Part shown: piece after piece, positions 1-64,000 of the stretch | Position numbering within the stretch: the first letter of the stretch is position 1 | Layout of the letters: each line of letters begins with the position of its first letter | Source of the DNA: Kudoa neothunni | Taxonomy: Eukaryota; Animalia; Cnidaria | Reading direction: 5' to 3' | Length of the DNA stretch: 64,000 nt | Assembly: GCA_964304625.1 (NCBI GenBank) | Contig: OZ199839.1 | Location: forward strand, 5,450,898 to 5,514,897 | Program-made: the position numbers and the translations under genes | The notes under the pieces: model-generated | Told to the model about the DNA's origin: nothing | Database searches by the model: none | The model's input: the letters and a program-made list of their open reading frames with translations, nothing else

Positions 1-466
1 TCTATATCCTTGCATCTGCGGGTTCAAACAATTTATGGAATCAAAAATATACCTATTTCCTTTCGCAGGGTAAGAACGCGGTTTAATACTTTTCCTCGAG
101 GCAGCCACCTCACACTTGAAGATTCGATGATTCAAAGCACTACATCTCACAAAATTTACACAATCGATAACGAAAATCTCAACACACCTGAAAAGTTACG
201 AACCACACGTCACTACAATATAATCCAGAAAAAACATAATTAATTAATTTAAAGATATTTTATTTATATTCATAACGGTCAAATAAATGTTTTTAAATCG
301 TTCGAGAAATAAATAACTTATTATAATCTTATGTGTACGTTAATTTTGTAATATTTTCTCAAATTACGAAATACACGTCACCCACTGTACCATAGAGATT
401 TTTCCTCTCGAAAGAACATGGCTAATCTCCAAAAAATTTTAATTATGAATGAAGACAACGGTTTGT

Positions 467-676
467 TTAAAAAATATTGCCGGAAAAGTTGGCATTGCAA
501 AAATCTTTTTTTTCGAAAAATGTAGATAAGTGTTTATCAACGTAAGTTTTAACACTAGAAAGTGAACGTACTGAAAGACAATATTTTTGAGAAAAACTTT
601 TAGCTCTTGGGTGATTATCTATTATTTTAAATGGTAATCCATCATACACATCAGCGGAAACAAGATAAATCTTCAT
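467..676 (-). pseudogene. hAT-family transposase fragment
   Basis: YDGLPFKIIDNHPRAKSFSQKYC..VKTYVDKHL parallels FDGVPLSLIDKKSYLRRFLSKYC..ALVDTYL in the TIR-bounded hAT element at ~25735-25860. Confidence 0.55.
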
Positions 677-834
677 TTTTTGGTTTTTATGTTCTCTAAA
701 TAACGTAGGGGACTAGGAGATATATGCTTTAACTTGTAGAATTAGTAAACAAATTCATTTTAAATAATTTCTAAATCAACTCAATCCTCAATAAAATGCT
801 CCAAATCACAACTATTTCTGTCCATTATTATTAA

Positions 835-1604
835 GGCGCCCTTTCCGAAACACAGCGTAAAAATAAACGTCGAATCATTCTGATAGAATCGATTTTAAAT
901 CGAAAATTGCATGCCTTAATTATATGTAAGGGAAAAAGGCGAAACGTGAATATCAGTTCGTCAACATTAAGAAATGGAGATGAAGATATCCATTTATCAT
1001 ATAGATGCAAAAAGGATATAAAATATAAGTTTCGCATTAAATATTCTTAGAAATGATTGTAAAACCTACATTTTTTGGATTAATAGGCATCGATGGTTAC
1101 AACGTCTCTAAACTTACGATTAAGAATATTTTCGAGCTGATTTACATGTGGTCAGTAGAAGTCAATCATACTTCGACCGATTTTTGGCTGGAATTAGCGA
1201 GAAAACAGTAACCTTTTGGTTTGACCGCTTCAAAGAATAAACTAGCAAAAGAAGGGACTATCATTGATATCGATGAGACGCTTTTAAGAGGCAAAAGAAA
1301 AAATAATCGTGGTAGCTATTTATCATTAGACCAGTGGCAAACTGATATAGATGCATCCTATGAATCTGATATTGATGAAGAAGAACACGATGATTCGAGC
1401 ACCAGCCGAGAGAAATATAACAACAGAATTGATGGACTTTGGGTTTTAGGCATTTGCGAATGTTCGGTCGATAGCAATAAAAAAAGAAGCTTAATAGAAA
1501 CACTTATCCCAATAATTTTAAATGAAGTCGAGACGGGCGCTTCTATTTATACAGATGAATGGTTGGCTTATCGGTCTTTGTCCACATATGGTTTGTTAAA
1601 TTAA
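835..1604 (+). mobile_element. Merlin (IS1595/ISXO2-like) transposase remnant, 3'-truncated
   Basis: ORF 1221-1604 has IDIDETLLRGKRKNNRG, WVLGICE and TLIPII..GASIYTDEWLAYRSL, which are Merlin DDE motifs. A candidate GG-starting left end ggcgccctttcc lies at 835. The ORF ends where the 150-bp repeat begins. Confidence 0.85.
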
Positions 1605-1753
1605 ATGCGGCCATAGAAACACGTTCTACTAAAATAATAATGCAAAGTTAATACATGTGGAAGCCGCGCTAGCAGGTGACATATTGGAGATTTCATTCTC
1701 CTAATATTATGCTCCGAAAGTGGAGCGGTAGCCGGTCCTAGATAATCCAACAT
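1605..1753 (+). repeat. Structured ~150-bp repeat unit, copy 1 (inverted relative to 3718-3888)
   Basis: atgcggccatagaaacacgttctac...gctccgaaagtggagcggtagccggtcctagataatccaacat is a near-exact reverse complement of 3718-3888. Confidence 0.95.
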
Positions 1754-2369
1754 GGTTATCGTCATCATAGTATCAACCATACATTGGAATACGTTTCCGA
1801 AGATTTTCTCTCACTTATTGTGACTTTGTATCTAATTAATTATATTAACAACACCAATAATTAGTCATTGCACTGGATTTTAACTTTTTTAACATTTTTT
1901 CTTTCCGTATAAATTTAACTAAATACCATTTTGTACAATAATATTATTTATAAGTTTATTCGATAAGTATTCAAAGATAAAATGATAATAATTATTAAAC
2001 AAGCTCTATATATCGCATATGAATAAATGTCATGTTTGGTATATATTAAAATAATGGTAATGGTAAAGGAGACGACTACTAAATTTCATTTATTTTCACC
2101 GATTCTTTCACGATAATTTTTTTACAATTTTACATGTTGGGCAAGATTGTTCAATTCTCAAAAAATTTAATCATAAATTTAAAGAAATCTTTGGATTAAT
2201 CTTCCGGTTGTGTTATTTAAGCCTGTATTATATTAGGATTTAAATTGTTATTTCCTACTTGTATCATGTATACTTCATAGTTACACACTTTTCATCGTCC
2301 ATAATGAATCAGATATTTTTACCCAATGATCAGGTGGAATAATTCTCGTTAATAATGGTTTGATTCACG

Positions 2370-2580
2370 ATTCGATGGTGTAAAACTTAGGTAACTCCTC
2401 GAACTGGAACTTTTTTCCGAGTTTGAATTTGTTTCATCACTCCCAAAACATAACGGTGGAGAAGACATGTATGATTATTTACAACTGGAGCGTAGATGAA
2501 ACTATTCTATTTGCCTTCGAAAATACTAATGTAATCACAAGAACAGCGGGTTATTGTTAAAAAATTAGGATTATTCGTGC
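2370..2580 (+). pseudogene. Merlin transposase N-terminal fragment
   Basis: Translates RWCKT*VTPRTGTFFPSLNL...CMIIYNWSV. This matches the Merlin CxxxxSxRxGTFF motif and LIYMWSV at ~1137-1157. Confidence 0.55.
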
Positions 2581-3717
2581 GTCTAATGTTCATAAGCGTA
2601 AATCTTTTGATAGTAAAAAGTATTTCATTTCAATTTTTTGAAAACTATGACGTGCCAATTATTTATCATTTTATAAAATTATTTTTCGTATTAACTGCTT
2701 CGTTTAAATAATTTTTATAACAATTTATCATGAGTAAAAAATTAATGTTAAGTTACACTGTAATGTTAAACCAACTGGTAAATAATAAAATATTATAGAA
2801 GAAAAGAAAACCCACAATTATTTGTAAATATTCCTCAAAAATTTAATTAATTTTAACAGAATACTTAAAATAAAATAATTCTTTTTAAAAATATAAGGAA
2901 AGATTGGACATAAAATTTTAAGACCATATGTATTAAACAAATCAAGTGACATGTGTAATATATGTTCAACAATATATTATTAAATTCCGATTCATATTTC
3001 TCATTTTATTTTGTATAAATCACTTTTATAAAAAATGATTGTTTAAAAATTAATTGTTATAACATGTTTTTAGAATTAATAAATGTAATGAAATTAGACG
3101 ATTTCTTATATTGTCACTATAAAAAGCTCATCATGAAATTTTGATGATATAATGATTATAACTTTTTTTATAATTCAGATAAATTAAATAAATGATAATG
3201 GATCGTATTGTTATTTCGAAAGGTTCAAAGGCAAGGTGCACCAAAATAAAGAAGATAATTTGAAGTAAAATGTCTAAAGTTTAATTAAATGGCTGAGTTG
3301 TATAATTTTGGAACGATACATTACTATAAATGTTATTAAGATGTATAATAAATTTAGTAACCTTCTCCTTTGTCACTACCACAATAGTTTTCTCGTAATA
3401 GTAACTTTTTATCTAAAAATTATTGATCTATTATTGAATTTTAAATGATAGCTAATGTATAAACGGAGATAATCAATTTTATAATAGTTAGTAATCCTGA
3501 TTTTTCAATCAAAAATCTAGAATTGGGTTTCATAATCGAGGTTCGACTGTACTTAATTTTTATGTAACTAATAGCACAGTAGTGCAGGGTTATTATGTAG
3601 CAGGGTACTACGCACCTTATGATATTATAGAAATGCTGCCTAATAAAAATATACAGTTTTGTTATTTATGATAATAAACACTTAAAAATGTTTAAATAAG
3701 AAAAGTTATTAATAAAA

Positions 3718-3888
3718 ATGTTGGATTATCTAGGGCCGGCTACCGCTCCACTTTCGGAGCATAATATTAGGAGAATGAAATCTCCAATATGTCACCCGCT
3801 AGCGCGGCTTCCACATGTATTAACTTTACATTATTATTTTAGTCGCGTGGTAGTTTAGTTTAGTAGAACGTGTTTCTATGGCTGCATG
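3718..3888 (-). repeat. Structured repeat unit, copy 2 (with a ~21-bp internal insertion)
   Basis: Reverse complement of 1605-1753 with the same two ends and an extra cgcgtggtagtttagtttagt-like segment. Confidence 0.95.
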
Positions 3889-3989
3889 CTTACTACACAT
3901 TTCAAGGATATTGCGCACTAAAAATAAAAAATTCATAGATGAATCCAAGAGTGTTGTTCTTAAATAGTTTCCTCTTGGAATGATCAAAT

Positions 3990-4600
3990 GTTAGTGTTGA
4001 TCGGAAATTATGATCCAAAAGATATTTTTTATTTGGATGAAACTGGACTATTTTACCAGCGAAGAAAACGTAAAATATCATTTAAATTTATATCTCTATG
4101 TGAAATTTAATGCATGGTTAGGCATTTGAGATGGAGAAAAATTTTCGCGGTTTTAAAAAATCCAAAAAGAGAGTAACAATTGTTGAAATCTACTCGATGC
4201 CAAAAAAGACTCTTATTAATAATTCTCAATCATTGCAAACCTTGGTGCTTCCGTAAAATAAAAGACCTCCCACTTCCCTGTTACACTAACAAGAAACAAC
4301 CAGCGTATTTCAACAATCAGATCAGGGAATTATTAACGGTTTTTAATAAATTTACAAAAATTATCTGACGAATTATTTGATAAATAAAGTTACTGTTAAT
4401 TCTATTAATATTTTTGATAACAATTTAAATAATGATCCACCAAATTTACTTGATGATATGTACACGATGAAAGATGTTTGGAAAGTAATGGGTAAAGAAA
4501 TTACTTCATTTAAAGGTCCAGACGATAAATATGTTGACTCAATAAATAGTGAAATCGACACAATAAATGAATCGTTTTCTGATGAAAATGATTAATTTCG
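3990..4600 (+). pseudogene. pogo/Tigger transposase remnant with a putative intron at 4070-4121
   Basis: YDPKDIFYLDETGLFYQ, then GFKKSKKRVT and KPWCFRKIKDLPLPCYTNKK. A gtaaaa...ttag segment lies between them. Confidence 0.75.
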
Positions 4601-5769
4601 GAAGATTTCAATTAATGTGTTTAACTTTTTCCTAATTAATTTATTATTAATTATAGAAAATATTGTTCAATTATAAAAGCAACAAAATGTTAGCAGTGTA
4701 ATTAAAATTGCTTTTAAACGTTAAAACATGCCTGTAATTAACAAAGATAGATATTAATAACAAACGAAAGTATCTAAATTAATTTAATGTTATAGATTAA
4801 ATTACCATAGTATTTTTCGATACTATTAAAAATTAACATTTTAAAACAGTTTATTTAAATGTATTTTATTACAACGTTTTTCCCTTATAACAATATTTAG
4901 TTACATCGCCGTTAATATATTTTTGTACCATTTCATTAAAAAAATTAGATATGGAACACCCTTCTAGAAACTTGATTGTTTAGCATTGATAATTATAAAG
5001 CCTGTGACATCTAAAGATACCATTTTTTGCATCTTTTACCACAATCCTCATTAATAAAACATATTAATAGATAATGCGAAAATTCAGTTTTAAGCAATCA
5101 CTTATAAATTTTAACCAAATCTCACTTCGAACAATATCGTTACCACGTGTAATCTCTCTTCTGTTTACAAAAACTCGTCAGTTTCCTTATTCGTCACATA
5201 CTTTGACGTATTTGTTGATTGAAATTACTTAAATTATTTTTTAACATAATTATTTGGACAAAAAGGGAGTCTAAATTCTCTATATAATGAGGTCATATAT
5301 TAGAAACAGAACAAATTAATTTAATCATATCATAATCAGTAGAATTCCAATTTGATTGATTTTTATGATGTTAAAATAAGATAGTTAGTTTATAAATTTT
5401 TTTGGTATATTTATATTTACTAAATAAAATTATACGAGTGAACGTGTTTGATAATTTGACAATGAAAAGCTTTATTATTTATAAATAATAAAATTTTGTG
5501 ATTATATATATATAAAACCATCTGAAAAAAATTATAAAGCATTATAAATATCATAATATTATACATAACGTGTAGCTGTTATCAAAATATAAAATAGACG
5601 ATTTTGAAAGTTTTTAAAATAAATTGTTTAAAGATAGCAAAATACCTAACCCAAATTTCTGATATACGTTTCATTTTAATCATGTAAAAAATAAAAAATG
5701 TGCGTTTAAATATTTTAATTAATACTTTGTAATAATAGATCGTACGAAAGTGTGACACTATGTCAAAAA

Positions 5770-6364
5770 TCTACCATATAAAACAAACCGGGTATCCCCG
5801 TGTGTACGCATTTTTCATTTTTTATAGAGAGACATCGCTCCATTTGATCACACATATTGAAAGATAAAACTTTATTTTAACACAGAAAAATACGTAAAAA
5901 ATTATAAAAGATTTGCATCGTACAAAATGACTAAAAACATTTTCACGTGATATGAATGGTATGATTTGAGGATTAATGAAAACATATAGATCATTTTGTT
6001 AAAGTTTTAAAAGTTAATTTTAAACGTACCATAGTGTTTATTTACCTTAAAATTATTGAAAAGTAATTTAGTAATTGAATTAGTTCGAATAAGGATGGTA
6101 ATATTAGGTTATGTAGGCAAGCATTAATATGAAATTTATTTGTTGATGTTTGACAAGATTAGTCAAATTCATATGGTATGATACAGAGATTGTTGCAAAC
6201 AACAAGGAGAAAATCGATTTTTAAACGCTCAGTAATGTTCATTCGTATTTAAAAATATTAAATAAGGTTCATGCAACCAATTAGTTGAATAAATCATTTG
6301 TTAATTGGGTAATCTTTGTACTATTTATCTAAATACTCTTAATTTACTTTGAACTTCAAATAAT
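5770..6364 (+). mobile_element. Non-autonomous Helitron-like repeat, 3'-truncated copy
   Basis: Diverged ~600-bp direct repeat of 59588-60205, starting a|tctaccata. Confidence 0.7.
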
Positions 6365-7299
6365 GCCTGTTGCGCATCTCAATTCATCCCGATTTTATAA
6401 TATATGCCAATCACAAATTAGCATCAAATTACAATTATAAAGTTTTTACATAAATATTCGTTCGGTTCATACCGAGACATGCGCACTAGAACGCGCATGC
6501 AGAGTTAATGTACTTTTCTACTTGAACTTAACTAAATGATGAATTTTGAATTTAAATTAAAAAAATAATTTTTTTCAGTATGATTTACCCCGTGGAAATA
6601 TTATTCGAGTGATTTATGAGCGAACATTTCTTTTAGTAAAAACCAGACTGCGGATTTAACGTTTGTTACATTTTACATTTTTTACATTCATTTTAGTAAT
6701 TTTTTAGGTTATTGATTTTTATTAGTTTATATAATAAGTCGATTACCAATTAAGCAACAAAGCAATTGACCACAAATACTCTTTTACGCCAGTAGCTAAT
6801 TCGATTAGATATTAACACTTATGTAATAACCCTCCCGGGACCCCATTATAAGCATTTTTCGTGTTTTTCATATAAGCTGATTTCACATTAAATTCACACT
6901 TTGTGTATTCTTCATTCAAAAATTAAAGCTCCCTTCTATAAAATCAAATATTAGATGGAAAGTAAAACTTCCCAGATATTTTTGGTTCTTTTGCATAGAA
7001 TAAAAATTTTATCAACAAAAAGCTAAAATAAAGCTTATTTTTTTATAGGAAAAGTGTTAATAAAGTTTAAGAAATTACCAATAAATGGAAATAATTAAGA
7101 TATGTTGTGTTAAGTCCCGATAAACCCCGATTCTCCTTTGGATATTAGCAAGAGATTAACCGCGGATTGATGATTTCTGAATTTTTGTTACTCGTGTTGT
7201 TTACTGAAAAATATTAAAACTTATTTATCATTTTAGTTTAATTTAATTTATCAGATAATTTACTCCGAAAATTCAGAAGACTTAATAAGTGATAATAAA

Positions 7300-8590
7300 C
7301 TAGGCGATGAAGTAGACAGTGATTTGGTGTTTGAAGGACCCATATCGGATGCTTTTGCTGGGAAGATATTAGTGAATCCTCGGATTCTTTTGACGATTTT
7401 GAAGCCTCTACTAAAATATCCATCTCAAAATCTAATTTTGAATGGGATTTTACCAATAGAATAGGGGCAAAAACAAGGTCTTACAATATGGTCAATGCTA
7501 AACCTGGTCTCATAGATGATGCTCAATATGTTGATTCAATAATGAGCTCATTCTCACTGTTCTTCTCAGACATATTGCTTTTGTACTAACAAATATTTGG
7601 ATGATAAGACAATTCGCCTTGAAAGAATCAGCGCATCTGGAGACAAACTAGAGGCCATTCGAAATATCTTCGACATTGTGAACGTATCCTTTCTCCAAAA
7701 ATATTCTCCAGATAAGCCACTACAATATGGTATGAAGGTATGGGTAGCCATAGACATGAAAACTTCGTATCACCTAAATATTCAACCATCTTGGGGAAAA
7801 GTTGGTGGAGCAAGAGAGGTTAAACAAGATGAACAAGTCGTAAAAGATTTAATGGAATCATATGATGGAACTTGTAGAGGACTCACGTCAGACAACTTTT
7901 TTATTTCTGTCCCACTTGCGTCTTTTCTCTTGGACAACAACATCACCTTAACTGTTACAATGACACGGAATAATACCTATATTCCACCCAAAATTCAGGA
8001 TGTAGAAGATCGTCAAGAACTATCTTCGGTTTTTGTTACTCTGGCGATCTAACTCTTGTTTCCTACGTCCCCCAAAAAATCGCAACGTGATACTCTTATC
8101 TACGGAACATCATGACTCTGAAATTGAATCAGGTGACAGAAAAAGGTCCCAGATAATTATGCACTGTAACCAAAAAAAAGGGGGGTGGACAACAGTGACC
8201 GTATGACCTGATTGTATTCATGTGCTAGGGCAACTAGAAGATGGCCCTTCCGTTTGTTCCTTGAGTTGGTTGATATAGCTGCATTGAATGCGTATATCAT
8301 ATACACAACAAAATTCACGGATTGGAGAAGAACCAATCGCAGCCGACGTCAATACTTCCTTCGAGAGTTGGCCATTGAATTGATTAAATCAAATGTCTTA
8401 ATTCGTCAAAACAATTTAACTTCTCTCCACAATATTCAAAAATTAAGTTTCCCAATTTTTAATAAAAAGGTTGTTACTTGTCCACATGATGATTCCAATA
8501 TAAAATGTATCACTACAAAAAATCGTTTCTATTTTGTCCAAGAAAGATAGATAGAAAAACGAAATTTCGGTGTGACAAATGCAATAATGA
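7300..8590 (+). pseudogene. Degenerate piggyBac (PGBD4-like) transposase
   Basis: YGMKVWVAIDMKTSY, GLTSDNFFISVPLA, YSCARATRRWPFRLFLELVDIAALNAY and a remnant Cys-rich tail. It has an internal deletion and frameshifts, and is close to the 44586-46316 family. Confidence 0.9.
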
Positions 8591-10118
8591 TGACATGGAT
8601 TGATTTTTGTCGTGGGAATCATATCTTACATATGTTTAATATTACGATATTTTTTCCGAAGTTTTGTGCGTTTATGTAACATTTTAGGATTTGCATGTTT
8701 TAGAGGAACATAAATATATAAGGATAACATCCATCTATAATATGATTTTCGACAATTCCACCCCAAATCATAGAAGTCGATTAAATATGGAGGGTTTTAT
8801 TTTTTTAAATTATCACAATAATGTACAAAGTTTTCAAACCAAAATTTAACATGGGCTTACTGAAGGTACTACTAACTTTGTTTGAAGCAGAAAGTATGAA
8901 TATATAATAATTCTTAATGGTTAGAATTAAATAATTGACTTCTTCGTAGAACTAATGTTTGATTCACAATGTAAGTTATTTTACAATGGTACGATTAGTG
9001 AAAATCTTGGGAATACATTTAAAATCTGTTTCTTTATTATCAACTGCTTTTAAACCTGATGATATGATATCTTCCCTGTCATCAGCCTATTTTAGATCGC
9101 ATTCTGGCTTGAACCTAGGCGTTGTTTAATCGGTGGACTTGTCGCGTTTTTTTTTCAGAATCTAGAAATTTTTTTGAATTTTAACATAACTCTTAGGAAT
9201 CTTTAAAATAAATTTACAATAATAGTAAAATTTTATGGCATTAGCTTTAAAAAAAGTCTAAAATTGCCACAAACCGATGATTAATACCCTAATGCGAACT
9301 TTGTTTAATAATGGAATAAGATGAATTCAATGCACCCTCCGTATTATTGGTATTATGATTAAATATAAAAAAAGGTGAATTATATGGTCAAAAGTATAAT
9401 GGTATGAAGAAAAATATTTGCTAACACATATATCATCAACATCTATTTAATTTAAGAAATACGTTATATAAACAATTAAATTAAAGTTCGGGATTCAGCA
9501 TTTGACTCTAAAAATTCTTTAGTTTGAGAGGTTTTCCATACGTTTCCTTTAAGGTTGCTACCGCGATTACTTTTTCATTTTCCGCGGTAAAGGCATTTAT
9601 CAATTTCTATAATGAAGTCTTCCACGCTAACTTTATTTTCTCCAAGGGTGGTTGGCTGCGTTTTCGATTTTATTTGAATAACGCTGATATTGTTGGCATA
9701 CTTCCCCTATTCGGTGGTGGTTCGAATGGTTTCATAAATGAACCAACGATATAATGTTTAAAAAATATTCTCAATGCTAAATTTTAGTTCCGGGTCATAT
9801 AAATGTTAATATATGGTCGGTGTTGGTATACCCCTCCTCAGGAATAATCATGACTTTAATGCCGCCAATCAAAATCGTTGGATGTATGATGCCTAAAAAG
9901 GTTTAGTTTGTCTGTTTCTATGGATTAATTTGAAACATTAATATCTTTTTTGAATGTTATTACAAAATTTCACCGCGCTTAATATTCCCACACAAAGCTG
10001 GGCAGTTCGCGCTAATTATGTATATAGAAGATAGTTGATATGATTTAAACAAATGGCGTAATTAAAGAAAAACAACTAATTAACTAACTAAATAAATGCT
10101 ACTATATGCAAACTATGA

Positions 10119-13100
10119 TCATAGGTGTGTCTTAAGGATGGCTCCTTTATTTCTTACTCTTCTTTTCCACCTTCTAAAAATAAATATACCCGTGATCAAT
10201 AATATTGATTCCACAAGTGGTATCAAGGCATAAAGACTAAAAACCATTATTTAAACAGAATGATGTGATTATAAATTTACATGTAAAATTCATAAGACCT
10301 ATTAAAAAAGGGTAAAACATTAGAATGATAGCATAAAATACGCATAATTATTTGTCGCCGTCTCATAGTCTAAGGTTCCTTTAGCTTCTACTCATATTAA
10401 ATAATAAATATTTATATATTAATTGAATAACTAAATAAATATATACTACTCTGCGTATCATTAAATAAATATATACCCTCCTTGAACTCTTGTAATCACA
10501 TCTTCGGTGATATCCTCAAAATCAACATCATCATATTCGCTCTTTATGTGTTGCTCTTGTAGATATATTTACGTTAATATAGTTCCTCTCAATAATACAT
10601 TTACTAAAAAGAATATTATAAAACATAAAGGATATTTTGGTTTTACCCTATTAATCGTGACACTTTTTTGTCTTCATATGTATATAAACAGATAATTAGT
10701 TTAAAAATATTGAAAATAATGCAAGCAACTTATTTACATGGAACATCTTCTATTTTGTATTTTGAGTAGCCCTTCACTTTCACTTCCAAAATGTAATCTT
10801 TGTCTTTGGACAATCCATTTATCTGAATAACGCATTTATTTGCTGAACACTCCCGATCATTATCATGACACCAAGCAGTCAATGGACGTTTTTCTTCATA
10901 TTCTGTATTCTCGTAAAACATAAAAGGACAAATCGAATTTTCATTTTTTTGATCAAAATTCACATCGATTTTCAAATCACTCTCTCCATAATACGTATAT
11001 TTGATATCAATCTCACCATTTTCTTAAAAATTATTCTATAAGTAGACTAAATATTATTCATTACTTATTTCTATTTCATAGGTTTTATCTTGTTTGTCAT
11101 CAGATGGTTCAACAATTATTTCGTACGTTTCTCCTAACTCGAGATTAGCTATGTTAAATTCACTATCACATTTGTTTTCACAAATTCCCATTCCATGACA
11201 AACAGCCATATATTTTGAGTTGGATCCGCCTTTCTTTTTAACATACAATTTGCACATAAGTTTCTCATTATTAGATTGAAGTGGGGTGATTTTAACGCCC
11301 TCTTTATCTAGGATTGGACCTTTGCTTGATTCACTCAATGCAGCATCACCAACTAGTTAATTTTAGCCAAAAAATCTAAAATAGAATATACGGGTTCTGA
11401 AGGTGATTTTCTTGGTGTAATTTTCCTTAAATCCGAGGTTTGAAACTTGAGTTGATACCACATAATTAGTACCAGGAGACAAACTAGTGATCGAATATGA
11501 GTTATCACAGGTAGTGGTGCATTTGTTAGAACCACACTGAGCCGTTGATTCAATAGAAGAGGAGTGTGCTTTTGAGATTCTAATGTTACATGATGGGGTT
11601 TCGCCATCTTTGTTTATATTCTGATAAGTATTTAGTCCAGTCAAAGTAACCCCGGTTTTGGTTAATTCCGACAAAGTGAATCCATTGTCACCCTCTAAAA
11701 GCAATAATTAGTGGGGAAAAAATTAAACTTACTTTTAAAATATTGTTTGTGTTTCTTTAGATCATATCTTCGTTTCACAATGACTCCAACTTTATCGTAA
11801 TCTTCATTTAAATTTATTACGCCGTCTTGGCATAACTGATAACACCCATCTGTTATATTGTCACAGTTATTCAGAACCTTATTTTCTTGATCCGTACCCT
11901 CTTCATTCACTTCAAAGACCTTAACGTGACACATTTCATCGTTATACGGACCAGGAGAGAAATAGATTTTTAACTTCCTGTTGTTATCATTAACTTCAGA
12001 AATGGAGAAAATAATATTCGTTTTTAAAGGAATTGTATCATTCACAAAAGTATTATCTTTGAAATAAAGCAACTGAGGCCACATAATGGTTGAATCAATC
12101 CTATAATTATTTTTGATCTCATTAATTGGGAGAATGATAGATTTATTTTCAGGGGTATCAGAATAGTCAAATACAGATAAACCATTATTATCACTATTTA
12201 TCACCTTTGATTTATCAGCAATAATTCTAAAGTCGGTTTTGGATGTTGATTTGTAGGAAAAACTAATTTTGTCGCCAACATGTTCCAACTTGTACGTGTT
12301 TTTATGTAGGTTATCTATAATAAATAACATATATTTAATGAGTGTTTTATATATGAGAAGAATGAATATGTTTTGGCTGAACCAACTGTTTTTGTTAATT
12401 ATCTAGGTAAGCATCATAAGTTATTTTATTTACCCATTATTATTGGAAAAACCGAACCCCTAATAGAGGTCTTGGCATTATCGTCATTATCACCGTAAAA
12501 AACTGCTATGTATCGATCCACTTTTGAATTTACATAACCAATTTCAAAATCTGTTACATCACAATTCACAACACAAACATCACCGTTGATGTGTGAGGAA
12601 CAACTTGGTTTTTTGTAAATCGTGTTTACTCCAAAGCTAGAAATTTTTATTGCGCATTTATTATTTTTAGGAAATTCTGACAGAGAAATCGAAAATTTTC
12701 CAATTCCGGGTTCGTCTTCGTTTGAAGGTATGAACTTCTGCTTTAGTTTACCAGATCGGAAAAATGCTAAACTGATATAACTCTAATATACGTTATGTAT
12801 TTCACCTGGGACAAAAAGTTCATGCGGCGCTGATTTTCCGCTTGCGTACACGATTAACCTGTAGTTATTTTCACTGCTATATAAGCCATTATCTAGATTA
12901 ATTTGATTGCATTTTGAGACCAAGAATTCAGTTGTGTGTCCTGTACATGGTTTTGACAGATCCGTTGATGAATCTAAGTTATTTTATTCTAGAAAATTCT
13001 TAATTATTTACTTTCATCCATTTCATATTTACATAGCTGATAATAACAATCAGTTTCATTAATGTTTTCAAAATTTTTGTCAGGAATTATTTTAAGTGTT

Positions 13101-16100
13101 TTCCTTGTTGATTCATTGGAAACTTTAAAAGTTATTGGCTCTCCAGCTAAAGAATATTTTCGAAAATTTGAATAAAAATATTACCTGTTTTTTGGTTTTT
13201 AAATATTTGTTCCGCGTAATCTCCTGTAGGCACTACTTTTATATCATAGTTGGCACCCGAATTTAATCCAATAATATTAAATTGTGTATCGCAGTTATTG
13301 ACACATGGTTTATTTCCTCTACAAACTGCCGGAATGTATCCAAGATTTGAATCTGTTTGTTTCAAGTAAATTGTGCATTTGCTTGTCGAGATTGTGGAAC
13401 TGGGGATGAGACTAAATCCGTCAGTGGTGGAAGTAGTACTAACGGCGGTGGTTGAAAGACTGTTCGGCGATTCTTAAAGAATTATAAAAATATTTTACTA
13501 TAAAGGATTACCTTTTCTATAATAAAAGTATTTCATTACTTCATGATTGGGAATCGTTTTGATATTCACAGAAACCTCATTAAGTAAATGACGTGTGCCT
13601 AGCGATATTTCCATTTCATCTATTCTACAAGTCACACCTTCGATTGTTTTTTTATCCCATTCATAATTCAACGGAGCATAAACATTCCAATAATTTAAGG
13701 TACAAAGATTATCAACAAGAATTGCAAATGGTTTACCATCCTCATCCAACTTAGCCTTCGTGATATTAATTTTGATATTAGAACCGGATATTGTAGGAGG
13801 AATATCATTTAGGTGTTTTACTAAAATAAGTTAATTCAATTTTATACCAAATTTAAAATTACAAAAGTGAATGTTGTTATCATAACTATATAACGGTACC
13901 ATTCCTAATTTAAGGACGCGAATTTTTACTGCCTTCACATTTTCTGGAATACTATCAAAAGTAATACTACTACATAAGCTGTATAAACAGTTTCTATTAT
14001 TTTTGCACTCGGTAGAATAAAAGGTATTTTCTGATAATGGTGTTGCATCGATCCATTCGAATGTGCATAATTCCGATGGTTCCTCGTTAACCAATTTCAC
14101 CGTCAACCTCCTGTTTGATTCATTAATCGCCAGCTCAAAATAGAATCTATTAAAAATGGGCGCACCATTTTTTGTCAACGTATTATCATAAAAAAAATGG
14201 AAGTCGAAATGTTTGGGGCAAATTATGTGGTAGTCCTCAACGTTTTCATCGAATGCAACTATGTAATCTCCCCAATTACAAGAACCTTTTAATATTTCTG
14301 GTTTTTCTTTGATAGAATCTTGTTTTTGATTGTCTTTGTAGATTGCACAATTTAAGGAACATTTGTGTGAGCGTAAATGAAGTAGATCGAGACCAATTTT
14401 TGCTTCGTAATGGACATTCTCAAAATAATCTTAATTATTTTATAAGATTGTTTACGATTAAATGTTACCTATATAATATGAAAAAACTTTTCCTTTATTA
14501 ATTTCTTTTGTAGTTATTTGTGGTTCGGCTGGTTTCAGCGGTGTATTTCTTCCGTCTGTACCATCGCCTTCTTTTGCGTCTTGTCCATTTGCCCCACCTG
14601 AATCTTGCACAACTTCAGATGTAACTGACACAGTGGACTGTATTTCTGGAGAAGTTACACTTTCACTTGTGTCCGATTTTATAGTTATTGTTTCTTCGTA
14701 TAAAACAGAAATATAGTTCAATTTATTGGTGTTATCGTGAGAAATAAAAAATTCCTTTCCCAAATTTTGGCAATTGTGTACGTTTAAGGCTCCATTTACA
14801 CCAGAATTTTCGTATACACTCAAATCAGATTTTGCCTTCTTGACAGTGCATTTTTTATTAGTTAACTCTGTTAGATCACCCCTAAATTTAACGCTATATT
14901 TCTGAGCATTCGAATCATATCGCAGAATCATTTCTCCATTACCATCAACTCTGTCACCTAAGAATATTTGATTTAAGTATTAAGAAAATAACTACTTGTT
15001 ATATCTCTGTAAGAATATTTTGTATATCCTTTGTTTACCGCAATTATTTGGTATATGACTTCAGAATTAAGTTTGCTCCATGGAATATCTAATTTAGTGG
15101 TATCCTCGGAAACTAACACCGAAGGATTGCAGTTGCTGTTCAAACAATCAATAATTGTTTCCATGGAATTTTTTTCTATCAAAAGATAAGTCCACATAGA
15201 TTCAGAATTTTTTATTGAAGGAGTCATTGTGACAGTAGTCTTTTGTTTCGTGACATCATTACTTGAAGTAAGTGACAGTGTATCTCCGGTAGCTACGAAA
15301 CGATATAACGCTGTTACTAAACAAAAATTACTTTCCACTTCATTGCTGTCGACACATGTGTACCCCTTAGAGCACACAGTTATTTTGTACTTGGTTCTGG
15401 GATCAAGATTTATAATTTTGAAAGTGTCATTGCAAGCACCAACACAAAAAACATTTTTCCCGTTCATTTCACAAGTGGCAGGAAACTTGGATGATTCACT
15501 TCCAAAAGTCGAATAGTAGAGTTCACATTTAGTATCAGTATTAGATTCAGATGGAAGTAGATTAGGTAAAGTTAGAGTCAACTTTGTGGGGTTCTTTTCG
15601 ACGGAAGATAGTGTGATAGGACTGGAAGATGAAAATTCCTTTCCTTTTTAAAACATATAAAGATATTTATGAAATATATATAAAGGTACCTTTAGTTTTA
15701 AAATAAAAATATCTATAGTAATATTTTGATTCTTTAAAATCTCTTTTAATCATTCCAATTATTTTAATTCTGAGAATATATTCTGTCGACGGCAGAAGTG
15801 AGGTCAAAGTTATTGAAGAGAAAGTATCACATTTATCATTAATACAAGTAGGAATAATTCCGTTATTTCCGATTCCCATATATTTCTTTATTAGTTTTAT
15901 TTGTCCGATTTTAACTCCGTCTATAACAGCTTCATTTGATCCATCTTTGTTAAAATATGTGAGATCAACGGTCACATTATTATTTTCATGAGTAACGTCG
16001 TGTTGATGGTTGTTGACTAAGAAATACTTAATTTATATAATGAGACTAAAATTTACATGTTAATAGTTGAATAAAATCCCTTGATATAGATTTAGTTATC

Positions 16101-17097
16101 GGCCTTACAAGTAGATTGGCATATGACATGGTAACCCTTGGATGCGTCAAATAAGCCTTGTCACAAGGTTTATAACACGATCCATACGTGTTCGATAGAG
16201 AACAACTAGAGTAAAAATGGTTTTCTGCAATAGCTTTTATTCCGAAGTAACATATTAATGAAGGTTTTGGATTTACAAGCGTTATTTCATAGAAAAAGTT
16301 ATGTCTACCATAATTTGTAATCAAACGAGCACCGGTTGCTATAAAAAAATCTTCAGTGGGTTTTTGTGGATTAAAAAATATTTCAGGTGATCGATTATCA
16401 AATTCGATTATATACTTAGGTTGATCCGACAATGGACTTAATTTAATAGAATTTTCTTTGAAGAAAGCATCATTTGATACTACCCTCGATTCTTGAGTAC
16501 CATCAATTTTCGAGGTAAAGCCTCCGTTGACTTTGCTTTGAATAGTTAATGTAAACTCTTCATCTGCCTTGACTGATGAAATCGTAGTTTTTACGTAAAT
16601 ATCTGAAACGAATTTATCCACTCTAACATGAATGAGTTATACCTTGGAGTATAAAAACTTTTTTGATGGGGCATATTTTTAGATCTTCATTGTTTTTACC
16701 TTGGCACCATCTTAGAGATTTAATTTCTTTGAATTCGTCTCCATTCATTTTGAATTCAACCTTCTTACAGTCATAGATGCACATATTTGACCCTGGTTCC
16801 CCAGCACTATTTTCTATATAATTAACACATGAAGAAAATAATTTGAATGCGTTGGTTGCTTTTTCATAAAATTGGAGGGCACATTTTTTACTACTATTTT
16901 CGATTCCGTATCCGGAAAGAGAAATAGTATATTTATTATCCACGTTTGAGAAAGTAAGTTTCATGATGGAATTATCAATATTATTAGATGCCGCATTACT
17001 CGAGATAAACCCTAATTAAAATATATTTGATTTTTTCAAATAAATATTTACATGTGATGCAACATATAATTATTGATGTGAAACGGTTGCACAGCAT
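10119..17097 (-). CDS. Large (~2,000 aa) single-pass membrane protein with tandem Cys-rich fibronectin-type-III-like modules; multi-exon
   Basis: ATG at 17097 gives the signal-peptide-like MLCNRFTSIIICCITWFISSNA. Fifteen GT-AG introns (17012-17051, 16603-16642, 16017-16056, 15644-15689, 14958-14995, 14430-14468, 13821-13862, 13473-13511, 13147-13184, 12974-13011, 12767-12805, 12315-12433, 11695-11732, 11353-11391, 11023-11064) join the ORF-track pieces into one frame of 1894 codons down to 10738. FN3 tyrosine-corner motifs recur (LSPGTNY, LDPRTKY, LLPSTEY, LNSGANY, LELGETY). The TM exon 10236-10119 reads LYALIPLVESILLITGIFIF-RRWKRR. Splicing in 10342-10737 and the true 3' end are unresolved. 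Confidence 0.85.
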
Positions 17098-18319
17098 ATC
17101 ACTCAAGGTTGCGGTACCTGCGTCAAAATAGTCAGACCAATTTGTGGTTTATTCATATACACTTTTAATACCCTTCGAGTTTTATTCGTGTAATACATAT
17201 GTATTTATTGTAATCCTTTATTGAAAATAACATTAATTGTTTATACAAACAATGATCACGAGGTGTTGTGTCGTTTAAGTGTGTCTCATTCAAGCGTAAT
17301 TTAAAAAATACAACATTGATGATTTTGATTGTAAACATATGCCAATAATAATGTTCATTTTTAGTAAGATTTATACCGTATTCAATCCAAAGAAATAAAT
17401 TGACCATGAATTGTTGTTCAATAGTCGAACCCATACGATACATTTTAATTGTTATATGTCGTATTGCTAATAACTATAGCTATCCTATCCTATTATTAAA
17501 ATAAGACTACCAAAACTAGGAAACTTATGTTAGATCATGCAAATCTGTTTACCAGAAAATTTATTATTTTAAAAATTTCAGTAAAATACCTAAGTTTCAT
17601 TCATGAGAGACTAACAAGAACTGTCCAGCTTTGCATGGGAATATTAAGCACTGAGAGATTTCCTAATAACATTAAAAAGCATATTAATGTTTCAAATTAA
17701 CTCATAGAAACAGTAAAACCAAATATGTTTTGTAAAAATCATACTTTTAACAACTGTGAACAACGAAATTAAAATCATAATCACTTCTGGCGGGGGTGAA
17801 CCAACAATAAACAATAAAAGATCGATGTCCTGTTTAGTATAATTCCCAACTGTTTTGAATTTGTTCAAAAGTGTTATCTTAAATGTTATTTTTTGTCCCT
17901 CGAGATTTTTCAATGAGGAAATCCGGCCCAGCTCACAAAGTTTGCGCACTACAGTTTAACCTTCCATGCATTTTGAAAAATTACATATTCCAAATAAAAA
18001 TAAAGTCAAAATCACCCCAGATTTTGGTTGATAACAGTTTTTAAATATTATGTGATATTTATTAGGGAAATTATAGCTAATTCTATCGACGAAATTTTGA
18101 AAAAATGATAAAACATTGGGACTTTATAAGGCATATTGATGTGCACGAGTTCTCGATAATTTCGTTTTTTGTTCTAAAGCAATATTTGAGCAGTTGATTT
18201 TACGGTTATAGGAATTAAAAATGTTCACTCCTACAAAATACAAAATATCAACGAGCGCAGCCAATTTTTATTTAGTACAATATCTTTTAGTGAAAAAACT
18301 CACATTAGTAACACAATTA

Positions 18320-19800
18320 GCCTATTCCTTAAAACAGTTGTTACAGAAATTTTTTGGATGTTCTCTACTGCCTGAATTTAAACAAAATGAACATTTTATT
18401 GGAGTTTTCTCGTCACGTTTTTCTCCTGCAAAATTCACACTTTAGGATAAAGCTATTCCGGCTAACGCTCAAAAAGTTGTTACGACGAATAAAGGTTAGG
18501 TGGGATTCTTGATTCTTTCTCGTGACCAGTTTTTTGGCCAGTTCATAGGCCATGAATTTCATAAATGAAATCCTAATGAGCTTGGATAAATTATTCAATT
18601 CTTTAAATAGAAAATGCATTTATTAGCGATGTGTTCACCATATTAAAATCACAACCAGAAGTCAATGATGAGTAAATCTTATAAAACTGAAAGACAACAG
18701 TAATCTAGCGATTTTATCCATCCCTCCGTCGACTCGGTTATAATGTAGCGTAATTTCAGGTTTGACTGGCTCGTCCGACGAGGTTTGGATGACTGTAGAG
18801 GACTTGAAAAGAACATATAACTAGCTTATTTTTTGGGTATATATCTGAGCACAATTTTCTTCCCATTAAATACGAAGAATATAGGATTTATAAGAGAATT
18901 TTTGGAAAGGTGTAAATAAGGCGAGATATCCCTTTTGTTGGCACGAATCGTACCTATCATTGTCAATTTTTTTGTCAATAATTCCTCTGCCAATTCAACA
19001 GAAGTGAAGAAGTTATCACTGAGAAAATCTTTACCGGATCGTCAGAATACTTGGAATAGTCCTATCAACTTCGGTAAAATATTTTTACAACATTTATCGC
19101 CTTATTGGAATTATTTGGTCTTCCCAAATAAACATCAATGTTGTACACCTATGTTGATTTGGGATCAACCACCAGGAAAAACTTTATGACGTACGTAGCA
19201 GAATTGTTTCGCATGTATTTCTTAATGGGACTAACTGCTCGTCAACACACATCTTCAACGGGACGGAAACAATGAGGTAATAAATAAACTCAACGAGCCC
19301 AAAGCTCACATAAATGAAAAATTCTTCATATTATATTGTCTTCCATACTATCTTTGTCATAAAAATGAAGAGATTTAGCAAGTTGCCTAAGTCTATTTAA
19401 TGAAAAGAGATTGTGATGAATCTTTCTTCTTCATCGACCCAAAACAATAATGAAATTGGTTCTTGCATGTTTTTATGAATCGCTATCAATAGCATACATC
19501 CAATTCTACCTTATCTAATGTTTTGCTGTTACCATCGAAATAACTTTTCTCAAATTGGTTCGTAAATTTCCACATAATTTCATACATTGTTTTGCTGAAA
19601 GAAGCCGTAGCGTATCAATCATTTCATTTACGTTATTAGATATAAAAGGAGAAACGCCAGATCTATTATTCATGATATTCTCGGCTCCTGTTTTAAGGAT
19701 AAAGATTTCTTATCAGTCCAAAAAATGATCTAATTGGCACGTCAACATCGATTTCCGAGACATTCGAATTAGATTTAACGCGACTTGAATGATCAGCATT
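18320..19800 (-). pseudogene. Degenerate piggyBac transposase (not evident in the ORF track)
   Basis: Minus-strand motifs MCVDEQLVPLR (~19240), SDNFFTSVELAEELLTKKLTMIGTIRANKRDI (~18930-19020), HYNRVDGGMD (~18730), and the C-terminal Cys domain CEFC..RDEKTPIKCSFC..EHPKNFCNNC. Confidence 0.85.
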
Positions 19801-20236
19801 GGGCTCATTAACCTCTAACAGATGAAAAAGCAACCACCCTCTAACGGGCGTTGTGATACAAAAGACCCCGGAATTTTTGAATATATTCAGAAAATTATTA
19901 TAAAGTTAAGGGAAAAATATTAAGAAATTCAGCGCGAGGAATATTGAGAAAACAATCAATTACTTCATAATTAATCCTCGGTGATCTGCTCTGGTAAGAT
20001 TAGGTATTATTTCGTAACAACTCGTGATTGTAACGTATAGCATGTTTAGCCTCTTTTGAAATAATGACAAACAAAAATCTTAACGAAAAATAAAATATAA
20101 ATTCTAATAAAGACACTCTATGCGGTAAAAAATGCAGAATAGCGACCGTGATCAAAAACAACCACAGCGAATCAAATCGACCATGATGAATAATTTATTT
20201 TTGTTTAGTTTTGATTCTACATGAATTTACTTTTAA

Positions 20237-23200
20237 CACTTGTACTTACACTCGGGGTCCAATGGACCCAGAGCATGGTTGTTGCTTATATAATGACTCT
20301 CTCAATAGAGTCAGAAAGTCAAAATTTAGTATAGCTTCCTAAATATTTGTTGTATTTTTTTCATATTTATATGATCTAATGATGATTGAGTGATTTTTTA
20401 TTTAATCAAAAAAAAGTTATACCCTCTTATGTACAAACTGGATCCAAAAGACCCAGTAGAATAACTTGACAATTAACGCCTTTAAACAAATAAAAACTAA
20501 TACAAACAATAAAACAACAAAATATATTTAATAAAGAAATCTAAAAATCCAGATTTGACAGTAACGAAATAAAATATCTCTAAATAATTGCACCTTTGTT
20601 TGTTTCGAGCCATGCCTAAAAATTATAAGTTGCTGCATACTTTACCATAACTTCTACAATATTTAATTACAATATAATTTATTATAAATAAAATTATGGT
20701 TTTCTACGTCGAAATATCTAGGAATAGTTATTATTGACCCATAGTTGGTTTTCGTTGTTTTTTCGGCTCTGGCATAAAACCGCCATAAAAACTTTCATTA
20801 TTCTTAAAATTTTATTATTTTTTTAATACCAATGAATGAATGAATTTTGTATTTATTACTACAGTATAATTATAGTAAATAGTGTATTTGTAAAGATATG
20901 ATAATAAATAGCTTACATCTTGTGCTTAAATTCTACTGCAACGAAAAATTTATGATATTAGTCTCTTTGAGGGTGTTTTTGTGAATTTAGAAAAATTATA
21001 CTTACTTGTATGAGATAAATTAAATTTAAGAACTACAGATTTATCTAAGATAAGTTATAATGGAAGCAATGTGAGGCCGAAAAAGCAACGAAGAACGACC
21101 AGCATGCTAAATCCTAATAATCCTACATTTGTTACTTGAGAGATGAGCTACAGGAATTTGATCGAAGCAGTTGATGAAATTGATAATTATGATAACGAAA
21201 TAAGTTGCATAGGTATTGTAACATTACCTCCTGAAACGGTGGATATTTTAGCAGACGAAGAAAGTTTTGTCAACCTAGATTCAGACAATGTTGACATCTG
21301 GAATGTCCCCTTAGTTTGCTGGGAAGTTGAGATATTTTCAACATTAGATGATGGTCAGACTGCTAAGAACTCCATGGCCAAGTGGAAAAAAAATTCTTCA
21401 TTCATCGAATTTATCAACCGATGTGGGAACTAATGTTTTTTTCACAAAACAAAAATGAATTGCCAACAAACGTTTCGCTCGAAAAATACGATTCACTTGA
21501 AGCATTTTATTAATTTTGTGGTGAAAATTTATTGATGCACATTGTTAAAAAAAGTAATCTGTATGTTCGCCAGAAGAATGACCATTCTTTCCACTTATCG
21601 TTAAAGGAACTAAAATCATTAATTGGTATTTTACTACTGTCTGGATATAATAAATTATCCCAACAACATATGTATTGGGAATCTGCAATGGACTCTGGAG
21701 TTGATATAGTCAGAAAATGCATGTCCTATAAACGCTTCAAGACTATAAAGTCATATATTCATTTGAATGATAACACCAATTTAGATCCTGAAGACAAACA
21801 TTTCAAACTTAAACCAATAATAAAAAAACTGAATGCAAATTTTAAAAAATTTGGTGTTTTCCATAATAACGTTTGTGTCGATGAAAAGATGGTTCCATAT
21901 ACCTGTCACCACTCATGCAAAATGTTCACGAGAGGAAAACCAATTCGGTTTGGTTTTAAGCAATGGATATTGGCCTCTGCGGATGGTTTTGTGTATAGCT
22001 TTGACGTTTATACAGGCAAGTCGGCGAAATATGATAAATATTCTGGCCTCGGTGGCAGTGTTGTGCTGAATTTTGCGGACGATCTTAACGATAAACCAAA
22101 TGCTCATATTTATATGGACAATTCTTTCACATCCTATAAATTGTTCGTTGAACTGAAGAAAAGATCCCTCAAAGCAATCGTACTTCCAAATGCCCGCTTA
22201 CAACAAATAAAGTGATGGAAAAAAATCGAGAGGTTTCTTCTAAACATTTAAGGATAAAGAATTTGGCATTGATTGTCTATATTGGTGAGACACAAAACCT
22301 GTAGCTCTAATGAGTAGTGCATTAAATGTCGGACCTGTCCAACAAATCCGACGATATTTTGAATCTAAAAAAAGATACGACAACGTTCCTCTACATCACA
22401 TATGTTATATGTGTAATAAATACATGAGAGGAGTCGATGTCGTCGATGCTTCAGTTTCATATTACAGAGTAAATATAAAATCTAAAAAATGGTACTGACC
22501 CCTGTTTACCAATATGTTGTTATCCCTGGCAATGGTTAACCAATTTATTGGAGTTAACCATAAAAATGATGGAAAAATAGAATTGTTAAACCATATTCGA
22601 AATATCATAACATGTTTAGTTAGCATTAGTGACCATGAAAAACTTACCAGCACATCGTCCCTATCAAAACTCTGAGCGTCATCATTGTGCAAAAAACCCT
22701 TTATTAATACCCATCCTGCAAAAAAGAAACGTAGATGTATAGTTTGTAAAAAAACTACAATACATTTATGTGCGAATTACCAATGTTATATGCATATAAA
22801 ATGTTCAATAAAATTCCGTAAGGCATAATTATTTACAATTATTTCACTTTAAATGAGCTATTTTTTGTATACCGCAAACATAAACCTGCTATTGGAAAAT
22901 CTCACGTCTGTAGTTTTTCGGCAAGTTACGAATTCAACTGTAATTCATTAAATAGTTAATATTTCGAATATCTATTACACTTGTGTTATTTATTCATGAT
23001 TTAATACGTATATATAAATTATAAATAAAATCTAAACATTGGACCCGTTATGGGTTAAGGATAGTAACAAATTAATCCTTTGTCGCCCTAGTGTAGCTGC
23101 TAATCTGTGTAGAATGTTAACTCTTGATGATGCGATAAAAATGACTATGCAAAACTCAGAAGACTCTAACACGGATGAGAATCTGTCTTCTGATGAAGAA

Positions 23201-25041
23201 ATAGACAACATTATAGAAGAACCAATTTCAAGCGATTCGGAGAATATTTCTGATATTGAACAATCTCAAGAGGAAACTCAGTTCTCAAGAGACAAATTAA
23301 TTAAATGGGAGTCGAAAATAACAAATAAGGCGGTTAGAACACGTCACCACAATATTGTAACAAATTATGTATTTAGGATCCCAAATGAAGTTACTGAAAA
23401 AATATTTTTACCATTGAATTCATTCAAAAGTTTTATTGGAGATGATATTATTACAAAAATAATAATTTCGACAAACAATTTTTTGGAAAAGAGAAAAAAT
23501 AAAATAAAAATTAATGATTCTGGTGTTTGGAAATGGATAGGTGCTAATATATATCTTGGAATAATGAAAAACAAAAACTCTTCATTACAAGAGTTATGGA
23601 ATAAAGAAAAAGGTTTACCGGTTTTATCGAAAAGTAATAAATCATTAATAAAATTTAAATATAAACATATGGAAATAACATTTATATATTTTATAGTAAT
23701 ATATCATATCGGAGGTACAGAATTATCTCTGAAAGTATTCTTTTCGATGACTGCGTACGTAGAGCGTGACCCTCAGAGAAAAGACTCACCAATTAGTTTT
23801 TTATGGGATTCATTTATAAATAATTGCCGAAGTAACTACATACCATCTGAGCAATTAACAGTGGATGAATAGCTTTGCACAACAGGGGGTCGTGTGAATT
23901 TTAAAACTTATATACCGAGACCGAGTAAACCCGGAAAATATAGTATCAAAATTTGGGTCTTGGCAGATGCCCAAAATGCTTACTCGTGTAATGTCTAAAT
24001 TTATACAGGAAGATCATCAAATGGTCCAGAGGTAAATAAGGGGAACGAGTTGTCAGAGAACTCGAAAATCTTTATCTAATATCTAGATAAAGGAAGAACC
24101 ATAACTACTGACAATTTTTTCACAAGTTTAAACCTGACAAAATATTTAAGAGGCCGTAAGACAGCCCTAGTCGGAACTGTGAGAAAGTCACGTAAATTTT
24201 TACCTACGTGCTTTCAACAGAATAAAAAAGAAGTTGGATCTCAGTTTCTTTTGCATGATAGGATCACGCTTGTTAAGTTTTGTGAAAAGTCAAATAAGTC
24301 TCTTTTGCTTCTCACTTCTCTACACAACGACAATAACATTGAGGAAGATGGGAAACCCGAAATAGTACATTCCTATAACCAGACTAAGGCTGGCGTAGAT
24401 GTTCTTGATCGGCTTATTCGATTCTACACTGCGAGAGGAAGAACTCTGAGATGACCACTTACAATATTCTATATGATTGACATTGTTGGTTATAACTCAA
24501 TGGTTGTATATTTGGAAAAATATATTGAATTTAAGTCAAAATATAAAAACCGTACAAGGTGGCAATATTTACAAAATTTAGTTGATGGAATTGTTGAAAC
24601 ATACGGTAACGAAAATAGTGACCCTTCGCTTATCGAACCATCAAATTGCTATAGAAAGGGTGGGAGAAGAAGATACAGATTGTGCCCCTCTATAATAGAC
24701 ATAAAAACTAAGACGATCTGTTTTAAATGTGGAAAAAACGTTTGTCAACGACATTATTAAGTTTTATGTAAGAATTGTCGTTGATTTTTTGTCTATTATA
24801 AAATTAAAAATTCACACTAGTATATTTGTGATGCCATCCACGTCAGTAATGGCGTTGTGTTATATCTTGTTTTTTACAACGTAGCGACAAATTATTAACA
24901 TGATATTAACAATAAACCAATTTTTCTTCATTTATGTAATATTGATAATCAGTTGGACAACGCTAATTCCAATTTTACCGACTGGGTCCCTTGAACCCAG
25001 TTTTTGCAACAGTGTGATTTTTTGGGACGTACGTGCGAGTG
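20237..25041 (+). mobile_element. piggyBac element (outer) with TTAA TSDs, interrupted by a nested piggyBac
   Basis: TTAA|cacttgtacttac ... gtacgtgcgagtg|TTAA imperfect TIRs, with subterminal gggtccaatggaccc / gggtcccttgaaccc near-palindromes. The decayed transposase at ~23114-24783 has LTVDE, ITTDNFFTS, YNQTKAGVD and a Cys tail. Confidence 0.8.
20738..23054 (+). mobile_element. Nested piggyBac (PGBD2/3-like) element
   Basis: The transposase at 21143-22829 has VCVDEKMVPY, KPIRFGFKQW, IYMDNSFTS and NKYMRGVDVVD. Candidate ends are ttga|cccata ... tatggg|ttaa, with an internal inverted repeat at ~20747-20769 / 21073-21100. The transposase is secure; the boundaries are less certain. Confidence 0.8.
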
Positions 25042-25396
25042 TTAACATTACCTTTCAGGTATACACGATAGCTGTTGTATCTTTTATATATCTCCTAGTC
25101 CATCGTGATCATTTTTACAGGCCATAACACTCAATTGAGTGAAGCACCCTTTATGCATTCTAAAATTTAAACGTAGCAATTGATTTATATGCGTTGTCAC
25201 AATTTCTCCTTAGCGGATACCTATTATTAACTTTCTAAGTCACTCAAAAATTTACATCCCCAAGTAAAATGGGGTAGAAACCTACTCCACGTTTTTTTGA
25301 TAAAAAGATTTAATATGTATAAAAATGATGTTAGAAAAAATGAATAAATACTCTGTGATATTTTCAAGTGCGAACGCGCTCGAATTACGTTATACA

Positions 25397-27278
25397 TAGG
25401 GAATGCCGTTTTCGATTAAAATCGATTTTCGTCGTCGAATTTTTTAAAAAGTTTAGACGTTTATTTTGCGTAGATGATAGATCTATTCCGAGTTAACTTG
25501 GAAATGGGTAGACATAAGAGAGAAATTTTTAGTTTTCTGACAGAGAGGACGGACATCGAAAATGTTAAAAACGAGTTAATTTGCAAATATTGTAAAGTAA
25601 AACTTCCGTTAAAATAAAATAGAAATGACGAACATACGAAATCGAAAAAACACCTTTCATTGAAAAAACGTTTAAAGAGACGTCCGTCATGCAAATATTT
25701 TCTTTAGGGATAAAATTGGTGTCTTTGGTATTTTTTGATGGAGTTCCGCTGTCTCTGATTGATAAGAAAAGTTATCTACGACGATTTTTATCAAAGTATT
25801 GTTAGCCTTCTAGATCATTCCCAAACAGTCGCGCCTTGGTGGATACGTATTTAACGATGATATTTGAAAATAATGAAGATAATGTGAGGTCATTATTATC
25901 GACTAAGTCTTATCATTGATGAAACGCCTGATTTTACAAACAGGCCATTAATAAACATTTCAGCAAGTTTTTATGATTCTGAAACTCTCGAAAGAAGGAC
26001 ATTTATGCTTAATTCCAAGATATTATCGGAATGTAACTCAGTCATAGTTGCGAATGAAGTTTCAGAAACATTTCGGGCATATGGAATAAATTGGAGAAAC
26101 TGTATGTCAATCATTTCTGATTCTGCCTTATATATGAAGAAATATTTCAAGAATTTGTCGGTTATGTACAACCATATTATTGGAGTACCGTGTTTTTCCC
26201 ATATGAGATACATCTGGCGGTTCCAAATAGATTGACGTTGTGTTTGATAGAGTCAAAAAGTTCTGCATGAAATTTTCTGCATTTTTTTGTAAAAACAGAT
26301 CTGAAAAAAAATCATTTCTTAAAATTCTTGCCAATCATGAAATAGAGTTTCCAAAAAAAGATCCTGCGAGTACTTGACTTAAGATGGTACAGTATGTACA
26401 ATTGTATACAATGCTGCATTGAATATTTTCCGACTTTTTGTTGAATTCAACCCATGAGTCTGTTTCATCATTTATGAGTATTTTTGAGATATTCAATGAA
26501 TCATTAAGCGAGTTAAATATTTATCTTAAATTTATTTCGATATCTTTGTCTTCGTTGTATGATTTTTCCACGTCGATCGAGTTTAAGAGTTCATATGTTT
26601 TTTCACATCTCATTAATTGGATGAAATGTAATTACAATATTTCCCCTACAGATAAATAATTTTAAAAATTCCATGGAAATGTTCCCATTAGACAGAAGAG
26701 AAAAGATTTTCGGAAATATGTCAAAATTTGTTAATTTGTTGGTTGTTGAGATGTCTACAATAATTAATAAACGAATTGAAGGTTGCTTTCTGTCCGATCA
26801 CTTTTTCGAAACTGTTCGAAATCTTGATTTTTCACAGTATTATAATTTTAATAATGTGAAATTATCTGATATTTCATAATTCGTTTGCAGCATAGCGGAA
26901 AAAGAAAATCTTCAGCGTGAATTTTTAACATTTCCGCGCTCTGAAACAGGTAATGTATCCAATTCTTGGAATTCCTGGGAAACATATGATAAATCGCATC
27001 CAACTATTTCAAAAATAAGTAAAGATTTGAATGCAATTCCATTATCATCTTTATCAGTCGAACGTAGTTTTTCCAAAATGAAACAAAACATGTATTCATG
27101 AAAGATAGGACGCGTTTGTCAAATGAATGATTTAGAATACTTTCAAAATTATATTATAATGGTAGACTATACAATTATATTATTTTTCCACGTATTGATT
27201 TATTTCGCGCAGAATATTTTGTAGGAGCATGCGCACTACATGGAATTAGGAAATAAACATCGAAAACAGCATTCCCTA
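25397..27278 (+). mobile_element. hAT-family DNA transposon, full-length with decayed transposase
   Basis: TIRs tagggaatgccgttttcga / tcgaaaacagcattcccta, with a perfect 8-bp TSD gttataca at 25389-25396 and 27279-27286. Motifs include a BED-like CKYC, IIDETPD, ISDSALYMKK, CFSH and the dimerisation-type IPLSSLSVERSFS. Confidence 0.92.
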
Positions 27279-27284
27279 GTTATA

Positions 27285-29297
27285 CAGTAGGTAACCGGTT
27301 TCATGTACGTTCGATTTCACGCAATTTTTAAAAGCTACTTATTTTTACTATGAGTCGAAATATTGATTCAATAATAATTTTGTATAAACAATTTTATCAA
27401 TTTTTATTGAAAAATAAAGTTGTAAAGTAATAAAATAACGTTCACAAGTGTCACGTGATTGACGGTTTCACGCCTTTTTTTGGAACTGAGTTTGTTGTTT
27501 TTTATTTTAACGTCCAGAAAAGCACGGAGAATTCTAATTTTAACACAAACATTTAATACAATTATATATTATGATAATTTACTTCCCAAAGATGCAGAAG
27601 CCGCTACCACCAAACATTTTAAAATATTCTCAATGACGACTCCCAAAGGAATTTTAAAAATGAGAGAAAAAATTGTGAAAATTTATGAAGGAGGTCTACT
27701 TCCTAAAAACAGAAAATATTTGAATAATGGGTCAAATAATGATATCGGTCACACGAGAAGAAAAAAGATCGAATTAAGCGCCACGAATATCATAGATAAA
27801 AGAAATGAGTTTACTAATCGTAAAAATTTGCCATCAACTGCAACGCGTGGATAGTTTCGTTGCTTTAAAAAAGATATAATATTAAAAAAATTAATTATCA
27901 CGTCGAATCTGGCGACGTTGATCCCAAAACTACAGCAGAATGGATATGTAAAATTGGAGCGCTTTGTGATGGATATTCAAAGGATTGCATTTACAACAAT
28001 GATGAGACGGGTTTGCTATATCAGTAACAGCGTGGTAAATACTTCTCAATTTATTTTGTAATTGTTTTTAAGGTAACAGGTGTGTTCATTCATCCGAGAA
28101 CAATATCAGAGGAACTGAAAAATCAAAAAAAAGCTTTTGACTGTTTTATTGAGAGCTTCGTTAAGTGGAGTAAAGCTAGATCCATTGCTAATCGGACCGA
28201 ATAAAAAACCACATTGCTCTAAGAATATTAAGAAGTTGCCGCTTTTATTCGAACCAAACAAAAAGACTTGGACGACTCGAGATATATTCTTGAGATACAT
28301 TTCGAAAATTAATGATGACTTTATTAAACTAGAGAAAAAGGTTATACTATTTTTATACAACGCGATCTCTCATTTTCAAAAAGATTTTTCTAACGTAAAA
28401 TTTATATTTTACACCCAAAACATCATTAGCGTTTTGTAGTCGTCAGATTAGGGCGTCATCCATTCCTTTAAATCATGCTACAGAAAGTCGATGATAGAAC
28501 GATTAATTTATTGTGCTGAAATGGGAATAGAGCTAACTCCTTCAAACGTTTTAGAAGCAATAGGATTAATCAAAACTGCTTGGGAAAGCGTTTCTAAAAA
28601 TACAATCACAAATTGTTTCATAAAAGCAGGATTTTCCTCGTTAAGATCTGCCTCAACTCAGGATAATTTATTAGTCGAAAATGGTGGAAGAGTTGCTGAT
28701 GATCTGGTTGCGAATGAAATAGCCGAAATTATAAAAGAAGAGGAATCATACCTAGCTCTTAATCATAATGATTTTGAATTTTCCAACAAAAATGATCAAA
28801 CACTAAACACGAGTGAGATATTTGATAATTTTATTTTAATTATATTTTTTAAGATTGTAACGCTGATGATGCAGAACAATTTGACACGGATGGGACACAC
28901 GATGTGGAAGAACTCCCCAGCAACAAAATTATTACCTGCAAAAAGGCTTTAGAATATTTGAAAGAATTAAAATCATTTTTTAGAGCGCATGATAATAATC
29001 AAAATGTTCTTTTGAATGCAACAGAAGAGTCGATATTTAAGATTCTCTCAAACAATATGAAAAAAACTAAAATTACCAAATAATTTTCTCGAACATAATT
29101 TATTTGATTTTTCATTTAAGCATATATTTATATTCCATTATTGAATAATAAAAATTTTTATGAATGAATAGGTAGCAATAAAAAATAAATCCCCCTTAAA
29201 TTTGCATGCGCATTAAAGGTATGTAGAACCGGACGTTACCAATTTCACACACTTTTTCCCTGGTCCCTGAAAAATGCGTGAAACCGGTTACCTACTG
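27285..29297 (+). mobile_element. pogo/Tigger element, full-length, with decayed intron-containing transposase
   Basis: TA|cagtaggtaaccggtttca ... tgaaaccggttacctactg|TA. Motifs NNDETGLLY and AWESVSKNTITNCFIKAGF. Putative introns at 28035-28072 and 28813-28853. Confidence 0.93.
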
Positions 29298-31369
29298 TAT
29301 ATATATATATAAGTCAACTGTCGGTTTATGTGTGATCTTAAGTGCACATGTGTAAGAAAGATTTTTCTTGTTATGGCATATGTTAGAGGTTTTTAAGATT
29401 TAATGTAAATAAGAATTTATCAATTTTTTTGGAGTATCTAATATATATTACTTGGGCCTTATAAAGGAAGATATTGATCAAAATTGGCTGGAATTATTAG
29501 GTAATTCCTTAATTTCTAATCATTATCATTAATATTATCCAATAAATAGCTGTTGGGCTCTTGCATTCGTATATGATTGATTATAATAATTCAGTTCGCT
29601 ACATTGTGATTGTAATAGAATTTCATTTGGACGTTTAAATAAAGATTTAAACAACGTTAAGAAATAAAGCATAACTTCTCATTAATTACCAATGACATTA
29701 AATTAATTACTGATTATTAACTCTCCTTTTAAGCTTAATCAGCCCTTATTATAACAATATTAAAGGTTTGAAAATAATTATCGATTTAGAAATTTACAAT
29801 TATAAAGGTCGATATTCAGAAAGATTTAAAAAATTATCAGTGACAATGTAGGAGAGAATAAAAATGCTTCTCCTTATTAGAAATGATTAGATTATAAGCT
29901 TCCTCCGAGATTTATTGCCACTACACACACATATTACTAGGAAACATCAGATTTTCACATTAATAATTTATTAAGTTGATTTTAGGTTGTTTATCGTTAG
30001 TAGAAATAAGCATTAAATACCAAGGTTTGAAGAATATGCAAGTTTCATCAGGATATTTTGATAAAATGAATCATTTCCTCTTATTAAAATTTGTTCAGTT
30101 CTTTACATATTTAAAAATTCAATTTTAATTTTTTCAAGCTGAAATCCTCTTAAGGTGATTCTATTATTCATTCCTATGAAGTTGCCCATAAAAATAAAAA
30201 TAATTCTTTAAAAGAAACCCTTCAAGTTAAAATTTAAATAAAAATTGTTTATAAATTCTTCACTCATTAGTTTACCTAATTTGTAATTTTGTATTAAATA
30301 CTACGAATAGCAATTAATTTGTATTTAAAAGTCATTATTTAAAAAATTATATTAAACTTTAACCTTTTCTCACAATTCTTGAGCTACATTAAATTTTTGA
30401 ATCCATAATTTTAGGAATAACTTTAAAATAACTAAAAATTCAATTAACTACACGTGTAAATCAAAATGAATATAAAATTCTACTATGGATAATTATGTAC
30501 ACTAATAAATATATCGCAATTAATTGATTGAAAAGAAGAAAGTTGATTGCAAACGTAAAAATTAATTTTTGATTCTCCCTGATTAACAAAAACCATACAA
30601 AAATAAAAATAAAATAGCTATATTGTAAGAAACGCAATTGACTGATAATCATGATTCACGAAAGAAACGACAAATCGGCTATATATACGACATGCGAATA
30701 TTTTACAGCAAAATAAAACTCCGAACAAATTTCTAGATGATTCAGCATTCAGTTTCAATGCTTTTTTCGCAATTCTATTACACCACCAGCACACTGAGGG
30801 GTTGTACATTACCGATTATTCTCGTTTAACCCATGGATGAATATTGAGGTTAATTTGGAAAAAACTTCTTTTTCAATCGAGAAATCGCCTTTTAACTATA
30901 ATTTTCAATTTAATAATTGGGAAGAACAAAATGCAATATTGAAAAATAGTGAAGACTTAATAAAATGAATTACGTTTGTATATATACACTAAAGTGAACG
31001 ATAATAATTAAGTATTTTTAAGCTAATTGCATTATTAGCTTTCACAGCGTATTATAGTATTATTGAATATTACTTTATAAGTTAAATTGAATTTTTAATA
31101 CAAAATTTAAAACCCCCGAATAATTATGTCAATTGAGAAACTTTTATGTATTAACTATCACAATTTTGAATAAAGTATAATTTCTTCGAAATTTAGATTA
31201 CGTTATATTTTCCATAAAATAAATATCATACAAACAATGAATGTTTACCCCCAAAGTAGCCCGTAACTTAAATAAATATATTGAGCTTAAACTATTTTAT
31301 GTGCGTAAGTTTGATTTCAAATCGCAATTGGGATATTCTAAATTCTTTATTTAATTAGACCAATTGCAT

Positions 31370-32410
31370 TTTTTTTGGATTTTAAGACGAAATTCTGGTC
31401 TTATTGCGAATATTTTTTGAACAGTGAGTACATCTTGACTGTATCAGGTTCAAAATTGTTTCCCAGAAATAAATGTTTTGTCGCCCTTGATGTATTTGTT
31501 AAATAATACGAATCTAATTTTAATATGAGAATAATGGGTTTTCCCTAAACTTCGACGAGTCAAAACATTCGGTTGGATGAGTGACGCTACAAGTTCGCGA
31601 AGAAAGCATTGCCACCGATTTCGATTACTTGATCGCAGGTCTGAGAATTTAGATATCCATATTATATAAACGTTAAATGCTGTAACATCGATAAGATCCA
31701 TAAACATGATGATGAGCCATCGTCTAGTTATAAAAGCACAGCTGTACTTTTGCGCCATTTGATCGCCACCATCAAACCCCCTTTTGGTTTAATTATAATT
31801 GACAATGATTTCAGAGTTATTTTTTATGATTGTTCAATCGCATTATCATGCAAATCCGATTATAACAGAAAAATAGTTCGCTTTTGCTTTTGAACATATG
31901 AAACTAGCGTTACGTTCTCACAGAGTATAAATTTTGGAGATTGCTCATCACGATTAGTCATACCCTGTAGAATTCCAGGTATGCAGCTATTATTTCTTGT
32001 AAAAATTGTCAATAACATAATATTCCCCTGCAACAAGAATTAATGCCATTAGATGGGGGCGAAATAATTATCAGTTTCCAATCCTCGCCTAGAACCATAA
32101 GATGGTGTAATATCTTCTGAAATCCTCATAGAATCAGTCTTATTATTAGCATGATTGTGAAGATTCGTCCTTCTTATTCTTGATTTTCGAACACATTCTC
32201 ATTGGAAACCCGATTTAGTAGTTGATATCTTCTCTAATATCTCATCACATTCGACTTTTGACTCGTTTGAAATTTCTAGATATTCGAAGAAATCATTATT
32301 AGAGCATTTCTCACGTTAGTTACCCTCAAAATCTAGGTTACTCTCAACATATCCTCCATTTTTATTTAAATTTTCAATAACATCAATCGAATTATTATTT
32401 GATTTCATAT
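31370..32410 (-). pseudogene. Degenerate piggyBac transposase
   Basis: GFDGGDQMAQKYSCAFITRRWLIIMFMDLIDVTAFNVYII and GLETDNYFAP; internally deleted. Confidence 0.85.
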
Positions 32411-35400
32411 CCATTTGTAAAAATTTCAAAAATTAAAGACTGAACAATTTTCGTACAAAAATATACGAACCCGCAAAACCCAAATAACAAAGCTCCCAAT
32501 AGTGTGTATCTTAAACTAATCCCGAAGTAATCTCATCGTCCATCGAACTCTGTCGGCGAAAATTAAAAATATGATTTATCGAAATTCATAGACATTTCAT
32601 TTTAATTTATTGAATCTTCTTAATGTGAACATTAATTTTACATCGTATATTAATAAATGCGTATCGTTATTAATGATATTTCAAGCTGAAGATAGTCTGC
32701 TTCGTTTCAAAAGAGTTAAGTCAATTTCTTTCGAACTAAATATTTAAAATTTTTTAAATAAAACAATGAATTATATTGAGATATTTCACTGAATATAAAG
32801 CAGAGATTTAATACTTAAAAAGGGGAATTCTTAAAAATACAAAAATTGGGATGTATAACGCACCCCCTTCGTCCCTTTAGGGTTAGACGAAATCCAAATA
32901 ATGGTTCGACAGTCTGACTCAGTACATAAAATCGTAAATATGGAACCTACAAAGTCTAGATTTTAGGGAAAAAGTATTTAAATTTAACATTTATATTACT
33001 GAACAGGATAATGATTCAATATTCGACTTCCTAAACTATTAGGTATTATTTAATGTTGGATTTCTATTTATAACCAGCGCGAAAGAGAAGACGACTCAAA
33101 AAAAGTTTTAGTTTAATTCTTTTATCCGTATATTTATGAGTAATAATTGGTACAACATCGCAACTTCAAGAAATATTGATCTATGCGTATAATCCAACTT
33201 TCGGGCGAAGTAGAGCATTTTGTAGTAATTTATATTTTATGTATTTAAATTGGTGATAAAAAATGACAAAGTTGTAAAGTAGAAGGCGGACCGAGATATA
33301 TTTAAATCCTTTAGATATAATGAATTTTTCATAATATAATTGAAAACTGAATTAGTAAATTTATATTTTGAAATAAAAAAAGAATACATTTTTATTTATC
33401 GAGAAAAAGAAATATAACGAACGTAAATGTTCGACATTTTTTATGAGGGAATTACTGGTTTTATAGAATTTTTTACTTCAAAGTTTACCCAATATTATTG
33501 ATGCTGAATTTAAACGTTTATATATTTAAATTATGGTTCGAAATCGTAAAGAACAGTAATTAAACGTTTCCGTTAGCTACAATAAAACTAATATCGTACA
33601 ATCAGTAAAAATAAGTAAGGAGTTGGTTTGGGGAAAAATTTTAATCTTTATTTTTTTAAATATTTTTATATTTAAGAAAAGGGAATAATAATTAATTAAC
33701 ATAGATTACATTGCTGTTAAGCTTATTTATATGCTGAAGAGATCGACATTAAAAATTGATGAAATTATATAAGTACCGTCAAAAAATTATTTTATCATTG
33801 ACACCCCGTTCGGGCCGGTCGTTGCCGACCTCTGTTGTAAATAAATTATGATTTTATCAAATTAATTAAAGGGTTAATTGAAAGATGTAAATTATCCTTA
33901 ATGGTTTCAAGATTTGTTTATATATTGATTAAATCCACTCATAGGTAAAGGGGCGATTTTCGGAATATTTAAAATTTTTATTTTAACTATCACTGTCGAC
34001 AATACAACGATATTATGAGAAAATTGAGTTTAATCCATTCTTTGAAGAGTTAGAATAAATAATACAAATATTTTGTATTTTTATCAATTCTTTATGTGTG
34101 AAAAACCTACTTCTCGGCGAATCAAAATATTCGAGAATAATAAATCTTTTATTTGTACTTGGCATACCTTCAAATGGATCATATTATAATCAAATCATGA
34201 ATTAATTTGATTCAATAAATGATTATATGTAGTGAATAACATAACTTTTAGGTAATTAAATTTATTTTTAAATTTAAACAAGGATATACCACTGTGAAAC
34301 CGTCGTTTTACAGCACTGTTAAAAATATTATATATCATTAATCTATTTTGATTTATGTTCATAATGTATAAATAAAAATGACATTTTGTGAAAATTCACA
34401 AAATGCGCGACCACTTATTCATCATGTTTTGGAATAAAATTGAAATTATAAACATTTTTGAAAATTGTATGGATTATTTATTGATATAACTAATTTAAAA
34501 CTGATAAACTACATTTATGATTTTGTGAATTTGATGAAATTATTGTTTAAGCAGAAAAATGAAATATAACTGCGGCTATAAAAAAACATTTATCCCACCT
34601 TTCAAAATATATTATTGAAATCAATATTATGCCAATTTTTAATAAAATTAACTCACGATAATATTCATTGATGTACGAATATAACACATCTTAGGCTATA
34701 GGTATTTTTAGAATAATTATTCATTAATGGTATATAAACTCGGTCAATTCTCATTAAGCATTATTTTGTAATTAAATAAAAAATTAATGGAAGATTTTTT
34801 TATACAGATGTTACATGCTTTTCATTAAATAGAGATAAGGTAAATTTTAAAATATTAAAAAAATGTAATGGTAGATTATATTTAAAAAATAAAAGCTATT
34901 CGGAACACCAGTTAAGGCTTCATCATTACAGGAAATTCTCAAAATAGAAACACATCTTAATCAATCATTAAATAAAAAATATTATTTAATTTGTTATAAT
35001 TTTATTAACTTTATAATTTTTAGGATGAAATTTATAGGATAATATAATAACAGATTCGAATAGTTATATTAAATAGCAATACTGGAATTTTCTTATCACA
35101 ATATTTCGTTCATATCATATTCAATTTATTATACTGAGGTATATTACGTTAATTTTATTTATACATAGAATGAATTTTAAATTATAATTTTTTTCTATAA
35201 GGTGGTATAACCTCATGTTCAATTTTGAATCTATTTGGTTTCATTTATTATTGTAAACTACTCAATATTACAATAACACACAATTCAAAAAGTCCAAATA
35301 ATTTTGTTAAATATACTTAGCAAAATTATTTTCCTTAATCATTAAAAACAAATACATAGTAATTTATTGTTGTGAAAATAAAATTAATAACGCTTTTGAA

Positions 35401-35670
35401 TTATTTTATATTTAAAATCTATATTTTAACAATAAATCTACTCATATTTTAATTATTATAAATAACTATCATTATATAGAGAGATAATTTTTAAAATGTC
35501 TTCAAGAATGAAGAAAAATAATTTCGAGACTTTTTATTTACTAGTTAAATACATATTATCTTAAAATTAATACACATAAATAAATATCTAAAATTTTGAA
35601 AATATCAAAAAATAAGCAATAAAGCTAGAATATCCACCTGTTTAAATATAATCGATAATTTTACAGTATA

Positions 35671-36633
35671 CAGTAAGTAACCAATTTCACGCATTTTTTA
35701 AAAACCAATTGAATTAGAATATTGATTGGTCATTGTTTATATAATACATTTATTATAATATTTTAATCAAGATTTGTATAGAAATTATTTTAAAACGTTA
35801 CCAAATAATGCAGCTAAAAGTCACATTATTGCCAATTTTCACGCACTTTTTCGGGTACTTCTTGTTTATTATTTAGTTGAGTCAATATTTAATACCAAAA
35901 AACTCCCAAACTATATCTATTGTCGAACAGTACAATATTAATAATTATTATGAAAGTCTTCAATCTAATGATCCAAAAACTGCCACTGTATCACATTTTA
36001 AAATATCTATTATCTCTACTCCTAATGGCATCCTAGAGATGAAAAAAAATAATCAAAACCTATAAATGTTTTTAGAATCTAATAATAGAAATTATTTGCA
36101 TGCAGGGCAATTTAATTCTGTTGATGAAGATGTGTATGAGTGGATTAGGTGGACACGAAGCAAAAAGATTATAGTAAACGTCGTCACGATAATCATCAAG
36201 AGAAATCAATTAATCAAAGAAAAATGTTTACTTTCGTGTGCAATTCGTTGAGGATTCGGTTGTTTTAAAAAAAGGTCTAACATTAAAAAATCAAATTTTA
36301 TTAGCTAATCTGCTGATGCTACACCTGAAACTACTTCAGAGTAGACCAATCAAATCAGAACTTATTTTAAAAGATTCTCTGAAAATTTTATTCAGAATGT
36401 AGACGAAACGGCCTTATTCTACTGATAGCAACAAGAATATTTCATAGATTGTTGAAAAATATTTTTGTGCTGTTAACACGTTTCTCGAGTTTTAATTATC
36501 GTTTAAAAATTATATATAGTTAACTAGTCTTTATAAACGCAATTTAATTATTAATGTATGCCAATTTTTCTGAAATAATTACGCACTTTTTTTCTTGGTC
36601 CCGAGGGGATTACGTGAAATTGGTTTCTTTCTG
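35671..36633 (+). mobile_element. Internally deleted pogo/Tigger element related to 27285-29297
   Basis: TA|cagtaagtaaccaatttcacg ... cgtgaaattggtttctttctg|TA. Contains HFKISIISTPNGILEMK, VYEWIRWTRSKKI and NVDETALFY. Confidence 0.88.
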
Positions 36634-37559
36634 TATTTTAAATAACAATCAATTTCGGAACGAAACAAATATTATAAAAACTTGTAGAAAAAAATAATTA
36701 AATGTTTTAATACTTTGTTTTAAACGAAAAAGTTATAATAATGTATTTTATAATTATAACCGTATTAAGCGTTATTCATATTTAACGTTGTTATCTGATC
36801 GAAATAATTAGTAAAAATTTTTCAGAATAGATGATTTCAAACAATTATAACAATCAAATATTTTAATTCACCATCAAATTTCCACTGAACTATTATGTGA
36901 GTACTTTATTTTTTTATATATATTGTGTTTCTTACATAACTATATCTAATCATCAGTAAGTTGTAAATATATTCCATATTTAGGCCAATCTATAATTTTA
37001 ATTAGAAAGAATTTTCCTCATATGTAACTAAAATCTCGTATTAATTCACTAAAAACAAAATTTTGAGACTTTCCGCAATAAATAATTCTTGTTAATATAC
37101 TTTCAGGTTGTTTAATTCGGGTTTAATATTTAGAAATTACTATTTTTATTAATGCATGCCTAACTATTATTTAAATTAAATATTATTTAAAAAGGTATAA
37201 AATTCAATTAAAGTTAATAATTAACTTAAACCTAAGTAAAGAGAAATATTTTAATAAATTCTGTTGGAAATAAAACATCCTCTCATGTTTAATAAATATA
37301 AAATTGATATTTAATTGGGATGTTTTTTTAAATGTATATCTTTTATTTAATATTTGAATATTATTTATGAAGATCTATTAATATTAACATTTACTATGTA
37401 AGAGTATCATCAGAATGTTTAAAAAAATGGATTTAAATGAGTAAACAGATAATACAAAAACGTAGTTTTTTTTGCAACAAAAAAATTCATCTAAAGAGTA
37501 ATTTCAAATGTGTAATATTTATTGTTATTAATGTTATAATACAGAGTATTCGTTATAAC

Positions 37560-38135
37560 TAGGGGTTGTAATTTTCGATTAAAATCGATAAACGTCTAAT
37601 TTTTAAAAATATTTTTACATTTTTGGGTAAATATCAAAATAATTCGTCGATTACTTTACGTTTTATTATGGGCAGAAAAAGAAGTCATATAGACACTTAT
37701 ATAGCCGAAAAAACCGATTTAACAGAGGAAATTGACTTCCCGAATTATACTAAAATTTGTTCACCTCGATCAACTAGAAACTTCACCACAAGAGTCGTTG
37801 AAACTTTCACGCCAGAGATATGATAAAATGATAGCTCCTGGATTTAGAGAAAACAAAAAATCGAAATATTCCATATTGTCTACGGTAGGCTAAGATTAAT
37901 GCGCACACCGCTATCACCTACAACCGTGCAAATAATTTTCTCAAAATTGAGGCATTTGCGTCAAAGTTATGAAGTAAATATAGCGACTGAACAAATGAGA
38001 ATATATTAAATATTATAATTTAAAGAAAAATTGCATAAAAATTATAGTTATTTCTTTAAAATTGAGCTCGATAATAATGTTTTATGTTTCGCGTGCTCTA
38101 GTTTTAAATATAAGCGTCGAAAATTACGGCCTCTA
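37560..38135 (+). mobile_element. Short non-autonomous hAT element (576 bp)
   Basis: TIRs taggggttgtaattttcga / tcgaaaattacggcctcta and an 8-bp TSD gttataac/attataac. It shares ttttcgattaaaatcgat and an MGRKR start with the hAT at 25397. Confidence 0.85.
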
Positions 38136-40985
38136 ATTATAACTAATTAATGATTTTGAATTAAATTTATAATAAAACAATTTAATTAGTCGTAAATGTT
38201 TTGTTTGCCGCGAAAAGAATTAAAATTAAAAAAAATTATTAAATTGGAGCTATTAAACAACCTCATGAAGTTATAATTCTAATTATGTTTTTCTTCAAAG
38301 TCTACTTTGCAATTTAGCTATTCTTTTATTATTATATCCATCACAACTAGAGATACCTATTCACACATTTTGATTAGTTTTAATTTCCAGATTAATGAAT
38401 GTACTTCCAATTTTATTATTTTCTATTATGATGAGTGCAAAATAATTCTTAAATAAAACACATTCAATTAGAAACACAATGATACATTTTTCGCAGTAAA
38501 CACAAAAGCTTGTTCTAATATTAGGCTAATCTGTGGCAATAGTACTTAAAAGTTATAAAATCTCATTATCTATTAAAAACAAACAAAGTATAGACGCCAT
38601 TGTCATTTTAAAATATACTAATAACTATAAAATTGTCAAAAAACGTTTTATACGATATCTGCGAAATTAATTTCTATTCTTAATACCACCTTTATCTATT
38701 GTTTTGTTTATTATATAATATACGTTCAAACGAGTAATAGTATAAAGTAATCATTTCACTCATTTAAAAGTCTGCTTTTTATTTTTTTATAATATTTGCA
38801 TCTCAGAATCAAATACTACTAATTAACTATATAAGATAAAATATACAACGTTCATAAATAAACAAATTATTTTTATTCTTCGTATGTTGTTTATAAGAAA
38901 AGTACATTAGAATTTCGGCACATGCGTGTTTCTTGTTACAAGTACAAACCTCTCTTCATTATAATGAGATACACTTAACAAAATGATTATATAAAATAAA
39001 AAAAACTCACAGAATATTATTATTATTTAGATGTACACTTAAAGCAATATATACCTGATTAGAATTACAACAATCCGTTTGTTCGTCATATCTAATTAAA
39101 ATATGATACATAAATGTTGTTAAACAGTAATTTAAAAGTTAAAATTTATGTAAGATCATAACTTTAACTTAAAATCTAAGTATAAACGCATACAATTCAT
39201 CAATACTTCCATTTTCGTTAACTCTACGAGACATACCGAAGATAATTGTAACATAACCAAGACTGTTTCACATATTATAAAATCATTAATCGGGGGTTTT
39301 TATTTTGTATAATAATAAAGTTTTACGATTAGTAGTATATAAGATAAAATTAAATAACCGAATGCGTAATCACGTGGATTTTCATCGTGTTTATTCGGTC
39401 CTACGTTTTCAGATTTGACGTGGGATGATGTTGTCGCTGACTGATATAACCAAGTGTCTTGCACTAGATGGAATCCAGAATTCACAAGTAGGTATTTATT
39501 TGCTATTAACCTTCCTGATAATATAATGTTGACTTGTTAATAGTTTAGTATTTAATTTTTAAATATGTTTTTCCTTATGTATAATGAATACATTTTTATT
39601 ATTTTTTGTAATTAATGATCTACTAATCATCGGGGTTTGTATTAATGTCATTTGTACTTGTTGTTATTTTAAGAAAATGAATTAAATTACTTTCTTGGAA
39701 AAAGTTAACATTCTGTTGAAAGTATTCCCCTTGGAAGATTCATTCTCATTAATTCATGAGAAAATTTACATCGAACCTGAATAATGTGATGCAAATTATT
39801 CACGTTTATCCATCTTGTCATTCCTTTATTATTCATGATAATATTGTAAGTCCTTTATTATTATGTTTAAAATTATATTTGAGTTTACAATAGTAGCTGT
39901 AAATTAAAAAAAATGATAAATTGATAATATAGACAACAATTTATGTCGTATATTTAATCCTTTATAATATTTTTTTGTAATTATTTCTGAAATATCATAA
40001 GTTCGGGATGTAATACAAACAAAGACACTTAGGATATCAATTTTAATCTTTATTTCATTAAATTAATAATGTTGTCAATTTATTTTATGTTTATTCTTTG
40101 GAAATTTTTTGATTTTGATTTAAACGAATTACTTTCAAAGCAAATTTAAAAAATTTCTGATTATTTTAATTTTATTTTATGTAAATTAATTCATTATGAA
40201 TGTTTCTATGACCCATTTATTTTACTCTTGGTTAAATGAATAAAGAGTTTATTCGGGACATATATCTAATTATGATATTCGTTGAAAATTTTAATTAGTG
40301 ACATTCATTTGGCATACAATATTGTTTTTTACACGGCAGAAGTATTACTTTACTTATTTTTTTATATTTTTGGCAGAATTATTATTACAGCTATTATATA
40401 TTAAATCCAACGATTTAAAAACTAATATATAAAATAGAGTTGCATTTTCAATTTTTATTACGCTTGATATAAATTGTGTGAAATGAGTATATACGTCGGG
40501 CCTAATAAATTTGACATTGAAATACATTTTTTATTGTTTCGGATCATCATTGACTTTAAAAATTAAAATATAAATCTTTCGTTATTATAACATTTTTGGC
40601 TTGTATTCATACACTTAAATAATTGCTACTTTACATAAGATGAAAATAAAAAGTTTTAACAAATTTGCAACAAATGTCTACCAGTGATGCGATCTGAAGA
40701 AAATGCATTATAATAAACTTGAGATTATTAATCCCACCAAGATTTACGTTTTACGTATTTCAAGGTTAATTTCTTCTAAATAAGTTTCATATATAATGAC
40801 TTCTGTTGTTTACGAGACATAATTACATAAAGTTTTTAATATATATTCGTCTTATTTAATGATTTTTTAAATAATATTGCGTATCTTTTTCTTTTTGTTA
40901 TGTTAATTATTATCCTAAAAATATAATTAATTATGTTCTGTGTTTTAAATGTATCCTTTATTTTTTTGTATATATACTAATTTAA

Positions 40986-41793
40986 CCCTCTAATGAACTT
41001 GGGGTCTTTTGGACACCTGGTTTTTATTTACGACAGTTAATAAAAAATTATTTCAAAATGCTACATAAATTTTAGGAAATTTCTACCGGCTGAATTTTGA
41101 GAAAAAGATGATTCATTGGGCAAGTTAATATAATACTTCGTACAAGCTAGCTGGACGATAAAATCAAACATGATAGATTTTGCATGATTCGAATGCGAAT
41201 TCTTAGGTTTTTAATCTATTTTGGATGTTTAAATTAAACAATATAATATTTCTTGTTTCTACTAACCATTACTTGGTATTTCGTGGTAACAATCAAAGGA
41301 TCAGAATGTAACTAAAACATCCGATTCATATTGTTCCCATGAAATCGAAATAATGGAATCAAACTTTTAGAAAGTATTCTGCAAACGTTTACTCGCCATA
41401 ATGATAAATAATAAAAACTCGATTCATTAGTCGTGAGAATATTTTGGTCGATTTCGTTATTCGAGTAAGTATAATCTATGTTCAAAATACAAATCTATTG
41501 GCTTCGATATTCATTTTTTTGTTTCTTTTATGTTTATTATTCTCTCTATAGTATGAAATATTAATGATTTATTTAATCGAAAACTTACGAAACGTTATAT
41601 AAGCCTACCGAGTAGGGTTGTGTAGGATCAACTAGCTCAATGAATCACATTTTTTTTAAAATTCCTGTCGGTAGAAATTATTAAGTTTGTATGGCATTTT
41701 GGAATATTTTGTTATAACTATCGTAAAATAAAAACCAGGTGTCCAAAAGATCTCCAATTCGTTGGAGTGTAGTCGTTTTTATGTCTTAGAGGG
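40986..41793. mobile_element. piggyBac-type MITE (808 bp) with long subterminal inverted repeats
   Basis: TTAA|ccctctaa ... ttagaggg|TTAA. An imperfect ~130-bp inverted repeat includes ttttggacacctggttttt / aaaaaccaggtgtccaaaa. No ORF. Confidence 0.88.
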
Positions 41794-43740
41794 TTAAAGA
41801 TCATCATTTAGCTCCCTTTTATTAAATATTAATACCAATCGATGGTTTCGATTCTTGAAGCTTGCTATTTACTTTTGGCACTATTTGACTTTACATATTT
41901 CCATTTTTCTATAAATTTTTAGATCCTTAATAATAAAAGTTGTTTATGCATATTTTTGCGCGTTAAATATATTGAATCGTTTTTATTCTATAATGGTTAC
42001 TATTTATCTGCATTATCTATGCATTAAATATCTAAACATCTATAAATATTTTATTATCAAATATAAATATGATGTAAAAGTATTCATTAATAATTTATGC
42101 AAGGGGAAATTTCTTTATATTCTATTTACATATAAATATTCCAATATGTATCTGTAATGATTAAAATGCGCAGAATCAATGTGCAATGAGTTAAAATATT
42201 TCAGCACAGATTATTTAATTACTGAATAGACTTTACGTTCTATAATTATTTTTTTTATCCTGAAATAAATGTATTTTATTAAAGCGTTTTCAATAATTTT
42301 TTTATATTCTCCTTTTATATTGGTTTATCATTATTAACTTCATTTTTTTATTAGTTCTTTATGTATTTTACAAAGTTATGGTGTGTTTTTGTAGTATCTT
42401 AATACCAATGAATTTAATTTTTCGTGTAATAAGTAAAATTATCATTGTTATATTAAAGTTACCACTTTTATTTATTCTTCAAAGTATAACCCAAGGTTTT
42501 ATGCATTATCTGTGTTACGTATCTTTTTTCAATTTCGTCCACTATTTTTGATATCCTTCTTTAGTTATATAATTATAAAATATAGGACATGGGCAAAAAT
42601 GTGATGTTTTTTTTTATCATTAAACCAAAGAAATTTAGTCAATAAGTATTCATAAGGTTGGTAATTCTGGATGTATAACTTTCTATTCATTCATCAATTA
42701 TTATAATTTAATTTTATATAGATTTCATACGCAGTTTTATAATATTAGACTGAATATTGCGTGAAAATGCTGTTGATTTTCTTTTAATGTAATCGTTAGT
42801 TTTTATATCACTAATAATTCATTTTGCGATTGCATCGTCCTTAAATGATTAGTAACAGTTAAAATCCTTTATTCACGTATAAAAATGAGGTAATTTTAAA
42901 TAAAAATTTAAGTATATTAAATTAAATTTTTATTTTTCAATCAAATAAAAATTTTGTTGACTTTTTTTAGGCTTTTTATAAAATACATGATAACACAAAG
43001 GAATTTTCAAACTCTATAAAAAATTTATATGAAATAATAATGCAAATATATGTTTAGTATTAGTAATTACTCTAATGTTAAAATACTTAGATAATAATAA
43101 CTGTTAAAAAAAATAGAATAATGACCATATTTACCGAATAAAGATTATAATTAGTTCGGAAATTAATAATTAATCACGAATTTTTTAAATAAAATTAATG
43201 TGATATTGTTAGACCATTTAATGGTAGTAATACCGAAATTTCACTCAATAAATTATTTTTAATGTTAACGTTATGCACTTTCTACAATTAGTTAATTATC
43301 GCTTATATATAATATGAAATTCTTATTCTTGTAGAAAAGAGATTGATACAGTAGACAATCGCTGTGGTTATATTGTTATAACCCATCAAAATCAGAGTTG
43401 TCGACTTCAATTTTAGAATACATAAAACATGCTTTACTCGAAACGGCTTAATTGGCGATACATCCTGTTGACATAATCGCGAGGAGCTAGGAGTTCGACA
43501 TTAATAGATTACACCATTATTGTGATGAAAAATAGCAGTTGTCAAAGTTGGCCGCACTGCCCTATTGGAGGTGCGACGCTGATAAATACTCAATAATAAA
43601 ATATTCAACAGATCCGTTTTTATCCATTGCAGCTGATTTGGATTACGGTCACTATCCTGCAATTTAACCATAATAACGAATGTATGATGATAAAATAGGA
43701 TAAAAATTTTATTGAACTTATTCACGAACCCCCAGGTTAA

Positions 43741-46700
43741 CCTTCCCTGTACGGACTCAGAAAAAATCACGCCCTGTCCGAGGTGGGGTCACTGAGTGAC
43801 CCCAGTATAAACTTACCTTAATTAATTTTTCATTTTTCAAAACATAAATTATATGACATTTTCAACATGGTCAAATTCAGCAATGAACCATTTAAGGAAG
43901 CTTTTAGCTTATGTGGGGTAGAAAATGAGAATATTTATGAGTTAAGGCATCATGTAACCAAGCAAAGTTATGTGCATTAAAATTAAAACAAATTAACCAT
44001 TAAAAAGAATATATAGCAGTTAAATTAGATATAATATGTTACTGCTGAAAAATGGATATTTAATGTTATCACCGAAACCGGCAATATCACCACGGGAAGC
44101 ACAAACATTCGTTTACTTTCGGTTTAACGGAGATTATATAACTCAAATTCGAGATTTTCTAATTAACCTTACTACTAAGCGTTTCACTGATGAATTCATA
44201 AAAATATACAAATTTTAACTATACTGCATGTTTAAGCTGCATTCTTCGTTTTCTCCAATTGTTGTTATCCTTCGTTTGAATGTTGAATGTTAATTAACAG
44301 TTTTATTTTTAGCATAAAGAAAAACAAAATAATTATACCACAAAATATTACTTCAAACAGTTAAGAAATAATCCGTATGTAGCAGAACTGCATAAAAATA
44401 AAATGATCCTTTTTTTGAAACAAGATATAATGCTAGACGTTAAATAATTTAATTTTCCCACTAAATTATAGTTTTTCGTTCCAAAAGTAATACAGAACCG
44501 AAGATGCAATAAAATCAGCGTGTCATAAATGGCGCTTAAATAGTTACATTGAGTAAGATCTATAATATCATTGTTCAAAAAGAAGCTATTTGTTGCATTC
44601 AGTACGTATAATAATATTTTTTTGGGCTCTATGCTTTGCACACACGAATTTTCGACAATTGAAACACGTTAGCTTTGTTTTCTTGTCGACATTTCTTGGG
44701 CACAAGGAACATCTTTTTCTATTTAGTAATTGTGGTAAATTTGAGTTTATTGATTTATCATTATTATTATTATCGTTATTATTATCGCCAAAAAGGCCCA
44801 AACCATACTTTATGTAACTTGGCAATCTTTCAGAATTTGTTTGGCGACGAGAAACATTTTCTCTAGCCAAATCAATGGATAACTCTCTAATAAAGTATTG
44901 TCTCTTGCTTTTATTATTTTTTTGCCATTCAGGATATTTTTTGGTAAATAAGATATTAGTTTAAAACTGCAATGTCTAGCAGATCCATACAAATTTTCAT
45001 TGGCCATCTGCGTGTTGGTTTTGAACAGGAATAATGGACAGTCATTTTGTCCGCCATATCAACACCGCCTTTTGTTTTATTGTAATGAATAATTACACTA
45101 GGTCGTTTTCTCTCCTCATTTTCAATAGAACAACCGTTATGTTCGGTTGAGAGAAAATTCACAGCGTAATTTTTTTGGGGACATATGAGACCAAAGTGAG
45201 GTCTCCATGAAATCCAAAAGTTGACGAGAAAACCTCACGCCTAGGATTTTTGAGGAATTCTTGAGGAATCTCGCGTTTGTTGGGTCGGACAGTTCCAGTC
45301 AAAGCTATTCTATTTGAAATTAGTTCCCGGGCGAGTGGAATAGACGTAAAGAAGTTGTCGATTGTAACTCCTCGACATGTACCGTAAAAAGGTGAAACAA
45401 GATCTTTTACTACCCTTGCACCTTGGTTCATCTCTCTTAATCCACCAACCTTTCCCGTATAAGGCTGTATGTTTAGAAGATATGATATTTCGGCATCTGC
45501 GGCTACCCATAATTTGACGCCATAACGACCTGGCTTAGACTTCATATATACCCGGAAGGGACATTTCCCTCTAAATTTCACCAACCTTTCATCCACAGTG
45601 ATATAGGGCCCTGGCTAAAAATTTTTCAGACAATTATTATTGAAAGTTTGAAAAACGTTTCGGATCGCCTCGAAATTATCATTTGACTTTTTCTTACGTT
45701 CAGTTCTTGTAGCTTTATCATCAAATCGCAACATTTGATAAATATGTGTGAAATGATCCCTCGAAATTGCTGCCGCAAAAAAAATTGTTTAAATAAAGGA
45801 TTGCTATCCCACACATTCTGAAGTGCAAGAAATGATCTATTCAAGCGACCCGAGGCGAGTAAACGCCCAAAAAAGCCTTTAACTCCTCTACTGTTATTTC
45901 GTTACCGTTAAAACCTTTATATTGCTCACAATATTTATTCGTGCATTGCATTAACTCATCAAGAATATCACGAGAAAAAAAAACAATCCAAATGCTTCAG
46001 AGATAGTTTCGAAATTACCCATTTTCTCAAGAAATGTAGAGGATGGTGGTGAAATTTTGTTGTGTGCGCGGTTTTTTGTTCCTGTGCGATGCTTCAAACT
46101 CCATTGAAAACCACACCGAGAAACTACAAAGTCAGAATTTTCATTCTCAATGAAACAATCCAAATCATCATCAGATCTTTTATTTTCAGACTGGCTACTT
46201 AAATCTTCCAGGAAATCGTCAGTTGATGTATCAACAGATTCAGTGAACTCGTAGTCAGATTCACTATCAATGTCTGTAGAAGAATCGTCAATTAGTTTTT
46301 CTGCTTCGTCGTACATAATGTTTTACAAATACTAAATAATAAAAATTTATCATAACGTTCAAAAAATCAAGTTACGCTTTAGCTTTAAAATGTAAGACAA
46401 CCAACACAGAACAATAAGCGTGGGATTAGTGAAACGTTCGCAGATTAATTTTTTCTTATCTCAGATTACACTGATTATTGCTGTTAGAATTTGATATCTA
46501 CATTGAAATATAGGTAGATAATCGATTTAAAAACTTTTAAGAGAATAAAAAATGTAAATAATTCATTTTAGAAAATGTTTTATGTATAATGTTGTATACA
46601 ATTAACAACATACCATTTTAAACATTAAAAATTTTCATGTTTATAAAAAAAATTAAATATATAACTATTTTAAAATAAGAACCATATTGTCAAAAGAGCA

Positions 46701-46798
46701 TTCACGGGAGCGAATGTGGAGAAAATTATTATTTTAGGAGATTTGGAGAATAAACGCTTGTTGGGGTCACTCAGTGACCCCACCTCGTACAGCCAGGG
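43741..46798 (-). mobile_element. piggyBac element, near full-length, with frameshifted transposase (44586-46316)
   Basis: TTAA at both sides, and both ends carry gaggtggggtcactgagtgacccca. Motifs VDERLVKFRGKCPFRVYMKSKPGRYGVK, VTIDNFFTS, YNKTKGGVD and the Cys-rich domain RCSLCPRNVDKKTKLTCFNCRKFVCAKH. Confidence 0.95.
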
Positions 46799-49639
46799 TT
46801 AAGGACTACTGATACAAATATAAATTTGAACACATTCATCATCAATTGCATTGATTTTAGACCTGTATATTATTAAACCTTGAAAATGTTAGTTAAATGA
46901 CAGGTTAAACTATGCTTTGAATGTACTATTACCTGTCAAATAATTAGTTAATTTATATAATTGAATAAAGTGTTTTTTTTAAATCTGTTTATTAGTCCTA
47001 TCTGGTTTTATTTAAATTATCTTATTTATAGTAAATATTTGCGTACGTCAATTCTTCTTCGCCTGAATCTTCCGTTTTTTAAATCATCAAAATATTTGAG
47101 TTATTTATTATTTCAGGGTTATTCTCGGAATAATGCATACCATGATATCCAAGGTATAACTTAAAGAAATAGTTTTTACTTTATATCACGGTCATATATA
47201 TTTAAATGATATATGAAATATTTATTTCAATAAATAATACTAAAATGATACAATAAACTCGTTGATACAATGTTAGAATTTTTAATAAAGAAATTTATTT
47301 TTATGAATCAGTGATTTATATTAAATTTTATATCCGAAAACAATAATTAAAATAATTAATTACCTTACTTCCTTAAATAACAATAATCAAATAAATTTTA
47401 ATTTTTTCACGTATATTGGTATTAGTACAATAGTTTATAATAAGTTTACCTGAATATTTTAGATTATGATAAAGATAAATTTTTAAAATTACCTCATTAA
47501 TTTCTGAAAAATGTAATATATTTTAGCTGAAAGTTTTTTTATTTCCACTAAGAATGTTGGCCAACCAAATCAACTGTTTAATCCATTACGGATTGTAACC
47601 ATTTTTATTTCAATTACTCAGGAAGGTTTTTGTAGGTAGCTTTCTCTTTTGAATTTAAACATTCCGTTATTTAGATGTCACTAAACAACTTTTGATTTTG
47701 TGTCCTCCATAAAAAAGAGAGATGGATTTTATGATGGATAAATCCACGGGAAACATGCGTGACTATAGATAGCTCATGCATTATAAAACATTGTCAAATT
47801 TTTATCGAATTGGTTCATGATGATATGTTTTAATGTTTTCCAGTCTCATAATTGAATTCAAAGTACATATCCCTTGAAGGGTTCTTTATCTCTTCCAAAG
47901 GAACATTACAAGTGCAAAAATTAAACGTATATGGGCCATCAAAACGAGTCATATCCTTTTCTCCTTTTAAGAGGACCTAATTATAGTTAAAAAGGTGTAA
48001 AATGTTTTTATGATTCGTTTTTCATATAACATATTTACAATTGGGAAATATTCAAATTCGCACACCAAGATTCTGTTATACTATTACATTGCAAATATAT
48101 TATTTGTTGCTAGTCGAAATCATTTTCGACGATATCGATTTGCGGAAGTTATATTCTTTTTTTTGATGATACTTTCCAAATATAATCCCTTATGTTTACC
48201 TTAACATACTTTTCTTTCTTTTTCGACGAAGAACTTTATCAATCTAAATTATATTTCCTCAAAATTTCATTCTTTTTTATTAAAAACATACGAGACATTT
48301 GTTTTTTTTAAAACAAGATCTCAGTTATACTCTCTGCATTTTACCAATTATTGTAGTGGTTTAAATTGTTTTTTCCATGATATATAATAGAATGTTTTTA
48401 TACATTTCTTTATGGTCAACTTAAGAGATTTCTAGAGGCGATTGATTAAAAAAATTCCTCCTCCGTCGAGAAATTTTAGCTTCACAACTTTAGTCAAAAT
48501 TATGAACATTGATACAAATGTTCTTTTTTCAGAGTACTGTAAATATTTTGAGACAGTTCTGCTAATATTGAGATATTTTTTGGTTAACGAGAAGGAATTG
48601 AAATTAGTTCAAGTCAAACATCTTTCTAAGGACTCACATGGTATCTCAATTATCATTAAATAGGAAATAAACGATCGTTATCATTTATCACAATTTATAA
48701 TTCAGCGTATAACAAACTCGAATTACACTCTTGAACCGTGCTAATAATTTATTTCTGTTATATATTATTATGTTTGCGAACTCTGCTTTTTTAAATATTT
48801 GGTATAAAGTTAAATAAATAATAGATTAATTAGAGAGTTATTTAAATTTAGAATTTACAGTTTTCTACATGAAGTATTGCATATCAAAACAAACACTAAC
48901 TCATCTTCCCAGCCGATTGTTTTTCTAAATTTAGATCCAATTTTTTTGAATTCATGTCACTCTGGATTAAACCAATTCGTTAAAGCTTGAAGATAAAATT
49001 GGTGTACATGGAACCTTTTATTTATCTTAAGATGTTCAATCGAAAGATTTAGTTTGTTAGGAGGATATTTCTTCGTTTAGAAATTTAAAAATCCTACATT
49101 TTCCTGCGAGTTTAATCTTTATGTAGGTCTGCTTAAAGTGAACTTTCACTAACAAAGATAATAAAAAGAAGGAACCAATCGATTAATTTATCATTAATAT
49201 AGAATCATCTCCCGAAAAATTCTGCAATCAATGGAATGGTAGAACTCTGTAATTAATAAATTAGATTTATAAATCAATTTGTTTAATTTTAAGTATTCAT
49301 GTTTCCGAAACCTTATTTTTGACAATTCTCAATATTATGGTCAACAAGAGAAGAACATTCTCTTGATTAGAAATAACAGTTTCCAATTTACTATAATAAC
49401 CTTATAATTTTTAAACATAGAATTTACAGAACGATTTCAATGGAGTATATTTAATCTTTTTTTGTATTGAGTGCCCAAAGGTTTATTCACATAACTTTAT
49501 CTTAGATAAAATCAATATTTTTGAATGATAATTATATCTGCCATGAAATTAATAAAAAGTGTAGATTACTTATAGTAAATAGAAGATTTTAATGTTTTCA
49601 TAAACATTAGTTCCCAAAACTATGAATGCATATATTGGC

Positions 49640-50310
49640 TTAAAAGTTGTTTTCGGATGTTTCCAGAATCCCCAGCGATATATATGGATCTGCCTGTTTA
49701 CCAATGTTTATTAGTTTTAGGTTATGGTCCCATTATCACCTCATTTTCGACTGCCCATTGGCAGCTAAGGAGATGTGATTAGGAATCTCTCGATATCATT
49801 CCGCAGTTTACCGAACCTTCATTCCTTAAGGGAGGAGGCGTAGTGACGGTGTTAGGAGCTTGCCCGCCCTTATAACCTTTCCTAACGCTACAGTCTAATG
49901 GAATATTTTTTGTCGTCCCCCGTGTAGTTGTCTTCCCCAGGTCCCCCACCTCGTGGTTGCACTGGTATCGTTGCTAAGGTCTCCACTCTAGATACAACAC
50001 CCTGACTGCTACATTTCCTGCAGGTGTTCCGAGGACGCTTTCCACCCATTTTTGATTACCGGATCGGTATTTATTTGAGGTTTCGCGCCCAATATTGCTA
50101 CCAGGTTTGTCGAACCCTGTCATGGCCACGTCGCTTACAGTACTCGCGACGGGGTAAAGAATCTTTCCAGTAGAAATTATTGGTTGGTTAGATGGATTGT
50201 AACATTGACTCATTGTAACCATGATTTGTTTCGGGTGCCGGGGCGTTAACCCTGAACCCACCCTCATCTTATTGCATCCGGGCTTGGGACCGGTATATGC
50301 TGATTTACGA
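49640..50310 (-). mobile_element. GC-rich putative 5' region of a second non-LTR retrotransposon
   Basis: Minus-strand ccggtcccaagcccgg..gagggtggg (from 50293) resembles the 5'-end motif I recall from RTE-type and other LINEs. There is an abrupt GC shift and no RT downstream. Confidence 0.5.
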
Positions 50311-50319
50311 TTTTTACAT

Positions 50320-53300
50320 ACTATTTAAAAGCCGTCCACATTGCGGCTACCTGTTTGCATGTGTGGGTTAGCACATATAGGGTAGGTCATATGGCGTTCC
50401 ACATAATAGCTACTCCAGACAGGTGCTGACGGTCATATCAATTCTGTGGAAGAGGGGGAAGAGGTAGGGACATTTATTGCGCGAGGTGCGTTTTTATAAC
50501 TCTCAGCGACCCTAGAAGGGTTGTTTGCTGGAGTTATTATAATTTTCGAGGCTATTTCTTTATTATTTTTGAAGATGATTGGAATCCATTCCTACAACAT
50601 TTCAGTGTTACCAAGGCAACCAACAATAATTGGCATGACTTTCACTACGAAGTTAGGTCGATTCCTAGCGATATCGTTAGCTAGTGCTTGGCACTTTTCA
50701 TGCTTTTCCCATGCTCTACTTACAGAGTCCGTCTATACATATACCTATTTCTAGTATGTATATTACCCTCTTGTGTGTTATTTCAAGCGGTAGATCTAGC
50801 CGCCTAGCTTGTATTGTGTTACTTGTCCCGCATATGGGGTCATATTTGATTGATCCTAGTTTCGATTGGATTATTCTAGGGATAGGTCCCCAAGAATTTG
50901 GAACTTGTAAGATATATTTTGAGATATATCTCATGAGGCATTTTGCGACTTCGTCATGCCTCGATTTGTATGTTGACCATGTGTGAACACTGCACATGGC
51001 CAATATATGGGGGATGATCTCACGATCTCTATCACAGAGTCTTCACGTGGGTTTATGGCAACTTGCTTGATTCGGGCCTCGTAATCACGACACTTTAAAA
51101 CGCCATCTTGTGCCGTCATGATAATACATGTTGACCTAGCCGATAGGTTCTCATTTACGAGCCAACTATTTGAAAATTCACCTTTGATATCCTTTTGTTG
51201 AATACCGTGGATGATTTTCTCCCGCCATCTCACAAACTGTTCCTCGTAGAATACTCTTTTCAAGGAATCCGGAGTTGGGATCATCTCTTCAGGAGTGATG
51301 TCTAGCGATTTGCACAACAGCGTGAGCCGTTCCCCCCTAGGGTACGTTTTATCGTTCACCACCTTATTCAGGTTTAGAACGTTCTTGACGAAGTCATCAT
51401 TACTGCCGTACAAATAATTTAATACAGAGACCGAGGTCACCCGAGCAAGATTGCAACTCAGAATACCTAATCCATCATCACATGGCTTTAGCACCATTCT
51501 TTCAATTGCCAGATCCATGTTCCAAGTCCACGCTTTACTCAACACTTTCCTCAACGATCTATCAAAGCGGTGGCATTCAGTCTTCGTTAGAGGCATGACT
51601 TGTATGGCATACCTTATCCTAGCTCCTACCCTACTACTCTATTTTGGGCTTTGACTTTACTCTTCAAATCAAGTGGTGAGTTCAAAATGATCTTGGAGGT
51701 AGTTTCAAGGTCCTCTGTGAAGATTTTGAACGGGATGTCCTTCTTTATGCCAAGGGCAGGGCTTGAGGTGAGCCCAGATATTTGAGGCCAAGTCCCGCCT
51801 AATGCCGGGATTTTGGCGATATCAATCCTCTTACCTCGATGAACTACAATCGTGGCACACTTGGATAGGTTCAGGTCCATCCCATACCCTGTAGCGATCT
51901 TATCTTCCTAATCTACACTAGTATTTAGGGCAGCTAGTGTTTAACTATAGGTTTTAAAATCATCCATATAATATTGATGATTATATGATATATTGATACG
52001 AGTTTCGTAAACTCTGTCCTTTTATTAAGGTAGAGGGATATTGGCGCTATTGCCCAACAAAAGAGAACAGGAGAGAGGCCATCGCCTTGCAACACATCCT
52101 TAGAGTATTTGATAGGGGAACTCTCCTGATTTGTCTGACCTCCGCTAGCCTTATCCCCCTAATTTTGATATCCTGAAACTTAAACCTTGTAATCTCATCG
52201 TCGCAGTGTAGAAAGTTGCAAATAATTTATTAATGTTGGTTTGTGTGTTAACATATGATAATGAACCCTTTCGAGTTCTGCCGGCCCATGGTACCTCCTT
52301 CTCTAAAGGATATGTTTCCATATATTATATGTGCCTTCGACAGTTCTAACCACAACCAACTCGCATTATTGCTTCTGCTTTTAAATGTAACCTATGCTGC
52401 CTCATCTGTCTCCTCTGCAGCTTTTGCCCCACGTCTCCCAGCTGCTAGTGTTTGCTCTTGGACCACGATTCTCTCTCTTCATTGTTCTGATGTGGGTTGG
52501 AGCTCCATCGCTTCAACGCCGGCTCGGTGAGATATATTTTGTTGAGATCACTGGACCTTGGTAGCGTAGCATAAATTAAGGCAGTGCATTTCTCAGAAAT
52601 CGCTCTTGCTATTGACGTGTTTGCCACTTTCGCCATGGTCAAAAAAGAGTTCCTTTCACCCAACCTCGAGCCTTTTAATAAGACCTTGTTGAGAATCCAA
52701 ATTCATACAAACAGTTAATAAACTTTTCATTTCTAAACTTTGTGTGATGAAGTTAATTTTTATCTCATGTAGTCTTCTAGTCTTCCGTCGGCAGCTGATA
52801 CGTTTAGACTGATGTCAGTCCGACTTTTCATCATAGTTAACAAGCCCTTCAGCCTCTGAGATTGGCTGTATCTCAGATATAAAATTATCGGCGATATTTA
52901 TAGTCGTCCCTAGAGACCGCTAACTCACCCATCCTTCGGCTCCTATAAAGGGAGTTCCCTGCAAAAAGAAGAGACTGCACCGAGAGTCACATCACCACTT
53001 GGGACGATATACACTCTTTTTGGAGAACTTACCTCACTACATTATCAGCTAGGTACCCATCCCTGACGGATTTGTATCAACCACTCATGATCGGCAGCCT
53101 CGCGTACCGTTCCCGACAGATTCCGACCTCACGCTCCTATGGGTTTTGTCTTCTCTTTTTTTTCGATTTTTAAATAGGATTGCCTTCCGGCTTATGGCCG
53201 GCAGAAATAGATTTATGACTTTTACTAAATTGTGAAATTCGGCCACATTGGGCTGTTCTCTAGGACCCCTATCGAGTATCGAGACTAAAGGATGGCTAAT

Positions 53301-53790
53301 CGTTGACCTAACGAACAGGAAAGTTTAGCTACCGGAAGTCTCCTGAAGTGTAATTAATTAAATTACGTTTTAAACAAAGATGCAACCTCGATGGATTTAT
53401 TTCTTTAGTCATGCACGCCCTTAGCGTACGAACTGAACCTACCGACGTATGTTGTAGCTTTTCTATGGTGATCTCGATGTCTCCTTTTATTATTAATGAA
53501 CTCTGGATCACGTATATGTATACTAACAATCCAGGAACAGGGTTTAATCCCATTAACCCCCATTATGTGAGAGTTACAAAAAGGAAAAAAAACTAATCCG
53601 ATGTATATCGCCAACCTTATCCCCTAAATTTAGGACAATTCTGCGGTTCAGGCGCTACATGCAGTTACCGTTGGACGCCAGCCAACTCCGAAGCGCACAA
53701 CGACCCATGCGGATTTCGACCTTGCGTACCGTACATAAACGACTGAAGATTGAGACTGATGAATCAACCACTCCGAAAACAGATTACCTT
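50320..53790 (-). mobile_element. R4/Dong-like non-LTR retrotransposon (RT + restriction-like endonuclease), degenerate
   Basis: QGDGLSPVLFCWAIAPIS, NHQYYMDDFK, GMDLNLSKCA, AQDGVL..RDY, RHDEVAK, IQARRLDL (PD-like) and ILEIGIC. It has multiple frameshifts and an internal RT deletion; the ends are approximate. Confidence 0.88.
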
Positions 53791-54699
53791 GAGCGGAAAC
53801 ATTAAATTTTTTATTTATATATCTTAGTAGGAAATATCTTGTTGATGGTTCATATTTTTTATACCGAAGACCCTTCTATAATGAATTATTTATCATTATA
53901 AAAAAGTGCTAAAGATACGAAACGTGATAGTTGCATCGTTATAATGTATTACCGATCGATAACTTTTTGCTATTCATTGATAATTATATCTTTCACTTAT
54001 TTTAATAAATATTGTCTGCAAATGTTTTGTCTTAAACGCCATCTACAATTCAGTCCAAATAGAATTGTGTAAAATGATATCGTTGTCTCATTAATCATTT
54101 GGTACATGCGATTTTCAGAATAATTACCTTACGTTAGATAAATATAGATATATATATATATCTATGTTAATTGACTCAATACGGTTTCATAATAGTTTTT
54201 CAGAAACTATTAGGGAGAAATGTAGCGTATATTATTTAAAACACAGTATTATATTTTATTCTGTAAAACACTTATAGCACGGTAACGTCTTGTATTTTAT
54301 CACTTATAAGTATTTAAAAATGTCACGTAACCAATTTAAGAATTATGTTATATGAGCTGAAGAGTTATTGTTTGTTATTAGTGTAGTTAGTCATGTTAAT
54401 TGAGTTGACTTGCTTCAATATATTCGTAGATAATTTCAACTTAACTTATTTGAGTATACTTAACTCTGTCATAAAAAAATGCATTGTTATAAATAGAATT
54501 TTCTGCAGAGCATTTTTGACACAAAAGTTCATATATGGTAATGCTACAATATAGACTACATTTGAACGGGAAAATTAATGATTAATCGATACACAACCTG
54601 TTCATTACACAAGCTAAAATTATCATGAGCATTGAACAAATATTGTTCATTCCATGTATCTATAGATAGCTGTTTGATCATTCCCATGAATTTATCATG

Positions 54700-55550
54700 G
54701 GATCTCTTCTTAAATATTTCTTTCGAAATAGAAATTCATCGAAATGCCTATTATAATATTAGAGATATTTTTGTAATGAGTCTAGTTATTAAACCAAATA
54801 CGTTTTGGAGAGACTTCATGTACCATCGTGAGGCAAACTTATCGTAAGTTGATGCCATGTTTACTAAGGTTGGCGTAGGTCTTCCATTTATCGGATACAA
54901 TTGTAGTACCTAATCAAAATCGATTTAATTATTTCATTGTTATCTTGCTCCATAATTTGTAATATAAGTGGTAGCAAAATGGCTTCATTTCTATTCTCCA
55001 CAATGTAGAAGAACATTTTGGTTGTTCCTCTTTCAATGCCGACAAACACCCACACACCATCGACCAGTCTTCCTTTGTGGTTCTTTCTTTTTCCTATCTT
55101 CGTTTCGTCTATCTCGACGATTTTACCCTCTACTGGTTTGATTTAAATGTAAAACATAATTAGAGGTATACTACCAAGTTTTTCATTGTTGCGCATAAGC
55201 ACATTGTAACATGTGCCGAAATTCTTCCAGCCATTTCTATAAGGTTTTATTACATTTTATATATATGTCGATATCCAATCTCTCATATAAGGCTCTATAC
55301 ACCTAATCAAAAATAAGGTTTAGAATGACTTAAAGGAAGTAAAATTTATTTAAACTAAAAGAATAAATTAATAACTCGTATTTTGAGATTCGAGTCTTCA
55401 AATATCGAACCTATTCTGATAGATATTTTCTTCCCACAACCTAGATTCAGATACCTCTATCGATATTTATCGGTTTTCAAGGAGGAGCTCTTCGATATTA
55501 TCATATTCAGTTTTCACTGTTGACAAAGTTTTCTATCTATAATAAGCTTA
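54700..55550 (-). pseudogene. Merlin transposase remnant (different subfamily)
   Basis: Minus strand VEGKIVEIDETKIGKRKNHKGRLVDGVWVFVGIERGT..VENRNEAILLPLI and SDKWKTYANL. Confidence 0.88.
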
Positions 55551-55557
55551 TTATTAA

Positions 55558-55588
55558 CTAGCGCTAATTCACAGCGTTGCCTTGCACT
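55558..55588 (-). mobile_element. Degenerate Helitron-like 3' end
   Basis: Reverse complement gcaaggcaacgctgtgaattagcgCTAG|t, a paralogue of the end at 55837. Confidence 0.45.
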
Positions 55589-55836
55589 GTGATGGATATT
55601 TTTAACTTGTAGGTTTATTTCTGAATGTAGAAATTATACGGAAGGTTTAATCGAAATAGCAACTTAAACCATATATCTTTTATTTTTCTCTTTTAATTGT
55701 TGCATTTTAAAGCTTGTAAATATTTTTGCGATGTGATGATTTAGATAAACCAAATTATATCCGCTCTTTCTATTTGAATATGAATAGAGTTATTGAGGGA
55801 AATTAATGAGTATGTTCGAGTTAATTTTATAAATTA

Positions 55837-55866
55837 CTAGCGCGAAAACCCGGCGTTGCCCAGGAG
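55837..55866 (-). mobile_element. Helitron 3' terminus (hairpin + CTAG|T)
   Basis: Reverse complement cctgggcaacgccggg-ttttcgcg-CTAG|t: a GC hairpin 8 nt before CTAG. Confidence 0.65.
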
Positions 55867-56449
55867 AGGGCTAATTCATTATTATAGAAAGACCTATAAA
55901 ATGTAAACTATAGTAATCGTTTCAAAAAATAAAATAATGCGATGATCAGTAAAAGAATTTGCTGAATTTCCAACGGTTTCACGACTATCTTAAATATATT
56001 ACAGGTTTCAAACATCAAAAAAATACTCAGCTACGACGGAGTAATCATTTCATTTGTTGTAATTAAATTTAGTAAAAATAATAGTTATTTTAATCTAATT
56101 GAAACAAGAATCTATTATGCAAAAAGAAAAATTTTGTTGCGCCATAAAATAACGGTTAAATGCCACACAATAGTAAAAAGTTATATTGTAGAAAGAAATT
56201 TTGGATGATTATGCAGAATCATTCATCCTAAAATATAATATATAGGTTGTGTAAAAGTAGAAATGTCAACCATATGGACCTCGTTTTGTGGTGGGAAAAA
56301 ACTTTTATTTTTTGGTGTAAGCATCAGAGGAGCTCATGTAATTGTGAAATATAAATTGAATGTGTTGCAAACAAATAATGGCCGGCAGTTTTCGGTTTGG
56401 TATTTTAGTAAAATAAATAGGAGTAGGAAGATGTGATTCTGATAGAATT

Positions 56450-57290
56450 CAGACGTAGGACAAAGAAAAGAGGAGAGAAGAGAGACATAGCCAACATTAT
56501 TAAAAAAACGCCAACCGAACGTTGGAATAGGAAGGGCACGGATAGAAATAAATAGCCAACACCAATGAACGAAACGCTCCTAATAAGCCTAGAATGGTGA
56601 GCAACAGAGAAAAACAAATAATGTATTCCCGTCTCATTCAATCGCTCCCGATACACCAAAGACCAAACAACAAAAAGTTAACGTTAATGCACAGCACAGA
56701 CAATTTTAACACACCCAGTGTTCCAAAAACCAAGCAACATGAAGAAAACAACATGGCACGAACAACTTTCATGCACCCAAGAATCTAAAAAGTAAATATA
56801 TGTTAGTACAAATTTCAAAACCATGAAGAATCAAGTTTACATTCGAAGACAGATACGCCTAAAATTGATGTTACCCAACATTGAGGAGAAAACGATTTGG
56901 AACACAATCGTTTCGAAACACAAAAGAATGGAACCAACAACATTAACAACCGCGATTGGACCTCAACCACACACCACCAATATCAACACCAACCAGGTAC
57001 AACAACATCAACAGCCATCGCAATACATCAGTGGCACACAAATGTTACTTCACTATGCACACTTTCAACTTCCAATATGCCATATGGAAAATACACTCCA
57101 GCATACCACCACGACATCCATAAGGCAAATGAAACACAACAAACACATCCGTCAAACAAATCATCACATCAAGCACGCGTTTCATCGTCCAAAACACCGA
57201 GTGGTATACCAATACAAATACGCACACACATCAAACGTTACCCACTCGACATTTTTTAATTACACGAACACACATAGACTTGTTTAGCCA
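56450..57290 (+). pseudogene. A/C-rich retroelement relic, possibly a Penelope-like RT thumb / GIY-YIG region
   Basis: Strong A/C strand skew. Ordered weak echoes of Penelope motifs: IHQRPNN (VYRKPT), TFMHPR (HRA), MPYGK (LPY.G) and RPKHRVVYQY (RPK..GVVY). Confidence 0.3.
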
Positions 57291-59587
57291 CACGTCAATC
57301 GATATCTCAGCGTAATTTCCGTATGGCAAATAGGAGGAGAGTAAAAAAACCGAAAATTGAGAAATTTAAATATAATCACAATTTTATGCCTAGCTAATTC
57401 AATGATATTGTTTCTTGGTTTTGGCTGTTAATATCAAATAATACACTCTATAATTTATAAGCATTAATGAATTATAACAAATTGGGAAGATTGTCGCGTA
57501 CAAAAACTTTGTGATAAGGATTCAGAGCATAAAATATATCATTACATAACAATAGATATGACATTATAATAATTCAATAAAGAAAATCCATTTCTTAAAA
57601 TTAAGTTTTCAATACATTCATTAGTATACACTTATATCGTCTCACAAATCTCCCAGTTTTAATGAATAAATGCATACATAATTACTTATTATTCGCGTAG
57701 ATAGATCAGACATTACCTGTTTTGTCTTGAAAAATTATTGATTGAGTGATTCGGAAATTAATACCGCAAAACCAATAGAGGGATCATTGCCAAGTTGAGA
57801 TACACAATTCTTCAATTTGTTCCGCTGAGATAACTCAGAAGGGGTGAATGGTAAAATGGGAAATGTTTATAACAAAATCTTGGATTCAAATTTCGGGAAA
57901 AGTCGCAATGTTGTGTCAGGTATAGCAGAATTCACCCACCCCTTAGCCTATTCGCTTGCTTATTAGTAAATGATTTAAAATAATTTTTTAGAAATTTCTC
58001 GATCCACAGTTTAAATATCGTACAAGTGAAAAGTTTTACTTGAAATATGTTTCAAATATAACTCATGTTTCAATTGCGTCATGTTTGAACTAAATAGTAA
58101 TTAAAGCAGTATCATCAATTATCATACAGTGGTTTGATAAGATTAGAAGTCTCCATCACTGAGAGGTTATTTCAGGTTGAAAGTGTCGGTGGTCACGTTT
58201 GAGATTAAATAAAAACTCTGCTTATGATTACGTATTAAATCATTTAAGAATTGACATCATTATAGACTAAGTTAGTGTTTTCCAAGGTGGGACCCTCGCC
58301 CCACTGGTGAGAAATGAAAAAATTTTGGTTGGGCATGGAAATTTTTAATGTTCAGTGAATCGTTCTGGCGGACGAGGAAAATCCTGAGTATTGATATAGA
58401 ACGGATAATGAGATAATTGGGAAATATGTCGGCGTACTTTGAAATCAGTATCGCTAATTAAGTGACGATTAACATCACAAAAAATTTTGGGAAAAAATAG
58501 GGCACGATATAAAAAGGGTTGGAATCACTGGATTAAGTAATATATGATCCTTACTGTGGAAGTAAACCATTATCAAAAATTCTTCAATTTCTATGGAACT
58601 TTTAAGAATAATACGTAAAACGGCTCTCAGTGTTTTTGACAGCTGTTTTGTAGTCTTGGAGTTCTTGTTACATATGGATGGATCTTCGTAAAATAAATCG
58701 TCACTTGCTTGAACATTTGTCATCATCGTAAACAATGTATCATGCATGTTTACATGTATACGAATTTAAATTACGAATAATTATGAAAGTTTTTTAGGGA
58801 AATTAAAAGAAATATGTAACATCAGTAATTCTATTAGTTTTAAAAACAAAATAAGCTTAAAATCTCAATTAATATTTAAAAATATAGAATACATCAAATT
58901 TTATTTATAATTTTGTATGATACACAAAATAAAACAATTCTTTTTTATTCACGGCGATGCAAAACAAAAATCAAAACGGGAATTTTACAAACATTTTGAA
59001 TTAAGTAAAATTGAGAATTTTCATCGTAGAAACACACTGTCTTATTCTTGTGATTTCATTTTCTGACTTTGATAAGATGACTTTTCTTGTTATACCGTAT
59101 CGATTCTTGATGGGAAAATAGTAAACAACGATACTTTTTTTCAAAGTTACAATTTGAATAAGTTGTGACTATAATTAAAAATTAATAGAGATAAAATTTA
59201 TGTTAAGTCCCACAAATAGTTAACGATAATATTAAGTCCACTAATTTAAAATTAATGTTCAGAAAATAAAACTTTTTTTATGTTAATGATGGTTAGATCC
59301 TTAAATGCATAATATGAAGAATTGACTAATTTGTTTTTACTGCGCAAAAAACCTCACTATTAATTTTTTTGTCTGGTCTCAAAATAGCGCCGCCGAGCGG
59401 CTACGATTATATGTTTGTTTTTATATGTTATTATTTCGTGGCTCCGATCACGACATAATTAGTCTAAGGATATACTTCAAAAATAGTAAGTTATCAAACG
59501 TTGATATGCCGTTTTTCTCTAACTTGAAGTTTGAATCATGTGACAATCAATTTTTTATAAATTTAAGCTTAAAATGTTTCATTATAA

Positions 59588-60282
59588 TCTACTATAAAAG
59601 CAAACCGGCGGTAATACGTGTGTGTACGCATTTTTCACTTTATAGAGAGACACCGCTCCATTTGAGCACATATATATGGAAAGATAAAACTTTGTTTACA
59701 CAGAAAAATACGTAAAAAATTATAAAAGGTTTGCATCTTGCAAAATGACTAAAAACATTTCCACGTGGTATGATTGGTTTGATTTGATGATTTATGCAAA
59801 CATATGGATCATTTTGTTAAAGTATTAACAAGTTAATTTTAAACACGTACCGTAATGTTCATTTTATTTTACAATTATTGAAAAGTAATTTAGTAATTGA
59901 AATAGTTCACACAAGAAAGGTAATATTAGGTTATGTATCCAAGCATTAATATGGAATTCATTGGTTGATGTTTAACAAGATTAGTCCACTTCATATGGTA
60001 TGATTTAGAGATTATTGTGAACAACAAGGAGAACATAGATTTTTAGGTGCTCTGAAGAGGAAATTTAAACGCTCAGTAGTGTTTATTCGTTTTTAAAAAT
60101 ATTGAATAAGGTTCATGCGTCCAATTAGTTAAATAAATCAACCTTTGATTAGGTAATCTTTGTACTATTTATCTAAATACTCTTAATTTACTTTGAACCT
60201 CAAATAACCTTGGCCTACTCAAGCCATTAGCCTGCATGGTGGAAAAGGAAACCCAAACAAAGGGGGAGGGCTTTTGTGCTAG
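59588..60282 (+). mobile_element. Non-autonomous Helitron-like element (~695 bp)
   Basis: a|TCTACTATA ... gtgCTAG|t, inserted between A and T with no TSD. A second copy lies at 5770-6364. The 3' hairpin is degenerate. Confidence 0.75.
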
Positions 60283-60479
60283 TTATGCATATTAAAACAA
60301 ATCATTATTCCTCCTATATTTAATAATTTATTGGATTACGATAAATAGATCAATGATTTGTTTAATTTATAGAATGATAATTTTAGACGATTAGAGAATT
60401 ATTTTAATAACACCATTATTAAAATATTAGCGTAAATATTTTTAATTTAATCACTGATTCGTACGAACTCAAGTGTGGA

Positions 60480-60960
60480 ACCCCTATTTAGAGCATAGTA
60501 TTAAAAATCTTCAATGGAGAATGTTACACTCGCAGCTGGTGCCGAGTCAAAAGCCATTTATTTAACACAACCGAGAGGTCACGATATATATCGCCGCTAA
60601 TATACAATGGATTATTAGTCAATGTCTAATGTTAATATTGAGATGGATTAGTAACAGAAAATTTGGTATAACCCGAATTTGAAAATATAAAAAATATTTC
60701 CATGAGGCAACAAAAAAATTACAGACTAAAAAATCAAGTAATAATCAATTGACGTAAAAATGAAAGAACCAAATAGTAAAGTGGCAGAAATAAAATTAGG
60801 ACGAAGGATTCTGAGGGATTGGCGGGGAAGAAATTTAGCTTTTAAAATTGGAGAAGAAGTCGTTAACGAAGAGCAAAAGAATTTAACTCTCTTTTTAATA
60901 ATGCTTGCAATAATCAGAAATGGGATCATAAGACGAATAAGGACGATGTCATACAGATAA
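60480..60960 (+). pseudogene. Highly decayed Ty3/Gypsy integrase C-terminal remnant
   Basis: NTTERSRYISPLIYNG (YNTT.HS...SP..G-like) followed by FKIGEEV (FKxGDxV-like). Confidence 0.4.
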
Positions 60961-62249
60961 AATAAGGGAGATAATTTGTGTGTATTTTGGTAATCACTAA
61001 AATGACGAATATAATAATATTAATAGGAGGGAGAAAACACTCACCAATATTCAATATTCATGAATAAAAACCCATATTCTACAGTTGTTTAATTCATACA
61101 TAACAATATCCCTCAATCCCACTGATGGTAAATACGAAATTTTAGAAATGAAAGAGGTATTATGGTTCTTGAAGTGTATCAAATATCAACATCTTCAAAA
61201 CAACAATATCAATATCAATTAGATGGTACGGTAATGAGGAATGTGTAGCTCCCATTTCTCACCCTCTTGAGCATACGCGACAATCCCGATTTTATTTCAA
61301 ATAAATTATTCACTATTTTTAACTTTCGGCCGAATAACAATTAGCTTCATGATTCTCTCCTAAAAATTTTTCTAAAGTTCACGTTCAGTTTTAATCGGTG
61401 CGTGTGCACGCGAATGAGAAAGGTAATTTTGTTCTATTTTCATATGAATTTAACATATTAACCATGATTAAGCGTGGTTTTCCTTGTTTTAAATTTATTA
61501 TGAATTGTTGGAACTAGGCGAAAACTGAAAATAGCTGTTTATAATTGCACGAAATAACTAAAGTATATTAATTTCGTCCGCCAAGGTTTCCTGGCATCCT
61601 GCTTTTGAATGTCGTTTATCAAATATTTTTAGTTTGTATATTTTTTTATTCCAATTCAATTTTAAAATAAGCTAATCCATAAATATATCACATGTATTGT
61701 TAATATTCTTTCAAAAACATGAACAAAGAATTAATTCACCTAAACTTTTAATGTTGTAGATGAAATCTATAATTTTGCAATTTTATACAGTTTTTTTAAA
61801 TTTTTGATAAAGTCGGGAATTTGTAAGATTATTATAAGGTAACTCTTTATGTTTTATTCGATAAAGTTTATTACAACAATATTTTTCTTGTATATTCAAA
61901 AATGGTAGAAATGTGTATTTTTAATTTTATCATTTTAATTCTATATAACAATTATATTTTGTGATTTCATTTATAGTTTTTAGTTTTCTACATTAAAAAC
62001 ATTACTTTAGATAGATTAAAATTTGTACTTCATATATTATTACATTCTTATGAGGTTAAAAAGCTAATATTACAATAATCAATGATTCCGCTTAAAAGTA
62101 ATTAAAGAATGTAGAGGAGATTATAAAACTCAAGTTAAATATTAGATTTATTTTCAATTTAACATTGCGCATGGAATAAGAAACAAATTTATAAGAACAA
62201 AAAATGGAATTATTATTCAATTAATTCTAAGAGATAGGCTAGAGCGTAT

Positions 62250-62955
62250 TTATCGAATTTAAAATAAAATAGAATAATTTCCATTTATTGCTGAACTTCG
62301 ATCGCATCCATTCTTCGTGAAGATATGAATCAGTGTAGGCTCTGGGGACACCACTCATCCGTCATAATAATTTGGTCTTAAGATGATGCCACACAACTTC
62401 CTCAGTATTTGTGTGGTAACCTTCTCTTGTGACGTATTCCTTGGAATGGTTAACATTTATATGGGTAAATCCATACATTCCAGGGGTTTGATATGCTTTC
62501 CATTTATCAGTAAAGCTAGTGGAACCAAGCTCAACTTCTTGACGTATTAATGATATCAACGTACTCGCATCCCATCTTTGAACAATAAAAAATCTGGTTT
62601 CTAATAGACTTCTTTTGTTTTCATTATCGACGGAGCATTCGTATATCCCGATCACCCAAGGCCCTTCGGCACGATTATTATAGAGCTAAACAATGTAGGA
62701 ATTTTCACCACTTTCGATTCCGCCATTTTCCAATTCAGATGGAATATAGGTTTCATTAAAGGCGCTTCTCCACCAGTCATATACCAAATATCGCCCACAA
62801 TTATTTTTTCACTCCACCATAGTAGACTCGTCAATTTCGATAAGTTTTTGAGGGCCACCAAATTTTGAACGCAAAATGAAACGATTCGGTTGAAATCATC
62901 CGAAATTCGGAAAACCGATATATAACTGTTGTTAATGACACCATTAACACTCATT
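62250..62955 (-). pseudogene. Merlin transposase remnant, same subfamily as 835-1604
   Basis: FGGPQKLIEIDES, YNNRAEGPWVIGIYECSVDNENKRSLLETRFFIV, FTDKWKAY and HINVNHSKEYVTREGYHTNTEEVVW. Confidence 0.92.
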
Positions 62956-62964
62956 TTATAAACT

Positions 62965-64000
62965 AACAAAACACGTAACTATGCTAATGGATTAAAGTAT
63001 ATCTAGAACTTAACACTTTTCCCCTTCATTTTTTTTGTCTTTATAGGTTGATAATAGGATTCAATAATTTCTCATTCCTAGCCTCGCATGGTTTCATTTT
63101 ATCAAAATTTGTGACAAATTTCTTTCCATTTTTTTGTAGGCGATAAGTAGAATTTGTTATTCTCTGCCTCACTGTATACGGCCCATCGAAAAATGGATCG
63201 AGTTTATTTTTTCTGACTGGAATTTTGACCATACCATTCCCCAGGTTTGTAAGGATTTCCATAGGCTTTCGTTGTATCGGTTTTTCGTTTTTTCCAATGA
63301 CAGCTCCATATTCTCTTTTTCCAAATTGTGTGCCATCGTAAGATTTGATTTTCAATTTTTTACATAACCATCAAGCTTTTGCAAAGTACTCACAGTTTCA
63401 AAAACAATGTCGATCGCCGATATAACATATAACCTCTTGTCCCATCATAAGGAAATTTAGAGAATACTTAAAACGATAAGGTGCCGAACGATACGCCATC
63501 ATAACCAACGGTAACAAAGAATCCCATTCTGCAGATCGATCAACAACCTTGCTTAACATATCAATTTATGGTACGATTCAGTCGCTCTACCATGCCGCCT
63601 GACTTAGGATTGTATGGGCATGTACGCATCTTTCTTATTCCAAGCAGTTCACATGTTTGCTTAAAAATTGCAGACTCAAAATTGCTCCCTTGGTCGTTGT
63701 GGAGTGTATGAGGAAATCCAAATCTATTAAACACATGCCTTACCATTTATTGTGTTATCGTCATGGTTTCTTGATTGTTGATGGCAAACGCATCTGCTCA
63801 TTTAGTGAAATAATCATGAATAACTTCAATACAGCGATTCCCCTTATTAATCACTCGGAACGGCCCAACAACATCAATAGCTACACACTTCCATATTCAA
63901 TTCAGAAACAATTTTTTTTGTTTGTTGATTCCTCGCAGCGCACTCTGGACACGATTCACACCAATTCTTCACATCCTTCTTTTGAAATGGCCAGTAAAAA
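62965..64000 (-). mobile_element. Ty3/Gypsy LTR retrotransposon 3' part: decayed integrase, PPT and start of 3' LTR
   Basis: YWP..CESCPEC, AIDVVGP, FGFPHTLHNDQGSNFES, YNPKSGGMVERLNRTI and KLDPFFDGPY. A polypurine tract aaaatgaaggggaaaag is followed by TGTTAAG at 63015. The element runs off the window edge. Confidence 0.9.

What the first reader, a model, noticed from the sequence alone, without database searches (positions are those of the whole stretch)
10119..17097. Giant surface protein built from an unusual Cys-rich FN3-like module
Seen: ~90-110-aa modules recur with the pattern C-x-hydrophobic...A-x-C-x(4-8)-C-x3-C-D/N-x2-F-x-I-x2-L-x2-G-x2-Y-x-I-x-V. Examples are CRGNKPCVNNCDTQFNIIGLNSGANY, CHGMGICENKCDSEFNIANLELGETY, CGSNKCTTTCDNSYSITSLSPGTNY and CVGACNDTFKIINLDPRTKY. 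They alternate with more diverged modules that have 3-4 Cys. Established: canonical FN3 keeps the L-x-P-x-T-x-Y corner and a strand-B Trp and usually lacks disulfides; here the Trp is missing and four Cys are conserved. Inference: a lineage-specific disulfide-stabilised beta-sandwich family forming a long adhesin, receptor or surface antigen. This is the best candidate for a novel system in the window.
Basis: partly seen in the sequence, partly recalled or inferred. Interest (0 to 1): 0.8.

Follow-up and report, generated by a model that had tools for sequence, protein, structure and literature searches.

The report
Kudoa giant FN3-like surface protein gene
This is an intact 21-exon gene of a tuna-muscle parasite (almost certainly the myxozoan Kudoa neothunni) for a 1,983-residue membrane-anchored surface protein made of about 18 cysteine-braced fibronectin/immunoglobulin-like domains; it is one of about 67 colinear copies of a family I found described nowhere, a good but untested candidate for the parasite's contact with its host.

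Summary
On the minus strand, 17097-10119 is one open gene: 21 GT-AG exons, 5,952 coding bases, 1,983 residues. It has a signal peptide, about 18 beta-sandwich domains, an acidic Tyr-rich stalk, one transmembrane helix and an 18-residue basic tail. The four quoted motifs are present. The four-Cys spacing occurs 10 times, against 0.7 in shuffles.

An AlphaFold model of one module (pLDDT 84) matches solved FN3 domains (Z 10.6). No exon reaches Pfam's fn3 cut-off, and the strand-B Trp is absent.

The gene is not unique. At least 58 intact and 9 broken copies with the same exon order lie on all three chromosomes, often in arrays. Their cysteines are almost invariant at about 50-60% identity, and dN/dS is 0.23-0.65. 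The nearest copy is frameshifted and mosaic.

Outside this genome I found only three fragments, from two other samples. The literature I could search has no description of the family. No RNA data cover the gene.

Function is inferred: an extended, non-signalling adhesion or coat protein. Variant antigen is the main rival.

This scan had already flagged related FN3-like surface-protein families elsewhere in this genome. I rate it a new variant of a known kind, of moderate to high interest.

The parts
10119..17097 (-). Whole coding span: 21 exons, 5,952 coding nt, 1,983 aa, from ATG at 17097 to a stop codon ending at 10119
   Evidence: Exon chain with GT-AG at every junction, no internal stop
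17052..17097 (-). Exon 1: start codon and first 15 residues of a signal-peptide-like N-terminus (basic residue, then a hydrophobic run that continues into exon 2)
   Evidence: KD19 1.55 at the N-terminus; 92% conserved in the closest paralogue
16643..17011 (-). Exon 2: domain 1, membrane-distal, six conserved Cys including the four-Cys spacing; related to domain 13
   Evidence: (hhalign 91% with E12)
16057..16602 (-). Exon 3: domain 2 (no Cys) plus domain 3 (four-Cys); domain 3 is related to domain 9
   Evidence: (91% with E07b)
15690..16016 (-). Exon 4: domain 4, a two-Cys relative of the canonical module
   Evidence: (52-69% to E05a, E14, E16)
14993..15643 (-). Exon 5: domain 5 (canonical four-Cys module plus an extra Cys pair; this is the module that was modelled) and domain 6
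14469..14957 (-). Exon 6: domain 7 (two Cys) followed by a roughly 60-residue low-complexity Ser/Thr/Gly/Asp/Glu linker; the most variable exon
   Evidence: dN/dS 0.61
13863..14429 (-). Exon 7: domain 8 (Ig-like, four Cys) plus domain 9 (four-Cys spacing); one of the best-conserved exons of the family, with a hypervariable loop
   Evidence: 29 invariant columns in 30 paralogues; dN/dS 0.27
13512..13820 (-). Exon 8: domain 10 (two Cys)
13185..13472 (-). Exon 9: Ser/Thr-rich start, then domain 11, a canonical four-Cys module
12806..13146 (-). Exons 10 (13146-13012) and 11 (12973-12806): domain 12, the only domain split by an intron (13011-12974)
12434..12766 (-). Exon 12: domain 13 (four Cys); followed by the only long ectodomain intron (12433-12315, 119 nt)
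11733..12314 (-). Exon 13: domain 14 (no Cys) plus domain 15 (four-Cys spacing)
11392..11694 (-). Exon 14: domain 16, a canonical module; best single Pfam fn3 hit, but below the cut-off
   Evidence: (fn3 E 1.3e-3, 19.4 bits against cut-off 25)
11065..11352 (-). Exon 15: domain 17, a canonical module
10738..11022 (-). Exon 16: domain 18, membrane-proximal, four Cys; the most constrained exon
   Evidence: dN/dS 0.23
10281..10671 (-). Stalk: four mini-exons (10671-10648, 10555-10478, 10369-10342, 10298-10281) giving about 50 acidic, Tyr-rich residues
   Evidence: 12 Asp+Glu and 6 Tyr in 50 residues; the acidic exon is conserved in paralogues
10556..10647 (-). Nested intron pair 1: outer-donor G at 10647, inner intron 10646-10604. 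Removing the inner intron creates the outer donor, which is then used with the acceptor at 10556
   Evidence: the same composite is present at the same place in 12 of 12 paralogues; no RNA proof
10370..10477 (-). Nested intron pair 2: outer-donor G at 10477, inner intron 10476-10431, remainder 10430-10370
   Evidence: a second composite about 165-175 nt after the first in most paralogues; no RNA proof
10119..10236 (-). Last exon: transmembrane helix (the only strongly hydrophobic window of the protein), an 18-residue tail with 8 Lys/Arg, and the stop codon
   Evidence: KD19 2.21 at residue 1946
17098..17730 (-). Upstream block of about 630 nt duplicated together with the gene (82-94% identical to the closest copy); likely 5' UTR and promoter

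Best explanation
This is a real, intact protein-coding gene of a myxozoan, with assembly statistics that match Kudoa neothunni. It encodes a type I membrane glycoprotein. The parts, in order, are a signal peptide, a chain of about 18 beta-sandwich domains, an acidic tyrosine-rich stalk, one transmembrane helix and an 18-residue basic tail with no signalling domain. Most domains are divergent FN3-like; ten carry a conserved four-cysteine signature, and at least one looks Ig-like. The most likely mode of action is as a long, rod-like adhesion or coat molecule. It would project from the parasite cell surface and act by binding host or parasite ligands through its outer domains, with the paired cysteines presumed to form disulfides that stiffen each domain. 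It is one member, in a divergent three-gene branch, of a family of about 67 colinear paralogues. The family has diversified by duplication, array formation and patchy sequence exchange or divergence between copies. What is shown: the gene structure, the family, the conservation pattern and the predicted fold. What is inferred: the disulfides, the surface location, the binding function and the expression.
For: An open reading frame runs across 21 GT-AG exons, and all 15 ectodomain introns are phase 1. There is one hydrophobic helix near the C-terminus and a signal-like N-terminus. The FN3 fold of the modelled module is supported. The profile of the module hits titin, fibronectin, Dscam and tenascin through the E-F strand motif. 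The model of exon 7 has two beta domains that resemble tandem FN3/Ig pairs and Ig domains. Twelve of twelve fetched paralogues are colinear exon by exon. There are 58 intact and 9 broken copies. Cys columns are about 100% conserved at 50-60% identity. dN/dS is 0.23-0.65 in every exon, which indicates constraint. The short tail is followed by a stop in all paralogues.
Against: No transcript or protein evidence exists: the three RNA runs held no reads for this stretch, and it is not known whether they contain the organism at all. No ligand, localisation or disulfide has been observed. Only two of about 18 domain regions were modelled, and the second model is of moderate quality (pLDDT 72.8, Z below 8). 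Pfam recognises no domain at its own threshold. The large family size, the arrays, the pseudogenes and the mosaic divergence also fit a variant-antigen role, which is a different mechanism.
Confidence: 0.55

Rival explanations
1. Variant surface antigen. In this reading, the roughly 67 copies are an archive from which one or a few are expressed at a time. Exchange between copies creates new variants, so the parasite escapes fish antibodies.
For: The family is large, with 36 of 67 copies in arrays, a modest excess near chromosome ends (23 against 13.4 expected in the terminal tenths) and 9 broken copies. The target and its closest copy differ in a mosaic way: dispersion 5.2, p about 1e-40, and identical runs of up to 569 nt next to patches at 80-90% identity. 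Exon 7 has a hypervariable loop inside a conserved frame. Most paralogues share a conserved short tail, as in other variant families. Antigenic variation is reported in myxozoans, and its mechanism was called unknown until the same preprint proposed VSP and RIFIN/STEVOR-like candidates in S. molnari (10.64898/2026.02.11.705288).
Against: Every exon is under net purifying selection (dN/dS 0.23-0.65), and whole domains such as E07b, E16 and E13 are strongly conserved. No third copy could be found as donor for the most divergent patch. No expression data exist. From general knowledge, not tested here, Kudoa plasmodia grow inside muscle fibres, where antibody pressure is thought to be low.
Confidence: 0.2
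2. Structural protein of the spore or of parasite cell-cell contacts (valve cells, sutures, cell-within-cell envelopes), not a host-facing molecule.
For: The 18-domain order is rigidly conserved and the cysteines are invariant across all copies. This suggests a length- and shape-constrained rod. Multi-FN3/Ig rods commonly act in cell-cell junctions, and the best structural matches are contactins, titin, neogenin and Dscam.
Against: It is hard to see why about 58 intact, 40-50% divergent copies would be needed for one structural task. No spore proteome links exist.
Confidence: 0.13
3. Signalling receptor of the RPTP, sevenless/ROS1 or cytokine-receptor kind that works through a partner chain.
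For: FN3 arrays are typical of such receptors. ROS1, LAR and gp130 are among the structural matches. The exon 7 model resembles cytokine-receptor tandem modules. Disulfide-braced FN3 domains are known in class I cytokine receptors (recalled knowledge).
Against: The tail is 18 residues long and is followed by a conserved stop, with no kinase or phosphatase exon. There is no WSxWS motif. The gene is present in about 67 copies, which is unlike conserved single-copy receptors.
Confidence: 0.07
4. Not a working gene: a decaying member of a repeated DNA family that happens to keep open frames.
For: The closest copy is frameshifted. The flanks hold transposon remnants. About 45% of this genome is classed as repeats (PMC12239612). 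There is no RNA evidence.
Against: 1,983 codons are open across 21 exons in a 30% GC genome. All splice sites are intact, Cys conservation is near 100%, and dN/dS is well below 1.
Confidence: 0.05

Closest known systems
Fibronectin type III domain superfamily (Pfam PF00041, E-set clan), as in titin, contactins, tenascin and fibronectin
   Same: The predicted fold is the same seven-strand sandwich (Z 10.6, rmsd 2.5 A over 92 residues). The Leu...Tyr motif of the E-F region is conserved, and it is through this motif that the module profile matches true FN3 proteins. The domains are arranged in tandem.
   Different: No exon reaches Pfam's gathering score (best 19.4 bits against 25). There is no strand-B Trp. 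Four near-invariant Cys lie in strands C, C' and the C'-E segment. The matched FN3 proteins are almost Cys-free.
Hydractinia Alr allorecognition family (PMC9546547)
   Same: It is a cnidarian family of dozens of clustered genes and pseudogenes for single-pass surface proteins. Its Ig/FN3-like domains escape sequence motifs and were recognised by structure prediction, and it has invariant cysteines.
   Different: Alr proteins have a few V-set/I-set domains, and many have ITAM or ITIM tails. They lie in one complex. The Kudoa protein has about 18 domains and a tiny tail, and its copies lie on all three chromosomes. Sequence relatedness was not tested.
Variant surface protein families of parasites (Giardia VSP, Plasmodium RIFIN/STEVOR, and VSP-like genes reported in Sphaerospora molnari, 10.64898/2026.02.11.705288)
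   Same: These are large paralogous families of Cys-containing type I membrane proteins with short tails, in arrays and with pseudogenes. They are the proposed basis of myxozoan antigenic variation.
   Different: The fold and size differ. There are no CxxC or CxC motifs here, and Cys is 3.2%, not above 5-10%. Net selection is purifying.
Metazoan multi-FN3 receptors and adhesion molecules (LAR-type RPTPs, ROS1/sevenless, usherin, Dscam, sidekick, neogenin)
   Same: They have long FN3/Ig chains on a single-pass anchor, and they are among the best structural matches.
   Different: Those proteins carry catalytic or long cytoplasmic domains and are conserved genes of one or a few copies. Here there are 18 tail residues and about 67 copies.
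Other FN3-like surface-protein families of the same genome, flagged earlier by this scan (for example at C2:9.795 Mb, C2:2.58 Mb and C3:8.69 Mb)
   Same: They share module types at 24-40% identity and an intron style like that of the target.
   Different: They are not colinear with this gene. Exon-7-type hits to them are only 20-29% identical. This suggests a superfamily with several architectures.

Membership tests
FN3 domain (fold level) | Seven-strand beta sandwich with FN3 topology | tested here: met
   The model of E05a (pLDDT 84.2) has all top 50 VIA-align rows as FN3, Z 9.6-10.6. Foldseek and Atlas agree. This is a predicted structure, not a solved one, and only one canonical module was modelled.
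FN3 domain (Pfam PF00041) | Score at or above the curated gathering cut-off (25 bits) | tested here: not met
   The best exon scores 19.4 bits, E 1.3e-3. Ten of 27 module sequences give sub-threshold hits, best E 8.7e-4. The other exons give nothing.
FN3 domain | Conserved Leu...Tyr (tyrosine-corner) motif of the E-F region | tested here: met
   L79 and Y85 are nearly invariant in A1. Profile positions 68-100 carry the matches to titin, fibronectin, Dscam and tenascin-X.
FN3 domain | Conserved Trp in strand B | tested here: not met
   There is no Trp column in A1. The protein has 11 Trp in 1,983 residues, and the canonical modules have none.
Class I cytokine receptor homology module | WSxWS motif with four conserved Cys in a tandem FN3 pair | tested here: not met
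   There are zero WSxWS motifs. The Cys positions lie in C, C' and the C'-E segment. The resemblance of the exon 7 model is weak (E about 1e-3, TM about 0.3).
Receptor tyrosine phosphatase / sevenless-type kinase | Cytoplasmic catalytic domain | tested here: not met
   A stop follows 18 residues after the helix, and the tails of paralogues are equally short. No Pfam catalytic hit was found in any exon.
Giardia-type VSP | [quoted passage not shown] | tested here: not met
   There are no CxxC or CxC motifs and Cys is 3.2%. Most paralogues do share a conserved tail end, but the target's branch does not.
Kudoa colinear family of about 67 genes (defined here) | Same order of exons E02-E16, stalk and helix exon, each exon best matching its positional counterpart | tested here: met
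   Twelve of twelve fetched loci are colinear at 30-65% identity, and one at 92-100%. The target groups with two copies in a clade with 100/99 support.
Hydractinia Alr family | V-set plus I-set domains, ITAM/ITIM tails, location in one gene complex | not tested
   No Alr sequence was compared. This is an analogy from the paper only.
Disulfide-bonded extracellular domain | Paired cysteines within bonding distance | not testable with these tools
   Model coordinates are not returned. The only evidence is an even number of invariant Cys per domain.

The most novel reading that the evidence does not exclude
The roughly 67 colinear genes are the long-sought molecular basis of antigenic variation or host-interface switching in a myxozoan. 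In this reading they form an animal (cnidarian) variant-surface-protein system built from disulfide-braced FN3/Ig domains, diversified by exchange between copies and expressed one or a few at a time.
Probability: 0.2. Interest if true: 0.85.

Novelty: new variant of a known kind. Interest (0 to 1): 0.6.

Why it matters
Myxozoans are extremely reduced animals. The published annotation of this genome has only about 5,300 genes (PMC12239612). Even so, this one family of roughly 7-kb genes takes up nearly half a megabase, more than 1% of the genome. The searchable literature on myxozoan genomes does not mention it.

How these economically important fish parasites attach to hosts, recognise them or evade their immunity is largely unknown at the molecular level. 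Antigenic variation has been observed in myxozoans. Its mechanism was called unknown until the S. molnari preprint (10.64898/2026.02.11.705288) proposed VSP and RIFIN/STEVOR-like candidates, and these remain untested.

A defined, alignable family of large surface proteins gives concrete targets for expression, localisation, serology and vaccine-antigen studies. It is also another example of FN3/Ig-type domains that standard domain models miss. Because the copies are so numerous, such genes may be masked as repeats during annotation; that is an inference.

Tried and rejected
RNA support: the one run search found only DNA holders of the stretch. Three RNA runs under the same species label gave zero reads on 10100-16099, so splicing and expression remain untested.

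DNA-level repeats: none were found.

Pfam: nothing passes the cut-off, exon by exon or over the module alignment.

Word-based protein search with exon 5: a single 119-residue hit.

Atlas feature search with exon 7: only weak Ig-like leads, score 0.77.

Splice paths for the 3' part: a brute-force search timed out. A fewest-introns search returned arbitrary open paths in this AT-rich DNA and was discarded. The tail model rests instead on the composite donor pattern shared by 12 of 12 paralogues and on frame and phase consistency.

A conventional alternative for the tail exists: a weak phase-0 donor at 10745 joined directly to the acidic exon. I rejected it because it skips a conserved mini-exon, but RNA is needed to settle this.

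Donor search for the most divergent patch between the target and its closest copy: no third copy is closer than 73-76%.

Orthology to RPTP or sevenless-type receptors: rejected, because there is no cytoplasmic domain.

I redid it from coordinates.

All database searches and folds were run exon by exon by reference, so a full-length search was left out. Exons were joined only inside local scripts, to check the frame, count motifs and align the split domain 12.

Full report
**Organism and setting**

The window is G000:C2:5450898-5514897. The assembly has 40,260,978 bases in four pieces of 17.15, 12.04 and 11.05 Mb plus a small one. GC is about 30% and introns are about 40 nt.

These figures match the curated Kudoa neothunni assembly recovered from yellowfin tuna data. 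That assembly has 40.2 Mb, N50 12.0 Mb, three chromosome-scale scaffolds plus a circular mitochondrial genome, and a median intron of 49 nt (PMC12239612). Earlier notes of this scan name the same species. I take the identification as almost certain, but I did not test it with marker genes. That paper never uses the words fibronectin, surface or transmembrane.

**Gene model**

All coding potential in 10119-17097 is on the minus strand. Chaining the open frames with GT-AG introns gives 16 ectodomain exons with no internal stop.

- All 15 introns between them are phase 1.
- Their lengths are 35-46 nt, except one of 119 nt.
- Exon 1 starts at an ATG at 17097 and, with the start of exon 2, reads as a signal peptide.

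The 3' part could not be joined by ordinary introns in a way that keeps the conserved small exons in frame. It resolves if two successive introns are each nested: an inner GT...AG intron sits between the G and the T of an outer donor, so removing it creates the outer donor. This composite is present at the same position in 12 of 12 paralogues.

With it, the frame runs through four mini-exons (an acidic, Tyr-rich stalk) into the last exon, which holds the transmembrane helix and a basic 18-residue tail. The stop codon ends at 10119.

In total the gene has 21 exons, 5,952 coding bases, 1,983 residues, 64 Cys, 11 Trp and 13 N-x-S/T sites. Only one 19-residue window is strongly hydrophobic, at residue 1946; the N-terminus comes next.

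No RNA evidence could be obtained. The RNA runs listed under the species label held no reads, and the DNA run is colinear with the genome, as expected.

**The observation**

The four quoted motifs are in exons 5, 9, 14 and 15. A four-Cys spacing pattern occurs ten times, against 0.7 expected from shuffles.

Using exon boundaries and the two models, I divided the ectodomain into 18 domains.

- Ten domains carry the four-Cys spacing.
- Three carry two Cys and one carries three.
- Two carry four Cys in another arrangement, and two carry none.

Across 9-12 paralogues that are about 50-60% identical, these Cys columns are 90-100% conserved.

Profile-profile comparison groups the domains as follows:

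- E05a, E09, E14 and E15 match each other at 89-98% probability, apart from E05a-E14 at 28%.
- E04 is weakly attached to this group.
- E02 pairs with E12 at 91%.
- E03b pairs with E07b at 91%.

The other domains are not demonstrably related by sequence. So the protein is a chain of old, individually distinct domains, not a recent tandem repeat. This agrees with the lack of DNA repeats.

**Fold**

I modelled module E05a with an alignment of 27 module sequences. The result was pLDDT 84.2 and pTM 0.76, all beta.

- Foldseek against the PDB returns FN3 domains: tenascin, fibronectin, monobodies, neogenin and contactin.
- VIA-align gives Z 10.6, rmsd 2.5 A over 92 of 106 residues to titin Fn3-56, and all 50 best rows are FN3.
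- The ESM Atlas returns fn3 clusters at TM 0.66-0.71.

At sequence level, the module profile matches titin, fibronectin and Dscam chains. In the 1.84-billion-protein library it matches hundreds of multi-FN3 proteins. It does so almost only through profile positions about 68-100, the E-F strand motif. Pfam's own fn3 model stays below its cut-off in every exon.

Exon 7 (188 residues, 30 paralogues) models as two beta domains (pLDDT 72.8). As a pair it resembles tandem FN3/Ig modules. Its first domain resembles Ig domains at Z 7-7.9, which is only a middling score.

Disulfides are inferred from the even, invariant Cys counts.

**Family**

Exon 5 alone finds 143 matches in the genome. Exon 7 finds 58 full-length open homologues at 46-94% identity and 9 broken ones. 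Below these comes a tail of 20-29% matches that belong to other families.

All 12 loci I fetched are colinear with the target from exon 2 to the helix exon. Each exon best matches its positional counterpart.

- Thirty-six of 67 copies have another copy within 30 kb.
- Twenty-three lie in the terminal tenths of the chromosomes, against 13.4 expected.
- The target itself is solitary. It belongs to a three-member clade with 100/99 support, set apart from the 27 other sampled copies.

Most paralogues end in a conserved 13-residue tail. The target's clade has a different, more basic tail.

Three other loci that earlier notes of this scan had flagged share modules at 24-40% identity but are not colinear. 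The family is therefore one architecture within a larger superfamily. A module-profile search gave 633 first-look candidates in the genome.

**Selection and turnover**

Among seven closer paralogues, dN/dS per exon is 0.23-0.65.

- It is lowest in exons 16, 11 and 7.
- It is highest in exons 14, 9 and 6.

So every exon is constrained, but loosely. Exon 7 combines 29 invariant columns with a hypervariable loop.

The closest copy (C2:7.20 Mb) is 96.9% identical over about 7 kb, including about 630 nt upstream. It has several frameshifts. Its differences are strongly clumped:

- 18 windows of 100 nt have no difference, against 3.1 expected.
- 8 windows have eight or more differences, against about 1 expected.
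- The dispersion is 5.2, with p about 1e-40.

No third copy is closer to the most divergent patch. The pattern fits repeated exchange between the two copies, or locally accelerated change. It does not fit import from a known donor.

**Relatives elsewhere**

The word-based search with exon 5 found one 119-residue protein. The exhaustive profile search found 306 proteins. Among the 150 best that were listed, only three short ones carry the Cys pattern; the others are Cys-poor generic FN3 proteins such as tenascin-X.

- Two of the three fragments come from one ENA metagenome (ERZ28624939). They lie on genomic fragments colinear with exons 4-5 and 8-13, at 54-59% protein identity.
- The best DNA match of one of these fragments to this genome is 69%, so it comes from another organism.
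- The third fragment (SRR33849685) is colinear with exons 9-16 at 23-38% identity.

I could not name these organisms.

**Literature**

No paper in the searchable library joins Kudoa with fibronectin type III. The only paper that joins myxozoa with that term is unrelated.

A 2026 preprint on Sphaerospora molnari reports other candidate variant families. It states that antigenic variation had been documented in myxozoans while its molecular mechanism remained unknown, and it puts forward those families as candidates. The closest cnidarian analogue is the Hydractinia Alr family.

**Interpretation**

The function is not established.

The short tail and the absence of any catalytic exon rule out a self-sufficient signalling receptor. 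The conserved length, domain order and cysteines point to a rod-like binding or coat molecule. The copy number, arrays, pseudogenes and mosaic divergence keep a variant-antigen role open.

This scan has already flagged related families several times in this genome, so the finding is not new to the scan. What this report adds is:

- the complete gene model;
- the fold test;
- the size and colinearity of this particular family;
- the selection pattern;
- the first relatives outside the genome.

A full-length search was therefore left out.

Noticed in passing
window 10647-10556 and 10477-10370 (minus strand); same place in L032-L043: Two consecutive nested introns. An inner GT...AG intron lies between the G and the T of an outer donor, so two ordered splicing steps are needed. 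The composite is conserved in 12 of 12 paralogues. Without it, the conserved stalk exons cannot be joined in frame.
   Followed up: partly
L032 (G000:C2:7196500-7205500): The closest copy of the gene is 96.9% identical over about 7.6 kb, including about 630 nt upstream. It carries frameshifts in exons 5, 9, 12 and 13, and its differences are clumped into patches. It looks like a young pseudogene copy with a mosaic history.
   Followed up: partly
L034-L043, last exon of each paralogue: Most family members end in a nearly identical 13-residue cytoplasmic tail with a conserved Tyr-Asp-Leu end. The target, L032 and L033 have a different, more basic tail. The conserved end could be a sorting or docking signal.
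   Followed up: no
window 18829-19041 (-), 21532-22215 (+), 23039-23872 (+): Fragments of piggyBac-type transposases (Pfam DDE_Tnp_1_7, E down to 3.7e-54) lie just upstream of the gene.
   Followed up: partly
L031, L048 (ENA ERZ28624939) and L047 (Logan SRR33849685): Genomic fragments from two other public samples are colinear with parts of this gene family, at 54-59% and 23-38% protein identity. They have no near-identical copy in this genome. They are probably other Kudoa or multivalvulid species hidden in host or environmental data.
   Followed up: partly
window 50001-54000: GC content rises to 0.41-0.43, against about 0.30 elsewhere. An open frame at 50931-51596 (-) has no Pfam match.
   Followed up: no
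window 14469-14660 (minus strand, end of exon 6): A low-complexity Ser/Thr/Gly/Asp/Glu stretch of about 60 residues interrupts the domain chain near its middle. It is the most variable part among paralogues and could be a flexible, possibly O-glycosylated hinge.
   Followed up: no
whole genome (G000): The roughly 67 copies of about 7 kb add up to nearly 0.5 Mb of a 40-Mb genome that is reported to be 45% 'repeats'. Multigene families like this one may have been masked or under-annotated in the published gene set. This is an inference and was not checked.
   Followed up: no
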